From a virus (taxonomy: Duplodnaviria; Heunggongvirae; Uroviricota; Caudoviricetes): a stretch of DNA of 64,000 nucleotides. Below are positions 1 to 64,000 of the stretch, piece after piece. Under the pieces are notes generated by a model. The model did no database searches. It had not been told where the DNA came from and was given only the letters and a program-made list of their open reading frames with translations. A program made the translations under genes and the position numbers. The stretch lies in IMG/VR virus record IMGVR_UViG_3300045836_000008, one strand, 5' to 3'. Position 1 is the stretch's first letter. Each line of letters begins with the position of its first letter.

Positions 1-844
1 CTCGGAATTCGGTACACCGCAATCGTACTTCGATGCGTTCGGCATCGATACGTCCCGCATCCTTCACGTGCCGATCACGGACATGGAAATGTTCAAGTTC
101 GACGTGATGAACTACTTCGATCCGAAGAACAAAGACGGCATCAAGCGCGGCGACAAGGTACTGATTTCCATCGACTCGCTTGGCAACTTGGCATCGCGTA
201 AGGAAGTCGAAGACGCGGTGAACGAGAAGTCCGTTGCGGACATGACCCGCGCGAAGCAAGCCAAGTCGATCTTCCGCATGATTACCCCGCACCTTCGCAT
301 GAAGGACATCCCGCTGGTCGCGATTCAGCACACGTACCAGACCCAAGAGATGTATTCGAAGACGGTGGTTTCTGGCGGCACTGGCGGCATCTACGCCGCT
401 GACACGATCTTCATCATTGGTCGTCAGCAAGACGCAGAAGGCGAAGGCGCTAAGAAGGTTCTGAACGGCTACGACTTCGTGATTAACGTCGAGAAGTCGC
501 GCTACGTCAAAGAGAAGTCCAAGATTCCGGTCACGATCAGCTTCAGCGGCGGTTTGTCGAAGTGGTCTGCCCTGTTCGATTGGGCGCTCGATGGCGGGTT
601 CATCACCAAGGCCAAGCAGTCGGGTCGATACAACCACGTGGACATCGAAACCGGCGAAATCGTTGGTGACGTGTTCACCAAGAAGGAAACGAATAACGCT
701 GACTTCTGGTTGCCGATCCTGACCAACAAGAAGTTCCAAGAGTACGTCGAGAACACGTACAAGCTTGGTGAAGCGAAGATGTTGACTGACGAAGAAATCG
801 CTGACATCTACGAAGACCTTGAAGAAGTGGAAGTACCCGAATGA
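1..844 (+). CDS. uvsX: RecA-family recombinase UvsX, C-terminal portion (5' end outside window)
   Basis: Open frame from the window edge to the stop at 844. Near-collinear similarity to the C-terminal half of T4 UvsX (SLGNLASRKE..DMTRAKQAKS..AIQHTYQTQEMYSKTV..GGTGGIYAADT.FIIG...NVEKSRYVKEKSK). Synteny uvsX-small gene-gp41 matches T4. Confidence 0.85.
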   Translation, partial: SEFGTPQSYFDAFGIDTSRILHVPITDMEMFKFDVMNYFDPKNKDGIKRGDKVLISIDSLGNLASRKEVEDAVNEKSVADMTRAKQAKSIFRMITPHLRMKDIPLVAIQHTYQTQEMYSKTVVSGGTGGIYAADTIFIIGRQQDAEGEGAKKVLNGYDFVINVEKSRYVKEKSKIPVTISFSGGLSKWSALFDWALDGGFITKAKQSGRYNHVDIETGEIVGDVFTKKETNNADFWLPILTNKKFQEYVENTYKLGEAKMLTDEEIADIYEDLEEVEVPE

Positions 845-1137
845 GTAAGACGCTACCGCGCTATGCGCTGATTGAGTTGGACGGCGAAGAGTCGTGGTGC
901 GTCAGAATCGGTTCCGGTGATTACGCTGATGTGGTGTACAAGTACAACCATGTCCGCGTAGTCGAACCGGATTCAGATGACGGCTATGCCACTCTGAAGT
1001 ACAACTATGAAGTTCTGTACCACGCAGAACTACCCGAAGAGAAGTTTGCAAAGAACCCCGCGTTCGAAAACTTGATCGGGGACATTCTATACGAATTGAT
1101 TATGTCCTTTGAAGAGAAGCAAGACGATCAACAGTAA
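841..1137 (+). CDS. hypothetical acidic protein occupying the T4 gene-40 position between uvsX and the helicase
   Basis: ATG overlaps the uvsX stop (ATGA) and the stop lies 3 nt before the helicase start. No recognisable motif. Confidence 0.5.
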   Translation: MSKTLPRYALIELDGEESWCVRIGSGDYADVVYKYNHVRVVEPDSDDGYATLKYNYEVLYHAELPEEKFAKNPAFENLIGDILYELIMSFEEKQDDQQ

Positions 1138-1140
1138 TAC

Positions 1141-2553
1141 ATGGAACGCATAGAGAAGACTATCCTGCAAAGTCTGATCTACAATGAAGGGTACATGCGC
1201 AAGGTGTACCCTTTCTTGAAGGCTGAATATTTCACCGATCAGATTGATGCGCAGATGTTCAAAACGATTGCCGGGTTCATCAACACGTACAACGCGTGTC
1301 CGAGCAAAGAAGCAATCGAGATTTCGCTACAGAACGACAAGACAGTAGGAGAAGACAGCTACGAACAGTGCATCGAAGAACTGCGTGAATATTCGGCATC
1401 CGAATCAGTCGATCAGTTCTTGATTGACGAGACGGAGAAGTTCTGTAAAGACAAGGCCGTGTTCAATGCCATCACACGATCCATCAAGATCATGGACGGC
1501 AAGGACAAGGAAATCGGACAGGACGGCATCCCGCAGCTTCTACAAGATGCCTTGGCTGTCGCGTTCAATACGAACGTGGGCCACGATTACTTCGAAGATG
1601 CAGAACGACGTTTCGAGTTCTACAACAAGGAAGAAGAACGGATTCCGTTCCACCTTGAACTGTTGAACAAGGTCACGAAGGGTGGACCGCCGAAGAAAAC
1701 CCTGACGTGTGTTCTCGCGCCGACCGGTGCAGGTAAGTCGCTGTTCATGACTGATTGGGCTTCGTACCTTGTCAGCATCGGCTACAACGTCCTGTACATC
1801 ACGGCGGAAATGGCAGAAGAGCGCATCGCAGAACGTAACGATGCGAACCTGCTAGATGTGCCCCTTGACCAACTGAAGAAGATGGACAAGGACGCGTTCC
1901 TTGGACGCATGGGTAAGATTCGTGCGAAGACCCAAGGCCGGATGTTCATCAAAGAGTATCCGACATCGAGCGCACACGTAGGCCACTTCAAGGCGCTGTT
2001 GAACGAACTGAAGGTCAAGCAGAAGTTCGTCCCCGACATCATCTTCGTGGACTACATCAACATCTGTCTGTCGCAACGGTACAAGGCTGGCGGCAATGCC
2101 AATAGCTACACCATCGTCAAGGCAACAGCAGAAGAACTGCGCGGTCTGGCAGTTGAATACAATGTCCCGGTCGTCACGGCCACGCAGGTAAATCGCGATG
2201 GTATGGACAACAGCGACATTGACATGACAAACACATCCGAATCTATGGGCTTGCCGATGTCCCTTGACATCTTCTTCGCACTGATCCCGACTGAAGAGTT
2301 GGAAGCGATGAACCAGATCATGATTAAGCAGTTGAAGAACCGCTTCGGTGACATCAACTACTACAAGCGGTTTGTCGTTGGCATCGACCGATCAAAGATG
2401 CGTCTGTACGATGTCGAGACGAACGCACAAGAGAACGTAGGCAAGGACGTTGGCGAGAAGAAGGGCTACGAGTCCGACACCTTCAAGCAAGCCGCAGAGA
2501 AGGTCGCAGCCAAGCCGAAACCCGGATTCGATTTCGCTGGAATCAAATTCTGA
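1141..2553 (+). CDS. 41: replicative DNA helicase, DnaB family (T4 gp41-like)
   Basis: 470 aa, the same size as T4 gp41. Walker A APTGAGKS, RecA-fold helicase motifs (VDYINI, TATQVNRDG), N-terminal DnaB-like domain. Located downstream of uvsX as in T4. Confidence 0.9.
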   Translation: MERIEKTILQSLIYNEGYMRKVYPFLKAEYFTDQIDAQMFKTIAGFINTYNACPSKEAIEISLQNDKTVGEDSYEQCIEELREYSASESVDQFLIDETEKFCKDKAVFNAITRSIKIMDGKDKEIGQDGIPQLLQDALAVAFNTNVGHDYFEDAERRFEFYNKEEERIPFHLELLNKVTKGGPPKKTLTCVLAPTGAGKSLFMTDWASYLVSIGYNVLYITAEMAEERIAERNDANLLDVPLDQLKKMDKDAFLGRMGKIRAKTQGRMFIKEYPTSSAHVGHFKALLNELKVKQKFVPDIIFVDYINICLSQRYKAGGNANSYTIVKATAEELRGLAVEYNVPVVTATQVNRDGMDNSDIDMTNTSESMGLPMSLDIFFALIPTEELEAMNQIMIKQLKNRFGDINYYKRFVVGIDRSKMRLYDVETNAQENVGKDVGEKKGYESDTFKQAAEKVAAKPKPGFDFAGIKF

Positions 2554-3074
2554 TGCCGAAAGCAAGAGAACTGCCGTCACAAGCAGTTCTTCAGACGATG
2601 TTCCATTACGACCGCGCGACCGGCGAACTGTTCGCCAAGGTTGACGGTCATCTGGAACCGCTGAAGATCAAGGCTGACCGTGACGGCCACACAAGCTTCA
2701 CCCACAACGGTCATTACTGGTCCCTGAAACGCACCATAGCCGCCCTGTTGGGTCTGCCGGTCACGACCGATACACACGTGGCCCTTATCAACGGGAACGC
2801 CTTAGACGCCCGCTATTCGAATCTACAGGTGCTTACGCCTGAAGAGAACGCGGCGATGAAGAAGCGCAACCCGAACGTGGAATATGTCGAACCCGGCATC
2901 ATCTACAGCTACATCATCGACAAGTTCATGGTGCGTACCGGGTATCGAGACGTGAAGCGTCGTCGTGACCGGCACTATGCCACGCTGGAAGAAGCCCGCG
3001 CGCACCGCGATGCACTGATTGCAACCATGCGCAAAGAAATTCAGGCACGCCCGGAACGGTTCGATTTCGAGTGA
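2553..3074 (+). CDS. HNH homing endonuclease with C-terminal AP2 DNA-binding domain
   Basis: HNH_3-type motif (HVALINGNALDARYSNLQVLTPEEN) plus an AP2-like YATLEEARAHRDAL segment. Start overlaps the helicase stop (TGATG). Confidence 0.7.
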   Translation: MPKARELPSQAVLQTMFHYDRATGELFAKVDGHLEPLKIKADRDGHTSFTHNGHYWSLKRTIAALLGLPVTTDTHVALINGNALDARYSNLQVLTPEENAAMKKRNPNVEYVEPGIIYSYIIDKFMVRTGYRDVKRRRDRHYATLEEARAHRDALIATMRKEIQARPERFDFE

Positions 3075-3116
3075 TCGCCCTAAATATTTCCGTCAACAAC
3101 TGCGGGAGTTGCGGAA

Positions 3117-3791
3117 ATGTTTCTGGCACACAAGATCAACAAGCGTGTCGCGCAACTACATCATGCGTTGTCAACCCGGTCAGTGATCGGGCACGACGAA
3201 CTTCAGAAGGTCTTCTACGAAGCGGTCAAACCACTCGGTGTCCGAGTTGTCATGATCCGTGACGATCTACCGAAGAATGCTTTTGCGATTGGTGGTTTTT
3301 ATGAACCGTGGCGAAAGCGCCAACCCATCTGTATCGAATTGTTCGTCAGCAAGAAGACCGATTCACTTCGGATTTCAAAGAAGTGGCTGTCGAACACTCT
3401 GTTCACGTTGTACCAAACTCTGTCGCATGAACTGCTGCACAAACAGCAGTACAGCCATCGCAGACCGGATTCAGTCGTTTGGCTGATCCCGTTGGCCGGT
3501 GGTGTCGAGATGGACGAACAGCAAGCCTATCTCGCAGAAATAGACGAGATTGACGCCTACGCGCATGACATTGCGCTGGAACTGGTCTTCTACCATCCCG
3601 ACGATTGCTTCGAAGTCCTACGGACAATGCAATCGCACAAGATTTCGTCATGGCAGCTTTACGTGGATGCCTTCGACGGCACTGACTGGTCCGAGATTCA
3701 TAACCGGTTGCTGAAGAAAGTGTTCGAACATCTAACCCGTATCCGGGAAAATGGAGAACAATTCTCATGTACGAAAATATCTTTTCGGTGA
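3117..3791 (+). CDS. hypothetical protein with HExxH motif (possible SprT-like zinc metallopeptidase fold)
   Basis: SHELLHKQQ HExxH motif. Otherwise unrecognised. Confidence 0.45.
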   Translation: MFLAHKINKRVAQLHHALSTRSVIGHDELQKVFYEAVKPLGVRVVMIRDDLPKNAFAIGGFYEPWRKRQPICIELFVSKKTDSLRISKKWLSNTLFTLYQTLSHELLHKQQYSHRRPDSVVWLIPLAGGVEMDEQQAYLAEIDEIDAYAHDIALELVFYHPDDCFEVLRTMQSHKISSWQLYVDAFDGTDWSEIHNRLLKKVFEHLTRIRENGEQFSCTKISFR

Positions 3792-3943
3792 TGGACCTGA
3801 TACAATACGCACTCGTTGCCGCGTGTGGGTTTGCGTTGTATCGCGAAGGCTTCAAACGCGGCGCACGTCAAGTCCTTGAAAAACTGGCAGAGATGGGTGT
3901 TGTGCAGTTGCAACAACCTGAACAAGACGAAGAAAACAGTTGA
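3767..3943 (+). CDS. small hypothetical membrane protein (58 aa, one predicted TM)
   Basis: ATG-initiated ORF overlapping the end of the previous gene with a hydrophobic LIQYALVAACGFALY segment. Below the 60-aa ORF-track cutoff. Confidence 0.3.
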   Translation: MYENIFSVMDLIQYALVAACGFALYREGFKRGARQVLEKLAEMGVVQLQQPEQDEENS

Positions 3944-3968
3944 CCAACCTTGGGAATGACTGTATAAT
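3940..3968 (+). promoter_or_regulatory. sigma70-type promoter (TTGACC-17-TATAAT) with CCTTGGGAA half-site in the spacer, driving the tRNA
   Basis: TTGACC aaccttgggaatgactg TATAAT read directly. Member of the window-wide promoter family. Confidence 0.6.
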
Positions 3969-4039
3969 GTGGTTTCACAGTTGATGATGTCGATCAACAC
4001 CGGTTCTTGTAGATTTGTCCGGGCAAAACAATCTCCGAT

Positions 4040-4112
4040 GGGTCGGTAGTTTATCTGGCTAAAACGGCGGACTCCAAACCCGCAGTGCAAGGTTCAAGTC
4101 CTTGTCGGCCCG
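4040..4112 (+). tRNA. tRNA, anticodon CCA (tRNA-Trp)
   Basis: Manual cloverleaf: acceptor GGGTCGG/TCGGCCC (two G-U pairs), U8, D-stem GTTT/AAAC with GG in the D-loop, anticodon loop CTCCAAA (U33, CCA, A37), T-arm CAAGG-TTCAAGT-CCTTG, discriminator G, encoded CCA at 4113-4115. One A-C mismatch at 31-39. Confidence 0.6.
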
Positions 4113-4167
4113 CCACATACTTGACCGCCAAGAGCGCGGAACTAAAACCTGAAGAGAAGTAGAGAAG

Positions 4168-4425
4168 ATGACTAAACAAGTTGCACCCCTGTCGCAAAAG
4201 GCACAAATCGAAAAGCTGCTTCGCCGTGGTCGCGTCCTGACCGCAGCGCAACTGCGTGAACTCGGTGTCACCAAGCCGTCCGCGCGCATCTGCAATCTGC
4301 GCGACGATGGTCTGCGCATCGTCAGCACGAAGAACAAGCAAGGCACCCCGGCATGGAAGCTGGACAAGGCGTTCTACAACGGCCTTGATGCTCGATCAAC
4401 ACCGGCATACGCATTCAGCGTCTAA
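4168..4425 (+). CDS. small DNA-binding protein with helix-turn-helix / winged-helix character
   Basis: 85 aa, basic, with a LTAAQLRELGVTKPSARICNLRDDGL HTH-like segment. Immediately downstream of the tRNA. Confidence 0.5.
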   Translation: MTKQVAPLSQKAQIEKLLRRGRVLTAAQLRELGVTKPSARICNLRDDGLRIVSTKNKQGTPAWKLDKAFYNGLDARSTPAYAFSV

Positions 4426-4447
4426 GCGCCACAACGACCAAACATCC

Positions 4448-4463
4448 GTGGGCTTCGGCCCAC
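4448..4463 (+). other. GC-rich stem-loop with UUCG tetraloop (GUGGGC-UUCG-GCCCAC), no U-tract
   Basis: Read directly. Lies between the HTH gene and the next ORF. Confidence 0.4.
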
Positions 4464-4488
4464 TTGAGAACTCTCTAAGACATCCTAC

Positions 4489-4977
4489 ATGCACGCAGAC
4501 AACCTGAAAGCCCTTCTTTTCGCACAACTTGACGCTTGCGAAGACGCCACAACCCTTCGCACGCTGGTGAAGATCGCTGACGAAGTGATCGAGCATCAAG
4601 GCAACGAACTCAACGCTGCACACGAAGTGTTCGAAATCCTGACGGGCCAACTTGCCGAACTCGGTGATGACGCCGACCGCTACCAACTGCTGAAGCGCAT
4701 CATCGGTGACATGCTGGTTGTCGCGGCATATACCGGCGCACAGGCCGGTCACAAGGCCGTCGAAGCCTTCAAGAAGTTCGATGTCGCTTTGCTCGATTCG
4801 ACGCTGGACAACCTGATCGAAGCTGGTCTTCTCGATGAACTCGAAGAGCGCGAGACGGCCCAAGCAGCGGCAGATGCCGGTGTCGAACTCGATGATGAAC
4901 CGGTCGGTTATGCCGCAGCCGGTCCCGCATACCGCGACGAACTTCTGCCGCAAGGCGTGCTGTCGGACGAGTATTGA
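4489..4977 (+). CDS. hypothetical acidic protein
   Basis: 162-aa ORF with coding-like composition. No motif recognised. Confidence 0.5.
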   Translation: MHADNLKALLFAQLDACEDATTLRTLVKIADEVIEHQGNELNAAHEVFEILTGQLAELGDDADRYQLLKRIIGDMLVVAAYTGAQAGHKAVEAFKKFDVALLDSTLDNLIEAGLLDELEERETAQAAADAGVELDDEPVGYAAAGPAYRDELLPQGVLSDEY

Positions 4978-5099
4978 ATCACGCGTGACGTGTAGGTAGG
5001 GAAAGCAAACGGAGCATGGGAAGCGATGGTCTTGAAAACCTAGCGGATACCGCACCGGCCTACACAAACAAGCCCAACGTTGGACATCTGAAAAAGGTG

Positions 5100-5129
5100 T
5101 TGACAACGTTGGGCTTTTTCGTTTATGAT
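5100..5129 (+). promoter_or_regulatory. promoter of the conserved family (TTGACA-acgttgggctttttcgt-TTATGAT, leader TTCACTCAC...GGAG)
   Basis: Read directly. Conserved leader and GGAG precede the ATG at 5163. Confidence 0.5.
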
Positions 5130-5162
5130 TCACTCACTGGCACACACCACGGAGCGCAAGAC

Positions 5163-6344
5163 ATGAAAATCGCTGAATTCAACGCCGAAAAGTTCCTGAA
5201 GAAGATCGCGACGTTCAACCGTAAGGCAAAGAAGCTGCAACTGCCGGAAGTCAAGGCCGTCAAGATCGGTTCGGAACTCGTTGAACAGAAGCACAAGGAC
5301 GATGAAGGTAACGTCGAGACGTACTTCATCCAAGTCGATGAATACGACATTCAGGGCGAAATCCCGCGCGTCGGTGGTTGGGCGATTCACTCGAAGGTGC
5401 AGCCCGCCGAACAAGAAGCCGGTAACTTCGTGTACACGAACAAGGGCTTCGAACCGCGTGAATCGCTGCGCACGGTCGGTATGGTCTGCCAGCACTGCAA
5501 CATGGCCCGCCGTCGCGGCACGGTGTACCTGCTTCAGAACAGCGAGACGGGCGAAGAAAAGCTGGTCGGCAAGTCATGCCTGAAGGACTTCTTGCCGGAA
5601 CTGAATATCCTTGAAGTGCTGGCGTATCTGGAAGGCATCGAAAAGCTGTCGTCGGAAGGCAACGTGTACTGCGACGAAGACGGCGAACCGATTGACGGTG
5701 GCTGGCCGCGTAGCGCATGGGTGTACCCGACTTGGGACTTGGTTGCAGAATCGCTGGTCCTGATCCGCAAGTGGGGTTTTGTGTCGAAGGCCGCAGCGCG
5801 TGACAGCTTCGACACCACGGCCACGGCTGACCTGCTTGGCCGTACCGGAAAGGCCCGCAAAGAACTGTACAGCGACGCAGAAATCGAAGCTGTACGCGAT
5901 CAGGTCGAACAGTGCATCGAGTGGATCACGACGCAGGACGCCAAGTCGGACTTCTTCTACAATCTGCAACTGGCATTCAAGCAGAAGGGCGCTGGTTACA
6001 AGATGTTCTCTTTTGTTGCAGCCGGTGTGTTCCAGTGGATCAAGCATCTCGGTGAACTGGAAGCGAAGAAGAACACGAACAAGCGCAACGAGTTCGTAGG
6101 CGAGATTGGCGAGCGCCGGGTGTTCGCAGATGTCAAGATCGTCCGCGAATACGTCAGCGAAGGCCAGTGGGGTTCGACCTTCATCACGACGCTCGAAATG
6201 GTTGACGGGCAATCGCTGGTGTGGTTTGCTTCGAAGCGCGTAGGTGAGATTGGCGAGACGATGACGATCAAGGCAACGATCAAGGAACACAAGATGTACA
6301 ACGATCTTCACCAGACGGTCATCACGCGCGGCGCAAAGATTTGA
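5163..6344 (+). CDS. hypothetical protein (393 aa)
   Basis: Start chosen at the ATG after the family promoter/leader and GGAG. The ORF track extends upstream to 5016. Confidence 0.55.
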   Translation: MKIAEFNAEKFLKKIATFNRKAKKLQLPEVKAVKIGSELVEQKHKDDEGNVETYFIQVDEYDIQGEIPRVGGWAIHSKVQPAEQEAGNFVYTNKGFEPRESLRTVGMVCQHCNMARRRGTVYLLQNSETGEEKLVGKSCLKDFLPELNILEVLAYLEGIEKLSSEGNVYCDEDGEPIDGGWPRSAWVYPTWDLVAESLVLIRKWGFVSKAAARDSFDTTATADLLGRTGKARKELYSDAEIEAVRDQVEQCIEWITTQDAKSDFFYNLQLAFKQKGAGYKMFSFVAAGVFQWIKHLGELEAKKNTNKRNEFVGEIGERRVFADVKIVREYVSEGQWGSTFITTLEMVDGQSLVWFASKRVGEIGETMTIKATIKEHKMYNDLHQTVITRGAKI

Positions 6345-6365
6345 CGGGGGAGAAGCAGGGAGTTT

Positions 6366-6391
6366 AAGGGGACTTCGGTCCCCTTCTTTTT
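6366..6391 (+). terminator. rho-independent terminator, UUCG tetraloop (AAGGGGAC-UUCG-GUCCCCUU + CUUUUUG)
   Basis: Perfect 8-bp stem, UUCG loop, U-tract. Confidence 0.8.
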
Positions 6392-6410
6392 GACCTATGA
6401 CGGAGAAAAC

Positions 6411-6827
6411 ATGATCGTAAAAGCAGTCGAACGCGCGTATCGGGTGAAGGCCGAACGTAATTGGGACTACGTATATTGGGCCGTCGATCTTCATGGCGTG
6501 TGCCTGAAGTCGAACTACAACGCTGGCGGGTATCAGTGGATCACCGAAGACGCACCGCGTGTACTGAAGCTGCTGTCAGATCGACCCGAGACACGGATCA
6601 TTCTGTGGTCGTCGGTGTATCGAGAAGAGAAGTCCGACATCATCGGCTTCTTCCGCAAGCACGGCATTGAAGTGTGGGATTTCAACGGCAATCTGAGCGA
6701 GCCGAACACCATCGTGTCGTGCTTTGAAGAGAAGTTCTACTTCTCGATCCTGCTTGACGACAAGGCCGGGTTCGATCCTGAGACGGACTGGCGAGCCATC
6801 GAACAATTTGTTACATCGATGGACTGA
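6411..6827 (+). CDS. hypothetical protein
   Basis: ATG 5 nt after GGAG (gacGGAGaaaacATG). The ORF track extends to a TTG at 6390. Confidence 0.5.
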   Translation: MIVKAVERAYRVKAERNWDYVYWAVDLHGVCLKSNYNAGGYQWITEDAPRVLKLLSDRPETRIILWSSVYREEKSDIIGFFRKHGIEVWDFNGNLSEPNTIVSCFEEKFYFSILLDDKAGFDPETDWRAIEQFVTSMD

Positions 6828-7064
6828 TAGGAAGGACCGGGAACGCTAAATAGTAGTGTTCCCGTTGTTGACTCTTTGAGTACGGGACCGGGTTGTAGAT
6901 AGTTGAACATCATGTTCCGCGCTTCGCGCGTCGTGCTTCGCACGAAACATCATTCATGGACTTGTTACCAATGACCATGAACCCCGAAAAACCATTATAC
7001 CAACGTCCCAAAGTTGTGTCAAGCTAAATAAATTGACGCAACCCAAACACAAGGATTCACAACA

Positions 7065-7586
7065 ATGTCAAATTGGTCCCTAAAGAACCCGCCTACGTAC
7101 CGCCCGGATGCTGTTGCTGGTCCTGAAGGCTGGAAAGACCCGGTAACGGGCGAAGTGCTGGTCGCAATCGGCGGTCTGACGACGAAGAAGGCACCGCTGG
7201 CAAGCTGGCCTACCTTCACCCTTGCCGTCCCCGCAAACGGCACGTATCCGGCTGGTACGACCCTGACGTTCACCGTCACGGCATCGTCAGTCGTCGCAGT
7301 CGCAGGTACGCCGTCAATCGACGTGACGTTCGGCACGACTGTCCGACAGGCGCAATTCACTGGCATCGATTCAACGAAGAAGATTCTGACGTTCGCCTAC
7401 ACGACCGTCGCGGGCGATGACGCACCGTCTGGCATCGTGGTCAACAACACCATCGACCTGAACACGGTTGGCAAGGGCAAGTCCCGCGTGGTGGACGAAC
7501 TGACGCTGAACAGCGGCGAGACGATCCCGGCTGCTTCGCTGACGTTCACGGTCCCGGCCACGACTGGCATCATCACTACGGGCTAA
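7065..7586 (+). CDS. hypothetical Thr/Val-rich beta-rich protein (possible Ig-like/structural decoration domain)
   Basis: TLTFTVTASSVVAVAGTPSIDVTFGTTV-type beta-strand repeats. Confidence 0.5.
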   Translation: MSNWSLKNPPTYRPDAVAGPEGWKDPVTGEVLVAIGGLTTKKAPLASWPTFTLAVPANGTYPAGTTLTFTVTASSVVAVAGTPSIDVTFGTTVRQAQFTGIDSTKKILTFAYTTVAGDDAPSGIVVNNTIDLNTVGKGKSRVVDELTLNSGETIPAASLTFTVPATTGIITTG

Positions 7587-7593
7587 TTGAACG

Positions 7594-8028
7594 ATGGATC
7601 AGAAAGTTAGCGGGCTTCCACAAGCCACGTCAGTTCTGGCCGCTGACAACCTGATCCTGAACCAGAATGGCATTACGAAGCGTATTGCCATCTCTGACTT
7701 CTTTGGATCGGGTTTGCCGGTCACGATCAATGCCGCTGGTCAGATCGTCTTGGGTTCAACGCCCGAAGTCGTGAATACCGGCGCAGTATCACTGACGGTT
7801 CTCCGAACGCACATCAATCTGTCGGGTTCGCAATCCATCACCATTCCGAACGGCGTAGACGGCCAGATGAAGGTCATCATCGCGGCGGTCGGCACTGGTG
7901 GTGTCACAACCCTGACCGGTTCTTTGTACGCAAACACAATTCAGTTCTCCAAACTTGGCGATACCGCATTGCTGCTATTCACTGGCGGCAAATGGGCGCA
8001 AGTCGGCGGAACTGCTGTTTCACTGTAA
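7594..8028 (+). CDS. hypothetical Thr/Gly/Val-rich beta-rich protein
   Basis: 144-aa ORF with composition similar to the preceding gene. Confidence 0.5.
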   Translation: MDQKVSGLPQATSVLAADNLILNQNGITKRIAISDFFGSGLPVTINAAGQIVLGSTPEVVNTGAVSLTVLRTHINLSGSQSITIPNGVDGQMKVIIAAVGTGGVTTLTGSLYANTIQFSKLGDTALLLFTGGKWAQVGGTAVSL

Positions 8029-8031
8029 AAG

Positions 8032-8436
8032 ATGATTAAAGTCGATTTGTCCGAAGACAACTTCGAGTATTTCGCGATTCGGCACTACGATGACCCGAAC
8101 TGTCAAGGGCTGCATGAATTCAAGGAAGACATGCAGCGGTTCAAGTACCTGAATCGACTCCTGAACAAGTACGAAGAGTGCGGCGAGATGCGTACCAACC
8201 TTGTGTTGAACCATATCGTCGTTCTCTACAACCTATTCAACGATGCGGCGACAAACATGCTGTTCTATCGCGTTGCCGAGAAACACTGGCCGATCTTGGT
8301 CCCGTTCCTGATCTATATCAACCGGTTGCCGAACGACATCCACCTGTCGGCCACGCGGACCATCAAGGACAGCGACATTCAGATCGACATGAATGTTGTC
8401 TCGATTCTGCGCGAATTCAACCGACAAGGTTGCTAA
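8032..8436 (+). CDS. hypothetical protein
   Basis: 134-aa ORF with lower GC than its neighbours. Confidence 0.5.
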   Translation: MIKVDLSEDNFEYFAIRHYDDPNCQGLHEFKEDMQRFKYLNRLLNKYEECGEMRTNLVLNHIVVLYNLFNDAATNMLFYRVAEKHWPILVPFLIYINRLPNDIHLSATRTIKDSDIQIDMNVVSILREFNRQGC

Positions 8437-8444
8437 GGAAACCT

Positions 8445-8621
8445 ATGGAATACGACATCAAGACGTTCCGCCAGTTCTGTGAAGATGGCGGCGCAGCCGG
8501 TGCAGCAAGTGGTGTAGCGGCAAACAGTACGGGTACGGCAGTGGCCGGAACTGGTGATGATAAATCTACTGTAGTGGTTAAGAAGAAACCAACAATCATC
8601 ACAAGGACCAAACCCGAATGA
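8445..8621 (+). CDS. small hypothetical protein (58 aa)
   Basis: ATG-initiated, in frame with the long track ORF 8178-8621. Stop overlaps the next start (GAATGA). Confidence 0.35.
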   Translation: MEYDIKTFRQFCEDGGAAGAASGVAANSTGTAVAGTGDDKSTVVVKKKPTIITRTKPE

Positions 8622-8890
8622 AACTGTTCCACAAAATCAAACAGTGGTTCAAGCGCTCACATCATGACGCAGCTACAGTAGCCGAACTGAAGGACATCGC
8701 GAAGTATGAGACAGAAGCAAGTCTCGAAGTCCTTCCGGTGATCCCCGCGCCAAAGCCGAAGAGCAACCGCAAACCGGGACCGAAGAAGCAAGTCCCCGGA
8801 CAGCCCGCAGTGAAAACGGGTGCGCCGAAGAAAACCGGTAGCACATCGAAGAAGCCGCGTCAGTACAACAAACCAAAACCGAAGGTCTGA
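8618..8890 (+). CDS. hypothetical Lys/Pro-rich basic protein
   Basis: PKPKSNRKPGPKKQVPGQPAVKTGAPKKTGSTSKKPRQYNKPKPKV tail. Translationally coupled to the preceding ORF. Confidence 0.5.
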   Translation: MKLFHKIKQWFKRSHHDAATVAELKDIAKYETEASLEVLPVIPAPKPKSNRKPGPKKQVPGQPAVKTGAPKKTGSTSKKPRQYNKPKPKV

Positions 8891-8892
8891 TT

Positions 8893-9399
8893 ATGCCCGA
8901 AGCCGAAGACGTAACAATCGCATTGCTGCAACGGGACTATGAACAGACGCAGCAGATCGTGTCCAAGATGGACACGGCAATCGAGAAGCTAACTGATCTT
9001 GGCGTTGACATGAAGCAGATGTTGGCGCTGCATGAACAACGAATTAACCGGCTTGAACAGATCGACAACGAAATTCATGGTCTTGTTGAAAAACGTCGAA
9101 CAGAACTACAGACGGACATCAAGGACGTGGATGCGAAATTGGCGAACACTATCAAGGAAATTACGGGCGACCTAGCCAACGTCGAGACACGCATCATGAA
9201 GGCCATCGCTGACGTGAAGGAAGACATCAAGTCCGACATCAAGACCGACAAGGAAGAGAAGGCCGAGTCCGACAAGGAACTGGTCAAGCGTGTCGAAAAG
9301 CTAGAGAAGTGGCGCTGGATGATGCTAGGCGGCGGTTTCGTCGTGGGCTTCATCATCGAGAAGGTTCTGCCCCTGCTTCTACCACACGTAGGTGGTTGA
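8893..9399 (+). CDS. hypothetical coiled-coil protein with C-terminal transmembrane segment
   Basis: Heptad-rich middle region and C-terminal WRWMMLGGGFVVGFIIEKVLPLLL segment. Confidence 0.5.
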   Translation: MPEAEDVTIALLQRDYEQTQQIVSKMDTAIEKLTDLGVDMKQMLALHEQRINRLEQIDNEIHGLVEKRRTELQTDIKDVDAKLANTIKEITGDLANVETRIMKAIADVKEDIKSDIKTDKEEKAESDKELVKRVEKLEKWRWMMLGGGFVVGFIIEKVLPLLLPHVGG

Positions 9400-9486
9400 C
9401 AAAACTCCCAGACTTGGGTATAAAGACGGCTTCGGTCGTCTTTTTGCATTTTGGGGCTTGCAAAATTCCCAAGCTTGTGAGATAAT
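9396..9486 (+). promoter_or_regulatory. two tandem family promoters flanking a UUCG-loop terminator
   Basis: TTGACA aaactcccagacttggg TATAAA, then terminator AGACGGC-UUCG-GUCGUCU + UUUUGCAUUUU (about 9424-9446), then TTGCAA aattcccaagcttgtga GATAAT. Precedes the primase. Confidence 0.6.
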
Positions 9487-9523
9487 ACGGTTTCGTTAGT
9501 CAAGCAACACCACGGAGTACCAC

Positions 9524-10576
9524 TTGCTGTACATTGACGTGAAATACGTCAGCTTCCTTGCATCACGGCTGCAACAGTTCAAGAAGAAGGACGCAAGTCT
9601 GTGGAACTGTCGCTGCCCCATCTGTCTCGATTCCGCAACGAACAAGACCAAGGCGCGTGGCTACATCTACATGCGCGAACAGCGTCTTTACTACATGTGC
9701 CACAACTGCGGCACATCGATGACGTTCGGAAGCTTCCTAGAGTCGGTCGATCCCGTTCTGTACGGCGAATACCGGCTGGAAGTCTATCGCGAGAAGAACA
9801 CCACGCAGATCGACCGGCGAAAGAAAGAACCGGAAGAGAAGGAAGTTGACGCGAGCCTGTTTAAGACCGATACAGCGTCCCGCCTGAAGGCGAAGGTGTC
9901 AATCCCCCAACCGTCCCTTCTGGACGGCCTGATGGACCGTTTAGACACGTTGCCGCCCGATCATGAAGCGGTGCGCTATGTGACTGGCCGGATGATCCCC
10001 AAGGACCAATTCCACAAGATGTACTTCATTCCGAACATGCTGGACATCGTTCAGCTATCGGATAAGTACGAAGGGCGCATCAAGACGCAAGAACCGCGCA
10101 TCGTCTTGCCCTTCTTCGATCTGAAGGGACAACTGACCGGCGTGACCTGTCGGGCCATACGCGGCGAATCGCTGCGCTACGTGGTTGTGAAGGTCAAGGA
10201 AGATGCGCCGCTGATCTTCGGCATCAACGACATCGACCGATCCAAGAAGGTGTACGTCTGCGAAGGCCCAATCGACAGCTTGTTCCTACCTAACGCAATC
10301 GCTGTCGGCGGCACATCGATGGGGAAGATCAACTTCCTTGGCCTGAAGGACACGACCATCATCTTCGACAATCAGCCGCGAAACAAGGATGTCTGCCGCA
10401 TCATGGAACGGGCCATCGACCACGGTTCAAACGTGGTCATCTGGAACAGCCGCATCGGCCCCAAGGACATCAACGCGATGCACGAAGCTGGCATCGACTA
10501 CCTGAAGGAAATCGAATCGAGTACGTATTCTGGACTCGAAGCGAAACACAAATTCATCAACTGGAAGAAATGTTGA
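9524..10576 (+). CDS. 61: DNA primase (T4 gp61-like) with N-terminal zinc ribbon
   Basis: 350 aa against T4 gp61's 342. CRCPICLDS...CHNCG zinc finger, TOPRIM-like acidic motifs (CEGPIDSLF, IIFDNQ). Apparent TTG start 9 nt after GGAG; an alternative GTG lies at 9539. Confidence 0.85.
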   Translation: MLYIDVKYVSFLASRLQQFKKKDASLWNCRCPICLDSATNKTKARGYIYMREQRLYYMCHNCGTSMTFGSFLESVDPVLYGEYRLEVYREKNTTQIDRRKKEPEEKEVDASLFKTDTASRLKAKVSIPQPSLLDGLMDRLDTLPPDHEAVRYVTGRMIPKDQFHKMYFIPNMLDIVQLSDKYEGRIKTQEPRIVLPFFDLKGQLTGVTCRAIRGESLRYVVVKVKEDAPLIFGINDIDRSKKVYVCEGPIDSLFLPNAIAVGGTSMGKINFLGLKDTTIIFDNQPRNKDVCRIMERAIDHGSNVVIWNSRIGPKDINAMHEAGIDYLKEIESSTYSGLEAKHKFINWKKC

Positions 10577-10740
10577 AGTACAAAACCATTAGCGTCTACA
10601 ACGACACTGACACGTTCGATTGGAAGATCGAACAGCATGTCGATGAAGGCTGGTACGTGAACGGAAATATCGTCGTGGCTATCGACTGTGACGGCAACGT
10701 TCTGTACTCGCTGTTGATGTCAAAGAACGTGGCCGTATAA
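10570..10740 (+). CDS. small hypothetical protein (56 aa)
   Basis: ATG overlapping the primase stop (ATGTTGA). Below the ORF-track cutoff. Confidence 0.3.
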   Translation: MLKYKTISVYNDTDTFDWKIEQHVDEGWYVNGNIVVAIDCDGNVLYSLLMSKNVAV

Positions 10741-10742
10741 CC

Positions 10743-10991
10743 ATGCAAGCACGAATCATCAAACACTTCCCGCGTGACGAAGACACCGGGAAACTTCTGA
10801 GTGATGGCGACTACTATTACGTCACCGTCGAAATCCACGGCCACAAGGTCAAGAACTACGGCGACTCGTACCACGAAAAGGGTTTCGAACGTGCGCAAGC
10901 CTTCATCGAAGGTTACGCCCATGCCATCGGAATGACCAAGGGCGTCAGCATCACGTACAGTGAAGCCGAAGTCGAGTATGGCAACGCGTAG
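10743..10991 (+). CDS. hypothetical protein
   Basis: 82-aa ORF. Confidence 0.45.
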   Translation: MQARIIKHFPRDEDTGKLLSDGDYYYVTVEIHGHKVKNYGDSYHEKGFERAQAFIEGYAHAIGMTKGVSITYSEAEVEYGNA

Positions 10992-11316
10992 CCTACTCAA
11001 ACAGGCAATCGCATCGATGGCCGAATCGAACATCTTGGCATCGTGTTCGTACCTGTCAGACCCTTTGATTGCCGACGCGTACCGAAACAACGACAGATTT
11101 CAGGAACATGTGAAGTGGGACATGGCGCACCGTCTCACGGAACTGATCTTCGAACGCATGGATTACCGCGTCGATCACGACCATCCTTCAGGCGGAACAT
11201 GCTACACGGCATCAATCCGCGCATTCAATCAAAAACAGTGGGAAGACCTTGAACGTCAGCTAGACGACAAAGCCGCCCACAATCAAATCGTAGTCCTGAA
11301 CACGCATGACCATTGA
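10978..11316 (+). CDS. hypothetical protein
   Basis: ATG at 10978 in frame with track ORF 10960-11316 (the track start is GTG). Confidence 0.45.
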   Translation: MATRSLLKQAIASMAESNILASCSYLSDPLIADAYRNNDRFQEHVKWDMAHRLTELIFERMDYRVDHDHPSGGTCYTASIRAFNQKQWEDLERQLDDKAAHNQIVVLNTHDH

Positions 11317-12139
11317 AGCAAAAGTCGTTGCCGATTCCGTATGGGTCGATAACAAAAACAAGCCGCACCGAATCACCACACTGCAACTGAAGTACCCGCG
11401 ATTCATTCACGCGGAATTCATGACGCACCGCGTGTTCTCTCGCAATGCTTCGTCGTCCCGCGCGATTCCGGTGAAGAAGATTCTGTCGGCCATTTGGAAA
11501 GACCCGGCGATGCCGATCCATTGGGGCGCGAATCAAGCCGGTATGCAAGCGAAGGCCGAAGTATCGGACTTCAAACAATACGTCGCAGAAAAGCTGTGGC
11601 GTGGTTGCGGCAAGCTGGCCTGTACGTTCGCCTACGGCATGACCCTGATCGGTCTACACAAGCAGGTAGCGAACCGCATCACTGAACCGTGGCAACACAT
11701 CTCGGTCATCGTCACGGCGACCGAATGGAAGAACTTCTTCGACCTTCGCGATCACCCGGACGCACAACCCGAGATTCGCGAACTCGCGACGCAGATCAAG
11801 ATCGCGATGGAAGAGTCCGAACCCGAAGAACTGAAGAAGGGTGAATGGCATCTTCCGTATGTGTCCGAAGCCGAACGCACGATGTATTCGGACGAAGACC
11901 TGAAGAAGATTTCGGCGGCACGCTGCGCACGCGTCTCGTACCTGACGCATGATGGTCAGAAGCCGAATCCTGAAGCCGACATCAAGCTGCACGACCGTCT
12001 GGTTGGCTCGATCCCGATCCACGCATCACCAGTCGAACACCAAGCAACCCCGTCGATGACGAACAACTGGTACAAGAACTTCCGTGGTTGGATTCAGTAC
12101 CGCGTCGAAGTCGAAAAGATGAACTTGAAAACACGATGA
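11306..12139 (+). CDS. thyX: FAD-dependent thymidylate synthase ThyX
   Basis: ThyX signature RHRxxSxxxxSxR (MTHRVFSRNASSSRAIP), 277 aa. Confidence 0.9.
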   Translation: MTIEAKVVADSVWVDNKNKPHRITTLQLKYPRFIHAEFMTHRVFSRNASSSRAIPVKKILSAIWKDPAMPIHWGANQAGMQAKAEVSDFKQYVAEKLWRGCGKLACTFAYGMTLIGLHKQVANRITEPWQHISVIVTATEWKNFFDLRDHPDAQPEIRELATQIKIAMEESEPEELKKGEWHLPYVSEAERTMYSDEDLKKISAARCARVSYLTHDGQKPNPEADIKLHDRLVGSIPIHASPVEHQATPSMTNNWYKNFRGWIQYRVEVEKMNLKTR

Positions 12140-12489
12140 TAGACAAAGAAGAAATATTGAACCGTGCCGTCGAAGAAGCACGCGCGGCACTCGCGAAAGC
12201 AGAAGCAGAACTCGAAGCATTCCTTCGTAGCCCGGAACGATTCCGCTACGAAGACCTTGACGAAGCATATGAACTCGAATGGGACTTGCTGGAACGCGCT
12301 GGCGAAGATTGTGAAGGGTCTTACAACGTAGGCCACGACGAGTACCGTCAAGAGTTCTACATCGGTGACAAGAAGTACGTCGCGATCCTGTTCAAGATCG
12401 AATACAACCGTCACGACAAGCGCTACTACTACGTTGATGGTCACAAGTTCCGCATCGAAGACGAAGATGGCAACGTACAGGCAACGTAA
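12136..12489 (+). CDS. hypothetical protein
   Basis: ATG overlaps the thyX stop (ATGA). 117 aa. Confidence 0.45.
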   Translation: MIDKEEILNRAVEEARAALAKAEAELEAFLRSPERFRYEDLDEAYELEWDLLERAGEDCEGSYNVGHDEYRQEFYIGDKKYVAILFKIEYNRHDKRYYYVDGHKFRIEDEDGNVQAT

Positions 12490-12751
12490 CGTACCGACCA
12501 TCGAAGCATTCCAACTTCCCGACCCGGACGATGATGACGGCATTGCAGCCTTCCACGACTGGTCGGAGAAGTGGAACTTCGAGTGGGAATCAGATCGTGA
12601 CTGCACGATCAGCTTCAGGAAGAAGCAAACGATGGCCGCTGAAGAGTGGGTCAACGTGAAGGCCGGTGACTGGATCATCTTCAGTCCGTTTGACTTCTAC
12701 ACAATGGATGACAAGTCCTTCCGTCAATACTACGAACAAATCGAAGAGTAA
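12467..12751 (+). CDS. hypothetical protein
   Basis: ATG at 12467. The upstream part of the track ORF is out-of-frame overlap with the previous gene. Confidence 0.45.
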   Translation: MATYRQRNVPTIEAFQLPDPDDDDGIAAFHDWSEKWNFEWESDRDCTISFRKKQTMAAEEWVNVKAGDWIIFSPFDFYTMDDKSFRQYYEQIEE

Positions 12752-12818
12752 TGGGTTTCCGCTACTACACCAAGAAGCTTGACATCTTCGAAGCAACCTA
12801 CGACATCGTTTAAAGCAA

Positions 12819-13262
12819 ATGCAAATCAAGATTGAACGCGAAAGCGCAGATGTGAAAGTCCCGACCTACGGCACTGCTGGTGCAGCATGCTTCGACATCG
12901 CAGCCTACATGCCCGGTGAAGACCGTCGATTCATTGCACCCGGTGGTGCAGAGTTCTTCAAGACGGGCCTGAAGTTTGAAGTGCCCGAAGGCTATGTGAT
13001 GCTGGCCTTCTCGCGCAGTGGTCACGGCTTCAAAGATGGCATCCGTCTGGTCAACTGCGTCGGTGTGATCGACAGCGACTATCGCGGCGAACTCGGTGTC
13101 AAGCTGCACAACGACAGCAAGAAGATGTTCAGTGTTGCTGACGGTGATCGTGTCGCACAAGCGATGATTCTGCCGGTCGCACAAGTCACGTTCGTTGAAG
13201 GTGAAGAACTGACGGCTACGGTGCGTGGCGAAAACGGTTATGGGTCAACCGGCGTCCAATAA
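12819..13262 (+). CDS. dut: dUTP diphosphatase (trimeric dUTPase)
   Basis: dUTPase motifs AGAACFD, GVIDSDYRGELGVKLHN and a C-terminal motif-5-like segment. Confidence 0.9.
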   Translation: MQIKIERESADVKVPTYGTAGAACFDIAAYMPGEDRRFIAPGGAEFFKTGLKFEVPEGYVMLAFSRSGHGFKDGIRLVNCVGVIDSDYRGELGVKLHNDSKKMFSVADGDRVAQAMILPVAQVTFVEGEELTATVRGENGYGSTGVQ

Positions 13263-13276
13263 ATAGTTCTCCCAAT

Positions 13277-13310
13277 AAAGCCAAAGTTAAACGCCTTTTC
13301 TTTGGCTTTA
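13277..13310 (+). terminator. putative terminator (AAAGCCAAAG...CUUUGGCUUU stem, 13-nt loop)
   Basis: 10-bp perfect inverted repeat immediately after the dut stop. U-rich but without a clean U-tract. Confidence 0.5.
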
Positions 13311-13338
13311 TGAAGATTCTTGAATAACAAACCACACC

Positions 13339-13722
13339 ATGTTCACACTCTCTGAACTCAAATTTGCCGTTGTGTCGCTTGCACTGATCGCTGCTATCGG
13401 TGGTTCTTTCTTCTACGGTCAGCATACGCAGAAGGAATTCGACGGCCTGTTGGCTGCGAAGCAACAACAAGTCATGCAGACGAAGATCGACGCGGAGACG
13501 GATCGACGCAACCAGATTGCCAGTGTCTTCGAAGACAAGCTGGACAACCTGCACATCGTCAACACAACGATCAACCGCACGGTGAAGACCGAACTTCAGA
13601 AGCAAATCTACACGGACTGCAAACTGCCGGATTCCGGCGTTGCACTTATCAACAACAATGCTGACCTGTTGAACGCATCACGTCACGGATCGGCATCTGC
13701 ACCTGTAGCTGCATCCCAATGA
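13339..13722 (+). CDS. inner-membrane spanin (Rz-like i-spanin)
   Basis: N-terminal TM (FAVVSLALIAAIGGSFFY) plus a periplasmic coiled-coil. Adjacent to a lipoprotein gene, as in T4 pseT.3/pseT.2. Confidence 0.6.
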   Translation: MFTLSELKFAVVSLALIAAIGGSFFYGQHTQKEFDGLLAAKQQQVMQTKIDAETDRRNQIASVFEDKLDNLHIVNTTINRTVKTELQKQIYTDCKLPDSGVALINNNADLLNASRHGSASAPVAASQ

Positions 13723-13994
13723 AAAAGCTGATCGCATCCCTTTCGATTTGCGCGGCGCTGGCCGCGTGCGGTACTGCACCGCCAAAGCCAGAACTTGCGC
13801 CTATCGCGACACCGGCTGACCTGACCCGTCAGTGCCCGGACCTGCAACACATCGACTCACAAGCAACACTCGGTACGGCGATGACCTACATCACCGACCT
13901 TCAGAAGCAGTACACCGTCTGTGCCACGCGCAATGACTCCCTTCGTGAAGTGACAACCCCTGTGCAACAAACGTCCACTTCACAAGGCAAGTGA
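13719..13994 (+). CDS. outer-membrane lipoprotein spanin (Rz1-like o-spanin)
   Basis: Lipoprotein signal with lipobox LAAC-G, Pro-rich mature part. Start overlaps the i-spanin stop. Confidence 0.6.
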   Translation: MKKLIASLSICAALAACGTAPPKPELAPIATPADLTRQCPDLQHIDSQATLGTAMTYITDLQKQYTVCATRNDSLREVTTPVQQTSTSQGK

Positions 13995-15016
13995 TGGCAA
14001 CACCGAACATTCAAAAGAAGACAGACAGTCTCATTACGCAGTACCCCGAAGTAGAACAGTTCACGAAGAAGCAACTCTCTATCTTCTGGCTTCCTGATGA
14101 ACCCAAGGTCGAAAAGGACGTGCAGGATGTCTTGGTCAACATGACTAAGGCTGAAAAGCATGGCGTCACGACGACCCTGAAGCTGTTCACGAAGTACGAA
14201 CTGAAGGCCGGTGCTGAATACTGGTCTGGACGCTTCAAACGGCGCTTCCCGCGCCCCGAATTTCAAGAGATGGCATCCACGTTCGCCATGTTCGAACTGG
14301 CCGTCCACAAGCGCTTCTATCAGCGCATCAACGAACTGACGTTCCTTCACACGGACGAGTTCTATAACAGCTACACCGAAGACCCTATCCTGAAAGCACG
14401 GATGGACTTCATTGACGAAATCATCTCGGACAAAGACGACTTGGTTTCGCTCGCAGGGTTCGCATTGGTTGAAGGCGCGATCCTGTACACATCGTTCGCA
14501 TTCCTGAAGCACTTCCAGCAGCAAGGCAAGAACAAGCTGCTGAACGTGGTACGTGGCATCAACTTCAGTGTGCGTGACGAGAACCTTCACTCGCTGGCCG
14601 GTGCATGGGTCTTCCTGAAGTTGCTGGAAGAACTGAACCCCGATCCCGAGTATCGCGCGAAGCTGAAGGAACGCATCTTCGCGATGGCACGTGCGCTGTA
14701 TGAACACGAATGTCGCATCGTGGACATGATCTTCGAAGAAGGCAACATCCCCGGCATCACCGCCCACCAGTTGAAGAACTTCGCGATGTCGCGGATCAAC
14801 GAAGTGCTGGCGAATCTGGGCTTCGAGAAGCTTGAAAAGGTCGAGTACAACCCGATTGCTGAATGGTTCTACAAGGCCATCAACAGCTACACCTTCAACG
14901 ACTTCTTCAGCGGCATGGGTGCGCAGTATCACCGCGATTGGGACGAAGACGCCTTCGTGTGGAAAACAAAAGCAGTACGAGAAGCAGAAGAAGCAGAACA
15001 ACAGGTGCAAGCATGA
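13994..15016 (+). CDS. nrdB: ribonucleotide reductase class I beta (R2) subunit
   Basis: Ferritin-like diiron ligands (FALVEGAILYTSF, VRDENLHS, E..H pairs) and a radical Tyr region. C-terminal tail reaches the nrdA start. Confidence 0.85.
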   Translation: MATPNIQKKTDSLITQYPEVEQFTKKQLSIFWLPDEPKVEKDVQDVLVNMTKAEKHGVTTTLKLFTKYELKAGAEYWSGRFKRRFPRPEFQEMASTFAMFELAVHKRFYQRINELTFLHTDEFYNSYTEDPILKARMDFIDEIISDKDDLVSLAGFALVEGAILYTSFAFLKHFQQQGKNKLLNVVRGINFSVRDENLHSLAGAWVFLKLLEELNPDPEYRAKLKERIFAMARALYEHECRIVDMIFEEGNIPGITAHQLKNFAMSRINEVLANLGFEKLEKVEYNPIAEWFYKAINSYTFNDFFSGMGAQYHRDWDEDAFVWKTKAVREAEEAEQQVQA

Positions 15017-16710
15017 GTACGAACATCTACGAACAACTAAGCGAAGAGCGCAAAGAACTTCAAGCGCAAGGTCTTGTGCCCGAGTGGTACACGACTGCCG
15101 GTTGGCAGATGTTCAAAGACAAGTACATGTACGAGACGACGCATGTACGCGGTCAGTTCCAACGTATCGCTGACACGGCTGCTTCGCATCTCCCGGAGAC
15201 GATGCAACCGCTGGCCCGCGAGAAGTTCATGTGGCTTCTGTGGGACGGCATCCTGTCACCATCGACGCCTGTTCTCGCGAACACTGGCACGAATCGCGGC
15301 ATGTCCGTTTCGTGTTCGGGCGGCAAGATCGGTGATTCGGTCTACGACTTCTACAAGCACAAGCTTGAAGTCGCAATGCTGACGAAGAACGGGTTCGGCA
15401 CATCTGGCTATCTCGGTGGTATCCGTCCGCGTGGTTCGAAGATCAGCACTGGCGGCAAAGCGTCTGGCGTTCTCGATGTCTTCACTGGCATCATTGACGA
15501 CATGCGCAAGATCGCACAAGGCACGGCACGTCGCGGTGCATACGCGGGCTACCTTGAAGCAGACCACGGCGACTTTGATGAAGTGTGCGACTTCATCTAC
15601 AACAACCCCGACGACGCCAATATCGGTTGGGTCATCACCGACGAGTTCATCGACCGTCTTGAACAAGGTGATGCAGATACGCACCGTCGCTTCCGCAAGA
15701 TGCTGAAGCTGAAGATGGTACATGGTAAGGGCTACTTCTTCTTCGTGGACAAGGCGAACCGCCATCGTCCCGAGATGTATGTGAAGCACAACCTGTTCAT
15801 CAACAACAGCAACCTGTGCAGCGAAATCATGCTGTTCAACGATGAAGACCATACGTTCACGTGTGTGCTTTCTTCGATGAACGTGGCGAAGTACGACGAG
15901 TGGAAAGACACTGACGCGGTGTATTGGGCGACGATCTTCTTGGATTGTATTGCCGAAGACTTCATCAAGAAGGCACGCAACGTCCCCGGTCTTGAAGCTG
16001 CTGTCCGGTTCACTGAAAAGGGTCGTGCGCTTGGTCTAGGCCAGTGCGGTTTCCACACCTACCTTCAGCAAAACATGATCGCCTTCGAGTCCTTCGAAGC
16101 GCACATGAAGAACCTTGAAATCGCGAAGCACATCCACGACGAAAGTCTGCGTGCGTCGCAGTTCATGGCAGTCGAACTTGGTGAACCGGAATGGTGTAAG
16201 GGCTTCGGCGTTCGCAATACTCACCGTATCGCAATCGCGCCCACGAAGTCCACGGCGAACCTGATGGGCGGTGTGTCCGAAGGTATCAACCCGGACCCGG
16301 CATACGTCTACACGGCGTCTGGTGCAGCCGGTGAGATGGACCGCATCAACCCGGTGCTTCTGAAGCTGATGAAGGAACGTGGCGTCTATAACAAGCGCAC
16401 CGTTGCCGACATCGCAGACAAGCAGGGTTCCGTGCAGCACGTCACGTGGCTGAATGACGAAGAGAAGAAAGTCTTCAAGACCGCCTTCGAAATCGACATG
16501 ATGGCCGTGATCCGCATGGCATCCGCGCGTGGCCGTTACGTTGACCAGTGGCAGTCAGTGAACCTGTTCTTTGCTGCTGAAGAAGACGAAGCGTACATCG
16601 CGTACATCCACCAACAAGCCTTCCTTGACCCGAACATGCTGGCGCTGTACTACATCTACACGCAAGCCGGTGTGCAAGCCGCCAAGGGCGAATGCGAAGC
16701 GTGCCAGTAA
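15013..16710 (+). CDS. nrdA: ribonucleotide reductase class I alpha (R1) subunit, short form without N-terminal ATP-cone
   Basis: Active-site NxCSEI (NSNLCSEIML), C-terminal CEAC redox pair. ATG at 15013 overlaps the nrdB stop. 565 aa. Confidence 0.85.
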   Translation: MSTNIYEQLSEERKELQAQGLVPEWYTTAGWQMFKDKYMYETTHVRGQFQRIADTAASHLPETMQPLAREKFMWLLWDGILSPSTPVLANTGTNRGMSVSCSGGKIGDSVYDFYKHKLEVAMLTKNGFGTSGYLGGIRPRGSKISTGGKASGVLDVFTGIIDDMRKIAQGTARRGAYAGYLEADHGDFDEVCDFIYNNPDDANIGWVITDEFIDRLEQGDADTHRRFRKMLKLKMVHGKGYFFFVDKANRHRPEMYVKHNLFINNSNLCSEIMLFNDEDHTFTCVLSSMNVAKYDEWKDTDAVYWATIFLDCIAEDFIKKARNVPGLEAAVRFTEKGRALGLGQCGFHTYLQQNMIAFESFEAHMKNLEIAKHIHDESLRASQFMAVELGEPEWCKGFGVRNTHRIAIAPTKSTANLMGGVSEGINPDPAYVYTASGAAGEMDRINPVLLKLMKERGVYNKRTVADIADKQGSVQHVTWLNDEEKKVFKTAFEIDMMAVIRMASARGRYVDQWQSVNLFFAAEEDEAYIAYIHQQAFLDPNMLALYYIYTQAGVQAAKGECEACQ

Positions 16711-16711
16711 C

Positions 16712-17095
16712 ATGTTGCTAACCCCAGAACGAATGCTCTGGGTTCAAGCGCCATACTCGAAAGAGCGTGGCGCTTTTTCACGTGCGGCGTTTGCAACTAG
16801 CATCGACGTGAGAACCCTAGAAAGTCTGTACAACGAATCATCGCCGCGACCGTTGAATGAGATGGTCTGGCGTCGCCTGAAGAACTCGGATTCATGGAAC
16901 GTGCGCAAGCCCGCTGACGTGAAGGAAGACGTATCCGCGATGATCGACCTATTCAACACCGGTCGAGTCACGGCCCCGATCATCCTGAATCACGCAAGGG
17001 ACAAATACTGGCTTGTTGCGGGAGAACAACAGTTGCTTGTGGCCCGAGTTTCGGGTATCACTCCCAATGTCGTATTTGTTCGCACGTACCGATGA
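16712..17095 (+). CDS. hypothetical protein with ParB/sulfiredoxin-like N-terminal-domain character
   Basis: VTAPIILNHARDKYWLVAGEQQLLVARVSG resembles the ParB-like nuclease-domain core. Weak call. Confidence 0.35.
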   Translation: MLLTPERMLWVQAPYSKERGAFSRAAFATSIDVRTLESLYNESSPRPLNEMVWRRLKNSDSWNVRKPADVKEDVSAMIDLFNTGRVTAPIILNHARDKYWLVAGEQQLLVARVSGITPNVVFVRTYR

Positions 17096-17133
17096 CTTTG
17101 TGGTATAATGCGAACATTCCCAACAACGAGAGT

Positions 17134-17700
17134 ATGAACGCAGTGACGTATAGGCAATACATCAACATCGACATGGATGGCGTCCTTGTCGATTTCGACT
17201 CGCACTTCTATGACGTTCATGGCAAGTGGCCGCACGAAGTAGGCGAAGAGAACTTCTGGAAGGTCTTTGACACCAAGCGTGACGGTTTCTTCCGCGAGTG
17301 TCAGCCCTACGAAGGGCACAAAGAGTTCATGAAGGCCGTCTACCGGCTGGCCGACATCAAGGGCTATGGCGTCCGCATCCTGACCGCTTTGCCGCGCCGC
17401 AGCACACATCCCAAGGCCGCAGAAGAGAAGCAAGACTGGTGCAACATGCACGGACTGTCACACGTCCCGATGTGTACTGGCCCCTATGCCATCGACAAGC
17501 AGAAGTGGGTCAAGCATCCGCACGACATTCTGATCGATGACAAGCTTCTGAATATCGAACAGTGGCGAGCCAAAGGCGCGGTCGGCATCCACCACGAACC
17601 GGGCGACTTCGACGCGTCGTTGGAGAAGCTTCACCTGTTGTCCAGTTTCGCTGACTGCCCGCTGGTGGATCGAGCCAACCCGCACGTCCGCTTTCCGTGA
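17134..17700 (+). CDS. HAD-family 5'(3')-deoxyribonucleotidase-like phosphatase
   Basis: N-terminal DMDGVLVDF (HAD motif I), later ILIDDK (motif IV). ATG after AACGAGAGT. Confidence 0.65.
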   Translation: MNAVTYRQYINIDMDGVLVDFDSHFYDVHGKWPHEVGEENFWKVFDTKRDGFFRECQPYEGHKEFMKAVYRLADIKGYGVRILTALPRRSTHPKAAEEKQDWCNMHGLSHVPMCTGPYAIDKQKWVKHPHDILIDDKLLNIEQWRAKGAVGIHHEPGDFDASLEKLHLLSSFADCPLVDRANPHVRFP

Positions 17701-17978
17701 AAACCCTAATCTCGTACAACGATGACGGGACGTTGGTCCTGTACAACGCTGACGGGCTGATCGCGGTCATCAAGAAGTGCCCTTGGCAAGTGGCCCACTT
17801 GATGAGTGACGGGATGAAGGAAGCCCGCAACATCACCAAGTACAACCCCGAGAAGAGTCTATCCGAGATTCTTTCACATATTAACGAAGTCCCGACCGAT
17901 ATTCGCGAGTGGACTGACCAACACCCAGATAATGAACGCGATTCAAGAAATCCTGACTGTCTCCAACCGAATCCATAA
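17697..17978 (+). CDS. hypothetical protein (GTG start)
   Basis: ORF-track call. GTG overlaps the previous stop (GTGA). Confidence 0.35.
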   Translation: MKTLISYNDDGTLVLYNADGLIAVIKKCPWQVAHLMSDGMKEARNITKYNPEKSLSEILSHINEVPTDIREWTDQHPDNERDSRNPDCLQPNP

Positions 17979-18225
17979 TGACCGTGACCTTGATACGATT
18001 TTCTCGCATCTCGAAGGCGAAGTCGAAGAACTGATGTCAGAAATCGACAAGGTGTACTATGGTGACGAACCGGGCGAAGATGGCATTCTCGGTGAAGCCG
18101 TTGACGTTGCATTATGTGCGCTTGATGCCGCGATTATCGCAAACCCCGGCATTACCGAAGCGCAAATCAACGAAGTGGTCAGCCGGAAACTCGCCAAGTG
18201 GGAACGCATTTACGGCGCAAAATGA
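17932..18225 (+). CDS. MazG-like all-alpha NTP pyrophosphohydrolase
   Basis: EGEVEELMSEID...GDEPGEDGILGEAVDVALCAL matches the MazG/HisE-type EExxE...E...D metal-binding helices. Confidence 0.5.
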   Translation: MNAIQEILTVSNRIHNDRDLDTIFSHLEGEVEELMSEIDKVYYGDEPGEDGILGEAVDVALCALDAAIIANPGITEAQINEVVSRKLAKWERIYGAK

Positions 18226-18677
18226 AAGAGAATATGATTCTGGCGCATATGGATTGCGCCGAACGCTATGCCCGGTTGTCCACGGCACGTCGCATGAAGG
18301 TAGGTGCGCTGGTTGTCCAAGGTGATCGGGTAATCTCCATCGGCTACAACGGGACCGAACCCGGCGCAGACAACAACTGCGAGATTGAACCCGAGAATTG
18401 GGACGGCGACATCCAGAAGCTTGTCTCGAAGCCTGATGTGATCCATGCCGAAGCGAACGCCCTGAACAAGCTGGAAGCTGAATACGAAGCCGGAAGGTTG
18501 GTCTGGACAGAAGGGTTCGGCGCAGACCTGTTCTGCAACTATTCCTGTTGCGTGTCGTGCGCTACGAAGATGGTCCAGCACGGCATCCGGCGCTTCTTCT
18601 ACCGGCACAAATATCGTGACCTGTCTGGGCTGGACTACCTAGCAGATCACGGCGTGGAAGTCAAGCAGATCGTTTGA
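18222..18677 (+). CDS. cd: dCMP deaminase (T4 cd-like)
   Basis: Zinc-dependent deaminase motifs HAEANAL and CCVSCATKM. ATG overlaps the upstream stop (ATGA). Confidence 0.8.
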   Translation: MKENMILAHMDCAERYARLSTARRMKVGALVVQGDRVISIGYNGTEPGADNNCEIEPENWDGDIQKLVSKPDVIHAEANALNKLEAEYEAGRLVWTEGFGADLFCNYSCCVSCATKMVQHGIRRFFYRHKYRDLSGLDYLADHGVEVKQIV

Positions 18678-18722
18678 CCTAAATACCATGCAGATGAACT
18701 AAGAAATAAGGAGAACATCTGC

Positions 18723-18878
18723 ATGGCAACCACTCACTTCGAGTGCAATGAATGCGAAGCTTCATTCGCGATCAAGCACACCCTAGACAAGAATTATTAT
18801 CAGGTTCTTCATTGTCCCTTTTGTGGGTCAGAATTAGACAACGAGAACTATGATGTTGATGACAACGTAGACGAATGA
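18723..18878 (+). CDS. small zinc-ribbon protein (51 aa)
   Basis: CNEC...16 aa...CPFC. AT-rich region. Stop overlaps the next start (GAATGAAG). Confidence 0.35.
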   Translation: MATTHFECNECEASFAIKHTLDKNYYQVLHCPFCGSELDNENYDVDDNVDE

Positions 18879-19066
18879 AGATAATCAAGCAAGTCGTGAT
18901 TTACTACACGGACGGCACGTATCAAGCGATTGATTCCGCCGCTGTCGCACCGGTCCTGATCCCGAAGATTCGCGATGTCGAACCAGACGACTTCTGGAAG
19001 CATCCCGGACGAATCGGCACATGGCCTACCCCGCCATTCGATACCGGCACGACCATCGTGGATTGA
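18875..19066 (+). CDS. hypothetical protein
   Basis: 63-aa ORF. Confidence 0.4.
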   Translation: MKIIKQVVIYYTDGTYQAIDSAAVAPVLIPKIRDVEPDDFWKHPGRIGTWPTPPFDTGTTIVD

Positions 19067-19075
19067 CCACGCATA

Positions 19076-19110
19076 AATACCCGTACAACTCACACTGTAC
19101 GGGTATTTTT
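19076..19110 (+). terminator. rho-independent terminator (AAUACCCGUACA-loop-UGUACGGGUAUU + UUUUU)
   Basis: 12-bp perfect stem followed by a U-tract. Confidence 0.8.
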
Positions 19111-19112
19111 CT

Positions 19113-19514
19113 ATGTGGCTTTACCAAGGTCAAGAACAGACCGAAATTCCTGAAGGCATGGTCGGATTCGTTTATCTGATTACCGATCACGTCAACGACA
19201 AGCTGTATATCGGCAAGAAGCTGTACCATTTTACCAAGACGAAACAGGTCAATCTCAAAAAGAAGAAGTATAAGGCCGAGTCCGATTGGAAAGAATACTT
19301 CGGGTCGAATGATGCCCTGAAGGCTGAAGTGGAAAAACACGGCCCCGAGAAGTTCACCCGCGAAATCCTGCACCAGTGCAAGGGTAAGGGCGAGATGGGC
19401 TATTGGGAAGCCTACGAGCAATTTTCGCGCCATGTACTGCTTTCCGACCGCTACTACAACGGTTGGATCAGCGCAAAAATTACCAAGGCACATGTTGCAA
19501 AGTTGCGGACCTAG
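19113..19514 (+). CDS. GIY-YIG homing-endonuclease-like protein (Seg-like, nuclease domain only)
   Basis: GFVYLITDHVNDKLYIGKK...(GIY-YIG), downstream R/E/N catalytic residues. Lower local GC. Flanked by terminators. Confidence 0.65.
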   Translation: MWLYQGQEQTEIPEGMVGFVYLITDHVNDKLYIGKKLYHFTKTKQVNLKKKKYKAESDWKEYFGSNDALKAEVEKHGPEKFTREILHQCKGKGEMGYWEAYEQFSRHVLLSDRYYNGWISAKITKAHVAKLRT

Positions 19515-19530
19515 TATGTAGAATCCTGAC

Positions 19531-19554
19531 ACGCCGTGCTGTGGCGGCGTTTTC
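19531..19554 (+). terminator. putative terminator (ACGCCG-loop-CGGCGU + UUUCU)
   Basis: 6-bp GC stem plus a U-rich tail after the GIY-YIG gene. Confidence 0.5.
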
Positions 19555-19570
19555 TGACAGGAGAACAACC

Positions 19571-20107
19571 ATGCAAGCTGCAACCGTCCATACCATGCAG
19601 TCCCCGATGCAAGCCGCGTTCGCCCCTTGGAACGTCATCGAGAAGTGGCTGAAGGAAGCTAAAGGCCACGCTCTTCCCATCTCGATCAACGGGCTATTCG
19701 GATTGGATGAAGTCAAGAAGGTCGTGCGGGACCAACAACAGGTCCGGGACATCGTGAAGACCTTCATCACAAAGGGTATGGCTACCCAACATGATCTTCC
19801 CGCCGAGATGCGAACCGGGAACAAGCGGGACCGTGTTGGGTACATGTGGAACCCCGAGTACAAAGGGGAATCCTACCGCCCATCGGCCCGCGTCGTAGCC
19901 AACCAAGGCAAGAAGGCCAGCAAGGGCACCACAACCCGCCATAGCGCTCCCAAGGGGTTGACCCAAGTCATCCGGTCGGACAAGGCAGTTCTCACTGAAC
20001 TTCCCAAGGCCGTCGAACTCACCTTCCAAGGCATGATGATTACCGTCTCCCGGAATCCCGAGAACGGCAACATGCGTTTACAGATCGACACAACCGACAT
20101 TCTGTAA
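19571..20107 (+). CDS. hypothetical protein
   Basis: ATG after CAGGAGAACAACC. The track ORF extends upstream in the same frame. Confidence 0.5.
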   Translation: MQAATVHTMQSPMQAAFAPWNVIEKWLKEAKGHALPISINGLFGLDEVKKVVRDQQQVRDIVKTFITKGMATQHDLPAEMRTGNKRDRVGYMWNPEYKGESYRPSARVVANQGKKASKGTTTRHSAPKGLTQVIRSDKAVLTELPKAVELTFQGMMITVSRNPENGNMRLQIDTTDIL

Positions 20108-20137
20108 AAACGCTAACACTCGCGCAAAATTGATTAC

Positions 20138-20183
20138 AAACAGCCCGTTTCGTTGAAAAACGATTACGGGCTGTTTGCGTTTA
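20138..20183 (+). terminator. rho-independent terminator (AAACAGCCCGU...ACGGGCUGUUU + GCGUUU)
   Basis: 11-bp stem with a U-rich tail. Confidence 0.7.
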
Positions 20184-20186
20184 TGC

Positions 20187-20216
20187 TTGACAAATTCCCA
20201 ACCTTGGGTTTATGAT
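20187..20216 (+). promoter_or_regulatory. family promoter TTGACA-aaattcccaaccttgggtt-TATGAT
   Basis: Palindrome CCCAACCTTGGG in the spacer. Conserved leader TTCTCTCATCG...GGAG. Confidence 0.65.
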
Positions 20217-20253
20217 TCTCTCATCGTTGGACATTCAACACGGAGTGACAAAC

Positions 20254-20664
20254 ATGACGAACCTGTTCCGCATCTCGCTGACGAACGCAACCGGTCATCA
20301 CATCGAAGACAAGCCGTTCCCGAGTATCGAAGCTGCGCAAGCCTATGCCGACGAAGAAGGTAAGAAGTACGGCGCGACGCACTGCATGGCGGCGCTGATG
20401 GGCGAAGCCGTTCTAATGAAGGTCGAAGTCACCGACACGTTTGGCGGCGAAGCGAACTACTGTTGGGTCCATCGTCACGAACGCTGGATTCTGAAGGACA
20501 CATCCGACCGTGAGTGTGTCCGCATCGCCAAGGAACTCGAAGGCTGGACCGGCCATCCCTGCATGACCGAAAACTTCGGCGGCAAGTCTGGCTTCACGAT
20601 CCGCCCGCGTCACATGGCGCAGATCATGTTCATCAATTTCGACTACGATGTTGAAAATGCTTGA
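20254..20664 (+). CDS. hypothetical protein
   Basis: ATG after the leader GGAGTGACAAAC. Confidence 0.5.
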   Translation: MTNLFRISLTNATGHHIEDKPFPSIEAAQAYADEEGKKYGATHCMAALMGEAVLMKVEVTDTFGGEANYCWVHRHERWILKDTSDRECVRIAKELEGWTGHPCMTENFGGKSGFTIRPRHMAQIMFINFDYDVENA

Positions 20665-20689
20665 CAAGAATTCCCAAGCTTGGTAAGAT
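20661..20689 (+). promoter_or_regulatory. family promoter TTGACA-agaattcccaagcttgg-TAAGAT
   Basis: Palindrome CCAAGCTTGG. Leader TTCTTCCATCGACAACG...AGGAG. Confidence 0.65.
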
Positions 20690-20728
20690 TCTTCCATCGA
20701 CAACGCAGCACAAACAGGAGATTCAAAC

Positions 20729-21004
20729 ATGGCACATACGACGAAAGGTCACATCCTGAACCCGGCACAGGCGAAGCACGTGTACGACGCGATGGTGACG
20801 CTGAACAATATCAGCGGCGTCATCCACGCGCGTGTTCCGGCTGGCTTCGGCCACATCGTCACCGTGCATCAAGAAATCATGAGCGATGATGTTGTCGTGC
20901 GTCAGTACATGCGCGGGCGTGGCCCGGACGGCGAAGACGAACTCACGTTGGTCGAGACGTTCGCGGACCAGAACGCATTCGCTGAAGCATACGGCGTAGC
21001 GTAA
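20729..21004 (+). CDS. hypothetical protein
   Basis: 91-aa ORF after a family promoter. Confidence 0.5.
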   Translation: MAHTTKGHILNPAQAKHVYDAMVTLNNISGVIHARVPAGFGHIVTVHQEIMSDDVVVRQYMRGRGPDGEDELTLVETFADQNAFAEAYGVA

Positions 21005-21040
21005 ACTACACAAACGACAGGTCCACTCAGGGAGAAAACC

Positions 21041-21238
21041 ATGTCACTCACTCGCTCGGAACGAGAACTGATGGAAGCACGCGAAGGTGAACTCAACGAT
21101 GCCGAACGCGGCGTCATCGATGCAACCTTCGACGCGATCTACGAAGCCGCAGCACAACGCGGCGTGAAGCTGGCGAAGGACGACCGCGCCGCTGCATTCG
21201 AAGCGGCGATGATTCAGTTCATTCTCAAGTCACGGTGA
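21041..21238 (+). CDS. small hypothetical protein
   Basis: ATG after GGGAGAAAACC. Confidence 0.45.
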   Translation: MSLTRSERELMEAREGELNDAERGVIDATFDAIYEAAAQRGVKLAKDDRAAAFEAAMIQFILKSR

Positions 21239-21242
21239 AATC

Positions 21243-21698
21243 ATGAACAAGAACCCCAAAAGTATTTTTGACGCTGAAACCATCATAGTCGTCTCGCAAG
21301 AAGAAGCCGAGAAGATGGTGTTCTGGGAATGGGTCGCACGGCACTTCTTCAAGCTGTTCTTTGTGTGTATGGCGCTGCTGGCCGTCGCGTATTTCGGCAT
21401 GAAGTATCTCGATCAGCAAGAGAAGCGTACCGATCCGCTCTCGTACTACAAAGAAAACCCGGTGGAAGCGCTTAAGGACGGCTACAAGCCAACCGAAGCT
21501 GAACTGACGGCAAGATACGGCCCGAAGACCGAAGTGACGGCTGACGGCCAGCTATGCTCGTCGGGCCGTTGTCCGGGCGGTTATGCCACGATGGAAGACT
21601 ACCACAAGGCCAATGACGCGAAGGATGCCGAATTCGCAGCCGAGTACGAGCGTCAACGGCAAGCCCGCTACAACGCGCTGCACGCAAACGATCAGTGA
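21243..21698 (+). CDS. hypothetical membrane protein (one TM) with Cys-containing periplasmic/cytoplasmic domain
   Basis: TM segment HFFKLFFVCMALLAVAYFG. Confidence 0.5.
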   Translation: MNKNPKSIFDAETIIVVSQEEAEKMVFWEWVARHFFKLFFVCMALLAVAYFGMKYLDQQEKRTDPLSYYKENPVEALKDGYKPTEAELTARYGPKTEVTADGQLCSSGRCPGGYATMEDYHKANDAKDAEFAAEYERQRQARYNALHANDQ

Positions 21699-21741
21699 CC
21701 GTGTGGTATGGTGTAGGTTTCTTTTGAAAATGGGGGACAGT

Positions 21742-21900
21742 ATGGCAGAGCAACGACCGGTATTTGACATCGTGCGGCACATGGTTCGCATCGGAGAACA
21801 CCCGGAACACAAGGCGCTGCGCGAGCGCACCGAAGCCCGTCTCGCAGCCCTGAAGCAATCCGGGAAGCTGTATGAAGAACGCAAGAACACCCGCGATTGA
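21742..21900 (+). CDS. small hypothetical protein (52 aa)
   Basis: ATG after AAATGGGGGACAGT. In frame with track ORF 21583-21900. Confidence 0.35.
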   Translation: MAEQRPVFDIVRHMVRIGEHPEHKALRERTEARLAALKQSGKLYEERKNTRD

Positions 21901-21945
21901 CCAAACCTGACGGCGTTGTAGTGTATTCGCAACGCCGTCTGTCTG

Positions 21946-21974
21946 TTGCACAATTCCCAAAGTTGGTGTATAAT
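21946..21974 (+). promoter_or_regulatory. family promoter TTGCAC-aattcccaaagttggtg-TATAAT preceded by a 10-bp hairpin (GACGGCGUUG...CAACGCCGUC)
   Basis: Read directly. Hairpin at about 21909-21939. Drives rnh. Confidence 0.6.
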
Positions 21975-22038
21975 ACGCAGTATTGTTTGAGCAGTTTCTA
22001 CATGATGGCCGAACAACCACAAACATCATGTAAAGAGA

Positions 22039-22989
22039 ATGATTGTAGTAGATTACTCTGGCGTCTGTATCACGCAGATTATGGGCGCACTTGGCGGCGA
22101 CAACACCGCGAAGATTGAACCGGACATGTTCCGACATCTGTTCCTGTTCAATCTGCTGGAACTCCGCAAGAAGTACGGTTCACGGTTTGGCGAAGTGGTA
22201 TTTGCCGTGGACAACAAGCAGTATTGGCGCAAGGCGATGTACCCTTGGTACAAAGTTTTCCGCAAGAAGCAGAAAGAAGACGCTGGTTACGATTGGGACA
22301 TGATTCATCACTGCATGGACGTGATGAAGGCCGAACTGACCGAATTCTTCCCGTACCCGGTGATTGATGCCCCGTTCGCAGAAGCGGATGACGTGATCGC
22401 GACGATGGCCGAATACAGTCAGACTCATGACGTGAAGACGGACATGTTTGGCGAGACTGAAGCCAAGCCGTTCCTGATCGTGGCGTCTGACACGGACCTG
22501 ACGCAATGTCAGAAATATCCGAATGTCAAGCAAATCTCCCCGTACACGAAGGAACAGGTCTTGCCGAAGCTGGAAAAGAGTGGCGAGAAGGTGAAGGTTC
22601 CGCTTCAGGAATACATTCTCGATCACCTGTTGACCGGCGATAGCGGCGACTCGATCCCGAACATTTTGACGGAAGATGACTTCTTCCAGAAGAAGTTCGA
22701 CAATCCCGATGTGAAGGTGCGCCAGAAGTCCGTGACGGCGAAGATCAAGGACTTCTATCTTCCGCAGTGGATGGAACACGGCGAGATTCGCGAGTTCCGC
22801 GACGAGACGGAAGAGAAGCGCTTCAAGCGCAACTTCAAGATGATTCACTTCGATGCAATCCCGGATCGCGTGAAGAACAACGTGATCGCAGCCTACGAAG
22901 GCCAGCTTGGCAAGGACCGGTCGCAGTTGCTTGATTACTTCGTGCGCAACCGGCTGAAGAACTTGATGGATGAACTAGAGAACTTCTGA
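22039..22989 (+). CDS. rnh: RNase H / 5'-3' flap exonuclease (T4 rnh-like, FEN-1 family)
   Basis: Collinear similarity to T4 RNase H (DxSxI N-terminus, FAVDN..YWR, ADDVIA, ASDTDLTQ..KYPNVKQ.SP, C-terminal NRLKNLMDELENF). 316 aa against 305 for T4. Confidence 0.9.
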   Translation: MIVVDYSGVCITQIMGALGGDNTAKIEPDMFRHLFLFNLLELRKKYGSRFGEVVFAVDNKQYWRKAMYPWYKVFRKKQKEDAGYDWDMIHHCMDVMKAELTEFFPYPVIDAPFAEADDVIATMAEYSQTHDVKTDMFGETEAKPFLIVASDTDLTQCQKYPNVKQISPYTKEQVLPKLEKSGEKVKVPLQEYILDHLLTGDSGDSIPNILTEDDFFQKKFDNPDVKVRQKSVTAKIKDFYLPQWMEHGEIREFRDETEEKRFKRNFKMIHFDAIPDRVKNNVIAAYEGQLGKDRSQLLDYFVRNRLKNLMDELENF

Positions 22990-22991
22990 AC

Positions 22992-23387
22992 ATGAAGACA
23001 CCCGGAATCAAATACGGCCACGACCGTAACGGCAACGAGATTTACCCGCGAGATGGTGAACGCATTCTCGAAGAAGGCGAACCCCTACCCGCAGTCTATC
23101 GACCTTGGCTGAATGGTTCCGGGTGGTTGGGTCCGACCAAGCTGCACACGCATCCGGGCGCAAACCTGACCGCGTGCGTATTCGGCAACTATTGGGCCTA
23201 TGCGGTCCCGGAACGTCAGCCGGTACAACCAGTCATCCAAGAAGTCGAGAAGCCCGCAGAACCGATTCTGGTGGTTCCTGAAGCCATCCCGGACCCGGTT
23301 CCCGAACCAACCCCGGTCGTGAAGACGAAGAAGCGCCGCGCGCAAGAACGTCCCATTACCAACGAACTTATGTTTGACGACGAATGA
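22992..23387 (+). CDS. hypothetical protein with Pro/Glu-rich C-terminal region
   Basis: 131-aa ORF. Confidence 0.5.
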   Translation: MKTPGIKYGHDRNGNEIYPRDGERILEEGEPLPAVYRPWLNGSGWLGPTKLHTHPGANLTACVFGNYWAYAVPERQPVQPVIQEVEKPAEPILVVPEAIPDPVPEPTPVVKTKKRRAQERPITNELMFDDE

Positions 23388-23629
23388 CGACACTCAAAAT
23401 CTCACTGTCCGAACCTTGGGACATCAAGACGAAGGCCGCTGCGGCGAAGTACATCTCCGACAAGATTGAAGAGATGCAAACGCTGTACCAGAACATCATC
23501 TCAGTGGCCGACACGCACGATGTTCGCGTGTCTGAGATGCTTGACTGGCCGGAAGACATCGGCCGCACTGGTCACAACGAAAGCATGCGTGCAGAAGTCT
23601 ACTGGAACCCATCGAGCAAGTATTGCTGA
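23384..23629 (+). CDS. hypothetical protein
   Basis: Start overlaps the previous stop (ATGA). Confidence 0.45.
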   Translation: MTTLKISLSEPWDIKTKAAAAKYISDKIEEMQTLYQNIISVADTHDVRVSEMLDWPEDIGRTGHNESMRAEVYWNPSSKYC

Positions 23630-23630
23630 C

Positions 23631-23831
23631 ATGAAAAAGTACCGAATCGTACAGCGCGGGAACGGCAAGTTCTATGCGCAAGAGCGTTGCTTCCTGTTCT
23701 TCTGGCGCGACGCGTCGTGGTCGTCCGGGTCCGCGAATCAGTATCACTCGATGCGCGACATCGAGAATCGCCAAGCACAAGACGACCGTATCCGCAACTT
23801 CAAAACAATCAAGAAGGTCATTGAAGTCTGA
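23631..23831 (+). CDS. small hypothetical protein (66 aa)
   Basis: ATG at 23631 in frame with track ORF 23466-23831. Confidence 0.4.
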   Translation: MKKYRIVQRGNGKFYAQERCFLFFWRDASWSSGSANQYHSMRDIENRQAQDDRIRNFKTIKKVIEV

Positions 23832-24427
23832 TGTCGAATCAATTTCTCGCAGCCGATCTACACCTTGGTCATAAGGGCGTGACAACGTTCCTTGCGCCGA
23901 ACGGTGTAGACAAGCTTCGTCCGTGGGACAACCCCGACGAGATGGACGAAGCCCTGATCGAAAACTGGAACAGCGTCGTGCGTCCACAAGACAAGGTGTA
24001 CGTGCTTGGTGACGTGGTGCTGAACCGCAAGCATCTTCACAAGGTAGGACGCCTGAATGGCAAGAAGCATCTCGTCAAGGGCAACCACGACATTTGCAAG
24101 CTGAAGGAATACGAACCGTACTTCTACGAAGTGTCGGCGTGCCGCGCGTTGAAGGACATGATCCTGACACACATCCCCATTCACCCGGCCAACATCGGTC
24201 GATTTGGTGTGAACGTCCACGGCCATACGCACGCACACAAGGTCATGATCGACTACGAAGTTCATGATCGTGTATTCGAAAAGATTCCCGACCCGCGTTA
24301 CTTCTGTGTGTCGATGGAACAGATCATGTTTCACCCGATCACGCTCGAAGAAGTACGCGAGCAATGCGACCGCCGTCGCCAAGCGTTTCCCGAACTGTTC
24401 GATGTGAACGAGTGGCACGACAACTAA
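23831..24427 (+). CDS. calcineurin-like metallophosphoesterase
   Basis: Motifs DLHLGH, GDVV, GNHD, GHTH. Confidence 0.75.
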   Translation: MSNQFLAADLHLGHKGVTTFLAPNGVDKLRPWDNPDEMDEALIENWNSVVRPQDKVYVLGDVVLNRKHLHKVGRLNGKKHLVKGNHDICKLKEYEPYFYEVSACRALKDMILTHIPIHPANIGRFGVNVHGHTHAHKVMIDYEVHDRVFEKIPDPRYFCVSMEQIMFHPITLEEVREQCDRRRQAFPELFDVNEWHDN

Positions 24428-24458
24428 ATAGACGATTCAACTCGTTTAAGAAACACCA

Positions 24459-25175
24459 ATGCGTTTCACTATCCCCGAAATTCTGCAAGCTGTGTCGGAT
24501 GCAAAGACACATGAAAAGAAGGTAAGCATCCTTCAGAACTGCCAGACCGAAGTGCTGGAACAGGTTCTTCAGTACAACTTCCATCCCGACATCTCGTTCG
24601 ACTTGCCGGAAGGTGAAGCGCCGTACAAGAAGGAAACGGATGTCCCGGTCGGCAAGTCGCACACCAACCTGTACAAAGAAGGCCGTCGCCTGTATCTGTT
24701 CCTGAAGGGTCAAGCGCCGAATCTGAAGCCGTACAAGCGCGAGCAAATCTTCATCGAGATGCTTGAAGGTCTGCACTACACCGAAGCTGACCTGATCGTT
24801 GCTGTGAAGGACAAGCGCCTTCAAGACCTGTATCCGGGCGTGACGTATGAATGCGCCCGCGATGCGTTCGACCGTCTGCTACCGCAAGAGAAGCCCGCCG
24901 AGAAGCCGAAGGCCAAACCGGTGAAGCTGGCAATCCCGGAACTACCGAAGCTGGAATACGACTTCGATATGCCTGAAGTTGCGGTGAAGGAACAGGTGAA
25001 CGACCCTTTGGCACAACCGGCTTCTTCTACGAAGACGACAGCGGATTCGCCTTCGGTTCCAAAAGAGAAGAAGCCGATGTCGGAAAAGCAACTGGCGGGT
25101 ATCCGCAAGGCGCAAGAAGCACGACGCGCGAGCGCCGCCGCCAAACGAGCCGCAGCGGCACAATCGAAAGAGTAA
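24459..25175 (+). CDS. hypothetical protein with Lys/Pro/Ala-rich C-terminal tail
   Basis: 238-aa ORF. C-terminus AQEARRASAAAKRAAAAQSKE. Confidence 0.5.
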   Translation: MRFTIPEILQAVSDAKTHEKKVSILQNCQTEVLEQVLQYNFHPDISFDLPEGEAPYKKETDVPVGKSHTNLYKEGRRLYLFLKGQAPNLKPYKREQIFIEMLEGLHYTEADLIVAVKDKRLQDLYPGVTYECARDAFDRLLPQEKPAEKPKAKPVKLAIPELPKLEYDFDMPEVAVKEQVNDPLAQPASSTKTTADSPSVPKEKKPMSEKQLAGIRKAQEARRASAAAKRAAAAQSKE

Positions 25176-25296
25176 CCGGCTGGTTACTCGATAAACTGAA
25201 TTCGTTATTTGGTAAGGACGACTGGACAACGGTCGATCCTAACGTTGAACTTAAAGAATGGCTTGATACAAAACATGACAACTACCAAGGTCTTGA

Positions 25297-26844
25297 ATGA
25301 CAACATGTCCACACTGCGACAGCACAAACGTGCAAAGTCGCGGGACCAAAACAAATCAAGCTGGTGTATCACGTAATCGTTATCAGTGCATGCGCTGCCG
25401 AAAGTGGTTCAGTCATGTAGTGGGTGTAACGGTTTCGAGTGCTGGTTCGAATTTCGTTCCAGCGAAACCTGATCGGTTCTCTTCAAAGACGCCCGAAGAC
25501 TTCAAGCAGTACGAACGATTCGTTATCAGCGCGGTACAGAACGACACGCCAGTGAACGAAGAGTTCTTGGTTACGCTTCAGTCGTACTGCCGGATGAACA
25601 ACGCCAAGCTGATTCTGGTCCCGATCAAGTACAAGTACACACAAGAATCGACGTTCGATGTGGACGAAGACTTCCTGTACACGCGTGATGTCCAACTGTC
25701 CAAGAAGCTGCGTCTACTGGCACACGTCCAGATCACGCCGACCATCGCAACACCGCTGTCGGGTTTGGATGAACAGAGCAAGGGCAACAGCTTGATTATC
25801 GCGCACCCGCAGCTACAGATGCGGACCCTTGCAACACTCGATAGTTCACCCGCACAACTCTGGACCACTGGCGCTATCACCTATGCCAACTACGCAGAAA
25901 CCAAGACAGGCGAAAAAGCCCGCTTCAACCATTCACTCTCTGCACTTGTCGTTGAAAAAGACGGCGATCAGTTCTACGCTCGCGTTCTCAATTGTGACGA
26001 CGCCAATGGATTTTATGACGTTGACGGCTACTATGTGGCCGACGAGTATCATCCGGGCGCAGAAGTAGAAGCGTTGATCGTTGGTGATGAACACGCGATG
26101 TTCATTGACCCGAAGGTGAAGGGCGCAACGTACACGAACCGCGATTCCATCGTCAACGTGTTGCGACCGGCGCAGATTGTCCGTCACGATGTACTGGACT
26201 TCTTCAGCGGTTCACACCATCACCAACACTCGTTCCTGTTGCAATACGCGAAGCACAAGACGACCACGAATCATATCGAGTCCGAACTGTCGCTGACGCT
26301 GAAGCACATCGCAGAGACGACGCCCGATTGGTCACACACCGTCATGGTTGCGTCCAATCACGTCGAACACATGAACAAGTGGCTGGACACGATTGATCCG
26401 AAGCAGGAAGTATGGAATGCGAAGCTGTACTATCGCATGATGTACCTGATGCTGGAACACATCGATCAGAACGGCATCGACATCCCGAACGCGTTTCAGG
26501 TCTGGACGGAGAACACGGAACACGATTTCGATGTCCCTGAAATGACATGGCTTGGTCGGAACGAATCGTACAAGATTCATGGCATCGAACTGTCGAACCA
26601 CGGTGACATGGGTATCAACGGTTCGCGTGGTAGTCCCGCACAGTTCTCGCGTCTGCCCGACAAGATGGTTGTTGGTCACTCGCACTCACCTTCGATCATG
26701 AAGGGCTGCTACACGGTAGGCACATCTACCGGTCGTCTGGAATACACGCGTGGTCCGTCTTCATGGGCGAACACTCACTGCGTGATCTATGCGAACGGCA
26801 AGCGCCAGTTGCTAACGATCATCAATGGGAAGTGGAAGAAGTGA
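25297..26844 (+). CDS. hypothetical protein with N-terminal zinc ribbon and phosphoesterase-like His/Asp motifs
   Basis: CPHCDS...CMRCRKW zinc ribbon. GDEHAMFID, ASNHVEH, GHSHSP resemble metallophosphoesterase motifs. Confidence 0.5.
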   Translation: MTTCPHCDSTNVQSRGTKTNQAGVSRNRYQCMRCRKWFSHVVGVTVSSAGSNFVPAKPDRFSSKTPEDFKQYERFVISAVQNDTPVNEEFLVTLQSYCRMNNAKLILVPIKYKYTQESTFDVDEDFLYTRDVQLSKKLRLLAHVQITPTIATPLSGLDEQSKGNSLIIAHPQLQMRTLATLDSSPAQLWTTGAITYANYAETKTGEKARFNHSLSALVVEKDGDQFYARVLNCDDANGFYDVDGYYVADEYHPGAEVEALIVGDEHAMFIDPKVKGATYTNRDSIVNVLRPAQIVRHDVLDFFSGSHHHQHSFLLQYAKHKTTTNHIESELSLTLKHIAETTPDWSHTVMVASNHVEHMNKWLDTIDPKQEVWNAKLYYRMMYLMLEHIDQNGIDIPNAFQVWTENTEHDFDVPEMTWLGRNESYKIHGIELSNHGDMGINGSRGSPAQFSRLPDKMVVGHSHSPSIMKGCYTVGTSTGRLEYTRGPSSWANTHCVIYANGKRQLLTIINGKWKK

Positions 26845-27026
26845 TGACGCCAGAAGAATTGGCGATCATCGATAAGCTGGCGGATGTCTTCAATGACTTC
26901 TGTAACTTGGAGAACAGGCATCCGTCAGACGTTGGCGAATTCGCACATCACATCCACATCCTTCAGCGTCACGTGATGGCTAGATTAGCGCGCCGCACTC
27001 ACCCAGAAGTATTTCCGCAACGATGA
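26844..27026 (+). CDS. small hypothetical protein (60 aa)
   Basis: ATG overlaps the upstream stop (TGATG). The stop overlaps the next start. Confidence 0.35.
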   Translation: MTPEELAIIDKLADVFNDFCNLENRHPSDVGEFAHHIHILQRHVMARLARRTHPEVFPQR

Positions 27027-27754
27027 CGATCCTATCTCTCAAAGAGTTCAAGACCGGCCTTGAATATCACGACACGTTGAACCCCGTTCTGTGGAATGGG
27101 GACCAACTGAAGCCGGAAGTGCTACTGAAGCTGACGATGATCGCGGACAACTTCATCGAGTTCGTTGGACTCGATCCGAAGCTGATTCACGACATCGTGA
27201 TTACGGGTAGCAGTGCGAACTACAACTACAGCGCACTTTCTGACATAGACCTGCACGTGATCGCGCAGTATCAGCCAGAACACCGGAATGGTGCTGGCAT
27301 CTCGGTGCAGGATGCGTTTGATGCGTTCAAGACGCTGTACAACGAACAGCGTCACATCACGATCTATGGGTATCCGTTGGAAGTGTACGTCCAGCCGACA
27401 AGCGAACACTTCACGTCCAATGCGGGCGTGTATTCGTTGAAGCGGCACGTATGGATTCAGCGACCCGTCAAGCAGCACGTCGATCTTGATGACCGCGAGA
27501 TTCAGTTGAAGGCCCGCCCGATCATGCGCGACATCAATCAGGTCGTGCATGGGAAGATGGCGACAGCGCTCGCGAAGCCGCGTATCGATGCCATCAAGGC
27601 GAAGATACGGCAACTGCGAAACGCAGGTTTGCAGAGTGGTGGTGAGTTCGGCGTCGAGAACCTTGCGTTCAAGGCGATCCGCAACGCCGGGTACTTGGAT
27701 AAGCTTTCGAAGTATTCAAGTGTCCTGAAGGATTCTAGCTTGTCCCTTTCATAA
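27023..27754 (+). CDS. Pol-beta-superfamily nucleotidyltransferase
   Basis: Minimal NTase signature GS-x9-SDIDL (ITGSSANYNYSALSDIDLHV) and a downstream acidic strand (EVYVQ). Confidence 0.55.
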   Translation: MTILSLKEFKTGLEYHDTLNPVLWNGDQLKPEVLLKLTMIADNFIEFVGLDPKLIHDIVITGSSANYNYSALSDIDLHVIAQYQPEHRNGAGISVQDAFDAFKTLYNEQRHITIYGYPLEVYVQPTSEHFTSNAGVYSLKRHVWIQRPVKQHVDLDDREIQLKARPIMRDINQVVHGKMATALAKPRIDAIKAKIRQLRNAGLQSGGEFGVENLAFKAIRNAGYLDKLSKYSSVLKDSSLSLS

Positions 27755-28241
27755 GGTCAGCACGTTTGCCTTCGTATTTTACTGGTACGTCATGGTGGTT
27801 CAGAACGACTGCCATGCCACGGTTCACATAGCCGTGATACCCATGATCGACCACGGCACGTTCAAATGCGTTGCTGTGGTCTTCCCCGTTGTACACGTGC
27901 TTCGCAGCCGTGTCGCGGATTTCCTTGCTATGTTCAGGTGAAGCCTTTTCCGGGTTGTACATCTTGTGCAGCGTTGCGCTGTACGTGTGCTGTCCGAGTC
28001 CACTTTCGTGTACCTTCGATACTTTCTCGCCAGCATCGGCGTGATAAAAGTAGACACGTTTCTTGATGCGTTCGTCCTTGGTTTCACCCAGACGCTTCGC
28101 TTCCGCACCCTTGATCCCCGTCCCGTATTTGTTGCCGTCCAGACTTGACAGACCTTCCTTGTGGGAGTAGTGCAGTCCGTGGATAGTGTCGCCCTTGATC
28201 GGTTCTTCCCGCTCGGACAGAAATTGTTTGAATGTTTGCAT
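27735..28241 (-). CDS. hypothetical protein on the minus strand (168 aa from MQTFKQ...)
   Basis: The only minus-strand ORF with coding-like composition in the + strand block. His/Gly/Lys-rich. Start codon abuts the -35 of the divergent + strand promoter. The longer track ORF upstream is antisense to the + gene 28305-28547. Confidence 0.4.
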   Translation of the reverse strand: MQTFKQFLSEREEPIKGDTIHGLHYSHKEGLSSLDGNKYGTGIKGAEAKRLGETKDERIKKRVYFYHADAGEKVSKVHESGLGQHTYSATLHKMYNPEKASPEHSKEIRDTAAKHVYNGEDHSNAFERAVVDHGYHGYVNRGMAVVLNHHDVPVKYEGKRADLMKGTS

Positions 28242-28270
28242 TGACAGATTCCCAACGTTGTTGGTACTAT
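28241..28270 (+). promoter_or_regulatory. family promoter TTGACA-gattcccaacgttgttgg-TACTAT
   Basis: Read directly. Drives 28305-28547. Confidence 0.55.
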
Positions 28271-28304
28271 TTAGGCTCTGACAACGACTAGGGAGTGCCC
28301 TAAC

Positions 28305-28547
28305 ATGACGACGAATCAATTCCTTCTTTCCGATGTTGGCTCGGATGCAACCGGCCAGACCAAGACCTTCGTGAACCTGCACGATGACGTGATCGCACCG
28401 AAGGGCGCGGTGTCTCTGTCGATTTCGACGGTCTACAACAAGGCCCGGAACCCGGACGCCCACATCTCGAAGCTGGCCCTGACGGTCGGTTCCAAGGACA
28501 AGCTGCGTGAACTCGGTCAGTTCTTGATCGACTTTGCGAATGCTTGA
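28305..28547 (+). CDS. hypothetical protein
   Basis: 80-aa ORF after a family promoter. Confidence 0.5.
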   Translation: MTTNQFLLSDVGSDATGQTKTFVNLHDDVIAPKGAVSLSISTVYNKARNPDAHISKLALTVGSKDKLRELGQFLIDFANA

Positions 28548-28573
28548 CGACATTCCCAAGGTTGGTGTATCAT
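28544..28573 (+). promoter_or_regulatory. family promoter TTGACG-acattcccaaggttggtg-TATCAT
   Basis: Palindrome CCAAGGTTGG. Leader AGCGATTCATCAACCTTGG repeats the half-site. Confidence 0.6.
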
Positions 28574-28599
28574 AGCGATTCATCAACCTTGGAAAGACT

Positions 28600-28818
28600 A
28601 TGAGAGAAGAAGATATGTTGGACCTTCGCGAAGGTCTATGGGTGATCGTTGCACCGGCTGCTGGCCTGTCGCGTCACTCCATCTTCGCGAAGGTCCGTGG
28701 TATTGCGACCAACCCGCTTCCTGTGATCGGACGCAACGTCATCGTTGAACCTGAATTTCCGCTTGGCAAGTTTTCGTGCCACTCGGTGTTTGAACTGCAC
28801 CTGACACCCATCGAATGA
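28600..28818 (+). CDS. small hypothetical protein
   Basis: 72-aa ORF. Confidence 0.45.
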   Translation: MREEDMLDLREGLWVIVAPAAGLSRHSIFAKVRGIATNPLPVIGRNVIVEPEFPLGKFSCHSVFELHLTPIE

Positions 28819-29384
28819 ATTCTGTAGTCTGCTATCCGCCGCTGCGTCGCTGGAAGAAACCCGGCAATGTTGAACTGTCGGTGTTCCTTGCTGGAACTAT
28901 CGAGATGGGAAATTCCCACGACTGGCAGCAAGAGATGATCGACACGATTCAGGATCGGGCGTCCGTCATCTACAACCCGCGTCGCGCCGAATGGGACGCA
29001 TCATGGGTGCAGTCGATTCACGCCGTGCCGTTCAACAACCAAGTCAATTGGGAACTCGATTTCATCGAAGCTGCTGACCGCGTGTACATGTTTCTCGATC
29101 CCGCGTCGAAGTCGGTAATTTCGATGCTCGAATTGGGGTTCCTTGCCGCGTATGCACCTGATAAGCTATGGGTTTGCTGTCCCGATGGTTTCTGGCGCAA
29201 GGGCAACGTCGAAATCGTCTGCAATCGGTACGGCATCAAGCTGTACGAGTCCTTCAATGTGTTCAAGAACGCCGCACGGCTGGACCTTGAACGCGCCTAC
29301 GACAACTTCAAGATCAAAAAGGTGACAGATGAAGAAAGGCGAAGCCCTATCGAAGATGCTGCTGCTTGTCACGACCCGCTTTGA
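28815..29384 (+). CDS. nucleoside 2-deoxyribosyltransferase-like protein
   Basis: N-terminal VFLAGTIEMG (the NDT-family LAG motif) and a conserved acidic residue later. 189 aa. Confidence 0.5.
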   Translation: MNSVVCYPPLRRWKKPGNVELSVFLAGTIEMGNSHDWQQEMIDTIQDRASVIYNPRRAEWDASWVQSIHAVPFNNQVNWELDFIEAADRVYMFLDPASKSVISMLELGFLAAYAPDKLWVCCPDGFWRKGNVEIVCNRYGIKLYESFNVFKNAARLDLERAYDNFKIKKVTDEERRSPIEDAAACHDPL

Positions 29385-29796
29385 CGGCGTTTTCGACAAG
29401 TCCGGGCAACCGTACATCCTGCATCTGTTGAAGGTCATGCACTACTGCAAGACCGACGACGAAGAACTTCAGTGCATCGCACTCGGTCATGACTTCGTTG
29501 AAGACATCTTCCCGAACGACCACTTGGCCGGGTATGCACTGCTGCGCCGCGAAGGCTTCAGCGAACGGGTCATTCAGGGCATCCGCCGCATGACGAAGGT
29601 CGAAGGCGAGACGGAAGAAGCCTACATCGCCAAGGTGTCGGAATCCATCGACTCGATCACCGTCAAACTAGCCGATCTTCGCCATAACAGCGACATCCGC
29701 CGTTTGAAAGGTCTGCGCGAGAAGGACTTCGAGCGCATGCAGAAGTACCATCGGATGTACCTGAAGCTGAAGGAAGCTGAACTTGAATACGCCTAA
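29329..29796 (+). CDS. HD-domain (p)ppGpp-hydrolase-like protein (SpoT/Mesh1-type)
   Basis: HLLKV...ALGHDFVED HD motif and a downstream DLRHN helix. Confidence 0.6.
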   Translation: MKKGEALSKMLLLVTTRFDGVFDKSGQPYILHLLKVMHYCKTDDEELQCIALGHDFVEDIFPNDHLAGYALLRREGFSERVIQGIRRMTKVEGETEEAYIAKVSESIDSITVKLADLRHNSDIRRLKGLREKDFERMQKYHRMYLKLKEAELEYA

Positions 29797-30010
29797 GATC
29801 ATCGTCTTGACGCTGGCTGCTTGCTTTGTGGCCCTGATCGGATGGGGCATCTACGGCGACATCGAACACCACAAGTACCTTGAAGCGCACGGTTGCCAGT
29901 TGTACTTCAAGGCTGAGACTGGCCGAACGTACATGTCTGGGAAGACGCAGCACTACGAAAGAGTGTACGTCTACGAGTGCGCTGATGGTCGAAAGGTTGA
30001 ACTTGATTAG
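29783..30010 (+). CDS. small hypothetical membrane protein (TTG start)
   Basis: ORF-track call. TM segment IIVLTLAACFVALIGWGIYG. Confidence 0.35.
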   Translation: MNTPKIIVLTLAACFVALIGWGIYGDIEHHKYLEAHGCQLYFKAETGRTYMSGKTQHYERVYVYECADGRKVELD

Positions 30011-30013
30011 CGC

Positions 30014-30042
30014 TTGACAGAATTCCCAAGTCTGGGTATAGT
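30014..30042 (+). promoter_or_regulatory. family promoter TTGACA-gaattcccaagtctggg-TATAGT
   Basis: Leader TACATCCATCGCAGCGCACTTGGAG repeats the CTTGG half-site. Confidence 0.6.
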
Positions 30043-30073
30043 TACATCCATCGCAGCGCACTTGGAGCAAGAC

Positions 30074-30265
30074 ATGACGAAGACGCAATACGAAGCTGGT
30101 CAAGAAATCGTAGTCCACGGCCAGAAGTTCTTCATCGTCAAGGTGCGTGAATTCAATGCGCTCGGTGGTGTCATCCGTTCGGCGCTGACCCTTCGCAAAC
30201 CGCGCGGGCGTCGCACCTACGAAATGATCGTCTACGAGAACGGCGCGTTCTCTTCCGTCATCTAA
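30074..30265 (+). CDS. small hypothetical protein (63 aa)
   Basis: ATG after GGAGCAAGAC. Confidence 0.45.
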   Translation: MTKTQYEAGQEIVVHGQKFFIVKVREFNALGGVIRSALTLRKPRGRRTYEMIVYENGAFSSVI

Positions 30266-30277
30266 GGGAGTTACATC

Positions 30278-30664
30278 ATGGGTCTGACTGCAAGCATCTT
30301 CGTGAACAAGGAACCGGGCTACGAGAACTGTTCGAACGGCGGCATCTCCGCGCAGTTCCGACAGGTCTGCATCGTGAACGCGAGTGGTCCGAGTGAACCA
30401 CGTCCCGACTGCCCCGCCGTCATCATCGAGTCGCACGTGAAGGGTATCGTGCGGGCCATCCCGGCGCAGAACGTGCAAGGCGAATGGCGTGCCGTCGAGA
30501 TGGCACATTGTGTGGGGCCGATGGCCGGTGGTGCGTACATCGCCACATCGGACAGCCGGTTCGGTGAACTGGTCGAAAAGCTGATCGGTGGTCGGTTCTA
30601 TGGTGCAGTCGCGCTGCATGACCGCTTCGAATCGACGGAAGACTACAGCAGAAATTTCGATTAA
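30278..30664 (+). CDS. hypothetical protein
   Basis: 128-aa ORF. Confidence 0.5.
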   Translation: MGLTASIFVNKEPGYENCSNGGISAQFRQVCIVNASGPSEPRPDCPAVIIESHVKGIVRAIPAQNVQGEWRAVEMAHCVGPMAGGAYIATSDSRFGELVEKLIGGRFYGAVALHDRFESTEDYSRNFD

Positions 30665-30667
30665 CGC

Positions 30668-30718
30668 TTGACGAATTCCCAACGTTGCGATATGATTCAC
30701 ACATGCCGCAACGTTGGG
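30668..30718 (+). promoter_or_regulatory. family promoter TTGACG-aattcccaacgttgcga-TATGAT with a perfect 12-bp inverted repeat (CCCAACGTTGCG / CGCAACGTTGGG) bracketing the -10
   Basis: The two arms are exact reverse complements about 17 nt apart and flank TATGATTCACACATGC. Confidence 0.65.
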
Positions 30719-30741
30719 CGAACAAAACAGGAGAGTAGAAC

Positions 30742-31053
30742 ATGGGTATGACTGTCACGCCGAAGTACGCACTGGAAATCTTCACGAACAAACTGGTGAA
30801 CGGCAAGTGGGTGCAAGTCCCGGCGCTGGACTGCGCGACGTGGGACATCAAGCGCTATGGCCGTCCGACCGCAGAGAACTTGGAGAAGTACGTGATGGCG
30901 TATGCCAAGTCGCTCGAAGCCGGTGGCGTCAACGAAGGCATCTCGAAGGATTTGGGCTACATCCCGTATCCGACGAAGGCCGTGATCCGCTACAACCACA
31001 CCCACGGTGCAGAAGTCGCAGTGTGGAAGGCCGCAGCATTCCAAGTCTGGTAA
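30742..31053 (+). CDS. hypothetical protein
   Basis: 103-aa ORF. Confidence 0.5.
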   Translation: MGMTVTPKYALEIFTNKLVNGKWVQVPALDCATWDIKRYGRPTAENLEKYVMAYAKSLEAGGVNEGISKDLGYIPYPTKAVIRYNHTHGAEVAVWKAAAFQVW

Positions 31054-31063
31054 GGGGAACGTC

Positions 31064-31300
31064 ATGAACAAGGCAAAGCTGATCGAAGACTTGCGCAGCA
31101 TCAAGAAGGACGCCACGATGAATACGGCAGACTTCAGCCGCATCTCAACGGGCGAAATCTTCACGTACCCGACCAACGAAGCGGAAGTCACGGCGTTCAT
31201 CGAAGAGCGCACGCGAATCTGGCGGGAAACGTGGATCGTCGGGATGCTTGGTGAAGTGATCCGCGATCTGGAAGAGAACACCGCCCGTTACCGCGACTAG
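31064..31300 (+). CDS. small hypothetical protein (78 aa)
   Basis: ATG after GGGGAACGTC. Confidence 0.45.
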   Translation: MNKAKLIEDLRSIKKDATMNTADFSRISTGEIFTYPTNEAEVTAFIEERTRIWRETWIVGMLGEVIRDLEENTARYRD

Positions 31301-31307
31301 GCATCCC

Positions 31308-31553
31308 ATGAAGACGAATACGATTGGCCCGCACGATCAGCTTCCCAACAAGACGCGCGTGCGGGTCGGTATGAGACTTGGTGTGGTGGTGGACTCGAAG
31401 ATCGTGTCTGCCATCCCATCCGGTTTGATCGTGGTCCACACGATTGAATTCACCCATCGCATAGTTCGATGGCCCGCCAGAAGGTTCATCGAACTGAACC
31501 GTCCGATTCGGATGGAAGTGAACTATTCGGGTATCAGCGTCATACAGGATTAA
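31308..31553 (+). CDS. small hypothetical protein
   Basis: 81-aa ORF. Confidence 0.4.
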   Translation: MKTNTIGPHDQLPNKTRVRVGMRLGVVVDSKIVSAIPSGLIVVHTIEFTHRIVRWPARRFIELNRPIRMEVNYSGISVIQD

Positions 31554-31745
31554 ATGCTTCTCCGCGTCATCATTCTGTTTCTTCTGTTTGCTGGTGGATG
31601 TTGGGGCTTCATCACGATTGCCCCGCGTGTCACCGGCAAGCAGTGGTTGACGGTCGGCAAGATCGTCTCCAAGGCTGCAATCTGCGCAGTGGTCGCAGCC
31701 TGTTGTCTCGCCACACTCGCACTTCTACAACAAGCAACGAACTAA
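31554..31745 (+). CDS. small membrane protein with two predicted TM helices (holin-like topology possible)
   Basis: LLRVIILFLLFAGGCWGFITIA and AAICAVVAACCLATLALL. Confidence 0.4.
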   Translation: MLLRVIILFLLFAGGCWGFITIAPRVTGKQWLTVGKIVSKAAICAVVAACCLATLALLQQATN

Positions 31746-31759
31746 AGGTTCCACACGAT

Positions 31760-32557
31760 ATGAAAATTTTGAAGTCGCTGTTTCTCGTCATGATGATCGC
31801 GGCACTGGCCGCATGTGGCCGCATCGATACCGGTCATACCGGTGTCCGCACAAGCTGGAACAAGCAGGTTCAGCAAGAAGTCGTGCATCCGGGCATGTAC
31901 ATCGCAGTCACGGACTCGGTTCAACAGTACGTCACCAACGAAGTGACGTTCGAAATCAAAGACCTTCAGCCACAAACGCTGGACAAGTCGTACCTGAAGG
32001 ACTTGGACTTCTCGTACACGTACAAGGTCGATTCGTCGGACCTTCCGAACCTTGTCACCACGTTCAAGAACCGCACGGCGGTCAATGGTGACGACTACTA
32101 CCCGATGGGCCTGTACGTCGATACGCAGATTCGTGCAGCCGCCTACACCGCTGCTGGCAAGTTCAACGCGATGGACGCGAACTCGCACCGCAGCGACATC
32201 GAGAAAGACATCAAGACCATCGTCCAGTCGAAGTTCGCTGAAGAAGGTCTGGACAAGGTGATCCACGTGTCGCAGGTGACGATCCGCAACATCGAAGTCG
32301 ATCAGAAGCTTCAAGACGCCGTGGTGCGCCAGTTGAACGCCCAGACCGACAACAAGACCAAAGACATCGAAATCGACACGGCACAGAAAGAAGCCAAGCG
32401 TATGCAGATGTTGACCGAAAACAGTGGCGGTCAGACGTACATCAACCTGCTGAACGCCCAAGCGAACATGAAGATCGCAGAAGGCATCGCGAACGGTCGC
32501 GTCAACACCATCGTCGTGCCGACTGACTTCAAGGGCATCGTCAACACGGCGCACTGA
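31760..32557 (+). CDS. SPFH/band-7 (prohibitin-like) domain lipoprotein
   Basis: Lipoprotein signal LAAC-G followed by an SPFH-like region (long alpha-helical segment QKLQDAVVRQLNAQTDNKTKDIEID...). Confidence 0.55.
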   Translation: MKILKSLFLVMMIAALAACGRIDTGHTGVRTSWNKQVQQEVVHPGMYIAVTDSVQQYVTNEVTFEIKDLQPQTLDKSYLKDLDFSYTYKVDSSDLPNLVTTFKNRTAVNGDDYYPMGLYVDTQIRAAAYTAAGKFNAMDANSHRSDIEKDIKTIVQSKFAEEGLDKVIHVSQVTIRNIEVDQKLQDAVVRQLNAQTDNKTKDIEIDTAQKEAKRMQMLTENSGGQTYINLLNAQANMKIAEGIANGRVNTIVVPTDFKGIVNTAH

Positions 32558-32558
32558 C

Positions 32559-32792
32559 ATGGCAACAGCAACAACCGTCTACGCAGTGAAGCGCCGCAGC
32601 GATGGCGCATGGTACGGCCCGACATGGGGCAAGTCGTTCGGGTTCGGTGGTCTGCGTGTCTCGATGTTCGACACGCCCGGTAAGGCGAAGACCTGTATCA
32701 GCCGGAAAAGCGGTTATGGTGGTGTGAAGCCGGAAGACTTCGCCATCATGGTGATCGACCTGAACCAAGCAACAGAGTACGTGCCGAACTGA
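32559..32792 (+). CDS. small hypothetical protein
   Basis: 77-aa ORF. Confidence 0.4.
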   Translation: MATATTVYAVKRRSDGAWYGPTWGKSFGFGGLRVSMFDTPGKAKTCISRKSGYGGVKPEDFAIMVIDLNQATEYVPN

Positions 32793-33046
32793 TGGGCTAC
32801 TCGTACCGGTTCGGAACCCAGATTCAGACCTTCTGGCCGGATGACGACGAGAAGACCCTGTACTTCTCGTCGGATTCATACCTGACGGTTTCTGACATGC
32901 TGGAACAGGCCCGCGACCATTGGGGCCAAGATGTCAAGCTGGAAGACATCAACATCGGAGCCGAACACATCCACACGGATTGTCTCGGTTACGACAGGTA
33001 CGATGCTGGTGACTACACGAACTTCATCGTCCTGACACGCAAGTAA
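32792..33046 (+). CDS. small hypothetical protein
   Basis: 84-aa ORF. Confidence 0.4.
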   Translation: MGYSYRFGTQIQTFWPDDDEKTLYFSSDSYLTVSDMLEQARDHWGQDVKLEDINIGAEHIHTDCLGYDRYDAGDYTNFIVLTRK

Positions 33047-33120
33047 TCCCAAGGTTGGGAATGCTTGACAAGACTCCCGGTTGCGCGTATGATTCAACTC
33101 ATACCAACGCACCGGGAGTT
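33047..33120 (+). promoter_or_regulatory. family promoter: palindrome TCCCAAGGTTGGGA upstream, TTGACA-agactcccggttgcgcg-TATGAT, and inverted repeat ACTCCCGGTTGCG / CGCACCGGGAGT bracketing the -10, followed by UUUUC
   Basis: Read directly. The second arm plus the U-run could terminate read-through transcripts. Confidence 0.6.
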
Positions 33121-33125
33121 TTCAC

Positions 33126-33518
33126 ATGGACAACAAGATCGTTGACATCCGCATCGAAGGCGACTTGTATGTTGCCGGTCGCACGGAAGACGGTGAAGAC
33201 TACATCGCAGAGAACTTCATGGTATGCGTCGAGTTCGCCTACGGGGAAGTCTACCGTCACAAAACGATGTGGCTCGGTTGCAAGGTTCATGAAGCGGACC
33301 CCGAAGACGACTGGTATGGCATCGGCTTCGAAGACATCCGGGAAGCTTCCCGCGCATCCGCTGAACGTCTTCTCGCGCGTGTCACGGAACATGTGGGAAA
33401 AGGTGGTACTCTGAACATGGACCACTGGACCTTTCGTCGTACAAGTTACGGATCGCGCGCTTATCTGGACGAGTGCGCTATGATGACCCCGGCGCAACTG
33501 GCCGGAGAAAATGAATAA
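33126..33518 (+). CDS. hypothetical protein
   Basis: 130-aa ORF. Confidence 0.5.
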   Translation: MDNKIVDIRIEGDLYVAGRTEDGEDYIAENFMVCVEFAYGEVYRHKTMWLGCKVHEADPEDDWYGIGFEDIREASRASAERLLARVTEHVGKGGTLNMDHWTFRRTSYGSRAYLDECAMMTPAQLAGENE

Positions 33519-33555
33519 AATCAATCAGTTAGACCACGCGAAAAGGAGAAATTAC

Positions 33556-33753
33556 ATGAGCCACAAACTGACCATCACCATCGAGACGGGAAACGCCGCT
33601 TTCGAATACCATGACGGGGAAGAAATCGCCCGCATCCTTCGAGAACTGGCGGCGCGCTCGCAGTACGTGCCCTTGGCAACCGAACTGCACGATCTGGCGC
33701 TTTTCGACACCAACGGCAACAAGGTCGGAACGGTCAAGGTCGAACCATGCTGA
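33556..33753 (+). CDS. small hypothetical protein (65 aa)
   Basis: ATG after AAAAGGAGAAATTAC. Confidence 0.45.
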   Translation: MSHKLTITIETGNAAFEYHDGEEIARILRELAARSQYVPLATELHDLALFDTNGNKVGTVKVEPC

Positions 33754-33998
33754 CATTCAACGAATGGGGTGAACAGGTGCGCGAACAGTTGGCGGTCTTG
33801 GGTATGGCCGCTGACAAGCACGCGCTGTATCTCAACATAGAAGCCGCTGGAAGGCTTCTCGATGATGGGGAATATCCAACCGTTCTCGCAATGTTGCAGG
33901 GCGTCTGTGAAGGTCTACAGGCCGTCCCTGAAGCATTTGCCGAAGCCGCCCACGTCTGCGAAATCGTGAAGAAATATCCACATGAAGAAACGCAGTGA
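33747..33998 (+). CDS. small hypothetical protein
   Basis: 83-aa ORF. Confidence 0.4.
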   Translation: MLTFNEWGEQVREQLAVLGMAADKHALYLNIEAAGRLLDDGEYPTVLAMLQGVCEGLQAVPEAFAEAAHVCEIVKKYPHEETQ

Positions 33999-34257
33999 TC
34001 CCAAATACTTCCAAGAGAAAATCGTGACTTCGGCGTATGCCTACCGTGGTCACGAAATCTGGAAGAACGCCGCCCTTCAGAAGTGGGTCATCAATGGCCT
34101 ACCTGAAGGGCAATTTCCAACCTTGAAAGAAGCCAAGGCATACGTTGATCGTGTGCTGAAGTATGGCGTCCGTTTCACCAAAAAGAAGAAACAGTGTTCT
34201 ACGACAGCAACCGCGAACCCGGCATCGGATTCGTCACACTCCCCATCTCTGAAGTAA
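33982..34257 (+). CDS. small hypothetical basic protein
   Basis: 91-aa ORF. Confidence 0.4.
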   Translation: MKKRSDPKYFQEKIVTSAYAYRGHEIWKNAALQKWVINGLPEGQFPTLKEAKAYVDRVLKYGVRFTKKKKQCSTTATANPASDSSHSPSLK

Positions 34258-34592
34258 TCTCCCGCGCTGAATTAGCCCTTGCGGACCTTCTTGCCAAACG
34301 AGAAGAGTCCCGCAAGGCGTTCATCTCCCACTTCACCCAAGAACCTACCGGTTGGCGCAAATGGCTCGGTCGCAAGGCATGGACCGAAGAAGAAGCCATC
34401 AAGCACATCAACGAAGACATGTGGCTTGGGTACGAGTATCACTACATGACGCCCGAGTACCAATCTCCAAAGAAGACCAAGCTTGAACAGCTTATCAAGG
34501 TCGGCAATGGGATGCTGGAAGACAACGTGTACGTGAAGGAAATGACCGTCAGCATCGAAATGGCAAACATGTTGTATTCGTGCAACATGTGA
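34194..34592 (+). CDS. hypothetical protein (GTG start)
   Basis: ORF-track call. Overlaps the previous ORF by 63 nt. Confidence 0.4.
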   Translation: MFYDSNREPGIGFVTLPISEVISRAELALADLLAKREESRKAFISHFTQEPTGWRKWLGRKAWTEEEAIKHINEDMWLGYEYHYMTPEYQSPKKTKLEQLIKVGNGMLEDNVYVKEMTVSIEMANMLYSCNM

Positions 34593-34610
34593 CAAAGTTG
34601 GAAATAAGTG

Positions 34611-34753
34611 TTGACAAGCCCACGTATGTCTGTATAATTCGTTCTCAGGTTGTGACGCAAAACGAAACGCCGAAACGACCTGAACGATAACCAACCCCGT
34701 AGAAGAATCTACATCGTGTAGTTCTCTACTTTTCTTGATAAAGGAAATACATC
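34611..34753 (+). promoter_or_regulatory. promoter TTGACA-16-TATAAT followed by an unusually long (about 115 nt) structured 5' leader
   Basis: The leader contains hairpins (for example AGAAUCUACAUCGUGUAGUUCU) and a GGAAAUACAUC RBS region before the ATG at 34754. Confidence 0.5.
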
Positions 34754-35278
34754 ATGAAGAATATCGCACTCATCGCCGCAATCGCCGCAGCATTCGCAAT
34801 CAACGCACAAGCAGCCGACTTCAGCGGCGCAGTGACCGGTTCGGCATCGGCCTACCAAGGCGCAATCACCGGTTCGGTCGGCAGCGTGTCGCAGGGCAAC
34901 GCCGTGACTTCGGCGGAAGTGGTCGGCAACGGCAGTTCGTACCAGTCGGCCCAGAACGTGACCGGTGGTACGGCGACGGTCGGCGGCACGATCAACGCCG
35001 CTGGCGCATCGGTCGGCACGCAGACGACGCAGTACAGCAACTCGGTCGTGGTCGGCAAGACTTCGGGCGACGCCCCGGCCATGTCGGGCAACAGCATCGT
35101 GAACGGCGGTTCGGCATTCGGCCAGACCAACACGACCGCGACCGGCAACGCGACGTTCGGCAGCGGCGCAATCGGCGGCACGCTCGCCATCGCTGGTGTC
35201 GGCAGCATCGGCCCGGTCGCGCCGATTGGCGGCACGGATAACGGTGTCGGCAACGGCGGTCAGAACCACGGCAAGTAA
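34754..35278 (+). CDS. Sec-secreted Gly/Ser/Thr/Gln/Asn-rich repeat protein
   Basis: Signal peptide MKNIALIAAIAAAFAINAQA|AD. Mature protein is low-complexity with quasi-repeats (SxxxQGxxxGxxxxxxQGN...). No Cys. Confidence 0.7.
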   Translation: MKNIALIAAIAAAFAINAQAADFSGAVTGSASAYQGAITGSVGSVSQGNAVTSAEVVGNGSSYQSAQNVTGGTATVGGTINAAGASVGTQTTQYSNSVVVGKTSGDAPAMSGNSIVNGGSAFGQTNTTATGNATFGSGAIGGTLAIAGVGSIGPVAPIGGTDNGVGNGGQNHGK

Positions 35279-35395
35279 GCCACGGCTGTCTGAGTAGTAC
35301 CTACATGAAGTAAGGGTCCGCGTCCAGCAGAGATGCGAGCGTTAGCCAGAAATCTACGCGGACCCGCAACACCTGAAATCGTTTTGGAGTCCTAT

Positions 35396-35917
35396 ATGAA
35401 AAAGATCATCGCCGCCGCACTGTTCTCGTTCGCAACCGTTTCCGCATTCGCACAAGTCAACGCATCGACAAACGCCACGACCAACAGTTCGTCCGGTGCG
35501 ACGAACCAAGGCGTCAACCAAGGCATCACGTTCAACAGCGCGGCGCAGCCGACCACGACGACCGTCAAGACGACCGGCAACGCTGTCGTGTCGGGTTTCG
35601 CGGGTTCGTTCTCGTCGGACTACTGCGGTGGAACCGCTGGTCTGGCTGTTGGCGGTCCCGGCTTCGCGGTCAGCGCGGGCGCACCCAAGATCGACCACGG
35701 CTGCACGCTGCTGCGTTCGTTCGAACGTCTGCAACAGGCCGCAGCATCGGACCCGGCTGACGCACCGGCACTGCACGCCGCAGCGCTCGATGTGCTGGCG
35801 GAAGTCGATCCGGCAGTCCGCAAGGCGCTGGAAAAGCACAAGCTGATCGCAGTCGCAGACGACAAGGTACGCGAAAATGACCAAGGCCAACTGGTGTACG
35901 CGAAAGCACAGCCCTGA
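35396..35917 (+). CDS. Sec-secreted protein: Asn/Thr/Ser-rich N-terminal region plus alpha-helical C-terminal domain
   Basis: Signal peptide MKKIIAAALFSFATVSAFA|QV and two Cys (CGG...HGC). Confidence 0.65.
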   Translation: MKKIIAAALFSFATVSAFAQVNASTNATTNSSSGATNQGVNQGITFNSAAQPTTTTVKTTGNAVVSGFAGSFSSDYCGGTAGLAVGGPGFAVSAGAPKIDHGCTLLRSFERLQQAAASDPADAPALHAAALDVLAEVDPAVRKALEKHKLIAVADDKVRENDQGQLVYAKAQP

Positions 35918-35919
35918 TG

Positions 35920-35968
35920 TTGACAGGGATTCCCAGACTTGATATAATGTTTGCTTCAAGTCTGGGAA
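35920..35968 (+). promoter_or_regulatory. family promoter TTGACA-gggattcccagacttga-TATAAT with a perfect 12-bp inverted repeat (TTCCCAGACTTG / CAAGTCTGGGAA) bracketing the -10
   Basis: Read directly. Confidence 0.65.
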
Positions 35969-35977
35969 CGCAGCAAG

Positions 35978-36139
35978 ATGAAGAAGAAAAAGAAGAACTT
36001 CAAGAATCACAAGAGCAACAAGATCGTGATCGAGTTCGAAACCACGAAGCCGCGAATTGGTGTGATCTTCACCAAAGTCGTGTCCAACAAAAACTTGAAG
36101 AAGCACAAGATCAAGCACAAGCACAAGGTTGTTGATTGA
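35978..36139 (+). CDS. small extremely Lys-rich basic protein (53 aa)
   Basis: MKKKKKNFKNHKSNKIVIEFETTKPRIGVIFTKVVSNKNLKKHKIKHKHKVVD. Low GC. The alternative-frame Glu/Gln-rich ORF 35917-36135 is the same sequence in another frame. Confidence 0.4.
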   Translation: MKKKKKNFKNHKSNKIVIEFETTKPRIGVIFTKVVSNKNLKKHKIKHKHKVVD

Positions 36140-36507
36140 AACCCCTGATACACGCAAAGATTTCGGTGAAGACCTATGGCGGCAAAGTGGAAGATTATCT
36201 GCCTATTCATAACTTCATTGATAGTAGTAAGTCTGCTCACCCAGACATCCGCCATCGCGCAATTCTGCATTCAGCTTTTGGATGCTTTATCGTTGAGCGC
36301 GTATTCGGGACTTACCTGACCAACAGTGACGGTAAGGATGTGTCCGTTCGCGACATCGCTGAAGAACACATTTTGCAGGACTTGGGATTCATTCCCACGA
36401 TGGAACAGTATTTGAACAACATGACGATTCAGCCGTGGATGTCCGGTACTGAGAAACGCAACAAGAGCGCAACAACGAAGTTCATATCATTAGACGATGC
36501 TGACTAA
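36136..36507 (+). CDS. hypothetical protein (low-GC island)
   Basis: 123-aa ORF, TTG start per the track. Confidence 0.45.
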   Translation: MKPLIHAKISVKTYGGKVEDYLPIHNFIDSSKSAHPDIRHRAILHSAFGCFIVERVFGTYLTNSDGKDVSVRDIAEEHILQDLGFIPTMEQYLNNMTIQPWMSGTEKRNKSATTKFISLDDAD

Positions 36508-36790
36508 AGAAGATGTAGACCAATGGTGTCGTGATCGCGGTTACACCGTCCACTCGCGTAGTGGTGACGGCAATATCCGCACGTACAGCAAGCACTTTGA
36601 CAAGTTCTTCCTGTCGATCACCGTGGACATCCAACGCCAAGACATGCAATTGCAAGCATTCCCCGGTCTGTTCACCCTTTCGACCGGAAACATGCAACTG
36701 TGTCATCCCAAGTTCGAAGACTTCTTCGAAAAACGTATGGTCCAGATGATGTCGGCCATCGAGAACGATTCCCCAACCCCGATTTTCTGA
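36497..36790 (+). CDS. hypothetical protein
   Basis: 97-aa ORF. Confidence 0.45.
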   Translation: MLTKEDVDQWCRDRGYTVHSRSGDGNIRTYSKHFDKFFLSITVDIQRQDMQLQAFPGLFTLSTGNMQLCHPKFEDFFEKRMVQMMSAIENDSPTPIF

Positions 36791-36793
36791 TTC

Positions 36794-37279
36794 ATGGCAA
36801 ACGCACTACAAGAACTGATCGCAGCACATGCAGCCGCCAAGGCTGAATTCAAGGCCAAGGCCGAAGCAGCGTTCAAGGTCGCAGTGAAGCAACTGTTCGA
36901 AGCTGTTCCCGACCTGACGATGATCCGATGGGTGCAGTACACGCCGTACTTCAACGATGGCGAAGAATGCGTGTTCAGCATGCGCGAACCGATCTTCACG
37001 AACGCCAACGAAGATGACCGCGAGTACATCACGTCCTACGGCGAATTCGACGGCGACATCGAAGACTGCACGACCGAAGGCATCTGGTTCTTCGGCCAGA
37101 ACGTCTACAGTTCGGAACCGAAGCCGACCGACCCGAAGGTGTACAAGCTACTTGACGAGTTCGATGACATGATGGCGACGGCAGAGTTCCAAGAACTTGC
37201 CCGCGACATGTTTGACGATCACGTTCAGGTCACGGTGACGCGCGCTGGCATCGACATCCAAGAATACGACCACGACTAA
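36794..37279 (+). CDS. hypothetical acidic protein
   Basis: 161-aa ORF. Confidence 0.5.
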   Translation: MANALQELIAAHAAAKAEFKAKAEAAFKVAVKQLFEAVPDLTMIRWVQYTPYFNDGEECVFSMREPIFTNANEDDREYITSYGEFDGDIEDCTTEGIWFFGQNVYSSEPKPTDPKVYKLLDEFDDMMATAEFQELARDMFDDHVQVTVTRAGIDIQEYDHD

Positions 37280-37289
37280 CAGGTAGAAC

Positions 37290-37601
37290 ATGGACACGGT
37301 AGAAGAGAAGAAGGTTAGCAGTACGAAGCTTGTGGTTATCGACACGCAGAAGCGTGTGGCGCATAGCTACGTTGGCACGTACAAGTGTGGCGAAGCGCAT
37401 CTGCCCGACCCGAACGAAGATGACTACACGGCAGTCGAAATGACGGAACAGTTGAGTGCGTTCCTTCATGCTGCTGATGAAGCCCGCTACCGTGCCATTG
37501 CTGCAAAAGAACTGGCCGAGAAGAACGGCAAGGCGATGGTAGAAGCCACGAAGGAATACGATGCGTGGTTTGAACGTCTGGTTCGCAAGTCCCCGGTCTA
37601 A
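37290..37601 (+). CDS. hypothetical protein
   Basis: 103-aa ORF. Confidence 0.5.
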   Translation: MDTVEEKKVSSTKLVVIDTQKRVAHSYVGTYKCGEAHLPDPNEDDYTAVEMTEQLSAFLHAADEARYRAIAAKELAEKNGKAMVEATKEYDAWFERLVRKSPV

Positions 37602-37628
37602 ACGAAGTAGAACAAGAAGAGAGTGAAG

Positions 37629-38741
37629 ATGAAGCAATATGATGTCGTGGTGTACCGTGGGCGCTTTCAAGGAATGCACGAAGCGCACCTGAAGACTATT
37701 CTGATGGGTCTGCAACTCGCCAAGAAGGTCGTCGTGGTCATCGGTAGTGCGAACGAACCGCGCACCTACTACCGCAACCCGTTCTTCGAGAACGAACGTA
37801 TCGAGATGATCCGTGCGGCACTGGCCGATCACTTCCGGCACGATGACGTGGTATTCACGACCGTCGAAGATCATCCCGACGACAACGTATGGGCTGAAAT
37901 GGTCGCAGAGAACGTGCAAATAATGATCGATGCACTAGACCACGAAGGCGCATTTGGTGACAAGCTGAATCGTCTGCGCATCGGTCAGATTGGCTACAAG
38001 AAGGACGACAATTGCGTTCGTGACGTGGACCTGTTCCCGCAGTGGGAATACATCGATACGCCGCACTTCGAACCGCTCGATGCCACGAAGGTCCGCGAAA
38101 TCTACTTCAGCAAGACGCCGCTGACGTACCTGATGGGTGTGTGCCCCGCACCTGTAATCCGATGGCTGTCCGACTTCCGTGCAACGGAAGCGTTCGACCT
38201 GATGATGCAGGAAAAGGAATACTGCGACAACTACAAGAAGCAGTTCGAACATCTCGAATATGCGCCTACGTTCGTGACTGGTGACAACGTGCCGTTCCAA
38301 GACGACACGATCCTTCTGGTGAAGCGCAAGAACCATCCGGGCAAGGGTCTGTGGGCTTTCGCTGCTGGCTTCTTCAACGCTGCTGACCGTCTGACCAAGA
38401 ACGGCGAACTGGTCAAGGCCGACAAGTCCGTGTTCGACTGCGCCGTTCGTGAACTGTTCGAAGAGACGAACGCGAGTCTCACGAAAGAAGAACTGAAAGA
38501 AGCGTGCATCGCTGAAGGTCTGTTCGACGCAGAAGGTCGCGATCCGCGTGGCCGCATCGTGACGCAAGCATATGTCTACAACTTCGACGGTCGTGAAGTC
38601 TTCTCGGTCGAAGCATCGGACGATGCAGAAGAAGTGCGCCGCTTCCACATCTCGGAAGTGAATCGCCGCATGATGTATGCCGACCACTACAGCATCTTCT
38701 TGCAAGCGCTCGAATCCTATCGCAATTCGAAGTACAACTGA
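37629..38741 (+). CDS. nadM: bifunctional nicotinamide-mononucleotide adenylyltransferase / Nudix hydrolase (NadM-Nudix)
   Basis: N-terminal cytidylyltransferase-fold motif YRGRFQGMHEAH (the HxGH variant) and C-terminal Nudix box (GKGLWAFAAG...AVRELFEETNASL). Confidence 0.8.
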   Translation: MKQYDVVVYRGRFQGMHEAHLKTILMGLQLAKKVVVVIGSANEPRTYYRNPFFENERIEMIRAALADHFRHDDVVFTTVEDHPDDNVWAEMVAENVQIMIDALDHEGAFGDKLNRLRIGQIGYKKDDNCVRDVDLFPQWEYIDTPHFEPLDATKVREIYFSKTPLTYLMGVCPAPVIRWLSDFRATEAFDLMMQEKEYCDNYKKQFEHLEYAPTFVTGDNVPFQDDTILLVKRKNHPGKGLWAFAAGFFNAADRLTKNGELVKADKSVFDCAVRELFEETNASLTKEELKEACIAEGLFDAEGRDPRGRIVTQAYVYNFDGREVFSVEASDDAEEVRRFHISEVNRRMMYADHYSIFLQALESYRNSKYN

Positions 38742-38766
38742 AAACTCTCTACAGGAATCAAACCAC

Positions 38767-40128
38767 ATGCTGCAAACGAAAAACATCCAACTGTCGCAAA
38801 ACTTCGTTCTCGAATCGGATTCGTACAAGTTCAGCCACAACCCGGAAATCTACCCGGAAGGCGCAGAAGCGCTGCACTCGTATCTGTCGGCCCGCGTGAA
38901 GGGTTCGCGCGTGGTGCAGTTCGGCCTTCAGATGTGGATCAAGAAGAAGCTGCTGGCCCCGATCACGCTCGCGATGATCGATGAAGCCGAAGACTTCATC
39001 ACTCGTCACATCGGCCCCGGTGGTTTCGACCGTGGCTTCTGGGAACACATCCTGCACACGTACAACGGCTACATCCCGCTGGTGATCCGTGGTCTGCCGG
39101 AAGGCACTGTGACCGACAGCTACGACACGCTGGTGACGGTTGACTGTTTCGACCCGCGCGTGTTCCCGCTGGCGCAGCACATCGAAGCATCGCTGCAATC
39201 TGACCTGTGGTACAGCACGACCATCGCGACGAACGATCTGGAAAACTACGAAGTCGCGAAGTCGCACTTCGATCTGTTCTCGGACAACCCGGTTCTTCTC
39301 GCGTTCATGCTTCACGACTTCGGCGCACGCGGTGTGACCTGTGAAGAACAACGCCAGATTGGCGGCGCAGCGCACCTGATCTTCTTCCAAGGTTCGGACA
39401 CGATCAGCGGCATCCGTGCGGCAAACCTGTTCTACAACTGCGAGATGGCCGCGTATTCGGTTCGCGCCACGGAACATAGCATCCAGTGCGCCTACGGCCC
39501 CGAAGGGCAAGAAGAGTACATCCGGCGCGTCCTGAAGGCACATGCGAAACCGGGCAACATCGTGTCGCTGGTTCTCGACGGCTACAACGTGTGGCGCGAA
39601 GCCGAACTTCTCTGCACGAAGTTCAAAGACCAAATCATCGAAAGCGGCGCGAAGATCGTCTTCCGTCCCGATTCGGGTGACATGTTCGAAGTGGTTCCGC
39701 GCATTCTCGAAATGCAAGCGCAACACTTCGGCTTCACCGTGAACTCGAAGGGCAAGAAGGTCATCAACAACGTTGGTGTCATCCAAGGTGACGGCATCGA
39801 CAAGATCACGTTCATGCTGCTGATGCAGAAGGTCGTGGCCCTTGGCTATGCCCCTGAATGCGTCGTGATGGGTTCCGGTGGCGGTTTGCTTCAGAAGGTC
39901 AACCGTGACACGCTGAAGTTCGCGCAGAAGGCCGCAGCCATCAAGATCAATGGTGTCTGGGTTGACATGTTCAAAGACCCGATCACCGATCCGGGCAAGA
40001 AGTCGAAGACCGGTCGTCAAGACGATCCGCGCTTCGTCACGTTCTACGACCACGGCGAACTGTTGGTCGATGAATCGCTCGACGTGATCCGGGCACGTGC
40101 GCTCGAAGGCGCAAAAATTCGCAAGTAA
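38767..40128 (+). CDS. nadV: nicotinamide phosphoribosyltransferase (NadV/NAMPT)
   Basis: 454 aa. Family-typical segments (SDSYKFSH, GARGV, QGDGI, VMGSGGGLLQK). Adjacent to nadM as in KVP40-type phages. Confidence 0.85.
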   Translation: MLQTKNIQLSQNFVLESDSYKFSHNPEIYPEGAEALHSYLSARVKGSRVVQFGLQMWIKKKLLAPITLAMIDEAEDFITRHIGPGGFDRGFWEHILHTYNGYIPLVIRGLPEGTVTDSYDTLVTVDCFDPRVFPLAQHIEASLQSDLWYSTTIATNDLENYEVAKSHFDLFSDNPVLLAFMLHDFGARGVTCEEQRQIGGAAHLIFFQGSDTISGIRAANLFYNCEMAAYSVRATEHSIQCAYGPEGQEEYIRRVLKAHAKPGNIVSLVLDGYNVWREAELLCTKFKDQIIESGAKIVFRPDSGDMFEVVPRILEMQAQHFGFTVNSKGKKVINNVGVIQGDGIDKITFMLLMQKVVALGYAPECVVMGSGGGLLQKVNRDTLKFAQKAAAIKINGVWVDMFKDPITDPGKKSKTGRQDDPRFVTFYDHGELLVDESLDVIRARALEGAKIRK

Positions 40129-40141
40129 TCCCAAGTCTGGG

Positions 40142-40190
40142 TTGACGTAACACGAACCGACAGGTATGATATGCCTGTCGGTTTCTTTTT
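40142..40190 (+). promoter_or_regulatory. promoter TTGACG-17-TATGAT whose -10 lies in the loop of a terminator hairpin (ACCGACAGG-UAUGAUAU-CCUGUCGGU + UUCUUUUU). An upstream CCCAAGTCTGGG half-site palindrome abuts the -35
   Basis: Read directly. Combined terminator for nadV and promoter for the next gene. Confidence 0.6.
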
Positions 40191-40202
40191 GGAGTGAATC
40201 AC

Positions 40203-40493
40203 ATGGCTACTACATTCGAAGAAATCGTGAAGTTCATGTCGGGACTCACGATCAATACGGACCACGGCGTTATCATCAAGACTGCGACCGGCGAACATCG
40301 GGTCGTGATCCGCATCCCGGCGCGTGGTTATCCGCGCGTGGTGATGAAGGGTACGAACGGGCTACTGGTCGTCTACCGCCTGAAGGGCAACGTGTTGGAG
40401 AAATTAGGGTACAAGGGTACGGTCTACAGCGTCGCAGAGTTCGACAAGCTGGCGGCAAACCCGGTAGCAACAATCGAGTGGCATTCCCGGTAA
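40203..40493 (+). CDS. hypothetical protein
   Basis: ATG after GGAGTGAATCAC. Confidence 0.5.
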   Translation: MATTFEEIVKFMSGLTINTDHGVIIKTATGEHRVVIRIPARGYPRVVMKGTNGLLVVYRLKGNVLEKLGYKGTVYSVAEFDKLAANPVATIEWHSR

Positions 40494-40499
40494 AAGTAG

Positions 40500-40528
40500 T
40501 TGACACGAATTCCCAAGGTCGGTATAAT
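40500..40528 (+). promoter_or_regulatory. family promoter TTGACA-cgaattcccaaggtcgg-TATAAT
   Basis: Leader TCTCTTCATCGGTTGGACATCACTAGGAG. Confidence 0.65.
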
Positions 40529-40563
40529 TCTCTTCATCGGTTGGACATCACTAGGAGCGAAAC

Positions 40564-40809
40564 ATGACCAAGTTTGCTGAATGGTTCAAGACCTTCAACG
40601 AAGAAAAGGGCATCGACCCGGAAACCAACATCGAAGTTGAAGGGCCGAGTGGCACGAACTTCATGACGTTGCAGAACGTGTTCGACGCAATCCTGTCCAC
40701 GTCCGAAGCCGAACAGGCCGCGATCAAGACGATGATCGTCAAGATCGACTTCCGCAACGGCGACGTGGTTGACTACTACAAGCATCTGGCAAAGGCCATC
40801 GCGCAATGA
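40564..40809 (+). CDS. hypothetical protein
   Basis: 81-aa ORF. Confidence 0.5.
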   Translation: MTKFAEWFKTFNEEKGIDPETNIEVEGPSGTNFMTLQNVFDAILSTSEAEQAAIKTMIVKIDFRNGDVVDYYKHLAKAIAQ

Positions 40810-40982
40810 CGACTCTCGTCAACGGCAAGATTCCGGCGAACACCGTGTGTCCCTATCGGGCACGGTGTCCGTTCGCAGAGAAAGGCACCTGTCATCACAA
40901 GGGTGTCGATCACAACTGTGCGTTTTCGTGTGGTGCAGCCCGCGCATACGCCATCATCGACCGGTCCCCGGTCTGCAACTAA
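40806..40982 (+). CDS. small Cys/His-rich putative zinc-binding protein (58 aa)
   Basis: MTTLVNGKIPANTVCPYRARCPFAEKGTCHHKGVDHNCAFSCG... ATG overlaps the upstream stop (ATGA). Preferred over the Ser/Arg-rich alternative frame 40769-41002. Confidence 0.4.
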   Translation: MTTLVNGKIPANTVCPYRARCPFAEKGTCHHKGVDHNCAFSCGAARAYAIIDRSPVCN

Positions 40983-41030
40983 GCAGTATTTCCCAAACCT
41001 GAAGTAGAAATCTAAAGGAAGTAGAAAAGA

Positions 41031-42113
41031 ATGAAGAAGTGGCTTTTGGGTCTTGTACTCGCAGTCTCGTCGGCAGTCGCATTCGCACTCCCGTCCCCGC
41101 ATCAAATCGAAGACGCACTCGCAACGCAGCACTACAGCGATGCTCGTTCGATGGTCCAACAGGTACTTGAAGAGAAGCCGGATTCCGCCCGCGCTCACCT
41201 TCTCGATGCCTACATCCTGATCCACGTCGATCACAACAAGCAAGCCGCATCGCAAGAACTCGACAACGCGCGCCGTCTCGACAAGAAGGGCGATGTCGCC
41301 AACAGTCCGTTGTTCGGTCGCACCGCAGCCGAAATCGACATGACGAAGGCATCGGCCAAGCCCGCACCGGCACAACAGCAAGCGCAACCGGCGCAAGTCG
41401 TCGTGCAAGACGGTACGCAGTTCCAGCCGCAGCCGAAGCATGAAGGCCATCCGTTCCTGACCTTCCTGTTGTTCGCAGCGATCATCGGCTTGATCGGCTA
41501 CATCCTGTACCTGATCTTCCGCCGACCGCGTGTCGTCGTGCAAGAGCGTCATGTCTACCATGCGCCGACCTATGACACCGGCAGTGTCGCAAGCGCCCCG
41601 GCCATCTCGGTTTCGTCGGCCCCGCGTGTGACTTCCACGGTGGTTGAACGCCAAGTCGTCGGCAGTGCCTACGTGTCGCCTTCCCCGGCCCCGGTCATCA
41701 TCAACAACGGCGGTGGTTATGGTCGCGGTTACGGCAACGATGGCTTCGTTGAAGGCATGTTGATCGGTGAGATGATGGAAGAGAACCGCGAGACTCGCCG
41801 CGAACTCGATGCAGACCGCTACGAACGTCGCCGTGAACGCGACAGCTACAGTTCGTCGTCTTCGTCCAGCTACGACGCATCGCCTTCGAGTTCGGAACCT
41901 TCCACGTCCTACGCATCCGACCGTCAGTCGTTCTCGTCGGGCAGCGACGATAGCTGGTCCAGCCGCAGCAGTTCGTCGTATAGCTCGTCATCGTCGGATT
42001 CGTCGTCAAGCTGGTCGTCGGGTTCTTCGTCGTCGGACTACAGTTCGTCCAGCTACGACAGCGGTTCGTCGTCATCGTGGGACAGCGGCAGTTCGTCGGG
42101 TAGCGACTGGTAA
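41031..42113 (+). CDS. membrane protein: signal/TM, TPR-like helical region, a second TM, and an extreme Ser-rich C-terminal low-complexity tail
   Basis: N-terminal hydrophobic LGLVLAVSSAVAFA, internal TM FLTFLLFAAIIGLIGYILYLIF, C-terminal 100 aa about 60% Ser with W/Y/D punctuation (SSSSWSSGSSSSDYSSSSYDSGSSSSWDSGSSSGSDW). Confidence 0.65.
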   Translation: MKKWLLGLVLAVSSAVAFALPSPHQIEDALATQHYSDARSMVQQVLEEKPDSARAHLLDAYILIHVDHNKQAASQELDNARRLDKKGDVANSPLFGRTAAEIDMTKASAKPAPAQQQAQPAQVVVQDGTQFQPQPKHEGHPFLTFLLFAAIIGLIGYILYLIFRRPRVVVQERHVYHAPTYDTGSVASAPAISVSSAPRVTSTVVERQVVGSAYVSPSPAPVIINNGGGYGRGYGNDGFVEGMLIGEMMEENRETRRELDADRYERRRERDSYSSSSSSSYDASPSSSEPSTSYASDRQSFSSGSDDSWSSRSSSSYSSSSSDSSSSWSSGSSSSDYSSSSYDSGSSSSWDSGSSSGSDW

Positions 42114-42162
42114 ATCGTACCTGAACGAATTCCCAAAGCTGAGAATAGTTCGCAAAAGTTGC

Positions 42163-42226
42163 TTGACATGTAAAAGACACATCTGTAGAATGTTTCATTA
42201 TTGAAACACCAGATGTGTCTTTTCAA
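42163..42226 (+). promoter_or_regulatory. promoter TTGACA-17-TAGAAT embedded in a 13-bp-stem hairpin (AAAAGACACAUCU ... AGAUGUGUCUUUU) whose 26-nt loop contains the -10 and an inner hairpin. A weaker family-like element (CTGAAC-gaattcccaaagctgag-AATAGT) lies just upstream at 42121
   Basis: Read directly. Confidence 0.55.
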
Positions 42227-42247
42227 CCCCTTCTCGGAGAAGTAACC

Positions 42248-42499
42248 ATGAAGTTTCAGTGCAATGACGTACATGGTGTATTCGAGTACGATTTCTCGGA
42301 TATGTCCGGTTGGTCGATGAAGGTCAAGAACTACCACAACAAAGGTGACATCATCGACGTGGATTTCGATGTCGTTGTCGAATCCCACTTCGAAGCCGAT
42401 TTCCTGAACGGCAAGTTCACGGCAATCGATCAAGAAGCCCAAGCATGGGCGAAGACGCTGCAAGAGTTCATGCAAACCGAATCGTTGGCTATCGCGTAG
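42248..42499 (+). CDS. hypothetical protein
   Basis: ATG after CTCGGAGAAGTAACC. Confidence 0.5.
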   Translation: MKFQCNDVHGVFEYDFSDMSGWSMKVKNYHNKGDIIDVDFDVVVESHFEADFLNGKFTAIDQEAQAWAKTLQEFMQTESLAIA

Positions 42500-42564
42500 T
42501 CCCGGTCGTGGTGTTGCAGTACCAGATGTAAATTCCCACTGACCTGACTATGAGACAAAGCTGA

Positions 42565-42855
42565 ATGTTTATCCGCAACTACTCCAACGAAGAACTGATC
42601 GCAGAACTCGAAGCACGTGGCTTTACCATCCTGTCGGATGAAGAAGCCGATGAAGTAAACGACTCCATCGACGCGGGCAATGTCCTGATGGGCCTGACCG
42701 TGGCGATTCACACGGCGCTCGAACAGAGCAACGACATCCTGTTGAACAAACTGCTGGAAGCGCTGATCTTCAGTGCAACTGGCGAAAACGTCGAAATCGA
42801 CAACTACGAAGAAATCGCAGCAAGCAATGGCACTGGCAATCATCAACACCCCTGA
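42565..42855 (+). CDS. hypothetical acidic protein
   Basis: 96-aa ORF. Confidence 0.45.
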   Translation: MFIRNYSNEELIAELEARGFTILSDEEADEVNDSIDAGNVLMGLTVAIHTALEQSNDILLNKLLEALIFSATGENVEIDNYEEIAASNGTGNHQHP

Positions 42856-43129
42856 AGCAAAGCGCCGGATCAACGGCGCGTTCCAAGACATCTCGGACGT
42901 TCTGACTCAAATCGAAGCTGGCCGCGATACGATCAAGCAAATCGTGGCCGACTTCTCGGAAGAGTTCCAGATTGACAAGGCGACGTTCAAAGCCTTGGCG
43001 AATACGTATCACAAGCAGAACTTCGGTGACAAGACGAAGAAGAATACGGAATTCGAAATCCTGTATGAAACGCTGACCGGCGAAAAGGCCGATGGCGCAG
43101 AACTCGTTGATGGCGACGAGAACGAATAA
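42827..43129 (+). CDS. hypothetical protein
   Basis: ATG at 42827 in frame with track ORF 42773-43129. Confidence 0.45.
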   Translation: MALAIINTPEAKRRINGAFQDISDVLTQIEAGRDTIKQIVADFSEEFQIDKATFKALANTYHKQNFGDKTKKNTEFEILYETLTGEKADGAELVDGDENE

Positions 43130-43153
43130 CTGGCACTACCCGGTACTACCTGA

Positions 43154-43531
43154 ATGACGACGAACGGAACTGGCATCACCCGCGAAGAAGCTGAATCGAT
43201 TCTCAACATGATGAAGTTCAGCGAAGCAGAACAAAGCAGTGGCAGTATCGCGGTCCTGAAGAAGTTGCAGAAGGCTTACCCCGACCTGATCCCGGCATCA
43301 TCGGAATTCGGCAAGATCATCGCCCAAGCTGACGCGCAAGCGAAGGTCACGAAGGCAGAAGCATCGAAGCAAATCAGCGAGAAGATCAAGTCGATCTACG
43401 CGCTGTTCGAAGAATGCGAGAAGATCGCAGACAAAGCGGGTGTCAGTTTCACGTTCGACATGAACGGCACCTACGGCATGGGCGGCACGTACCGCGAAGG
43501 CGAATGGATGTCGTCTTCCGACCAGTGCTGA
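43154..43531 (+). CDS. paralog family member 1: small protein with conserved amphipathic helix (I.E.AG[VI].F.F) and C-terminal ...SSSDQC ending in Cys
   Basis: Shares the KIADKAGVSFTFDM core and the W..SS..C C-terminus with the five genes below. Confidence 0.55.
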   Translation: MTTNGTGITREEAESILNMMKFSEAEQSSGSIAVLKKLQKAYPDLIPASSEFGKIIAQADAQAKVTKAEASKQISEKIKSIYALFEECEKIADKAGVSFTFDMNGTYGMGGTYREGEWMSSSDQC

Positions 43532-43541
43532 ACACAACATC

Positions 43542-43802
43542 ATGAACAACAACCTTGAAGAACGAAGAATGACGATCCAAGCACAACAAGACGCACGCCG
43601 TTCGGCACTGGCCCAAATCTCGGAACAGACCCAGATTGCGCGCGACGCACTGGCAAAGGCCGAACAAATCGCGAAGGAAGCCGGTGTTGGCTTCGACTTC
43701 GACATCGGTGACGGCTATGGCAGCTACTACACCGGCGAGAACCGCGACGGCATGAAGTACGGCTATTGGGACTGGGACGGCTGGGAAGGCTCGGCCTGCT
43801 AA
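43542..43802 (+). CDS. paralog family member 2 (C-terminus ...DWDGWEGSAC)
   Basis: EQIAKEAGVGFDFDIGDGYG core. Last residue Cys. Confidence 0.55.
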   Translation: MNNNLEERRMTIQAQQDARRSALAQISEQTQIARDALAKAEQIAKEAGVGFDFDIGDGYGSYYTGENRDGMKYGYWDWDGWEGSAC

Positions 43803-43842
43803 GAAGTCCTTAAGATCAACTACATCAACAAGAGAAGAACAA

Positions 43843-44124
43843 GTGGCAGCAATTGATTTGAACGAACGCGCCAAGAAGGTCGCAGAACTTGCGGCGCTGA
43901 CTGCGAACATTCAGAAGCAACTCACTGAAGCCGAGAACATCGCAGACGCGTTCGGTATCGAGTTCGTGATGCGTCTCGCTGGTCGTCGCAACACCTACGT
44001 CCCGACCCGTCCCGATGGTGTCACGGAAGAAGACATCGAAGGAACCGATTGGGTTGAATCGGAATCCGATGACGGCTACTACGGCACTGTCACCGGCTGG
44101 ACCAACTCTTCGACGTACTGCTAA
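43843..44124 (+). CDS. paralog family member 3 (C-terminus ...TGWTNSSTYC, GTG start)
   Basis: ENIADAFGIEFVMRL core. Last residue Cys. Confidence 0.5.
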   Translation: MAAIDLNERAKKVAELAALTANIQKQLTEAENIADAFGIEFVMRLAGRRNTYVPTRPDGVTEEDIEGTDWVESESDDGYYGTVTGWTNSSTYC

Positions 44125-44127
44125 ACG

Positions 44128-44415
44128 ATGACCGAACTTCGCAAAATTGATCCGGCCAAGCGTCAAGAAGCCGTTGCCCGCATCGCGAGCAATCTTGACC
44201 GCATGAAGGAACTGATCGCAGAGAACGTGGCGCTTGCCAACGAGTTCGGCATCAACTTCAGCGTCGAAAGCCCGATGCGGTACGAAAGCGGTGTGACGTA
44301 TCTCCCGCCTGTGCCTGAAGATGTCGATCCCGAAGGTACGGATTGGGAAGAATCCCGATACGAAGACTACGATGGTGAGACGGACGGCTGGAAGAACAGT
44401 TCGTCGTACTGCTGA
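44128..44415 (+). CDS. paralog family member 4 (C-terminus ...DGWKNSSSYC)
   Basis: ENVALANEFGINFSVES core. The internal GTDWEES segment is shared with member 3. Last residue Cys. Confidence 0.55.
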   Translation: MTELRKIDPAKRQEAVARIASNLDRMKELIAENVALANEFGINFSVESPMRYESGVTYLPPVPEDVDPEGTDWEESRYEDYDGETDGWKNSSSYC

Positions 44416-44642
44416 TGTCAAAGAAACCGACTAAGGCCGTTGAAATGGCGACGGCCCAACTCGCAGAGAAGGTCGAAAGCATCCGCCAGACTTTGAAGGA
44501 CGCGTGCGATATTGCGGACGCATATGGACTCGAATTCACGTTGCTTGATGAATTCGGGAACTACCTTCGCTATACGGGTCGTGTGTACGATGTTGAATCG
44601 GACTATCACGAAGATGGTGGTTGGTATAGCTCCCACTGCTAA
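44415..44642 (+). CDS. paralog family member 5 (C-terminus ...GGWYSSHC)
   Basis: CDIADAYGLEFTLLDEFG core. Last residue Cys. Start overlaps the previous stop. Confidence 0.55.
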   Translation: MSKKPTKAVEMATAQLAEKVESIRQTLKDACDIADAYGLEFTLLDEFGNYLRYTGRVYDVESDYHEDGGWYSSHC

Positions 44643-44657
44643 CTGAGAAAGAACAAG

Positions 44658-45584
44658 ATGATCGTAATTGGAAGTGAAGCGCTGCGCAAACATGGTATCG
44701 AGACTGGCCGTAAGAAGCTAGACATCGATGTGGTTGGTGAGTACGACGACATTGTTGAATTCGCCAAACAGTTCGGCAACATCCGTGCATGCTACCCGGT
44801 CAGCGATGGCAACAAGCTGGTCGTGAAGACGGACACGATGATCGTTGAAGGCGAAATCACGTGGGAAGGATCGAACGCGGCACAACTGCGTGACCTGATC
44901 CTGAATGATCCGGGCACGGCCATCGAGAAGCGCCCGAACGGCTACGTGATCCCTTCAGTGAATCTGCTGTACATGCTGAAGATGTCGCATCGGTATCTGC
45001 GCAACAGCCCGCACTTCCTGAAGACGATGCGTGACATTCAGATGCTTCGCCTATTCGGCGCAAAGATCGAAGAACGTCACGAAGAGTTCTACAAGGAACG
45101 CATGCGCGTCACCTACGATTACGGTCATCCGAAGCTGGACCAGTCGAAGAAAGATTTCTTCAGCGATGACGGTATCAAGTACGTCTACGATCACGACTCG
45201 ATCCACGAAGCAGTGAAGCAACTGGACCGACCGGCCTACACGTACTACAAGCCGGATCAAAGCGAAGTGAACTGTTCGAAGGACATGTTCTTCGCTGCAC
45301 CGGAGATGGTTCGCCTTCTCGGTGGTCTGGAAGAGTCCTACGTGCTGGCGCTGGAACGGTCGCAGATTCCGTTCCCCGGCAAGTGGACGCCGCAGCGTTC
45401 GTTCGACTTCGCACTGATGAAGGTCTGCACGTCGATCACTAGCGGATGGTTCCGCGAATACTGTTGGGAAAACTATGACAAGATTCGCGAACTGTACGAC
45501 GACAGCTACGTTGATCGGTTCTGGCAGAAGGTTCAAGAAGGTGTGGTGATTCACCACGATCCACAACAACGAGTATATGGCTAA
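44658..45584 (+). CDS. hypothetical protein (308 aa)
   Basis: Long ORF with coding composition. No motif recognised. Confidence 0.55.
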   Translation: MIVIGSEALRKHGIETGRKKLDIDVVGEYDDIVEFAKQFGNIRACYPVSDGNKLVVKTDTMIVEGEITWEGSNAAQLRDLILNDPGTAIEKRPNGYVIPSVNLLYMLKMSHRYLRNSPHFLKTMRDIQMLRLFGAKIEERHEEFYKERMRVTYDYGHPKLDQSKKDFFSDDGIKYVYDHDSIHEAVKQLDRPAYTYYKPDQSEVNCSKDMFFAAPEMVRLLGGLEESYVLALERSQIPFPGKWTPQRSFDFALMKVCTSITSGWFREYCWENYDKIRELYDDSYVDRFWQKVQEGVVIHHDPQQRVYG

Positions 45585-45909
45585 CGAAATTACAGCGGAC
45601 CAGATTGTTCACGCTGGCAACATCAAGTTCTACTTCGAAGACCTTGGCGAAACGCTGACGGTTCGGGGCTATCTGGTCAACCTTCTGCGCAGTCTGTGGG
45701 CGGAAGGTGAAGGGTTCAACAGCAAGCGCCCATACGGCAACAGCGGATGGGAATTCGATCTGTACCGCGCGCTGGTTGACGGTGGCGCGATCAAGGGCAC
45801 GCTGGACGAAGATGGGTATCTCGAAGACTTCGACCGACAAGCGGGCATCGACATGATCTACGCGATCATTGATTCGCTCGAAGGCAACGACGACGATGAA
45901 GACGACTAA
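45577..45909 (+). CDS. hypothetical acidic protein (C-terminus DDDEDD)
   Basis: 110-aa ORF. Confidence 0.45.
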   Translation: MANEITADQIVHAGNIKFYFEDLGETLTVRGYLVNLLRSLWAEGEGFNSKRPYGNSGWEFDLYRALVDGGAIKGTLDEDGYLEDFDRQAGIDMIYAIIDSLEGNDDDEDD

Positions 45910-46162
45910 GCAGGAAGCCGCCAAGATCATCGATGACAAGCTGAAACAGGCTTGGCAATTGGTCGAAGATTGCGTGAAGCTGGCCGAACATTCCGGCTGT
46001 TGCTTCGAACTTCCGTGGGGTGGTGAAGGCACGGATCAGCGCGGCATGGGTGCGACGTATGTGCCCGAGAGTGCGAGCGAGCAAGACAAGAAGTGGATGT
46101 GTAATGACGGTTGGGGTGGTAACTACTACACCGGCTGGCAACCTTCGGCTGGCACATGCTGA
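45896..46162 (+). CDS. paralog family member 6 (C-terminus ...TGWQPSAGTC)
   Basis: ATG at 45896 in frame with track ORF 45869. VKLAEHSGCCFELPW core and WGGNYYTGW. Last residue Cys. Confidence 0.5.
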   Translation: MKTTKQEAAKIIDDKLKQAWQLVEDCVKLAEHSGCCFELPWGGEGTDQRGMGATYVPESASEQDKKWMCNDGWGGNYYTGWQPSAGTC

Positions 46163-46338
46163 AGCATCGCGAGTTCTTTGACGACGAGTTCTATCGCTTC
46201 ATGCTTCGAGAGTACGAAGCGATCCGCGTGCGTCGCAAGTCCCGAAAGGGCAAACCCGACGAGTATGAGAGAATCGAACTCACACTCGACAAGCTGTTCG
46301 AAAATTTTTACAAGCAGTTCATCGACTAAGGTCACAAC

Positions 46339-46746
46339 ATGTTCAAGAAGTTCGCAGTAGCAGTAGCAGGTATGGCGCTTGCAATGTCGGCCCACGCATT
46401 CAGCGCGGCAGCGGGTCACGCATCGGTATCCGTGGCACACGTCAGTGTCGTGTCGTCGGCCCATCCGGTCGCAGTGGCCGCACCGCACGTATCGGTCGTA
46501 GAACCGGTCGCGACGGCCCACGTAGCACCAACCCCCGCCGCGAAGCCAGCAACCCCGCCTGTGGCCGCTAAACCGGCTGCAACGGCAACGTCGCAGGTTG
46601 CGAAAGAAGCGACGGTCGCAAAGACGACGCTGGTTCCGAAGGCAACCGTTCCGCACACGCCGATCACGGTGGTTCGTGGCAAGACGGCAACCGCAGCAGC
46701 GTATGCTTCGGAAGCCAGTGCAGCATCGGCGGCACGCGCGAAGTAA
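46339..46746 (+). CDS. Sec-secreted His/Val/Ser/Ala/Pro-rich low-complexity protein
   Basis: Signal peptide MFKKFAVAVAGMALAMSAHA|FS. Repeats AHVSVVSSAHPVAVAAPHVSVVEPVATAHVAP. Ala/Pro/Lys-rich tail. Confidence 0.6.
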   Translation: MFKKFAVAVAGMALAMSAHAFSAAAGHASVSVAHVSVVSSAHPVAVAAPHVSVVEPVATAHVAPTPAAKPATPPVAAKPAATATSQVAKEATVAKTTLVPKATVPHTPITVVRGKTATAAAYASEASAASAARAK

Positions 46747-46756
46747 GTAGCAGTAG

Positions 46757-46792
46757 TTGACAAGGTTGGGAATGCGCGATAGTATTCCCAAC
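46757..46792 (+). promoter_or_regulatory. family promoter TTGACA-aggttgggaatgcgcga-TAGTAT with inverted repeat TTGGGAAT / ATTCCCAA bracketing the -10
   Basis: Read directly. Confidence 0.6.
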
Positions 46793-46807
46793 AAACAAGA
46801 GTCAAAG

Positions 46808-46939
46808 ATGAAGATTGAACGCTGTCCCCGGTGCGAGAAGAACCGATACAACGATTCGCCATACAACTACGTGTGGTGGTCCGTGATGGGTGTTGGGTAT
46901 ATGTGCTGGCACTGCTTCAAGTGCCTGAAAGCTAAATAG
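46808..46939 (+). CDS. small zinc-ribbon protein (43 aa)
   Basis: MKIERCPRCEKNRYNDSPYNYVWWSVMGVGYMCWHCFKCLKAK. ATG after CAAGAGTCAAAG. Confidence 0.4.
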   Translation: MKIERCPRCEKNRYNDSPYNYVWWSVMGVGYMCWHCFKCLKAK

Positions 46940-46958
46940 TTGATCCACAATTACGCCT

Positions 46959-47852
46959 ATGGGACTGCACCCAATGAAATCATTCTCGGAACTTCGGCGC
47001 TATCTGAACGATATGCCGATCATTAGCGAAGAAATCCACCAAGACATCCACAACGTGCTGAACGGCCCACAAGACGCGCGGTTCAAGCTGAAGTCGATGT
47101 CGGATCGTATTCGCAGTCTCGTTAAGTCCGGTCAAGATCACGGTCTGGAAGACGCGAAGCCCAAGAAGGGTTCGTCGCGCGCTGTCTTCTTCCCGAAAGA
47201 ACCGATGAAGCTGAAGATCGACGGCCAAGACACGCACATGCACACGGCGCTGAAGGTTGCGTTCCCCGGCGAACTCGACAAGTACGCCAAGCACGGCGAA
47301 TCGCTTCTCGGTGAAGAACAGAACCGCGTGGAAGGCGATCATTGGGCTAACAGCCAGTACGGCGTGCTGCGCCAAGGTGATCGTCACGACGAGTTCCACA
47401 CGAACGAACACGGCTTCCTTGCGCCTGTCCTGCACTCTCACGAAGAAGGCCACTACGTTCACATGGGGAAGATCGAACCCATCAAGGCAGGTGAGTTCAA
47501 GCAGCACACCAAGGCACCGGGCTTCGAGAAGGGCATCACGCACGACGAGATGTACGACTACCTGCATCATCACTACAACGCGGCGCACGGTCAGTCCTAC
47601 GGCGGCAAGACGAAGCCCGAACGTCTGGAACAGCTTGAAGAACACCCGATGTTGGAGCGCATGCACGACTGGATGCTGAACACTGGCGCACATCCGGGCG
47701 ATCTGAACAAGCGCAACATGGGTGTATGGACGCACCCGGTGACGCAGAAGAAGCACATCGTTGTTTCTGACTTCGGCTTCACTGGTGACGTTGCCAAGAT
47801 GTACGGCGAGCGCCGCAAGCGCATGTCCCAAGCGAAGTACGGACGCTATTGA
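46959..47852 (+). CDS. His-rich hypothetical protein (about 12% His)
   Basis: 297-aa ORF with many HxH/HH pairs (HMHTALK, HSHEEGHYVHMG, YLHHHYNAAHG). Confidence 0.55.
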   Translation: MGLHPMKSFSELRRYLNDMPIISEEIHQDIHNVLNGPQDARFKLKSMSDRIRSLVKSGQDHGLEDAKPKKGSSRAVFFPKEPMKLKIDGQDTHMHTALKVAFPGELDKYAKHGESLLGEEQNRVEGDHWANSQYGVLRQGDRHDEFHTNEHGFLAPVLHSHEEGHYVHMGKIEPIKAGEFKQHTKAPGFEKGITHDEMYDYLHHHYNAAHGQSYGGKTKPERLEQLEEHPMLERMHDWMLNTGAHPGDLNKRNMGVWTHPVTQKKHIVVSDFGFTGDVAKMYGERRKRMSQAKYGRY

Positions 47853-47876
47853 TTTCTGATGTTTGTTTTTGTATTT

Positions 47877-47905
47877 GGCCCGCCCTGTGCGGGCCTTTTT
47901 ATTTT
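47877..47905 (+). terminator. rho-independent terminator (GGCCCGC-CCUGU-GCGGGCC + UUUUUAUUUU)
   Basis: 7-bp GC stem plus a U-tract, immediately followed by a family promoter. Confidence 0.8.
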
Positions 47906-47909
47906 GTGC

Positions 47910-47938
47910 TTGACATCCATTCCCAAGCTTGGTAGTAT
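47910..47938 (+). promoter_or_regulatory. family promoter TTGACA-tccattcccaagcttgg-TAGTAT
   Basis: Palindrome CCAAGCTTGG. Leader TAGCACATACCAACATGGAG. Confidence 0.65.
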
Positions 47939-47966
47939 TAGCACATACCAACATGGAGTGCTGAAC

Positions 47967-48179
47967 ATGACCAAACTCGATGACGCAGTGCAGACGATCC
48001 GCGAAACTCTCGACTGCGACCGCAGTGATGCCTTGCGCTACATCGCGCGAAAGGTCGATAAGGACGGCGCGTTCCAATTCGCCAAGACGTTCGAAGTGCT
48101 GGACTCCAACAATTCCGCCGAAGAGTTCATGCTGGAATTCATGGAGACGTACAACAACGAAATCGAGCGTCGTTACTGA
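47967..48179 (+). CDS. small hypothetical protein (70 aa)
   Basis: ATG at 47967 in frame with track ORF 47859. Confidence 0.45.
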   Translation: MTKLDDAVQTIRETLDCDRSDALRYIARKVDKDGAFQFAKTFEVLDSNNSAEEFMLEFMETYNNEIERRY

Positions 48180-48544
48180 TGGACGCGCTGATCGATGGTT
48201 TCTGGGCCGGTGTCGGGATTGCATTCTTCCTGTTCACACCGGTTTTTCTTGGCTGTTTGCGATGGGAGAAGAAGGCTATGAAAACTGTGTACATCGTGCC
48301 CGCGTGGTCGGATCAAGCAGGACAGTGCAGGATCGTCGCCACGGTCACGGCGCAGAAGTTGTCGAACGTGGCGCGCGACTACGACCACTACCCGGACAAG
48401 TGGCGTGAAGTCGGCATCATGAACAGCCAAGGCAAGCTGGTCTGCTATGACGGCAAGCCGGAAGAGCGCGCTGAAATCCTGTCGTGCGAACCGCTGGCCG
48501 CTGGTATGGTCTTCGAGTTCGAAGGAATTCATCAACCCGCTTGA
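48179..48544 (+). CDS. hypothetical membrane protein (N-terminal TM)
   Basis: GFWAGVGIAFFLFTPVFLGCL segment. ATG overlaps the upstream stop (TGATG). Confidence 0.5.
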   Translation: MDALIDGFWAGVGIAFFLFTPVFLGCLRWEKKAMKTVYIVPAWSDQAGQCRIVATVTAQKLSNVARDYDHYPDKWREVGIMNSQGKLVCYDGKPEERAEILSCEPLAAGMVFEFEGIHQPA

Positions 48545-48598
48545 CAACGAACTCCCAAGTGTGTAAGATTCTCACATCGACAACGCACTTGGGAGTTC
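48541..48598 (+). promoter_or_regulatory. family promoter TTGACA-acgaactcccaagtgtg-TAAGAT with a perfect 13-bp inverted repeat (GAACTCCCAAGTG ... CACTTGGGAGTTC) spanning the -10 and conserved leader TCTCACATCGACAACG
   Basis: The arms are exact reverse complements separated by about 24 nt. Confidence 0.65.
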
Positions 48599-48602
48599 AG
48601 AC

Positions 48603-48812
48603 ATGGCAAACTACATCGTCCACCTTCAAAACGAACTGAAGGACGCGAACGCCAAGCTGGCCGCGATGCAGGAAGAGATTCAGAACTTCCGCCGTCACCT
48701 TCAGTCCAGCAAGTTCCAGAACGTCGAAGGTCAAGAACGCAACGACTGGATCGCAGTCGCGGACGTGCAACGCTGGCTCGATAATATCGTCAACGCCGAA
48801 CAAAGCAGTTGA
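48603..48812 (+). CDS. small hypothetical coiled-coil protein
   Basis: 69-aa ORF. ATG after GGAGTTCAGAC. Confidence 0.45.
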   Translation: MANYIVHLQNELKDANAKLAAMQEEIQNFRRHLQSSKFQNVEGQERNDWIAVADVQRWLDNIVNAEQSS

Positions 48813-48837
48813 CAAGTATTCCCATTCTTGGTAATAT
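48809..48837 (+). promoter_or_regulatory. family promoter TTGACA-agtattcccattcttgg-TAATAT
   Basis: Leader CCTTCCATCGACAAACG...ACGGAG. Confidence 0.6.
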
Positions 48838-48870
48838 CCTTCCATCGACAAACGAAACGGAGTGAAGAAC

Positions 48871-49185
48871 ATGTCCAACACCAACAAGATCGTTGAAATG
48901 AACTTCCCGCAAGAAGCGCTGGCACACCGGGCGTTCGACCGTGCGATCCTGAACGACAAGGACGCATCGACCCAAGGTCGTGCTGTGTCGGCCCTGAAGA
49001 TCGTGGAAGAAGAGTTCATGCAGCGTCGCAACTATGCACGCGAGACGGGCAACATGGTCCACTTCGAACGTGCGTGCAAGAAGCTGCTGGAAATCCGTGC
49101 AGCAATCAACCTGATCGAATACGGTCTGGACGAAGGCGACTATCCGAAGAACAAGACCACGCCGCACAAGATCAGCGTCGAATAA
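48871..49185 (+). CDS. hypothetical protein
   Basis: ATG after AACGGAGTGAAGAAC. The track ORF starts at a GTG at 48862. Confidence 0.5.
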   Translation: MSNTNKIVEMNFPQEALAHRAFDRAILNDKDASTQGRAVSALKIVEEEFMQRRNYARETGNMVHFERACKKLLEIRAAINLIEYGLDEGDYPKNKTTPHKISVE

Positions 49186-49186
49186 G

Positions 49187-49216
49187 CTTGACACGAATTC
49201 CCAGACATGGGATAAT
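49187..49216 (+). promoter_or_regulatory. family promoter TTGACA-cgaattcccagacatggg-ATAATA
   Basis: Leader GCTTCACATCAACGAACCGGGAG. Confidence 0.6.
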
Positions 49217-49246
49217 AGCTTCACATCAACGAACCGGGAGTCAAAC

Positions 49247-49765
49247 ATGAGCCAACAATTCCAACTGATCGACGCAGACAAGGCACGCGAACAACTGACC
49301 ACGGAAATCGGTCGTCGCGGCGCTCGGTTGATGGTCCTGAAGCTGGTCCTGAAGACGCTGAAGGAACTCGAAGGCTCGAAGCTGACGTGGCATCTCGCGA
49401 AGAAGCTGGCGAAGGCGCATCCGCACCAGAAGTTCGATCTGGACACGTCGCATTCGTGGTACAGCCTTGTCATCACTGGCGAAGGCATGGACGCCCTGAA
49501 CCTGAATCTGGGCTACAAGGGTCGCACGGATGTCGTGGATTACGCGGTCATCAACGAGCAGAACCAAGCGTATCTTCTCGATGAACAACGCATCCCGAAG
49601 ATGAAGGCAGAACTGAAGGACATCGATGCGCGCGTGAAGCGATACAACGATGCGCTGATCGAAGTGAATCGGGCACACAATGCCCTTGGCGAAGGCCGCT
49701 ATTCGTTCACGGACAATAGCTCCCTGAGTATCAAAGACGCGAAAGGACGCTGGTTTCAAGAATGA
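49247..49765 (+). CDS. hypothetical protein
   Basis: 172-aa ORF. Confidence 0.5.
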   Translation: MSQQFQLIDADKAREQLTTEIGRRGARLMVLKLVLKTLKELEGSKLTWHLAKKLAKAHPHQKFDLDTSHSWYSLVITGEGMDALNLNLGYKGRTDVVDYAVINEQNQAYLLDEQRIPKMKAELKDIDARVKRYNDALIEVNRAHNALGEGRYSFTDNSSLSIKDAKGRWFQE

Positions 49766-49983
49766 ATCCAATCTGCATCGAGTTTTACCGCTACCTGAAC
49801 GGTGCATGGCAAATCATGCACCGTAATGTTGACATCAACGAACGCACCATCATTCCGCAAGTCGGAATGCGGTTGAAGTTCGGTGATGGTCGCACATGCG
49901 ATTATTGGGAAGTCATCGGTGTCTGTATGAACTTCGAAGACGGTTCGTATGAAGTCCGTCTTGCCGAAAAGTGGGAGAACTGA
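49762..49983 (+). CDS. small hypothetical protein
   Basis: 73-aa ORF. Start overlaps the upstream stop (ATGA). Confidence 0.45.
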   Translation: MNPICIEFYRYLNGAWQIMHRNVDINERTIIPQVGMRLKFGDGRTCDYWEVIGVCMNFEDGSYEVRLAEKWEN

Positions 49984-50169
49984 ATGAGAATCGAATACTG
50001 GTGTCAAGATCGGTATGAACGTCTTCGTCACGAGCAATACGATCATCGCTTCACGGTCATTCCGCGCATCGGTGAGTTCGTTAAACTCCCCAACTACAAC
50101 AACCGGATGGTGGCGAATATCGTCCATGATCCAATCAACGAATTCGTGAAGGTCTGGCTACACGTATGA
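49984..50169 (+). CDS. small hypothetical protein
   Basis: 61-aa ORF. Confidence 0.4.
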   Translation: MRIEYWCQDRYERLRHEQYDHRFTVIPRIGEFVKLPNYNNRMVANIVHDPINEFVKVWLHV

Positions 50170-50450
50170 AGAAACTGATCCTGTCGGCGCTGTTGTTCGC
50201 AGCGCTGGCCGGGTGTAAGTACAACCGCACACCCGAACAACTAGAACAAGAAAAGATACAACAGGCGTATGAACACCAACTGCGCCAGCAACGCGACGTA
50301 GAATCCGCGAAACACCAAATCGACGCCCAAAACCAGTGGTTGCATTCGTGCGATTCCAATGGCGGTGTCGTCTCCATCTCGCATAGTCGGTATGACACAA
50401 CGCTGACCTGCGCCAACAAACTCGAATCAAAACTCTCGTCTTTCCAGTAA
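50166..50450 (+). CDS. small lipoprotein
   Basis: Lipobox LAGC (MKKLILSALLFAALAGC|KY). Confidence 0.55.
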   Translation: MKKLILSALLFAALAGCKYNRTPEQLEQEKIQQAYEHQLRQQRDVESAKHQIDAQNQWLHSCDSNGGVVSISHSRYDTTLTCANKLESKLSSFQ

Positions 50451-50902
50451 TGGCAGTCTACGAATTTGATGCACCGTTCGCGTTGATCGTGAACACCGAC
50501 CAATACGCGGGCAACTTCGAGCGCGAGTTCTGCGCATACGTTACAGGCGCTATTGGCGAATGCGGTGTCGGTGAAGAACTCGCTGAAGAGTTCCAAGAAG
50601 AAGAGCCGTCATCCGGCCTGTTCGACCTGACCAGTCAAGTCATGGACGATAACGGCTGTCGGCGTCCAGTGTCGATCTACGATGATGGCGACAAGTACAA
50701 TTCGATCATCATCTTCTTCGACAGCGAACCCGACGAAGACGACTACGCAATTATCGTTCGTCGTGCGAAGCAATTTGCCGAAGAACGTCCCGACTGGCGC
50801 AGCTACATGGGAACGAAAAAACCCTTGAAGCTGAAGGGCATGCGCCTGATCCGAAATGAAGTAGTCCGTACCATCACAACCCTGAAGCAATTCGAAATCT
50901 GA
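50450..50902 (+). CDS. hypothetical acidic protein
   Basis: 150-aa ORF. Confidence 0.5.
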   Translation: MAVYEFDAPFALIVNTDQYAGNFEREFCAYVTGAIGECGVGEELAEEFQEEEPSSGLFDLTSQVMDDNGCRRPVSIYDDGDKYNSIIIFFDSEPDEDDYAIIVRRAKQFAEERPDWRSYMGTKKPLKLKGMRLIRNEVVRTITTLKQFEI

Positions 50903-52278
50903 TGTCCATCCTTGAAATTCTGAATCAAGTCGCAGCAACGACGAAGAAGACCGAAAAAGAAGCAATCCTGAAAGAGAACGCGAAGAACGAAACGCTGCAA
51001 CGCGTGTTCTATCTCGCCTATCAGCCGACGATCAACTTCTTCATGAAGAAGATTCCGCCGATCATGCCGAAGTCTGGCGCTGGTTCGGTGTTCGAAGAAG
51101 AAGCCTTCACGCTCGATCACGCGCTGGCAAATCTGGTCGAAGTCATCTCGAAGCGCAAGCTGACCGGCAACGCGGCAATCGGCTACGTTGGCAACCTTCT
51201 CGCGCAACTGTCGGCAGACGATGCCGAAGTGCTGGCCCGCGTCATCGGTCGCGATCTGCGCATCGACTGCGGCGCAAGCACGGCAAACAAGGTCTGGAAG
51301 GGGCTGATTCTCGATGTCCCATACATGCGGTGCAGTCTCCCCAAGGAAGTCGATCTGAAGGCGTTTCCGTGGGTGCAAGGGCTATTCTCGCAACTGAAGT
51401 CCGATGGCAGCTTCACGAACGTCAACTACTACGCCGATGGTGCGGTCGAATTCATGACCCGCAACGGCAATGTGTACCCGAATGACGAGTTCGGTGAAGT
51501 GGTCGCAGCGGTCCAGCGTGTCCCGGCGCAAGCACACCAGTTCCACGGCGAACTGCTGATCCTTGGCCCCGATGGCAACGTGCTGGAACGTGCTGAAGGC
51601 AACGGCATCCTGAACAAGCTTCAGAAGGGCGGCAAACTGCCCGAAGGCCACAAGATCAAGTTCGTCGCATGGGACATGATCCCGCTCGATGAAGCACGCC
51701 CGAAGAACAAGTACGAAGTCCCGTACCGTGTCCGTCTCGCGACGCTGGAACAGCTTGGCTTGTCCGGTGCAATCGAAGTCGTTGAAACGCGCGTCGTTCA
51801 CTCGATCCGCGAAGCCTACGAACACTACCAAGAGATGCTTGCGCTTGGTCTTGAAGGCACGATCCTGAAGCACCCTGACGCGATCTGGGAAGACACCACT
51901 TCCAAGAAGCAAGTCAAGTTCAAGCTTGATGTCACGGTCGATCTGGAAATCATTGGCTTCACGGCTGGCAAAGGCAAGAACGCCAACACGTTCGGCGCGA
52001 TCATGATGCGTAGTTCGGACGGCCAACTGACCGTGAACTGTTCCGGCATGAAGGACGATCTGCGCAAGCATATCTCCGAGAACCGTGACGACTACCTGAA
52101 CACCATCGCAGCGGTCACGTCGAACGCAATGACGAAGGTCCGTAAGGACGGCACACGAAGCCTGTTCCTTCCGCGTCTGACCGAACTTCGCAACGACAAG
52201 AACGAAGCCGACTCGTTGGAAAAGGTCGTGCTGCAATTCGAATCCGCCGTGACCGATCTGGAAAAGCTTCTGGCCTAA
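50902..52278 (+). CDS. 30: ATP-dependent DNA ligase (T4 gp30-like)
   Basis: Adenylation motif I KxDG (QLKSDGSF), downstream nucleotidyltransferase and OB-fold motifs (HGELLIL, VAWDMI, EGTILK, KFKLD). 458 aa. Confidence 0.85.
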   Translation: MSILEILNQVAATTKKTEKEAILKENAKNETLQRVFYLAYQPTINFFMKKIPPIMPKSGAGSVFEEEAFTLDHALANLVEVISKRKLTGNAAIGYVGNLLAQLSADDAEVLARVIGRDLRIDCGASTANKVWKGLILDVPYMRCSLPKEVDLKAFPWVQGLFSQLKSDGSFTNVNYYADGAVEFMTRNGNVYPNDEFGEVVAAVQRVPAQAHQFHGELLILGPDGNVLERAEGNGILNKLQKGGKLPEGHKIKFVAWDMIPLDEARPKNKYEVPYRVRLATLEQLGLSGAIEVVETRVVHSIREAYEHYQEMLALGLEGTILKHPDAIWEDTTSKKQVKFKLDVTVDLEIIGFTAGKGKNANTFGAIMMRSSDGQLTVNCSGMKDDLRKHISENRDDYLNTIAAVTSNAMTKVRKDGTRSLFLPRLTELRNDKNEADSLEKVVLQFESAVTDLEKLLA

Positions 52279-52565
52279 TGGAACACGATCTTTCCCACTA
52301 CAGCGTGGTCGCAGTCCAACACAATCGCACTGGCCGTGACTACTGGTTCTTCCTTCGCAAAGGTAGTCAACTGTCTATCCGTACCGATTCATTCGAACGT
52401 GGACATCTGAACACCAGTGAATTGATGAAGATGTCTGACTTTGTGTTCGGTAGAGAAGGTTGGCAATTCTCATACACTCTGATGAAGTCTATCTCATCGG
52501 ATAGTGAAGCCGCGATGAAGTTGCTGTCCGACCATCTAACTCGGTCGAAACAATCCATCTGTTGA
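52278..52565 (+). CDS. hypothetical protein
   Basis: 95-aa ORF with lower GC. Confidence 0.45.
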   Translation: MEHDLSHYSVVAVQHNRTGRDYWFFLRKGSQLSIRTDSFERGHLNTSELMKMSDFVFGREGWQFSYTLMKSISSDSEAAMKLLSDHLTRSKQSIC

Positions 52566-52619
52566 CCTTTGGAAGTGCTAAATAATTTCGTGGTCAGCAC
52601 TTCCTTCAAATAATCAGCA

Positions 52620-52883
52620 ATGCCAATCTATGACTTCGCGTGCAATGATTGTGGTCACACATTCGAACGCACACTCAAAATTGCGGACATGAAACAGCCG
52701 GAAGGCGAACCGTGCCCGTCCTGCCAGAAAGAAGGCACCGTCCAAAAGCAACTTGCGGGCGCACCTGCACTTGGCGATCCGACACGACTTGGCGACACCA
52801 AGAAACTCCCCGGCGATTTCAAAGACGTACTCCGCAAAATCCATGAACGCACACCACGTAGCAACCTGAACTTGAAGTTCTAA
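52620..52883 (+). CDS. FmdB-family zinc-ribbon protein
   Basis: MPIYDFACNDCGHTFE...CPSC. Classic FmdB N-terminus. Confidence 0.65.
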   Translation: MPIYDFACNDCGHTFERTLKIADMKQPEGEPCPSCQKEGTVQKQLAGAPALGDPTRLGDTKKLPGDFKDVLRKIHERTPRSNLNLKF

Positions 52884-52931
52884 GTCGGTTCAGGCCGATC
52901 ATCCCATCTCCCTAAGCAGGAGCAAAGTAGC

Positions 52932-53708
52932 ATGGCAAAGAAGAACAGGGCACAACGCCCAAACGCCGTGAATGCAGCACAAGCACAACAAAGTGTTCAA
53001 CGTCAGTACACCGACCATCCGACGAACCGCTTGAAGCTGCGCATAGATGATCTGAAGGTATTCGAACCCCTGACGGCCAATCAGGGTGTGTTCTTCGAAG
53101 AATACCAAGACCAACGAAATATGGCCTTCATCCTGCACGGTGTTGCGGGTTCAGGCAAGTCGTTCATTGCGCTGTACAAGGCGCTCGAAACCGTGATGGA
53201 CCCTAGCAACCCGATGGACGGTGTTGTGATTGTCCGAAGCGCTGTGTCGGGTCGTGACATCGGTCACTTGCCGGGTACTGAAGAAGAGAAGTTGGCCGTC
53301 TACGAACAGCCCTACATCGGCATCTGTGCCGACCTGTTTGGCCGTCGCGACGCCTACCAACGACTGAAGGAACAAGGCGCAATCGACTTCATCTCGTCGT
53401 CGTTCATTCGTGGCACGACACTCGATAACAAGATCGTTATCGTGGACGAAATGCAGAACTATTCGTGGGAAGAACTGTACACCATCGCGACCCGCGTGGG
53501 CCATCGGACCAAGATCATCTTTGCCGGTGACTTGCGCCAGACAGACCTTCGCAAGCGCGGTGATCCTTCCGGTCTGGTGAAGTTCCTTGATGTGATGGCG
53601 ACGTTGGAAGATGTCGCACTGATCGAATTTGGTGTCCCTGACATCGTTCGTTCGGCTTTCGTAAAGGCTGTCATCGTCGCAACAATGGCTTACGACGACG
53701 CGCACTAA
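52932..53708 (+). CDS. phoH: PhoH-family ATPase
   Basis: Walker A GVAGSGKS, Walker B IVIVDEMQN, family motif IIFAGDLRQTDL. Confidence 0.85.
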   Translation: MAKKNRAQRPNAVNAAQAQQSVQRQYTDHPTNRLKLRIDDLKVFEPLTANQGVFFEEYQDQRNMAFILHGVAGSGKSFIALYKALETVMDPSNPMDGVVIVRSAVSGRDIGHLPGTEEEKLAVYEQPYIGICADLFGRRDAYQRLKEQGAIDFISSSFIRGTTLDNKIVIVDEMQNYSWEELYTIATRVGHRTKIIFAGDLRQTDLRKRGDPSGLVKFLDVMATLEDVALIEFGVPDIVRSAFVKAVIVATMAYDDAH

Positions 53709-53764
53709 GCGCTGAAGGGTTCCTGTGGACTAAATATTCATTGTTTAGTCTTTAGGAACCCTAA

Positions 53765-54277
53765 ATGTCTTATACCCTGTCACAAGCGGGCGCACAAATG
53801 ATTGGTCAGTTTGAAGGTCTTCGGCTGACAGCGTATTACGATCAAGTAGGCGTCCTAACAATCGGCTACGGCACGACGAATGCGGTACTTCCGCCGTCGA
53901 TGCAATTCGGCCCCGGCACTACCATCACGCAAGCGCAAGCGGTGCAATACCTGCAATACGCAGTGAACACGAAGTTCGCACCCGCCGTGAACAATCTGGT
54001 CAAAGTGCCGATCACTCAAAACGAATTCGATTCGCTAGTCTCTTTCGCCTACAACTTGGGTGCAGGGTCGCTGGCGAGTTCTACATTGCTGCGTCTTTTG
54101 AATGCGGGCCAGTATGGCGCTGCGCAGAAGCAGTTCCTTGTCTGGAACAAAGCCGGTGGTGTAGCAGTGCGCGGACTCACGAACCGCCGTCTTGGTGAAG
54201 CTGCAAACTTTGGCCCGCTTTCGCGTTCGGCCCTAATCGCACAATGCTTGAACGGCGTTGATCCCGCAAACCCATAA
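53765..54277 (+). CDS. e: phage lysozyme (GH24, T4 e-type endolysin)
   Basis: N-terminal catalytic motif EGLRLTAYYDQVGVLTIGYG and a downstream conserved Thr/Asn region. Confidence 0.85.
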   Translation: MSYTLSQAGAQMIGQFEGLRLTAYYDQVGVLTIGYGTTNAVLPPSMQFGPGTTITQAQAVQYLQYAVNTKFAPAVNNLVKVPITQNEFDSLVSFAYNLGAGSLASSTLLRLLNAGQYGAAQKQFLVWNKAGGVAVRGLTNRRLGEAANFGPLSRSALIAQCLNGVDPANP

Positions 54278-54289
54278 TCACAACAATCC

Positions 54290-55573
54290 ATGAGTACGAA
54301 AAACTTTTGGCAAATGCGTTCGCAGCTTGATGCCCTGAAGCTGGTCACTGAAGGTCTGACTTCGGTGGACAAGGGCGATCATCTGGAAATCACGCCAGAC
54401 CACATGAAGAAGCCGATGTACAAGGGCACGGCCATCGAGCATCGCGGCAACCCGGAACACTACGGCCCGGACGGTCATGCAGCGCTCGATAAGCACGTCT
54501 CCGAAGTCGTGAAGAACCCCGAGAAGAACACGGCGTTCAAGTCGGCTGACAGCTACACCAAGCAGCACCTTGGCACTGGCTACGAGTTCCATGACGAGAA
54601 GCCGAAGTCATCGCTGCGCAAGCAGTACGTGATCGGCAAGACGTATGACCTAGCAACCCAGAATCATCCCGACTACAAGAAGGCGGTGTTCGACGGCTAC
54701 GCAAAGCATCGTCCCGACATCGTGAAGCAGACCAAGGCAACGGACTACGATTCGCTGGTGCAAGGATCGTACAAGCACGTCGCCAAGGAAACGAACAAAC
54801 AGTTCGAACACCTACCGGTCAAGACGCAGTTCCATGATGGTCACATGGGCTATCACAACAGCGGCGAGATGATGCGCGACATCCACGGTCACAACAACCT
54901 GACTGTGTATCGTGGTGGCGACAAACACGAATTCCTGCATCATACCGACAAGACTGGCCTGAACGAGAACGAGAAGTTCCGTGCAGTTCATGACTACTAC
55001 GGTCACGCGATCCACGGCAACCAGTTCGGCCCGAAGGGCGAAGAAGTTGCATGGCACTCGCACAAGAAGATGTTCTCGCACGGCGCATCGGTCGCAATGA
55101 CGGCAGAAACGCGCGGTCAGAACAGCTACGTGAACTACACGCATGCGAACCTATCAACGCAGAAAGAGATGGAAGGCCATCGTGCATCGAAGCGTGCTGC
55201 ATTGAACGCGGGCGATCACGCTGGTGCGGCGCAAGCTGACGCACATCTGCGTGAAGCTGGTGGCAAGTGGAACTACGCGAAGCAAGCATCGGTAGCACTG
55301 CCACACGAAATGCTTCACCCGCACTTCGACGGTCACGCACCGGACAGCATCAAGCATCTACTGCATGATCCGGCTGCGAAGGCATCTGGCGGCGTCTATG
55401 ACGTTCACAAGGACCATCTGGGACTTGCGGACCTTGCCCGTCACCACAACACGTCATCGCACACCCACATGGGCGGCGGCGTGCTTGACCGTGACAACGC
55501 ACACGCGGACCTGAAGCACATCGCGGCAGTCCACGGCTACACCAAACTTTCACACAACCCGTTCAAGGGCTGA
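54290..55573 (+). CDS. His-rich hypothetical protein (427 aa)
   Basis: Numerous HxxH/HH clusters (HDGHMGYHNSGEMMRDIHGHNN, HAIHGNQFG, HEMLHPHFDGH). Compositionally similar to 46959-47852. Confidence 0.55.
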   Translation: MSTKNFWQMRSQLDALKLVTEGLTSVDKGDHLEITPDHMKKPMYKGTAIEHRGNPEHYGPDGHAALDKHVSEVVKNPEKNTAFKSADSYTKQHLGTGYEFHDEKPKSSLRKQYVIGKTYDLATQNHPDYKKAVFDGYAKHRPDIVKQTKATDYDSLVQGSYKHVAKETNKQFEHLPVKTQFHDGHMGYHNSGEMMRDIHGHNNLTVYRGGDKHEFLHHTDKTGLNENEKFRAVHDYYGHAIHGNQFGPKGEEVAWHSHKKMFSHGASVAMTAETRGQNSYVNYTHANLSTQKEMEGHRASKRAALNAGDHAGAAQADAHLREAGGKWNYAKQASVALPHEMLHPHFDGHAPDSIKHLLHDPAAKASGGVYDVHKDHLGLADLARHHNTSSHTHMGGGVLDRDNAHADLKHIAAVHGYTKLSHNPFKG

Positions 55574-55575
55574 TC

Positions 55576-55613
55576 TTGACAACGCTGGCCGTCTGTGATA
55601 CTTTCAGACGGCC
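55576..55613 (+). promoter_or_regulatory. TTGACA followed by a 9-bp hairpin (GGCCGUCUG-UGAUACUUU-CAGACGGCC) whose loop carries a weak -10-like TGATACT
   Basis: Same architecture as 40142 and 42163, with a weaker -10. Confidence 0.4.
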
Positions 55614-55659
55614 TTAACCTTAACTTACATCATGATCGATATTGAAAGGAAACCCAAAC

Positions 55660-55836
55660 ATGGCAAACAGCACCAACGTTACCCCAAAGGCGAAAGCGGT
55701 CCTTGACGACATCCTTGAAGACATCAAGGCGTCGGACGAACCGACTGAATCGCATCTTCCACAAGAAATTTTCGACCTTGACAAAGCAACACTGTTGGCA
55801 GTTATCTACCGATTGGTTGCACGTGTGCGTGATTGA
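55660..55836 (+). CDS. small hypothetical acidic protein (58 aa)
   Basis: ATG in frame with track ORF 55642. Confidence 0.4.
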   Translation: MANSTNVTPKAKAVLDDILEDIKASDEPTESHLPQEIFDLDKATLLAVIYRLVARVRD

Positions 55837-55865
55837 TGTTATAATCACGTCTGTCGATCCGGGAA

Positions 55866-55893
55866 AGGGGGCTTCGGCCCCCTTTTCTTTTTC
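55866..55893 (+). terminator. rho-independent terminator with UUCG tetraloop (AAGGGGGC-UUCG-GCCCCCUU + UUCUUUUU)
   Basis: Perfect 8-bp stem. Preceded by a second small hairpin (GUGAUU...AAUCAC). Confidence 0.85.
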
Positions 55894-55926
55894 CCAAGCT
55901 TGTAAAATCAATAAGGACCGATTACA

Positions 55927-56424
55927 ATGAAGACCATCCTTGCAGCAATCCTGATCGCACTGTCAATCCAGACCGCGATTCCCATGACTCACCCGCCTAC
56001 GCAGCTTCAGGCAAACGTCCAGCACGACATCAACTGTCTGGCCGAGAACGTCTACTACGAAGCACGTGGCGAACCCGAAGACGGCCAGATTGCCGTCGCT
56101 GACGTGACCCTGAACCGGACTGAAGCGAACGGCTTCCCGAAGACGGTGTGCGGTGTGGTGCATGAGAAGCGGGAACACAAGTGTCAATTCTCGTGGGTGT
56201 GCTGGCTGAAGCGCCCGCCCATCGACAAGAATTCCCAACAGTGGGAGAAGGCACAAAGTATTGCCACGACAGTGTTGCTTTTTCGTTCAGGAAAGGATAT
56301 AATGCAGAAACAGTCAGCGTTGTTCTACCACGCTGACTACGTTCACCCGGTATGGGCGAAGAAGATGAAGCTTGTCAAGAAGATCGGCAAGCATGTGTTC
56401 TACACGAAGACGACCAAAGCATGA
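55927..56424 (+). CDS. SleB/CwlJ-family cell-wall hydrolase with N-terminal signal/anchor
   Basis: NVYYEARGEP...GQIAVADVTLNR family signature. N-terminal hydrophobic ILAAILIALSIQTAIPM. Confidence 0.7.
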   Translation: MKTILAAILIALSIQTAIPMTHPPTQLQANVQHDINCLAENVYYEARGEPEDGQIAVADVTLNRTEANGFPKTVCGVVHEKREHKCQFSWVCWLKRPPIDKNSQQWEKAQSIATTVLLFRSGKDIMQKQSALFYHADYVHPVWAKKMKLVKKIGKHVFYTKTTKA

Positions 56425-57077
56425 TTTTCCAAAGTGAGATGTATGTCCGTGGTGCATTCGCGAGCGAGTACCCGGACAGCGCAGTGAAAAATGAACCGAT
56501 GTTCTTCAACTGCGACCTAGAGTATGCGTACAAGAACGGCCACGACATCACCCGCCACTTCCTTGACGGTCTTCCCGAAGACTGGAAGCTGGATGATGTC
56601 GTGTTGGACAGCCGAGTTCACATGCTGATGCCGGGTTGGTATCCGTGCATTCCCGGCTGGCATCATGACGATGTGCCGCGCAGCACGCCGTCCGGCCAAC
56701 CGAACTACGAGAACCCCGAATACCATTCGGAACACCTGTGTGGACTGGTGAACGCGCATCTCGCGCCGACCATGTTTGCCATTGGTGAATTCTTCATGTC
56801 GGAACCGGACATCAACAAGACGATCTACAAGGTCTGGAATGATGAAGTCGAACATAAGGTATGGAAAGCTTCCAACGACATATCTGTTGTTTCGGCCCGA
56901 TCCGGCGAGTACATCCAATTCGATGCACACACGTTCCACACCGGGACCAAAGCTGTTGGTAACGGCTGGCGCTGGTTCATCCGTCTGTCTCGCAACACCA
57001 ACCGCGTGAAGTTCATCACCAACGAAGTCCGTCACCAAGTTCAGGTGTACATGGACGACCCAACCCAAGGCTGGTAA
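56421..57077 (+). CDS. 2OG-Fe(II)-oxygenase-like protein
   Basis: HxD...H candidate iron ligands (WHHDDVP, FDAHTFHTG) in a beta-rich context. Moderate confidence. Confidence 0.45.
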   Translation: MIFQSEMYVRGAFASEYPDSAVKNEPMFFNCDLEYAYKNGHDITRHFLDGLPEDWKLDDVVLDSRVHMLMPGWYPCIPGWHHDDVPRSTPSGQPNYENPEYHSEHLCGLVNAHLAPTMFAIGEFFMSEPDINKTIYKVWNDEVEHKVWKASNDISVVSARSGEYIQFDAHTFHTGTKAVGNGWRWFIRLSRNTNRVKFITNEVRHQVQVYMDDPTQGW

Positions 57078-57401
57078 ATGACGTACAAGACCCAAGAAGA
57101 GATTGTCAACGAACTCGTTGCAGCCCTGACGGACGACGACAAATCGGCACTGAAGACGTACTACAAGTCCGAAGACGAACTCGGAATCTTGCATCACGGC
57201 TACGGCACGCACATCCGCAATACGTACAAGCTGTGGGAAGCGGCGAACCCGCTGACCCATGACTGGTTCAAGGACTGTGCGTTCGCAGAGAACGGGCAGC
57301 ACGAACACATGATTGATGGTGTCGATCATCACCCGCAACATCCCGATCAGGTGTCGTTTGAAATCATCAAGGCCGTCTGGCGCAGGGCTGTCGATGTCTG
57401 A
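57078..57401 (+). CDS. hypothetical protein
   Basis: 107-aa ORF. Confidence 0.5.
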   Translation: MTYKTQEEIVNELVAALTDDDKSALKTYYKSEDELGILHHGYGTHIRNTYKLWEAANPLTHDWFKDCAFAENGQHEHMIDGVDHHPQHPDQVSFEIIKAVWRRAVDV

Positions 57402-57618
57402 CGAGAAGTGGCACGATGCCGGTTCACTGCCGAACGGGCATCATCTGTTCTACAAAGAAAACGAAGTCGGTGGTCGCACCTACTGCACGGACGAGTGTGG
57501 TTGTGGCGTCATCATCTGGGACACCGCAATCACCGACTATCACACCCTGTTGGCCGCAATTGTTCATGAAGAGCATTTGCGCATCAAAGAGTTTTACGAG
57601 AAGAAGTATGCAAGCTGA
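57394..57618 (+). CDS. small hypothetical Cys/His-containing protein (74 aa)
   Basis: ATG in frame with track ORF 57313. Contains CTDECGCG. Confidence 0.4.
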   Translation: MSDEKWHDAGSLPNGHHLFYKENEVGGRTYCTDECGCGVIIWDTAITDYHTLLAAIVHEEHLRIKEFYEKKYAS

Positions 57619-57883
57619 AGTCCACGCAGTACCCGCAACAGACGAATTCATCATCACCAAGGAATTCGCTTCGGCCAACGAATTTTCGATGTTCATCGAA
57701 GAGACGGCCATCAAAGAAGGCATGGACCTGATTGATGTCATCCTGAACTACTGTGAAGAGAAAGACATCGACGTGGACGTGACCGCAAAACTCGTCACCA
57801 AATCCCTGAAGGAAAAGCTTGCCATCGAGTTCCAGCAACGCAAGATGCTGCGATCAGAGACGGGCACGCTCGAAGACCTGTGA
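57608..57883 (+). CDS. small hypothetical acidic protein (91 aa)
   Basis: ATG in frame with track ORF 57416. Confidence 0.4.
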   Translation: MQAEVHAVPATDEFIITKEFASANEFSMFIEETAIKEGMDLIDVILNYCEEKDIDVDVTAKLVTKSLKEKLAIEFQQRKMLRSETGTLEDL

Positions 57884-58007
57884 GTTGGAACAACGTTCTT
57901 CCGTGGTGGATATGGTGTCACCTTGCATGGGAACGCGCGGCGCTCGGATCATGCGCCTTCAATGACGAGTTCCATCTAAGCGAATTCCGATCCGACTACT
58001 TCCCCTG

Positions 58008-58505
58008 ATGTACACGCTGAAACAATACATTGTAGAGAAACAAGAAGGCAAAAGTGGTACATACGCTGCGATGAACTTTGCGCCGATTTCGGCGTATCAA
58101 ATCGCGAAGTACGTGTCCGAACATCGGATACCTTCACCCGTTCCGCCCGAGAAGCTTCACGTGACGCTGATGTACTCGCGTCGCACGCTGGTCGGATATA
58201 CGGCGCAAGGCGAAATCAAGCCTATGCCGGTTCGCGTGATCGGGTTCGATGTCTGGGATACCCATGACGGCAAGAAGGCGCTGGTGGCCCGTTTAGACGC
58301 CCCAGAACTCGAAGCACGTCACCGGTATCTGATGGACACGTACAACGGGACGTATGACTTCCCCGAATACAAACCCCACTTCACGATGTCATATGACGTT
58401 GGACCGGGTTGGGCTGCATCCAAGATGCCCTTGTTCGAACATCCGCTGTACCTGAACCATGAGTACAGCAAACCCCTTGACCTTGAATGGACCCCTGACA
58501 AGTGA
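58008..58505 (+). CDS. 2H-phosphoesterase-superfamily protein (LigT / 2'-5' RNA ligase / cyclic phosphodiesterase-like)
   Basis: Two H-x-T/S-x motifs (HVTLMYS and HFTMSY) spaced about 85 aa apart. 165 aa. Confidence 0.7.
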   Translation: MYTLKQYIVEKQEGKSGTYAAMNFAPISAYQIAKYVSEHRIPSPVPPEKLHVTLMYSRRTLVGYTAQGEIKPMPVRVIGFDVWDTHDGKKALVARLDAPELEARHRYLMDTYNGTYDFPEYKPHFTMSYDVGPGWAASKMPLFEHPLYLNHEYSKPLDLEWTPDK

Positions 58506-58954
58506 CATTCCTTGATTATTTGCTCGGTCGCAACAAGCAACCCGAAAAGCCAAAGGCGCTGGTCTACGAACTGGCCGACCTGAAGGCAACGTCCGTCGAA
58601 CGTGCAGCCGCACGACAGGCGAAGATGGAAGAACAGCAACGCCAGTGGTCCGAAGATCAGCGCAAGCGCGGTCAAGAAGCCGCTGTCGAACAGTTCGCGC
58701 AGTATCGTGCCCGGATTCTCAAACAGGCCGAGTACGATGACGATCTGAAGCAGTACGAAATCAACATCGCCTTTCACGAACACTCGAAAGAACTGGACGA
58801 CTACACCGAAGCGTTGGCCGATCTGCTGCGTGACCTGTTCATTCTCGAAGGCGTGAATGCCGAACTGGTGTGGGAAGAACACCCCATCGGTGAAGGTAGC
58901 TACTACGCATCCGACCGTATCCGTTATTCCGCAAAGCTGGTGGTGTCATGGTAA
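58502..58954 (+). CDS. hypothetical coiled-coil protein
   Basis: 150-aa ORF. Confidence 0.5.
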   Translation: MTFLDYLLGRNKQPEKPKALVYELADLKATSVERAAARQAKMEEQQRQWSEDQRKRGQEAAVEQFAQYRARILKQAEYDDDLKQYEINIAFHEHSKELDDYTEALADLLRDLFILEGVNAELVWEEHPIGEGSYYASDRIRYSAKLVVSW

Positions 58955-59349
58955 GTGCAATGAAGCTGATCGACCGTATCCGCATCGCAGAAGAGACGCT
59001 TGAAGCCCGTCTCGAAGAAGTGCAACGCCAGATTGCAGAAGCCCACAAGAAGCTTGATGATGAAGATCGCAAGCGTGGCAAGCAAGACGGCTACAACACC
59101 ATCTCGGTGATCGATGCGAAGATTCTGGCCGCTGTCGATGACAAACAAACGACCTACCTACACCCGGTTGGCCGTGGCCGCGCAACCAGTACCTTGTCGC
59201 CGTATGAAGAAGGTCTGTCGAACTACCTGATCGAACACTTCCGTTGGGAAGGTCTTCAGGTGACGCTCGAAAAGATGCCGCTGTACCAAGGCAAGCAGAC
59301 CGTACAGGCATACGATTTCATCCTGAAATTTTCGTGGCAACACGTGTAG
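58948..59349 (+). CDS. hypothetical protein
   Basis: 133-aa ORF. Confidence 0.5.
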   Translation: MVSAMKLIDRIRIAEETLEARLEEVQRQIAEAHKKLDDEDRKRGKQDGYNTISVIDAKILAAVDDKQTTYLHPVGRGRATSTLSPYEEGLSNYLIEHFRWEGLQVTLEKMPLYQGKQTVQAYDFILKFSWQHV

Positions 59350-59621
59350 TTAATGTCGCCAAGACCAAGAACTACGATGTCTACATTGGTCGTGGCGGCA
59401 AGTGGGGAAACCCGTTCATCATCGGTCGTGATGGCACTCGCGAAGAAGTGATTGCCAAGCACGCCGAATGGATCGAACACGGCGAAGGACGATACCTTCT
59501 CGATTCGATCCATGAACTGTACGGCAAGACTCTCGGTTGCCACTGCGCACCGAAACCCTGTCACGGCTGCACTCTTGCACGTCTGGCAGTCAAGTATCAC
59601 ATTCCTTCGTTCTTCTCATGA
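59334..59621 (+). CDS. DUF4326-family protein
   Basis: YDVYIGRGGKWGNPF...GKTLGCHCAPKPCHG signature. Start uncertain (GTG at 59334, or upstream ATG at 59244 overlapping the previous gene). Confidence 0.55.
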   Translation: MATRVVNVAKTKNYDVYIGRGGKWGNPFIIGRDGTREEVIAKHAEWIEHGEGRYLLDSIHELYGKTLGCHCAPKPCHGCTLARLAVKYHIPSFFS

Positions 59622-60211
59622 CACCCATCCAAGTCTGCAAAGCTTATCTCGCGCTGAAGCAACACTTCACGTCAGACCGGTACGATGTTTTCAAGTATCG
59701 CGGACGATGGAGCCTGTCCCGCGAAGCGTTCGACAAGCGCAAAGACAAGGGTAGGTGCGAGAAGATCGCGCGGACGATGACCGACGAAGAGATTGTCCAA
59801 ATGTTCGTCGCGAACTTCACGCGCAAGGCCGACTATTCCGGCCTGTTTGACGACCAAACAGAGACGCGCTATCGGGAATGGTTGGGCTACAATCAAGCAC
59901 TCTCGTACAACTTTGGGAATGAAGTGAAATCACTTCTGACCGTTGCACAAGAAGACGGAATATGCTATAATGACGTTTTCTTCAGTAGTGAATGTCAACA
60001 CCCACCTGTCCTGATGGCGTACATGGGGAAGCAAATCTCCATCGAGACGTTCCTGATTCTGGACCGCCTAAATAGGTTTACAGAGAAGTTGGTTAGTGAT
60101 GTGGTAACAGAGAACATCCTGCGTACCGCACGCAAGTACGATCCTTTCCTAAAGGTCGATCTGGAAACCTATGACAACATCACCCGACGAGTCAGAGAGC
60201 AAGTCTTCTGA
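59618..60211 (+). CDS. hypothetical protein
   Basis: ATG overlapping the upstream stop (ATGA). In frame with track ORF 59537. Confidence 0.5.
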   Translation: MTPIQVCKAYLALKQHFTSDRYDVFKYRGRWSLSREAFDKRKDKGRCEKIARTMTDEEIVQMFVANFTRKADYSGLFDDQTETRYREWLGYNQALSYNFGNEVKSLLTVAQEDGICYNDVFFSSECQHPPVLMAYMGKQISIETFLILDRLNRFTEKLVSDVVTENILRTARKYDPFLKVDLETYDNITRRVREQVF

Positions 60212-60380
60212 CGAGACAATCAAGGCGTTGCAGCAAGATGTGATGTACTTGCAGCGCGAGAACGATCAGCTATGGGCGAAGATTGAAGAGATTGAAGGCA
60301 ACTATACTTCGCTCTTCGAACGAATCCGTTCTTGGCCGTTCATCAAGATAAACGTTCCAGCATTAAGCAGTAATGGGTAA
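60171..60380 (+). CDS. small hypothetical coiled-coil protein
   Basis: 69-aa ORF. Confidence 0.4.
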   Translation: MTTSPDESESKSSDETIKALQQDVMYLQRENDQLWAKIEEIEGNYTSLFERIRSWPFIKINVPALSSNG

Positions 60381-60636
60381 GACACGGCACTACCGACCCG
60401 AAGAACGCAGCATCCATCGGGTCAAACCGGTCGCAGAAAAGGCGACTAAATATAAGCATGACATCTTCAAAGTTGAAGACGATGAAGACGATGAAGATGA
60501 CGACCCTGACTATCTGGATTACCCGGACGATCAGGACTGAAGTACCAACCGTGAGAACTTGCTATATGAAATCCACCAAACACGTCGAATATAAGTCGAT
60601 ACAACCAAAATACGCTGAAATAGGTAGAAACTCAAA

Positions 60637-61644
60637 ATGGCAAAAAGCATCTCGGAACTCCGCAAGGCACGTGGCAACTTTGAATCGCTGACGAAAGAAA
60701 TCGAAAAGCAGAACAAGAAGGGCTACGACAAAGAAGATGATCGTTTCTGGCAATGTGCAGTTGACAAAGCCGGTAACGGTAGCGCGGTGATCCGCTTCCT
60801 GCCCGCACCGCAAGGCGAAGACATTCCTTGGGTGAAGATGTACACGCACGGCTTCAAAGGCCCAACCGGCAAGTGGTACATCGAAAACAGCCGCACCACG
60901 ATTGGCGAAGCTGATCCGGTGACGGAACTGAACAACGAACTCTGGTCTTCGAAGGTTAAGGAAAACGAAGACATCGCACGCGCCCAAAAGCGCAAGCTGA
61001 ACTACTACAGCAACGTTCTGATTATCTCGGACCCGGCGAACCCGGAAAACGAAGGTAAGGTGAAACTCTTCCGCTACGGCGCGAAGATTTTCGAAAAGCT
61101 GAACGCCGCGATGGAACCGGAATTCGAAGACGATCCGCGTTTCAACCCGTTCGACTTCTGGGAAGGTGCAAACTTCCGCCTGAAGATCACGCGTGTTGAT
61201 AAGTACGCAAACTTCGACAAGTCGTCGCTCGCAGCACAGACGCCCGTCAGCGATGACGACGCAGAACTGCAAAAGATTTGGGACCAGTGCGCAAGCCTGA
61301 AGGCAATCATCGCCCCGGACCAATTCAAGAGCTACGAAGAACTTCAGAAGCGCTTGAACTTCGTGCTGGCAACATCGGCACCGGGCAAGAACGCTGAACA
61401 GTCCGAAGTGTCGGAAGAAGATCAAGAATTCATCCGCCAACAGTCGAATCGCACCGCCGACCGCCTGAAGGGCGCATCGAAGGCGAAAGACGCACCGAAT
61501 GCTGAACAGTTCGATGACGTTCCGCCGTTCGACGTAGACGAGAAGCCCACTGCCGCGAAGGCATCGGCCAAGTCCACGGCAAAGCAGGTTGAGTCCGAAG
61601 AAGACGACGACCTTGACTACTTCCGCAAGCTTGCTGGCGAATAA
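60637..61644 (+). CDS. 32: single-stranded DNA-binding protein (T4 gp32-like)
   Basis: Collinear similarity to T4 gp32 (DKAGNGSAVIRFLP, HGFKGPTGKWYIE, NVLIISDPANPENEGKVKLFRYGAKIFEKLNA, WEGANFRLKI, acidic C-terminal tail). Confidence 0.9.
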   Translation: MAKSISELRKARGNFESLTKEIEKQNKKGYDKEDDRFWQCAVDKAGNGSAVIRFLPAPQGEDIPWVKMYTHGFKGPTGKWYIENSRTTIGEADPVTELNNELWSSKVKENEDIARAQKRKLNYYSNVLIISDPANPENEGKVKLFRYGAKIFEKLNAAMEPEFEDDPRFNPFDFWEGANFRLKITRVDKYANFDKSSLAAQTPVSDDDAELQKIWDQCASLKAIIAPDQFKSYEELQKRLNFVLATSAPGKNAEQSEVSEEDQEFIRQQSNRTADRLKGASKAKDAPNAEQFDDVPPFDVDEKPTAAKASAKSTAKQVESEEDDDLDYFRKLAGE

Positions 61645-61736
61645 TCTGTATAACAGATAAACGCCGAATATCCGTGTAGCAGATACAGTCCACAAGCTGT
61701 ATCTGACGGATACAGACTACAAGCTGTAGAAACACA

Positions 61737-61765
61737 AAAGCCCGCTTTCGCGGGCTTTTTCTTTT
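61737..61765. terminator. bidirectional rho-independent terminator (AAAGCCCGC-UUUC-GCGGGCUUU flanked by A- and U-tracts) between convergent genes
   Basis: Perfect 9-bp stem. U-tract on + strand, A-tract upstream. Confidence 0.8.
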
Positions 61766-61770
61766 GGTGA

Positions 61771-63783
61771 TTAGAACATCACCGTGTTCATCATCTGTCG
61801 ATCAAAGTACGATTCGCGACTACGCGGTTCGGCCTTCACTGGAACGATTGCTGGCTTGTCTGAAGCTGCTGGCGCTGCATGGTTCTGCTGCACGACCACG
61901 GTAGGCTTGCTTGTCTGCGCTGAATGCTGCGCGACTTGATGCACTTCCTTGGTCTTGTCGCTGGCGGGTTTCGCCCACCATGAACCAATCTCGTCACCGA
62001 TCCATTCACCGGCACGTGCGCCAAGCATAGAACCGGCTGCACCGCCCGCGAGAGTACCGACACCCGGTGCAACGAACGAACCCGCGATACCGCCGAGTGC
62101 GCCGCCCGCATATCCGCCGATCACCGAACCCAGACCGCCGCCAACTGCATGTGCCTTCTGTTCCTTCGCTTGCTGCGCCGTGATCTTACCGGCCTTCAGC
62201 TTCGCGTCTGCATCGGCATAGTCTTCGTATGACGTGTACGCCGTGATGGCCGTGCCCGCGATACCCGCAACCTTGCCAAGCTTTGCTGCACCCTTCAGAA
62301 GCTTCGAACCGGCACGTGCTTCACCGGCCAAACCCTTCCCGCCTTCTTCAAGCAGACCTTCCTTCGGACCCTTGGCTTTGACGCCTTCTTCTTCGACTGC
62401 GCCTTTGGTCTTCTCTTCTGTCGCACCTTTCTCTTTGGCGTTTTCCTTCGGACCCTTCTCGCGAGTCAAGAACTCGGTTGCCGCCGTGAGTGCTGCACCG
62501 GCCAGACTTCCGCCAATACCCGACCCTGAATCCTTGTCGTCACCATCGTCAATCTGCTTGGTTGCATCGGCGCTGCGCGGATCGATGTCGTTCGATACCA
62601 GTGCGTCATCGGGCTTAATCGCCCCTACAACGCCTTCTGACGGCTTGAATGATGGGTAGGCATCGACTGCACCTGCAACGGCTGATGCAAGCGGTGTAAG
62701 GCCCGTTTTCAGCTTTGCATGCGGGTTGCGTTGCTTGACCTGAATCGGGTCCGGTGATTCCTTGAACTCGACATCTTCTGCTTCATGCTTCGGACCCGCA
62801 AGACGGAACGGTAGCTGATTCTCTTGCTGCTTGGCACGATGGTCTTCCAGCATCGGTGTCGGATTGTGCGGCAACGCCGGAACCAGTTCTGCGTGTGCGC
62901 CGCCCGACGACGGACCCGGCAACATTGGCGAACCGACTGCGATAGCTGATCGACCTGTCGCATTACCCGGCAACGTAGGCGGCATGTAGCGCGGTGATTT
63001 CTGACCATCTTCGTCAGCTTTCCTAACCATCTTGACGATCAGGTTTTCGACGTGAAGGTTTTCGACCTTCGATGGGAATCCGCCACTGCCGCCAGAACCC
63101 TTCACACCGCCCGCGATTTCCGAAGCCATCGCGTTCGCCTTATCCTTCACGTCTTCACCAGTGATCTTCTCACCGGCCTGACGGATCAGCTTTTCTGCCG
63201 TGCCTTCGTTCTGAAGTTCATGTAGCGGATTCAGACCGCCCGGACCCTTCTTGTCCAGACCCGCAGCCCAACGGAACAGCGGGCTTTCAAGATCGTCCTT
63301 GGTCGGCTTGAAGTAGTTCTTTGCTCGATGATTCAGTTCACCCTTCAGCGCACCGGCCAGACCCTTCGGCTTCGCCTTGCTGATGTCGGTGTGCTTCATG
63401 CCGAGTGCAGCAACCCTTTCGAGTTCGCCCTTGGCCGGATGGTCGCCATCGATTTCGTTCAGTCGTACAACTGCCGCCTTGAATTCCTTGTGCAGCGATT
63501 CAAGATCGTCTTTGTCGGCACGACGAAGCTTGTAGAAGTTCTCAGTGACACCACGGAACACTTCCTTCTGTTCGTCCGTGGCCTTCTTCATCCATTCTTC
63601 CTGATCCTTCACGGACTCAGTGAATTGACGATACGCTTCATCGATCTGCTTGATGAAGGCATCGTCCTTGCCGCCATTCTTCGAAACTTGGTTGCGGCGA
63701 AGCAAGTTCCCGATCTTCCCGATATATGCGTTCATATCCGCATTCGAGATTCCTGCTGTTTGTGTTGGTTGCATCGCCGCCAT
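61771..63783 (-). CDS. large minus-strand protein (670 aa): Lys/Glu-rich helical N-terminal region plus C-terminal glycine-zipper hydrophobic domain
   Basis: C-terminal GGGLGSVIGGYAGGALGGIAGSFVAPGVGTLAGGAAGSMLGARAGEWIGDEIGSWW (GxxxG repeats). First minus-strand gene of the window. Confidence 0.65.
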   Translation of the reverse strand: MAAMQPTQTAGISNADMNAYIGKIGNLLRRNQVSKNGGKDDAFIKQIDEAYRQFTESVKDQEEWMKKATDEQKEVFRGVTENFYKLRRADKDDLESLHKEFKAAVVRLNEIDGDHPAKGELERVAALGMKHTDISKAKPKGLAGALKGELNHRAKNYFKPTKDDLESPLFRWAAGLDKKGPGGLNPLHELQNEGTAEKLIRQAGEKITGEDVKDKANAMASEIAGGVKGSGGSGGFPSKVENLHVENLIVKMVRKADEDGQKSPRYMPPTLPGNATGRSAIAVGSPMLPGPSSGGAHAELVPALPHNPTPMLEDHRAKQQENQLPFRLAGPKHEAEDVEFKESPDPIQVKQRNPHAKLKTGLTPLASAVAGAVDAYPSFKPSEGVVGAIKPDDALVSNDIDPRSADATKQIDDGDDKDSGSGIGGSLAGAALTAATEFLTREKGPKENAKEKGATEEKTKGAVEEEGVKAKGPKEGLLEEGGKGLAGEARAGSKLLKGAAKLGKVAGIAGTAITAYTSYEDYADADAKLKAGKITAQQAKEQKAHAVGGGLGSVIGGYAGGALGGIAGSFVAPGVGTLAGGAAGSMLGARAGEWIGDEIGSWWAKPASDKTKEVHQVAQHSAQTSKPTVVVQQNHAAPAASDKPAIVPVKAEPRSRESYFDRQMMNTVMF

Positions 63784-63796
63784 TTAGGATACCTTG

Positions 63797-63991
63797 TTAT
63801 GAGAATTGGGCTTGCTTGCGCAATAGTTCGTTACGTTCAGACTCTTCCCTGATGTGTTGGACTAGCATGCCGACATAGATTTCCCGCTCCCACGGCAACA
63901 TCTCGTCCAGTTCTGTCAACGAATATTTATGGAACTGGACGAGACTGAAGTTCAACTTGTAGTAGTTGAACAACGTGTCATGTGAGAGCAT
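63797..63991 (-). CDS. small hypothetical protein (64 aa), minus strand
   Basis: ORF-track call. Lower GC. Lies upstream of the large minus-strand gene. Confidence 0.4.
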   Translation of the reverse strand: MLSHDTLFNYYKLNFSLVQFHKYSLTELDEMLPWEREIYVGMLVQHIREESERNELLRKQAQFS

Positions 63992-64000
63992 TATCCGAAA

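What the first reader, a model, noticed from the sequence alone, without database searches (positions are those of the whole stretch)
43154..46162. Tandem array of six paralogous small proteins each terminating in a conserved GW-x-SS-x-C motif with Cys as the final residue
Five consecutive genes at 43154, 43542, 43843, 44128 and 44415, plus a sixth at 45896, encode 75-125-aa proteins. Each has an N-terminal amphipathic helix with a conserved core (E.IA.[AE].G[VI].F.[FLM]), a variable Tyr/Gly/Asp-rich middle, and a C-terminus of the form (D/G)GW-x-(N)SS-x-(Y/H)C-stop. The terminal residue is Cys in all six, which is not expected by chance. The variable middle bracketed by conserved termini, together with tandem amplification, resembles diversifying families (anti-defence decoys, receptor-like or modification-substrate peptides). 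The invariant C-terminal Cys suggests a thiol-dependent function such as metal binding, a disulfide, lipidation or a thioester. No T4 family known to me matches this pattern.
Basis: seen in the sequence. Interest (0 to 1): 0.85.

Follow-up and report, generated by a model that had tools for sequence, protein, structure and literature searches.

The report
Cys-tailed small proteins partnered with phage nucleotidyltransferase
The six small genes (plus a seventh elsewhere in the window) belong to a large, uncharacterised phage protein family whose conserved tail ends in cysteine, and they almost always sit beside one conserved phage enzyme of the nucleotide-transferring kind, so the two probably work together in a way nobody has yet studied.

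Summary
All six ORFs, plus a seventh at 23384-23629, belong to one family (phrog_899, function unknown). It has 669 representatives at 50% identity. The fold is a small acidic helix-plus-sheet, followed by a flexible tail G-W-x-x-S-[S/A]-x-x-C (or W-x-x-S-x-C). Cys is the last residue in 167 of 172 representatives.

The two genes are tightly linked. Of 85 NTase loci from viral contigs and MAGs, 81 carry 1-6 same-strand tail-bearing ORFs, at a median of 15 nt away. This holds in RB69-like, rV5-like, T5-like, jumbo and Myxococcus phages. T4 itself (1-76 kb scanned) has neither gene. The module is essentially virus-only.

Paralogues are conserved as orthologues in sister phages, so they are not fast-diversifying decoys.

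Best reading: the small proteins are dedicated partners of the NTase, most likely acceptor substrates nucleotidylylated on the tail. A MenA1-like inhibitor role is the main rival. Function is untested. I found no literature on the pair.

The parts
43154..43531 (+). Member 1 (125 aa), with a 55-aa N-terminal extension; tail ...EWMSSSDQC
   Evidence: ORF. phrog_899 E = 2.4e-10. Family HMM E = 2e-19. 60% identical orthologue in sister phage L006.
43542..43802 (+). Member 2 (86 aa); short tail ...DGWEGSAC
   Evidence: ORF. phrog_899 E = 8.9e-8. Orthologues at 46-60% identity in L005-L007.
43843..44124 (+). Member 3 (93 aa, GTG start); tail ...GWTNSSTYC
   Evidence: ORF. phrog_899 E = 1.8e-9. Identical database protein P0080. 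53% identical to member 4, so the most recent duplication in the array.
44128..44415 (+). Member 4 (95 aa); tail ...DGWKNSSSYC
   Evidence: ORF. phrog_899 E = 5.1e-8. Identical to P0001, seen on 8 contigs up to 173,961 bp.
44415..44642 (+). Member 5 (75 aa); short tail ...GGWYSSHC. Its start overlaps the stop of member 4.
   Evidence: ORF. phrog_899 E = 1.1e-5. Family HMM E = 8e-13.
44658..45584 (+). Partner enzyme (308 aa): Pol-beta-fold nucleotidyltransferase, Pfam DUF7277 + DUF7275, phrog_2141
45577..45909 (+). Intervening 110-aa very acidic ORF (phrog_15618, function unknown). Overlaps both neighbours. Membership of the module is uncertain.
   Evidence: ORF. phrog_15618 E = 4.5e-20. 25 D/E against 8 K/R. 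Not conserved at this position in other lineages.
45896..46162 (+). Member 6 (88 aa); tail ...GWQPSAGTC; downstream of the enzyme
   Evidence: ORF. phrog_899 E = 6.8e-7. Identical to P0002. The same position downstream of the NTase is kept in L005-L007. AF2 model pLDDT 82.
23384..23629 (+). Member 7 (81 aa), an orphan copy 20 kb away; tail ...YWNPSSKYC
   Evidence: Family HMM E = 2e-22 and 5e-11. Orthologues P0008, P0016, P0022, P0024 and P0028 all end WNPSSKYC. Neighbours are RNase H and a phosphoesterase; there is no second NTase.
42163..42191 (+). Sigma-70-like promoter match (TTGACA-17-TAGAAT) that could drive the unit from 42215 through the array
   Evidence: 11 of 12 matches. However, the number of such sites in the region is no higher than in shuffles, so this is weak evidence.

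Best explanation
The seven small acidic proteins are dedicated partners of the nucleotidyltransferase encoded within the array. Together they form a virus-specific two-component module.

Each small protein has a compact conserved core: a long N-terminal helix packed on a three-stranded sheet whose last strand carries the invariant Trp. A variable acidic loop is inserted in this core. A flexible, conserved tail, W-x-x-S-(x)1-3-C, follows at or within three residues of the C-terminus.

I infer that the tail is the element that enters the active site of the MenT/ANT-like enzyme. The most likely chemistry is the one typical of this fold: transfer of a nucleoside monophosphate to a hydroxyl group, here the invariant tail Ser. 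The neighbouring Cys thiol (and usually the free carboxylate) would help to position the tail or bind the metal. One enzyme would serve several paralogous acceptor proteins. Their differing acidic loops would give the modified products different targets.

Shown: the family, the motif, the enzyme fold class and the gene linkage.
Inferred: physical interaction, the acceptor residue, and any downstream role (host takeover or counter-defence).
For: 1. Family and motif. There are 669 representatives at 50% identity. W, S and C are invariant. Cys is terminal in 167 of 172.

2. Tail flexibility. In the AF2 model the Trp lies in strand 80-83, and mean pLDDT falls to about 61 over the last residues, which suggests a flexible conserved tail.

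4. Linkage starting from the enzyme. 81 of 85 loci hold 1-6 tail-bearing ORFs. All 121 HMM-detected members are on the enzyme's strand. The nearest member is a median of 15 nt away. Three of the four exceptions lack upstream DNA. The linkage also holds in phAPEC8, Acj61, Mx1, BUDD and Mosigvirus.

5. Linkage starting from the small protein. All eight lineages examined (RSP15, Mendera, vB_PpS_SYP, the window's own lineage, and four further contigs including a 378-kb jumbo phage) have the enzyme nearby. So do 7 of 10 further loci.

6. The tail outlasts the rest of the sequence. Where the N-terminal region has diverged beyond HMM detection, the tail is still there next to the enzyme, for example five FW[VI]PSSM[ES]C copies in L079.

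7. Several conserved paralogues per single enzyme fits one enzyme with many substrates or adaptors better than a 1:1 inhibitor.

8. 63 of 172 members have only one Cys, so the Cys acts alone or with a partner molecule.
Against: - No biochemical evidence exists. The interaction itself is inferred from synteny only.
- I could not run a complex prediction.
- The closest solved relative, MenT1, is paired with a small upstream helical protein that is an inhibitor, not a substrate.
- An invariant core Tyr could be the acceptor instead of Ser, or there may be no acceptor at all.
- 19 of 196 tails carry 1-3 residues after the Cys, so a free Cys carboxylate is not strictly required.
- One lineage (L114-L116) has a member with no NTase within 6 kb. 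Member 7 of this window lies 20 kb from the enzyme.
- MenT-type enzymes act on tRNA, so the true substrate could be RNA.
Confidence: 0.4

Rival explanations
1. Inhibitor or regulator (MenA1-like antitoxin). The NTase is a tRNA-modifying enzyme of the MenT type that the phage uses against the host or against competing phages. The small proteins bind it and block or time its activity, with the long helix lying across the active-site face and/or the Ser...Cys tail plugging the metal site.
For: - MenT1 is neutralised by MenA1, a 68-aa protein with a 32-residue central helix, encoded immediately upstream, which blocks the active site.
- Here the small genes lie mostly upstream (104 of 121), a median of 15 nt away on the same strand.
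- They have a 29-residue N-terminal helix.
Against: - One inhibitor would be enough, yet genomes keep 2-7 diverged copies, each conserved as an orthologue.
- The MenA1 C-terminus is dispensable, whereas here the tail is the most conserved part.
- The module is practically absent from cellular genomes: 5 hits in 185,579 species genomes, all MAG contigs. That is unlike toxin-antitoxin systems.
- It occurs in virulent large phages.
- There is no sequence or fold match to any solved antitoxin.
Confidence: 0.27
2. Specificity adaptors. The conserved core and tail dock on the NTase, and each paralogue's acidic loop recruits a different host or phage macromolecule to be nucleotidylylated.
For: - One enzyme with several conserved paralogues that differ mainly in the loop.
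- The enzyme is much more conserved than its partners: 66-84% against 44-65% identity with sister phages.
Against: - No precedent that I know of in this NTase group.
- A flexible Ser/Cys tail looks more like a reactive site than a docking peg.
- Untested.
Confidence: 0.1
3. RiPP-like maturation. The N-terminal domain acts as a leader. The enzyme activates the tail Ser (O-nucleotidylylation followed by elimination), and the Cys thiol adds to it, giving a lanthionine-type or aminovinyl-cysteine-type C-terminal ring.
For: - Tandem precursor-like genes lie just upstream of an enzyme.
- The S-x(1-3)-C-COOH arrangement resembles the sites of thioether and AviCys rings (my own knowledge of epidermin, cypemycin and the thioamitides).
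- The variable S-to-C spacing resembles variable ring sizes.
Against: - The Nif11 leader similarity fails: best score 15.7 bits against a cut-off of 23.8, and only 1 of 50 members matches at E = 0.11.
- No decarboxylase, dehydratase or cyclase was recorded in the annotated neighbourhoods I inspected.
- The proteins are predicted to be folded domains rather than leader-plus-core peptides.
- No NTase-fold lanthipeptide dehydratase is known to me.
Confidence: 0.07
4. Functionally independent neighbours. The small proteins are acidic decoys or nucleic-acid mimics (anti-defence or host takeover) that merely travel with the NTase gene as a mobile early-gene cassette. The terminal Cys would serve an unrelated role such as metal binding, sulfur carriage as in the DsrC/TusE C-terminal arms, or covalent capture of a host enzyme.
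For: - Uniformly acidic: median pI 4.5, net charge about -6.5.
- Located in the early-gene region next to dsbA.
- An orphan copy (member 7) and one lineage without a nearby NTase exist.
Against: - Adjacency persists across T4-like, T5-like, rV5-like, jumbo and Myxococcus phages whose surrounding genes are otherwise unrelated, usually with a gap of about 15 nt. Hitch-hiking does not explain this well.
- The tail is conserved even where the rest has diverged, and always beside the enzyme.
Confidence: 0.12

Closest known systems
MenAT1 (MenA1 antitoxin / MenT1 nucleotidyltransferase toxin, Mycobacterium tuberculosis)
   Same: - A small protein of about 70 aa, dominated by one long helix, encoded immediately upstream on the same strand.
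   Different: - Virus-only distribution.
- 1-7 paralogous small proteins per enzyme.
- The small protein has a sheet and an invariant W-x-x-S...C tail that MenA1 lacks; the MenA1 C-terminus is dispensable.
- The enzyme has its own Pfam families (DUF7277/DUF7275), not DUF1814.
- Toxicity has not been tested.
MNT-HEPN type VII toxin-antitoxin pairs (a minimal NTase that AMPylates its partner protein)
   Same: A Pol-beta-fold NTase paired with a partner protein that it covalently nucleotidylylates. This is the mechanism I favour here. The comparison rests on my own knowledge of the Shewanella SO_3165/3166 work.
   Different: - The partner here is not a HEPN domain: there is no fold or sequence match.
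- The proposed acceptor is a tail Ser rather than a Tyr next to the R-x4-6-H motif.
- Multiple partners per enzyme.
- Found in phages, not in defence islands; no PADLOC hit.
Multi-precursor RiPP systems (for example the prochlorosins ProcA/ProcM) and AviCys peptides
   Same: - Tandem small genes with a conserved recognition region, next to one enzyme.
- A Ser...Cys pair at the extreme C-terminus.
   Different: - Not a Nif11 or NHLP leader.
- No lanthipeptide or LanD-type enzymes seen nearby.
- The proteins are predicted to fold.
- The conserved part includes the 'core' tail, while the variable part lies in the middle.
RlaP (PF10127), the RNA-ligase-associated Pol-beta NTase of phages
   Same: A phage-borne Pol-beta NTase. 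Two or three loci place the present enzyme beside Rnl1 or Rnl2.
   Different: - No PF10127 match.
- An RNA ligase lies within 4 kb in only 3 of 85 loci.
- I found no mention of a Cys-tailed partner for RlaP in the passages I read or in the abstract of the 2025 RlaP preprint; I did not read that preprint in full.
DsrC/TusE sulfur-relay proteins
   Same: A small protein with a flexible C-terminal arm carrying a strictly conserved Cys at or next to the last position. The resemblance is from my own knowledge.
   Different: - No sequence or fold similarity detected.
- The partner is an NTase, not a sulfurtransferase or a PP-loop enzyme.
- Many paralogues.

Membership tests
phrog_899 (phage protein family of unknown function) | Significant match to the family profile | tested here: met
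   All six listed ORFs match at E = 1.1e-5 to 2.4e-10, aligned to profile positions ~137-221 of 221. The seventh was detected with a family HMM built here.
Cys-tail family as defined here | C-terminal W-x-x-S-x(1-3)-C with 0-3 residues after the Cys | tested here: met
   All 7 window members have it. So do 167 of 172 representatives, with Cys last. 172 of 196 tails at NTase loci end exactly in Cys.
Cys-tail family as defined here | Encoded next to a DUF7277+DUF7275 nucleotidyltransferase on the same strand | tested here: met
   In the window, members 1-5 end 16 nt upstream of the enzyme gene and member 6 starts 312 nt downstream of it. Generally, 81 of 85 loci show the linkage.
Pol-beta superfamily nucleotidyltransferase (the partner enzyme) | hG[GS] ... 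[DE]x[DE] ... third carboxylate motifs, on an alpha/beta NTase core | tested here: met
   [not shown]
MenT/AbiEii (DUF1814) toxins | Sequence membership of DUF1814 with its motifs III and IV | tested here: not met
   [not shown]
MenT/AbiEii (DUF1814) toxins | Toxicity through nucleotide addition to tRNA 3' ends, neutralised by the cognate partner | not testable with these tools
   Needs expression and tRNA sequencing.
Toxin-antitoxin modules in general | Widespread in bacterial chromosomes, plasmids and prophages | tested here: not met
   Only 5 relatives were found in one genome each of 185,579 species. All are on MAG contigs of 2-167 kb. By contrast, 687 phage records carry the enzyme.
Nif11 leader peptides (PF07862) | Profile match at the gathering score | tested here: not met
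   Best score 15.7 bits against a cut-off of 23.8. Only 1 of 50 diverse members matches, at E = 0.11.
RlaP NTase (PF10127) | PF10127 match and association with RNA ligase | tested here: not met
   No PF10127 hit. An RNA ligase lies within 4 kb in 3 of 85 loci.
Lanthipeptide / AviCys RiPPs | Dehydratase, cyclase or HFCD decarboxylase encoded with the precursors | tested here: inconclusive
   None appears among the precomputed Pfam annotations of about 10 neighbourhoods or among the window neighbours scanned. This was not searched systematically.
Known anti-phage defence proteins (PADLOC-DB) | Profile match | tested here: not met
   No hit at E <= 1 for the enzyme, the 110-aa ORF or three small proteins.

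The most novel reading that the evidence does not exclude
Large virulent phages carry a previously unrecognised post-translational system. A virus-specific MenT/ANT-fold enzyme covalently modifies the Ser...Cys tail of a set of small acidic carrier proteins, by nucleotidylylation or by a thioether or other thiol-dependent product derived from it. The modified proteins, each with a different acidic loop, then act on different host targets, for example as mimics of the tRNA acceptor end or of nucleic acid that disarm host enzymes. This would be a new class of phage enzyme-plus-multi-substrate effector system.
Probability: 0.3. Interest if true: 0.9.

Novelty: new variant of a known kind. Interest (0 to 1): 0.72.

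Why it matters
Both genes are currently annotated only as 'hypothetical', DUF7275/DUF7277 or phrog_899. Yet the enzyme occurs in 687 of about 50,700 sequenced phage records. These include RB69-like, phAPEC8-like, Acinetobacter, Pseudomonas, Klebsiella, Aeromonas and Stenotrophomonas phages, several of them from groups used for therapy. It also occurs in more than 2,600 protein clusters from metagenomes.

Recognising that the enzyme always travels with Cys-tailed small proteins turns two unexplained families into one testable module with a defined reactive site: three invariant residues in a 6-9-residue tail.

Whichever reading is right (protein nucleotidylylation, a phage-borne MenAT1-like switch, or something else), it would add a widespread function to the early-gene repertoire of large phages. 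It also gives a concrete experiment in tractable E. coli phages.

Tried and rejected
- **Nif11 / RiPP leader homology.** Suggested by weak Pfam hits. Rejected at family level.
- **RlaP identity and an RNA-repair role.** Suggested by Rnl1/Rnl2 neighbours in RSP15 and L012 and by the jumbo-phage review. Rejected: no PF10127 match, and an RNA ligase lies near the enzyme in only 3 of 85 loci.
- **T4 counterpart.** nrdC.3 has the same length (308 aa) and nrdC.11 is annotated 'nucleotidyltransferase'. Neither matches the enzyme HMM, and no family member or tail motif occurs in T4 1-76 kb. T4 76-169 kb was not scanned.
- **Profile libraries and solved structures.** NCBIfam and PADLOC gave nothing. 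PDB sequence searches gave nothing meaningful for either protein. Foldseek of the small-protein model against the PDB gave nothing (best E = 3.8). Against BFVD it found only other uncharacterised phage proteins.
- **N-terminal extensions of the longer members.** No Pfam domain.
- **Close relatives of the window.** megablast against sequenced phages found none.
- **Failed runs.** The search for related loci with the diverse family alignment failed because no stretch was conserved enough. My regular expression for measuring linker length failed (n = 5), so I give no number for it.
- **Literature.** Full-text searches for the DUF and PHROG names, for RB69ORF139c, and for phage NTase plus C-terminal cysteine returned nothing relevant.


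Full report
**The observation**

The window holds the six ORFs exactly as described, all on the + strand and all ending in Cys: 43154-43531, 43542-43802, 43843-44124, 44128-44415, 44415-44642 and 45896-46162. A scan of all ORFs for a terminal Cys turned up a seventh member at 23384-23629, ending ...YWNPSSKYC. A family HMM confirmed it.

In the whole window, 7 of 528 + strand stop-to-stop ORFs end W-x-x-S-x(1-3)-C. None of 558 on the - strand does.

All six listed proteins match one PHROG, phrog_899 ('unknown function'), at the C-terminal end of its profile. None reaches a Pfam, NCBIfam or PADLOC threshold.

**The family**

A profile search of 5.8 billion clustered proteins found 28 close relatives, and every one ends in Cys. 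An exhaustive HMMER search of 1.84 billion representatives found 669 at E <= 0.001.

Among the 172 sequences I retrieved, 167 end in Cys, 3 have one residue after the Cys, and 2 look truncated.

The consensus is M-x-K-x-E-A-...-L-I-x-E-C-E-x-I-A-D-E-x-G-V-x-F-S-F-...-Y-G-M-G-G-x-Y-x-P, then an acidic variable linker, then G-W-x-[SPA]-S-[SA]-x-x-C. W, S and C are invariant in both alignments.

The tail has two lengths, W-x6-C and W-x4-C. The W-to-S distance is fixed and the S-to-C distance varies. Both types occur in this window.

The proteins are uniformly acidic, with median pI 4.5. 63 of 172 have no other Cys, which argues against an intramolecular disulfide or metal site.

AlphaFold2 on member 6 with 27 aligned sequences gives pLDDT 82 and pTM 0.71. 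It shows a 29-residue helix, strands at 53-56 and 80-83 (the latter carrying the Trp), and lower confidence over the last residues. This describes a small folded core with a flexible, conserved tail.

Foldseek finds nothing in the PDB. In BFVD it finds only uncharacterised proteins of T4-like and Pseudomonas phages, including RB69ORF139c.

Between members 5 and 6 lies a 308-aa ORF, 44658-45584. It matches Pfam DUF7277+DUF7275 (E = 1e-10 and 1.4e-70) and phrog_2141.

An alignment of 34 homologues shows invariant G5, S6 and D22, with D24, E64 and E66 at >=90%. This is the signature of Pol-beta-fold nucleotidyltransferases. There are also many invariant polar residues in the helical C-terminal domain.

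It is not RlaP (PF10127), the RNA-ligase-associated NTase discussed for phages.

**The linkage**

Starting from small proteins, eight lineages all have a DUF7277/DUF7275 gene zero to a few genes away:
- Ralstonia phage RSP15
- Stenotrophomonas phage Mendera
- the T5-sized Pseudomonas phage vB_PpS_SYP
- the window's own lineage
- four unrelated metagenomic contigs, including a 378-kb jumbo phage

Starting from the enzyme, phAPEC8, Acj61, Myxococcus phage Mx1, Xanthomonas phage BUDD and two Mosigvirus (RB69-like) phages each carry 1-5 tail-bearing ORFs beside it.

On 85 enzyme loci fetched from IMG/VR and from GTDB genomes:
- 65 have a family HMM hit within 4 kb.
- 16 of the remaining 20 have a same-strand ORF with the tail motif but a diverged body.
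- Three of the last four lack upstream DNA.

That gives 81 of 85 loci, with 1-6 copies each. The nearest copy is a median of 15 nt from the enzyme gene. All 121 HMM-detected copies are on the enzyme's strand, and 104 of them lie upstream. The same motif hits 2 of 5,862 opposite-strand ORFs.

In a further family-first sample, 7 of 10 loci had the enzyme. The three without it are near-identical contigs from one lineage.

A distant Gordonia phage homologue lacks profile positions 31-93 of the NTase and has no small partner.

The enzyme is found in 687 phage records and in more than 2,664 protein clusters. It appears in only 5 of 185,579 species genomes, all of them MAG contigs. T4 itself has neither gene in 1-76 kb, which includes the region syntenic with the Mosigvirus locus.

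**Evolution of the array**

Sister phages (L005-L007) keep the same order: member-1-like, member-2-like, member-3/4-like, member-5-like, enzyme, member-6-like. Small-protein orthologues are 44-65% identical, against 66-84% for the enzyme. Members 3 and 4 are the most recent duplicates at 53% identity.

The copies are therefore old and individually maintained, not rapidly diversifying.

Genes in the window are tightly packed or overlapping. A sigma-70-like site at 42163-42191 could drive the unit, but such matches are no more frequent here than in shuffled sequence. A DsbA-like regulator gene precedes the array.

**Interpretation**

The tail is conserved more strongly than the body, is predicted to be flexible, and is present almost wherever the enzyme is. 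The simplest account is that the tail engages the enzyme.

Given the chemistry of the enzyme's structural relatives, I favour nucleotidylylation of the invariant tail Ser, with the Cys assisting. One enzyme would serve several acceptor proteins whose acidic loops differ.

The strongest rival comes from the best structural match. MenT1 is blocked by MenA1, a 68-aa single-long-helix protein encoded just upstream. The gene order and the long helix here fit that picture. The multiple conserved paralogues, the indispensable-looking tail and the virus-only distribution do not.

Adaptor, RiPP-like and 'independent neighbour' readings remain possible at lower probability.

I rate the partnership itself at about 0.85 and the specific substrate mechanism at about 0.35-0.4.

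**Novelty**

Both families are catalogued only as unknowns. Full-text searches found nothing on them or on their pairing.

I file the module as a new variant of a known kind, an NTase with a small protein partner. There is a substantial chance that it is something further afield.

Noticed in passing
window 23384-23629 (+): A seventh family member (81 aa, ...YWNPSSKYC) lies 20 kb from the array, between a T4-type RNase H gene and a phosphoesterase gene, with no second NTase nearby. Its orthologues in relatives keep the same tail.
   Followed up: yes
window 45577-45909 (+): A 110-aa, very acidic ORF (25 D/E against 8 K/R; phrog_15618, unknown function) overlaps both the end of the NTase gene and the start of member 6. 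It is not conserved at this position in other lineages.
   Followed up: partly
window 41031-42113 (+): A 360-aa protein with an N-terminal signal-like segment, a weak TPR match, a mid-protein hydrophobic stretch and an extreme Ser-rich low-complexity C-terminal third. The gene at the same position in sister phage L005 carries DUF2076.
   Followed up: no
window 46339-46746 (+): A 135-aa Ala/Val/Pro-rich protein that starts with a signal-peptide-like sequence (MFKKFAVAVAGMALAMSAHA). No family match.
   Followed up: no
window, upstream of the starts at 43154, 43542, 43843, 44128, 44415, 44658 and 45896: None of the genes has a recognisable Shine-Dalgarno sequence. The upstream regions are A-rich (for example gagaaagaacaag ATG). 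This may say something about the unknown host or about reliance on translational coupling.
   Followed up: no
window 4040-4115 (+): A single tRNA-Trp (CCA) gene is the only tRNA in the 64-kb window.
   Followed up: no
L114, L115 and L116 (IMG/VR contigs), member at about 5725-6234: One lineage carries a family member ending ...GWQHSAVCY (one residue after the Cys) with no DUF7275 NTase within 6 kb. This is the clearest exception to the linkage.
   Followed up: partly
L020 (Gordonia phage ClubL gp16), 2330-3121: Actinophage homologues of the NTase lack profile positions 31-93, part of the catalytic core, and have no Cys-tailed neighbour. The gene sits next to a tRNA cluster.
   Followed up: partly
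L002 (RSP15 ORF155 and ORF157) and L001 (vB_PpS_SYP gp48): Some members continue past the conserved Cys (…CNGY, …CGYL, or a 21-residue extension). A free Cys carboxylate is therefore not universal.
   Followed up: partly
P0216 (99% identical to window 44658-45584): JGI names this NTase 'biotin operon repressor'. No profile search here supports that, so it is probably an annotation artefact. Three phage records call homologues 'nucleotidyltransferase' or 'putative nucleotidyl transferase'.
   Followed up: partly
L015 (Acj61), L003 (Mendera) and L005-L007: NAD-salvage genes (NAMPT/NAPRTase, NadR-like, PRPP synthetase) lie within 1-7 kb of the module in several T4-like lineages. This could be plain early-region synteny or a functional hint.
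   Followed up: no

Follow-up and report, generated by a model that had tools for sequence, protein, structure and literature searches.

A divergent member of the Acb1 family of 2H phosphodiesterases encoded by an uncultured T4-like phage

Introduction

Small enzymes of the 2H superfamily are carried by many phages, and their records name them in different ways. Does the 165-aa 2H protein encoded between gp33 and gp59 of an uncultured T4-like phage act on the ends of RNA molecules, or on a nucleotide signal that the host uses for its immunity? The DNA analyzed here is a stretch of 64,000 nucleotides (the window) from the 172,555-bp Logan contig SRR35486024_271928. An initial annotation, made from the letters of the window, had described the protein as LigT-like and had proposed either that it degrades cyclic-oligonucleotide immune signals or that it takes part in tRNA repair. 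Here we assign the gene to a family, compare its active site and predicted fold with those of characterized enzymes, and examine its surroundings.

Results

The ORF and its assignment to a family

The exact coordinates of the ORF, which runs from ATG to TGA, were confirmed (Table 1), and match statistics far beyond chance confirm, as far as sequence can tell, that the gene is real. The homologues share an N-terminal motif conserved from residue 1 onward, which speaks for this start codon, and the minus-strand ORFs that overlap the gene (for example, 58319..58882) are taken as spurious because the plus frame is the conserved one. The TGA shares bases with the GTG that starts the next gene (GTGA, 58502-58505), and the two genes are therefore probably translationally coupled.

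Table 1. Coordinates of acb1, its functional sites and other features of the window
Feature	Coordinates	Strand	Basis or remark
acb1 coding sequence	58008..58505	+	ORF, Pfam PF23474, PDB 7T26, fold match 7T26/7T27
Codon of Y19 (T4 Acb1 base-stacking Y12)	58062..58064	+	alignments; role from PMC9117128
First catalytic motif, H51-V-T53-L (HVTL, residues 51-54; T4 Acb1 H44/T46)	58158..58169	+	sequence, alignments
Second catalytic motif, H124-F-T126-M (HFTM, residues 124-127; T4 Acb1 H113/T115)	58377..58388	+	sequence, alignments
Codon of K155 (position of T4 Acb1 E141, adenine N6 contact)	58470..58472	+	ungapped alignment E152 to W161
C-terminal lid segment including W161 (T4 W147)	58479..58502	+	alignments; lid role from PMC9117128
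Gene of 150-aa protein	58502..58954	+	overlaps acb1 stop
Gene of 133-aa protein	58948..59349	+	overlaps end of 150-aa gene
Nmnat (CTP_transf_like) and NUDIX protein	37623..38741	+	domain matches
Nampt (NAMPT_N and NAPRTase)	38677..40128	+	domain matches; adjoins Nmnat-NUDIX gene
tRNA-Trp (CCA)	4040..4115	+	
Nucleoside 2-deoxyribosyltransferase-like protein	28815..29384	+	PF15891, 100 bits
Small HD-domain protein	29329..29796	+	
SPFH/Band 7 protein, 362 aa	31469..32557	+	
DUF6915 protein	36136..36507	+	145 bits
DUF7275 and DUF7277 protein	44658..45584	+	237 bits
Phage_lysozyme	53765..54277	+	
Hydrolase_2 (SleB-like)	55927..56424	+	N-terminal hydrophobic segment
DUF4326 protein	59334..59621	+	PHROG 464

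The protein matches PF23474 (Anti-CBASS protein Acb1) with 120.1 bits against a cut-off of 27 (E 8e-35), and the match spans residues 17-163 and profile positions 2-143 of 144, which is essentially the whole profile. Its best sequence match among solved structures in the PDB is Acb1 of Erwinia phage FBB1 (7T26/7T27), found over the full length with an E of 3.8e-23, and the second is a phosphodiesterase of Burkholderia phage BCSR5 (9Q2G/9Q2Y; E 4.5e-8). A tblastn search returned 1475 matching phage records, mostly Straboviridae, with Ralstonia phage RsoM2USA as the best cultured match (44%) and T4 gene 57B at 34% identity (E 4e-19). Experiments have identified the product of 57B as Acb1 (Hobbs et al. 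2022, PMC9117128). The gene is a divergent member of the described Acb1 family of 2H phosphodiesterases and not a LigT gene; the initial annotation had overlooked this family, which is founded on T4's own 57B. The divergence is considerable: the nearest characterized enzymes are just 34-35% identical to the protein, just two of the 1445 cluster representatives that match at E<=1e-3 reach E<=1e-30, and the subclade of this acb1 is thinly sampled (12 proteins in a word-indexed search).

Could the protein nevertheless be an RNA 2',3'-cyclic phosphodiesterase or 2'-5' RNA ligase of the LigT/ThpR type, which would serve the healing of RNA or tRNA ends and not immune evasion? Such enzymes belong to the same 2H superfamily, and database names point their way: PHROG 755, to which the protein matches with an E of 1.7e-41, is labeled "RNA ligase," and many phage records read "RNA ligase" or "RNA 2',3'-cyclic phosphodiesterase." Moreover, the Acb1 reaction itself, which proceeds without metal ions, runs via a 2',3'-cyclic phosphate (PMC9117128). 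However, the "RNA ligase" label attaches to the very family of T4 57B, which is experimentally Acb1, and the protein scores below the cut-offs of both relevant Pfam families, with 21.6 bits against 27 for PF13563 (2_5_RNA_ligase2) and 13 bits against 23.3 for PF02834 (LigT_PEase). No NCBIfam model matches it at E<=0.01.

Predicted structure

An AlphaFold2 model of the protein, built from 13 sequences, reached a mean pLDDT of 87.7 and a pTM of 0.79. Residues 161-165 have a mean pLDDT of 54, as expected because the lid is flexible. The top Foldseek matches in the PDB were the two FBB1 Acb1 entries, 7T27 (E 9e-13) and 7T26 (E 2.5e-12), with target-normalised TM scores of 0.82-0.86 and an rmsd of 2.4 A for 7T26. 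Like the Acb1 enzymes of T4 and FBB1, the protein is a single 2H domain in the size range of about 150-165 aa; ahead of the first strand it has 7 more residues than T4 Acb1, so that Y19 takes the place of Y12.

Next in the ranking came 9Q2Y and then 9Q2G, both of the BCSR5 phosphodiesterase. This enzyme, "2H PDE-9," belongs to the structural group of T4 Acb1, has the same length of 165 aa, and carries its catalytic histidines at positions 50 and 123, compared with 51 and 124 here. It differs in its sequence (the fold alignment gives about 24-25% identity) and in having an N-terminal lid, whereas the protein described here retains the Trp that belongs to the C-terminal Acb1 lid.

LigT, Usb1, plant cyclic phosphodiesterase, penguinpox cGAMP phosphodiesterase and AKAP18 appeared only at E values of at least 7e-5 and TM scores of about 0.5. 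E. coli LigT (5LDI) has two HxT motifs like the query, but its match is weak compared with that of Acb1 (E 7e-5, TM about 0.5, 13-17% identity). The penguinpox enzyme (9BKQ) is likewise a viral 2H enzyme directed against a cGAS-type signal and is a distant fold match (E 3.7e-4, query TM 0.52, 13% identity); it is larger and has an N-terminal lid. The comparison with LigT on one side and anti-CBASS enzymes on the other, which the initial annotation had suggested as a check, thus favors Acb1. "LigT-like" holds at the level of the superfamily and fails as a family name. We rejected membership in LigT/ThpR on the scores below the Pfam cut-offs, the lack of an NCBIfam match and the fold, which is nearer to Acb1, and we regard a function in RNA end healing as extremely improbable.

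Functional residues and the lysine at position 155

The residue numbering used in the main text of PMC9117128 agrees with the sequence of T4 Acb1, which allowed each functional position to be located here. The catalytic residues H44, T46, H113 and T115 of T4 correspond to H51, T53, H124 and T126, and the base-stacking residues Y12, W74, F107 and W147, the last of which also belongs to the lid, correspond to Y19, W83, F118 and W161 (PMC9117128). We followed these positions in an alignment of 163 sequences, composed of 149 cluster representatives at 50% identity, 12 close homologues, T4 57B and the query. Histidine occupies the H51 column in all 163 sequences and the H124 column in 162; the T53 column has Thr in 162 of 163 and Thr or Ser throughout, and Thr or Ser is found in 162/163 at T126. 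The stacking positions are aromatic in nearly all sequences (Tyr or Phe in 162 of the 163 at Y19). W161 is invariant in two other homologue alignments and is Trp in 104/163 sequences of the large one. Both H-x-[TS]-x motifs of the initial annotation are present, and neither is lost on alignment. By these alignments, nothing of the Acb1 catalytic tetrad is lost in the protein, and all four aromatics that stack the bases are kept, as is the lid Trp at the C-terminus. Family membership, fold and conservation of the active site are demonstrated by the present analysis.

One functional residue differs. The position of T4 E141, which contacts the N6 of adenine (PMC9117128), is occupied by K155, and neither the HMMER nor the MAFFT alignment has a gap between E152, which is invariant, and W161. 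Glutamate prevails in this column (124 of 163 sequences), followed by Lys (11), Ser (8), Gln (7) and Asn (6); the lysines include 8 separate cluster representatives at 50% identity. Lys155 is, by its distribution in the alignment, a recurring minority state that bears on specificity and not on membership in the Acb1 family. The contact of E141 with adenine N6 was used to explain why the substrate needs at least one adenosine (PMC9117128). Lysine replaces this adenine-reading glutamate, and therefore the substrates and base preference of T4 Acb1 are not simply transferable; the base preference may differ from that of the T4 enzyme.

Genome context

Megablast of positions 56000-61700 against the phage collection gave no match, and there is therefore no close cultured relative to compare. 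The G+C content is about 53%, and gp32 and gp41 are closest to proteins of cyanomyoviruses (46% and 51-56% identity, respectively). Upstream of acb1, the genes for PhoH, lysozyme, a 427-aa protein, Hydrolase_2, PHROG 1843, DUF6794, a 74-aa protein and gp33 follow one another in the 5'-to-3' direction; downstream come the genes of two uncharacterized proteins of 150 and 133 aa, DUF4326, gp59, two small ORFs and gp32. The gene thus lies between gp33 and gp59, unlike in T4 and most of its cultured relatives, where acb1 comes after the 57A tail-fiber chaperone gene. The order gp33-Acb1-...-gp59-gp32 recurs in related T4-like contigs of 168-177 kb, which are likewise uncultured.

Signals for expression were sought around the gene. 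The 124-nt gap 5' of acb1 has no unusual RNA structure (z = +1.0), Rfam families have no match in 55000-62000, neither a sigma-70-like promoter nor an intrinsic terminator was found beside acb1, and the T4 late-promoter motif TATAAATA is absent across the whole window.

The initial annotation had offered tRNA repair, together with the encoded tRNA, as a role for the gene, and nothing nearby suggests repair. RNA-ligase or kinase-phosphatase families were absent among the scanned subset of window proteins, and the tRNA-Trp gene, the only tRNA gene of the window, lies 54 kb from acb1. Its statement that the phage carries NARP2 is, on the other hand, consistent with the sequence. An Nmnat-NUDIX gene and an adjoining Nampt gene have the composition of NARP2 (bioRxiv 10.1101/2024.02.11.579819), the NAD+ reconstitution pathway known from Vibrio phage KVP40, and from its domains the pair fits NARP2, a counter-defense module. 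In 20 further ORFs around these genes, no known counter-defense domain was found.

Other genes of the window are recorded in Table 1. The DUF4326 gene sits between the two uncharacterized paralogues and gp59, and its product has a counterpart with 59% identity in L005, one of the related contigs. The gene of the nucleoside 2-deoxyribosyltransferase-like protein adjoins that of the small HD-domain protein, and together they may serve nucleotide modification or salvage. Cell-wall hydrolases are represented twice within 2.5 kb, by the different genes of the Phage_lysozyme and Hydrolase_2 proteins. The matches to DUF6915 and to DUF7275 with DUF7277, domains defined only recently, are strong.

Two paralogous genes downstream of acb1

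The proteins of 150 and 133 aa encoded directly after acb1 are paralogues (30% identity, E 9e-7), each combining a long helix at the N-terminus with a small alpha/beta domain at the C-terminus that ends in Trp, and neither has a match in Pfam, PHROG or NCBIfam. The model of the 150-aa protein (pLDDT 84.2) has a helix of 59 residues and, after it, a beta-alpha-beta-beta domain. No PDB entry matches it significantly (best E 0.22), and its best match in BFVD is a weak one to an uncharacterized protein of Sinorhizobium phage phiM7 (E 1.7e-3, TM 0.41-0.48). Homologues come after Acb1 in related T4-like contigs, two of which, of 176,940 and 167,847 bp, were inspected directly. A profile search returned just 16 proteins; where a large contig is recorded for them, its length equals that of one of the contigs with Acb1, and their occurrence is confined to the syntenic T4-like clade. 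On a jumbo-sized contig with a more distant Acb1 (P0012), no homologue was called beside that gene, and two unrelated-looking 95-aa genes come after it instead. The association between the paralogues and Acb1 may be the shared ancestry of one phage lineage.

Discussion

What would an Acb1 do for this phage? By analogy with the enzymes of T4 and FBB1, from which we infer catalysis, substrate range and the effect on CBASS, the protein is very probably a phosphodiesterase that cleaves the cyclic di- and trinucleotide signals of the host and so blocks CBASS. The enzyme would bind the cyclic di- and trinucleotides that CD-NTases of the host produce as second messengers and hold them in a U-shaped beta-sheet pocket, with the bases stacked on Y19, W83, F118 and W161 and the flexible C-terminal lid shut over the ligand. 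The tetrad H51/T53/H124/T126 would then provide metal-independent acid-base catalysis, in which the ribose 2'-OH attacks the 3'-5' bond to give a 2',3'-cyclic phosphate intermediate, and hydrolysis of this intermediate would yield a linear product with a 3'-phosphate. Presumably, once the signal is removed, the CBASS effector stays inactive and the phage escapes abortive infection. The main idea of the initial annotation, a 2H nuclease against cyclic-oligonucleotide immune signals, with CBASS named first, was right in that this is the most likely role by homology.

Enzymes of the Acb1 group are broad in range, and which substrates they prefer is determined by their core and not by the lid (bioRxiv 10.1101/2025.08.21.671373). 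Other signals, such as cA4 or cA6 of type III CRISPR systems, gcADPR of Thoeris or products resembling 2'-5' oligoadenylate, come into question as the molecules degraded. A broad panel of compounds revealed some activity of the Acb1 group on molecules related to type III CRISPR (bioRxiv 10.1101/2025.08.21.671373). However, T4 Acb1 neither accommodates nor cleaves cA4 (PMC9117128), activity on gcADPR is not reported for the family in the Acb1 papers cited, and the residues that form the pocket here are those of Acb1. We consider such targets very unlikely, and with them two of the substrates listed in the initial annotation, cA4 and gcADPR, lose their appeal.

The range within the CBASS signals deserves separate thought. 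Even where the active site is the same, viral 2H phosphodiesterases have markedly different substrate ranges, and some groups are inactive on a panel of 18 compounds (bioRxiv 10.1101/2025.08.21.671373). Breadth is also a possible liability, as the Panoptes system is triggered when 2'3'-c-di-AMP is degraded; the enzyme of BCSR5 for the most part leaves this molecule alone (bioRxiv 10.1101/2025.08.21.671373). It is conceivable, if rather unlikely, that the protein combines the Acb1 fold with shifted substrates, such that K155 would turn recognition from adenosine-containing signals to cyclic nucleotides containing guanine or uracil; the enzyme may also spare 2'3'-c-di-AMP and so avoid decoy systems of the Panoptes type. 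In line with such a shift, the lysine sits where E141 of T4 reads adenine and recurs across separate clusters, and both the control of preference by the core and the behavior of the BCSR5 enzyme agree with it. However, one residue is the whole basis of this reading, the remaining pocket positions are conserved, and the effect of a lysine on base choice is a matter of chemical reasoning. A bolder version, in which Lys155 marks a specificity-switched subclade that attacks cGG or c-di-UMP or spares 2'3'-c-di-AMP and in which the coupled paralogues form a new accessory or counter-defense family, seems to us distinctly unlikely. An Acb1 that acts on CBASS signals in the manner of T4 and FBB1 is the reading that we prefer.

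The assignment leaves the present understanding of Acb1 unchanged, since the family was already known. With it, a gene listed in many phage records as "RNA ligase" or "hypothetical protein" can be annotated with confidence. It also extends Acb1 to a lineage of uncultured T4-like phages that has replication proteins nearest to those of cyanomyoviruses and whose acb1 gene occupies a position other than 57A-57B. A phage with Acb1 and a NARP2-like NAD+ salvage pair would possess two counter-defense modules, one against signaling and one against NAD+-depleting defenses. In addition, the replacement of glutamate by lysine at the adenine-reading residue may offer a small handle on how Acb1 enzymes set their base specificity.
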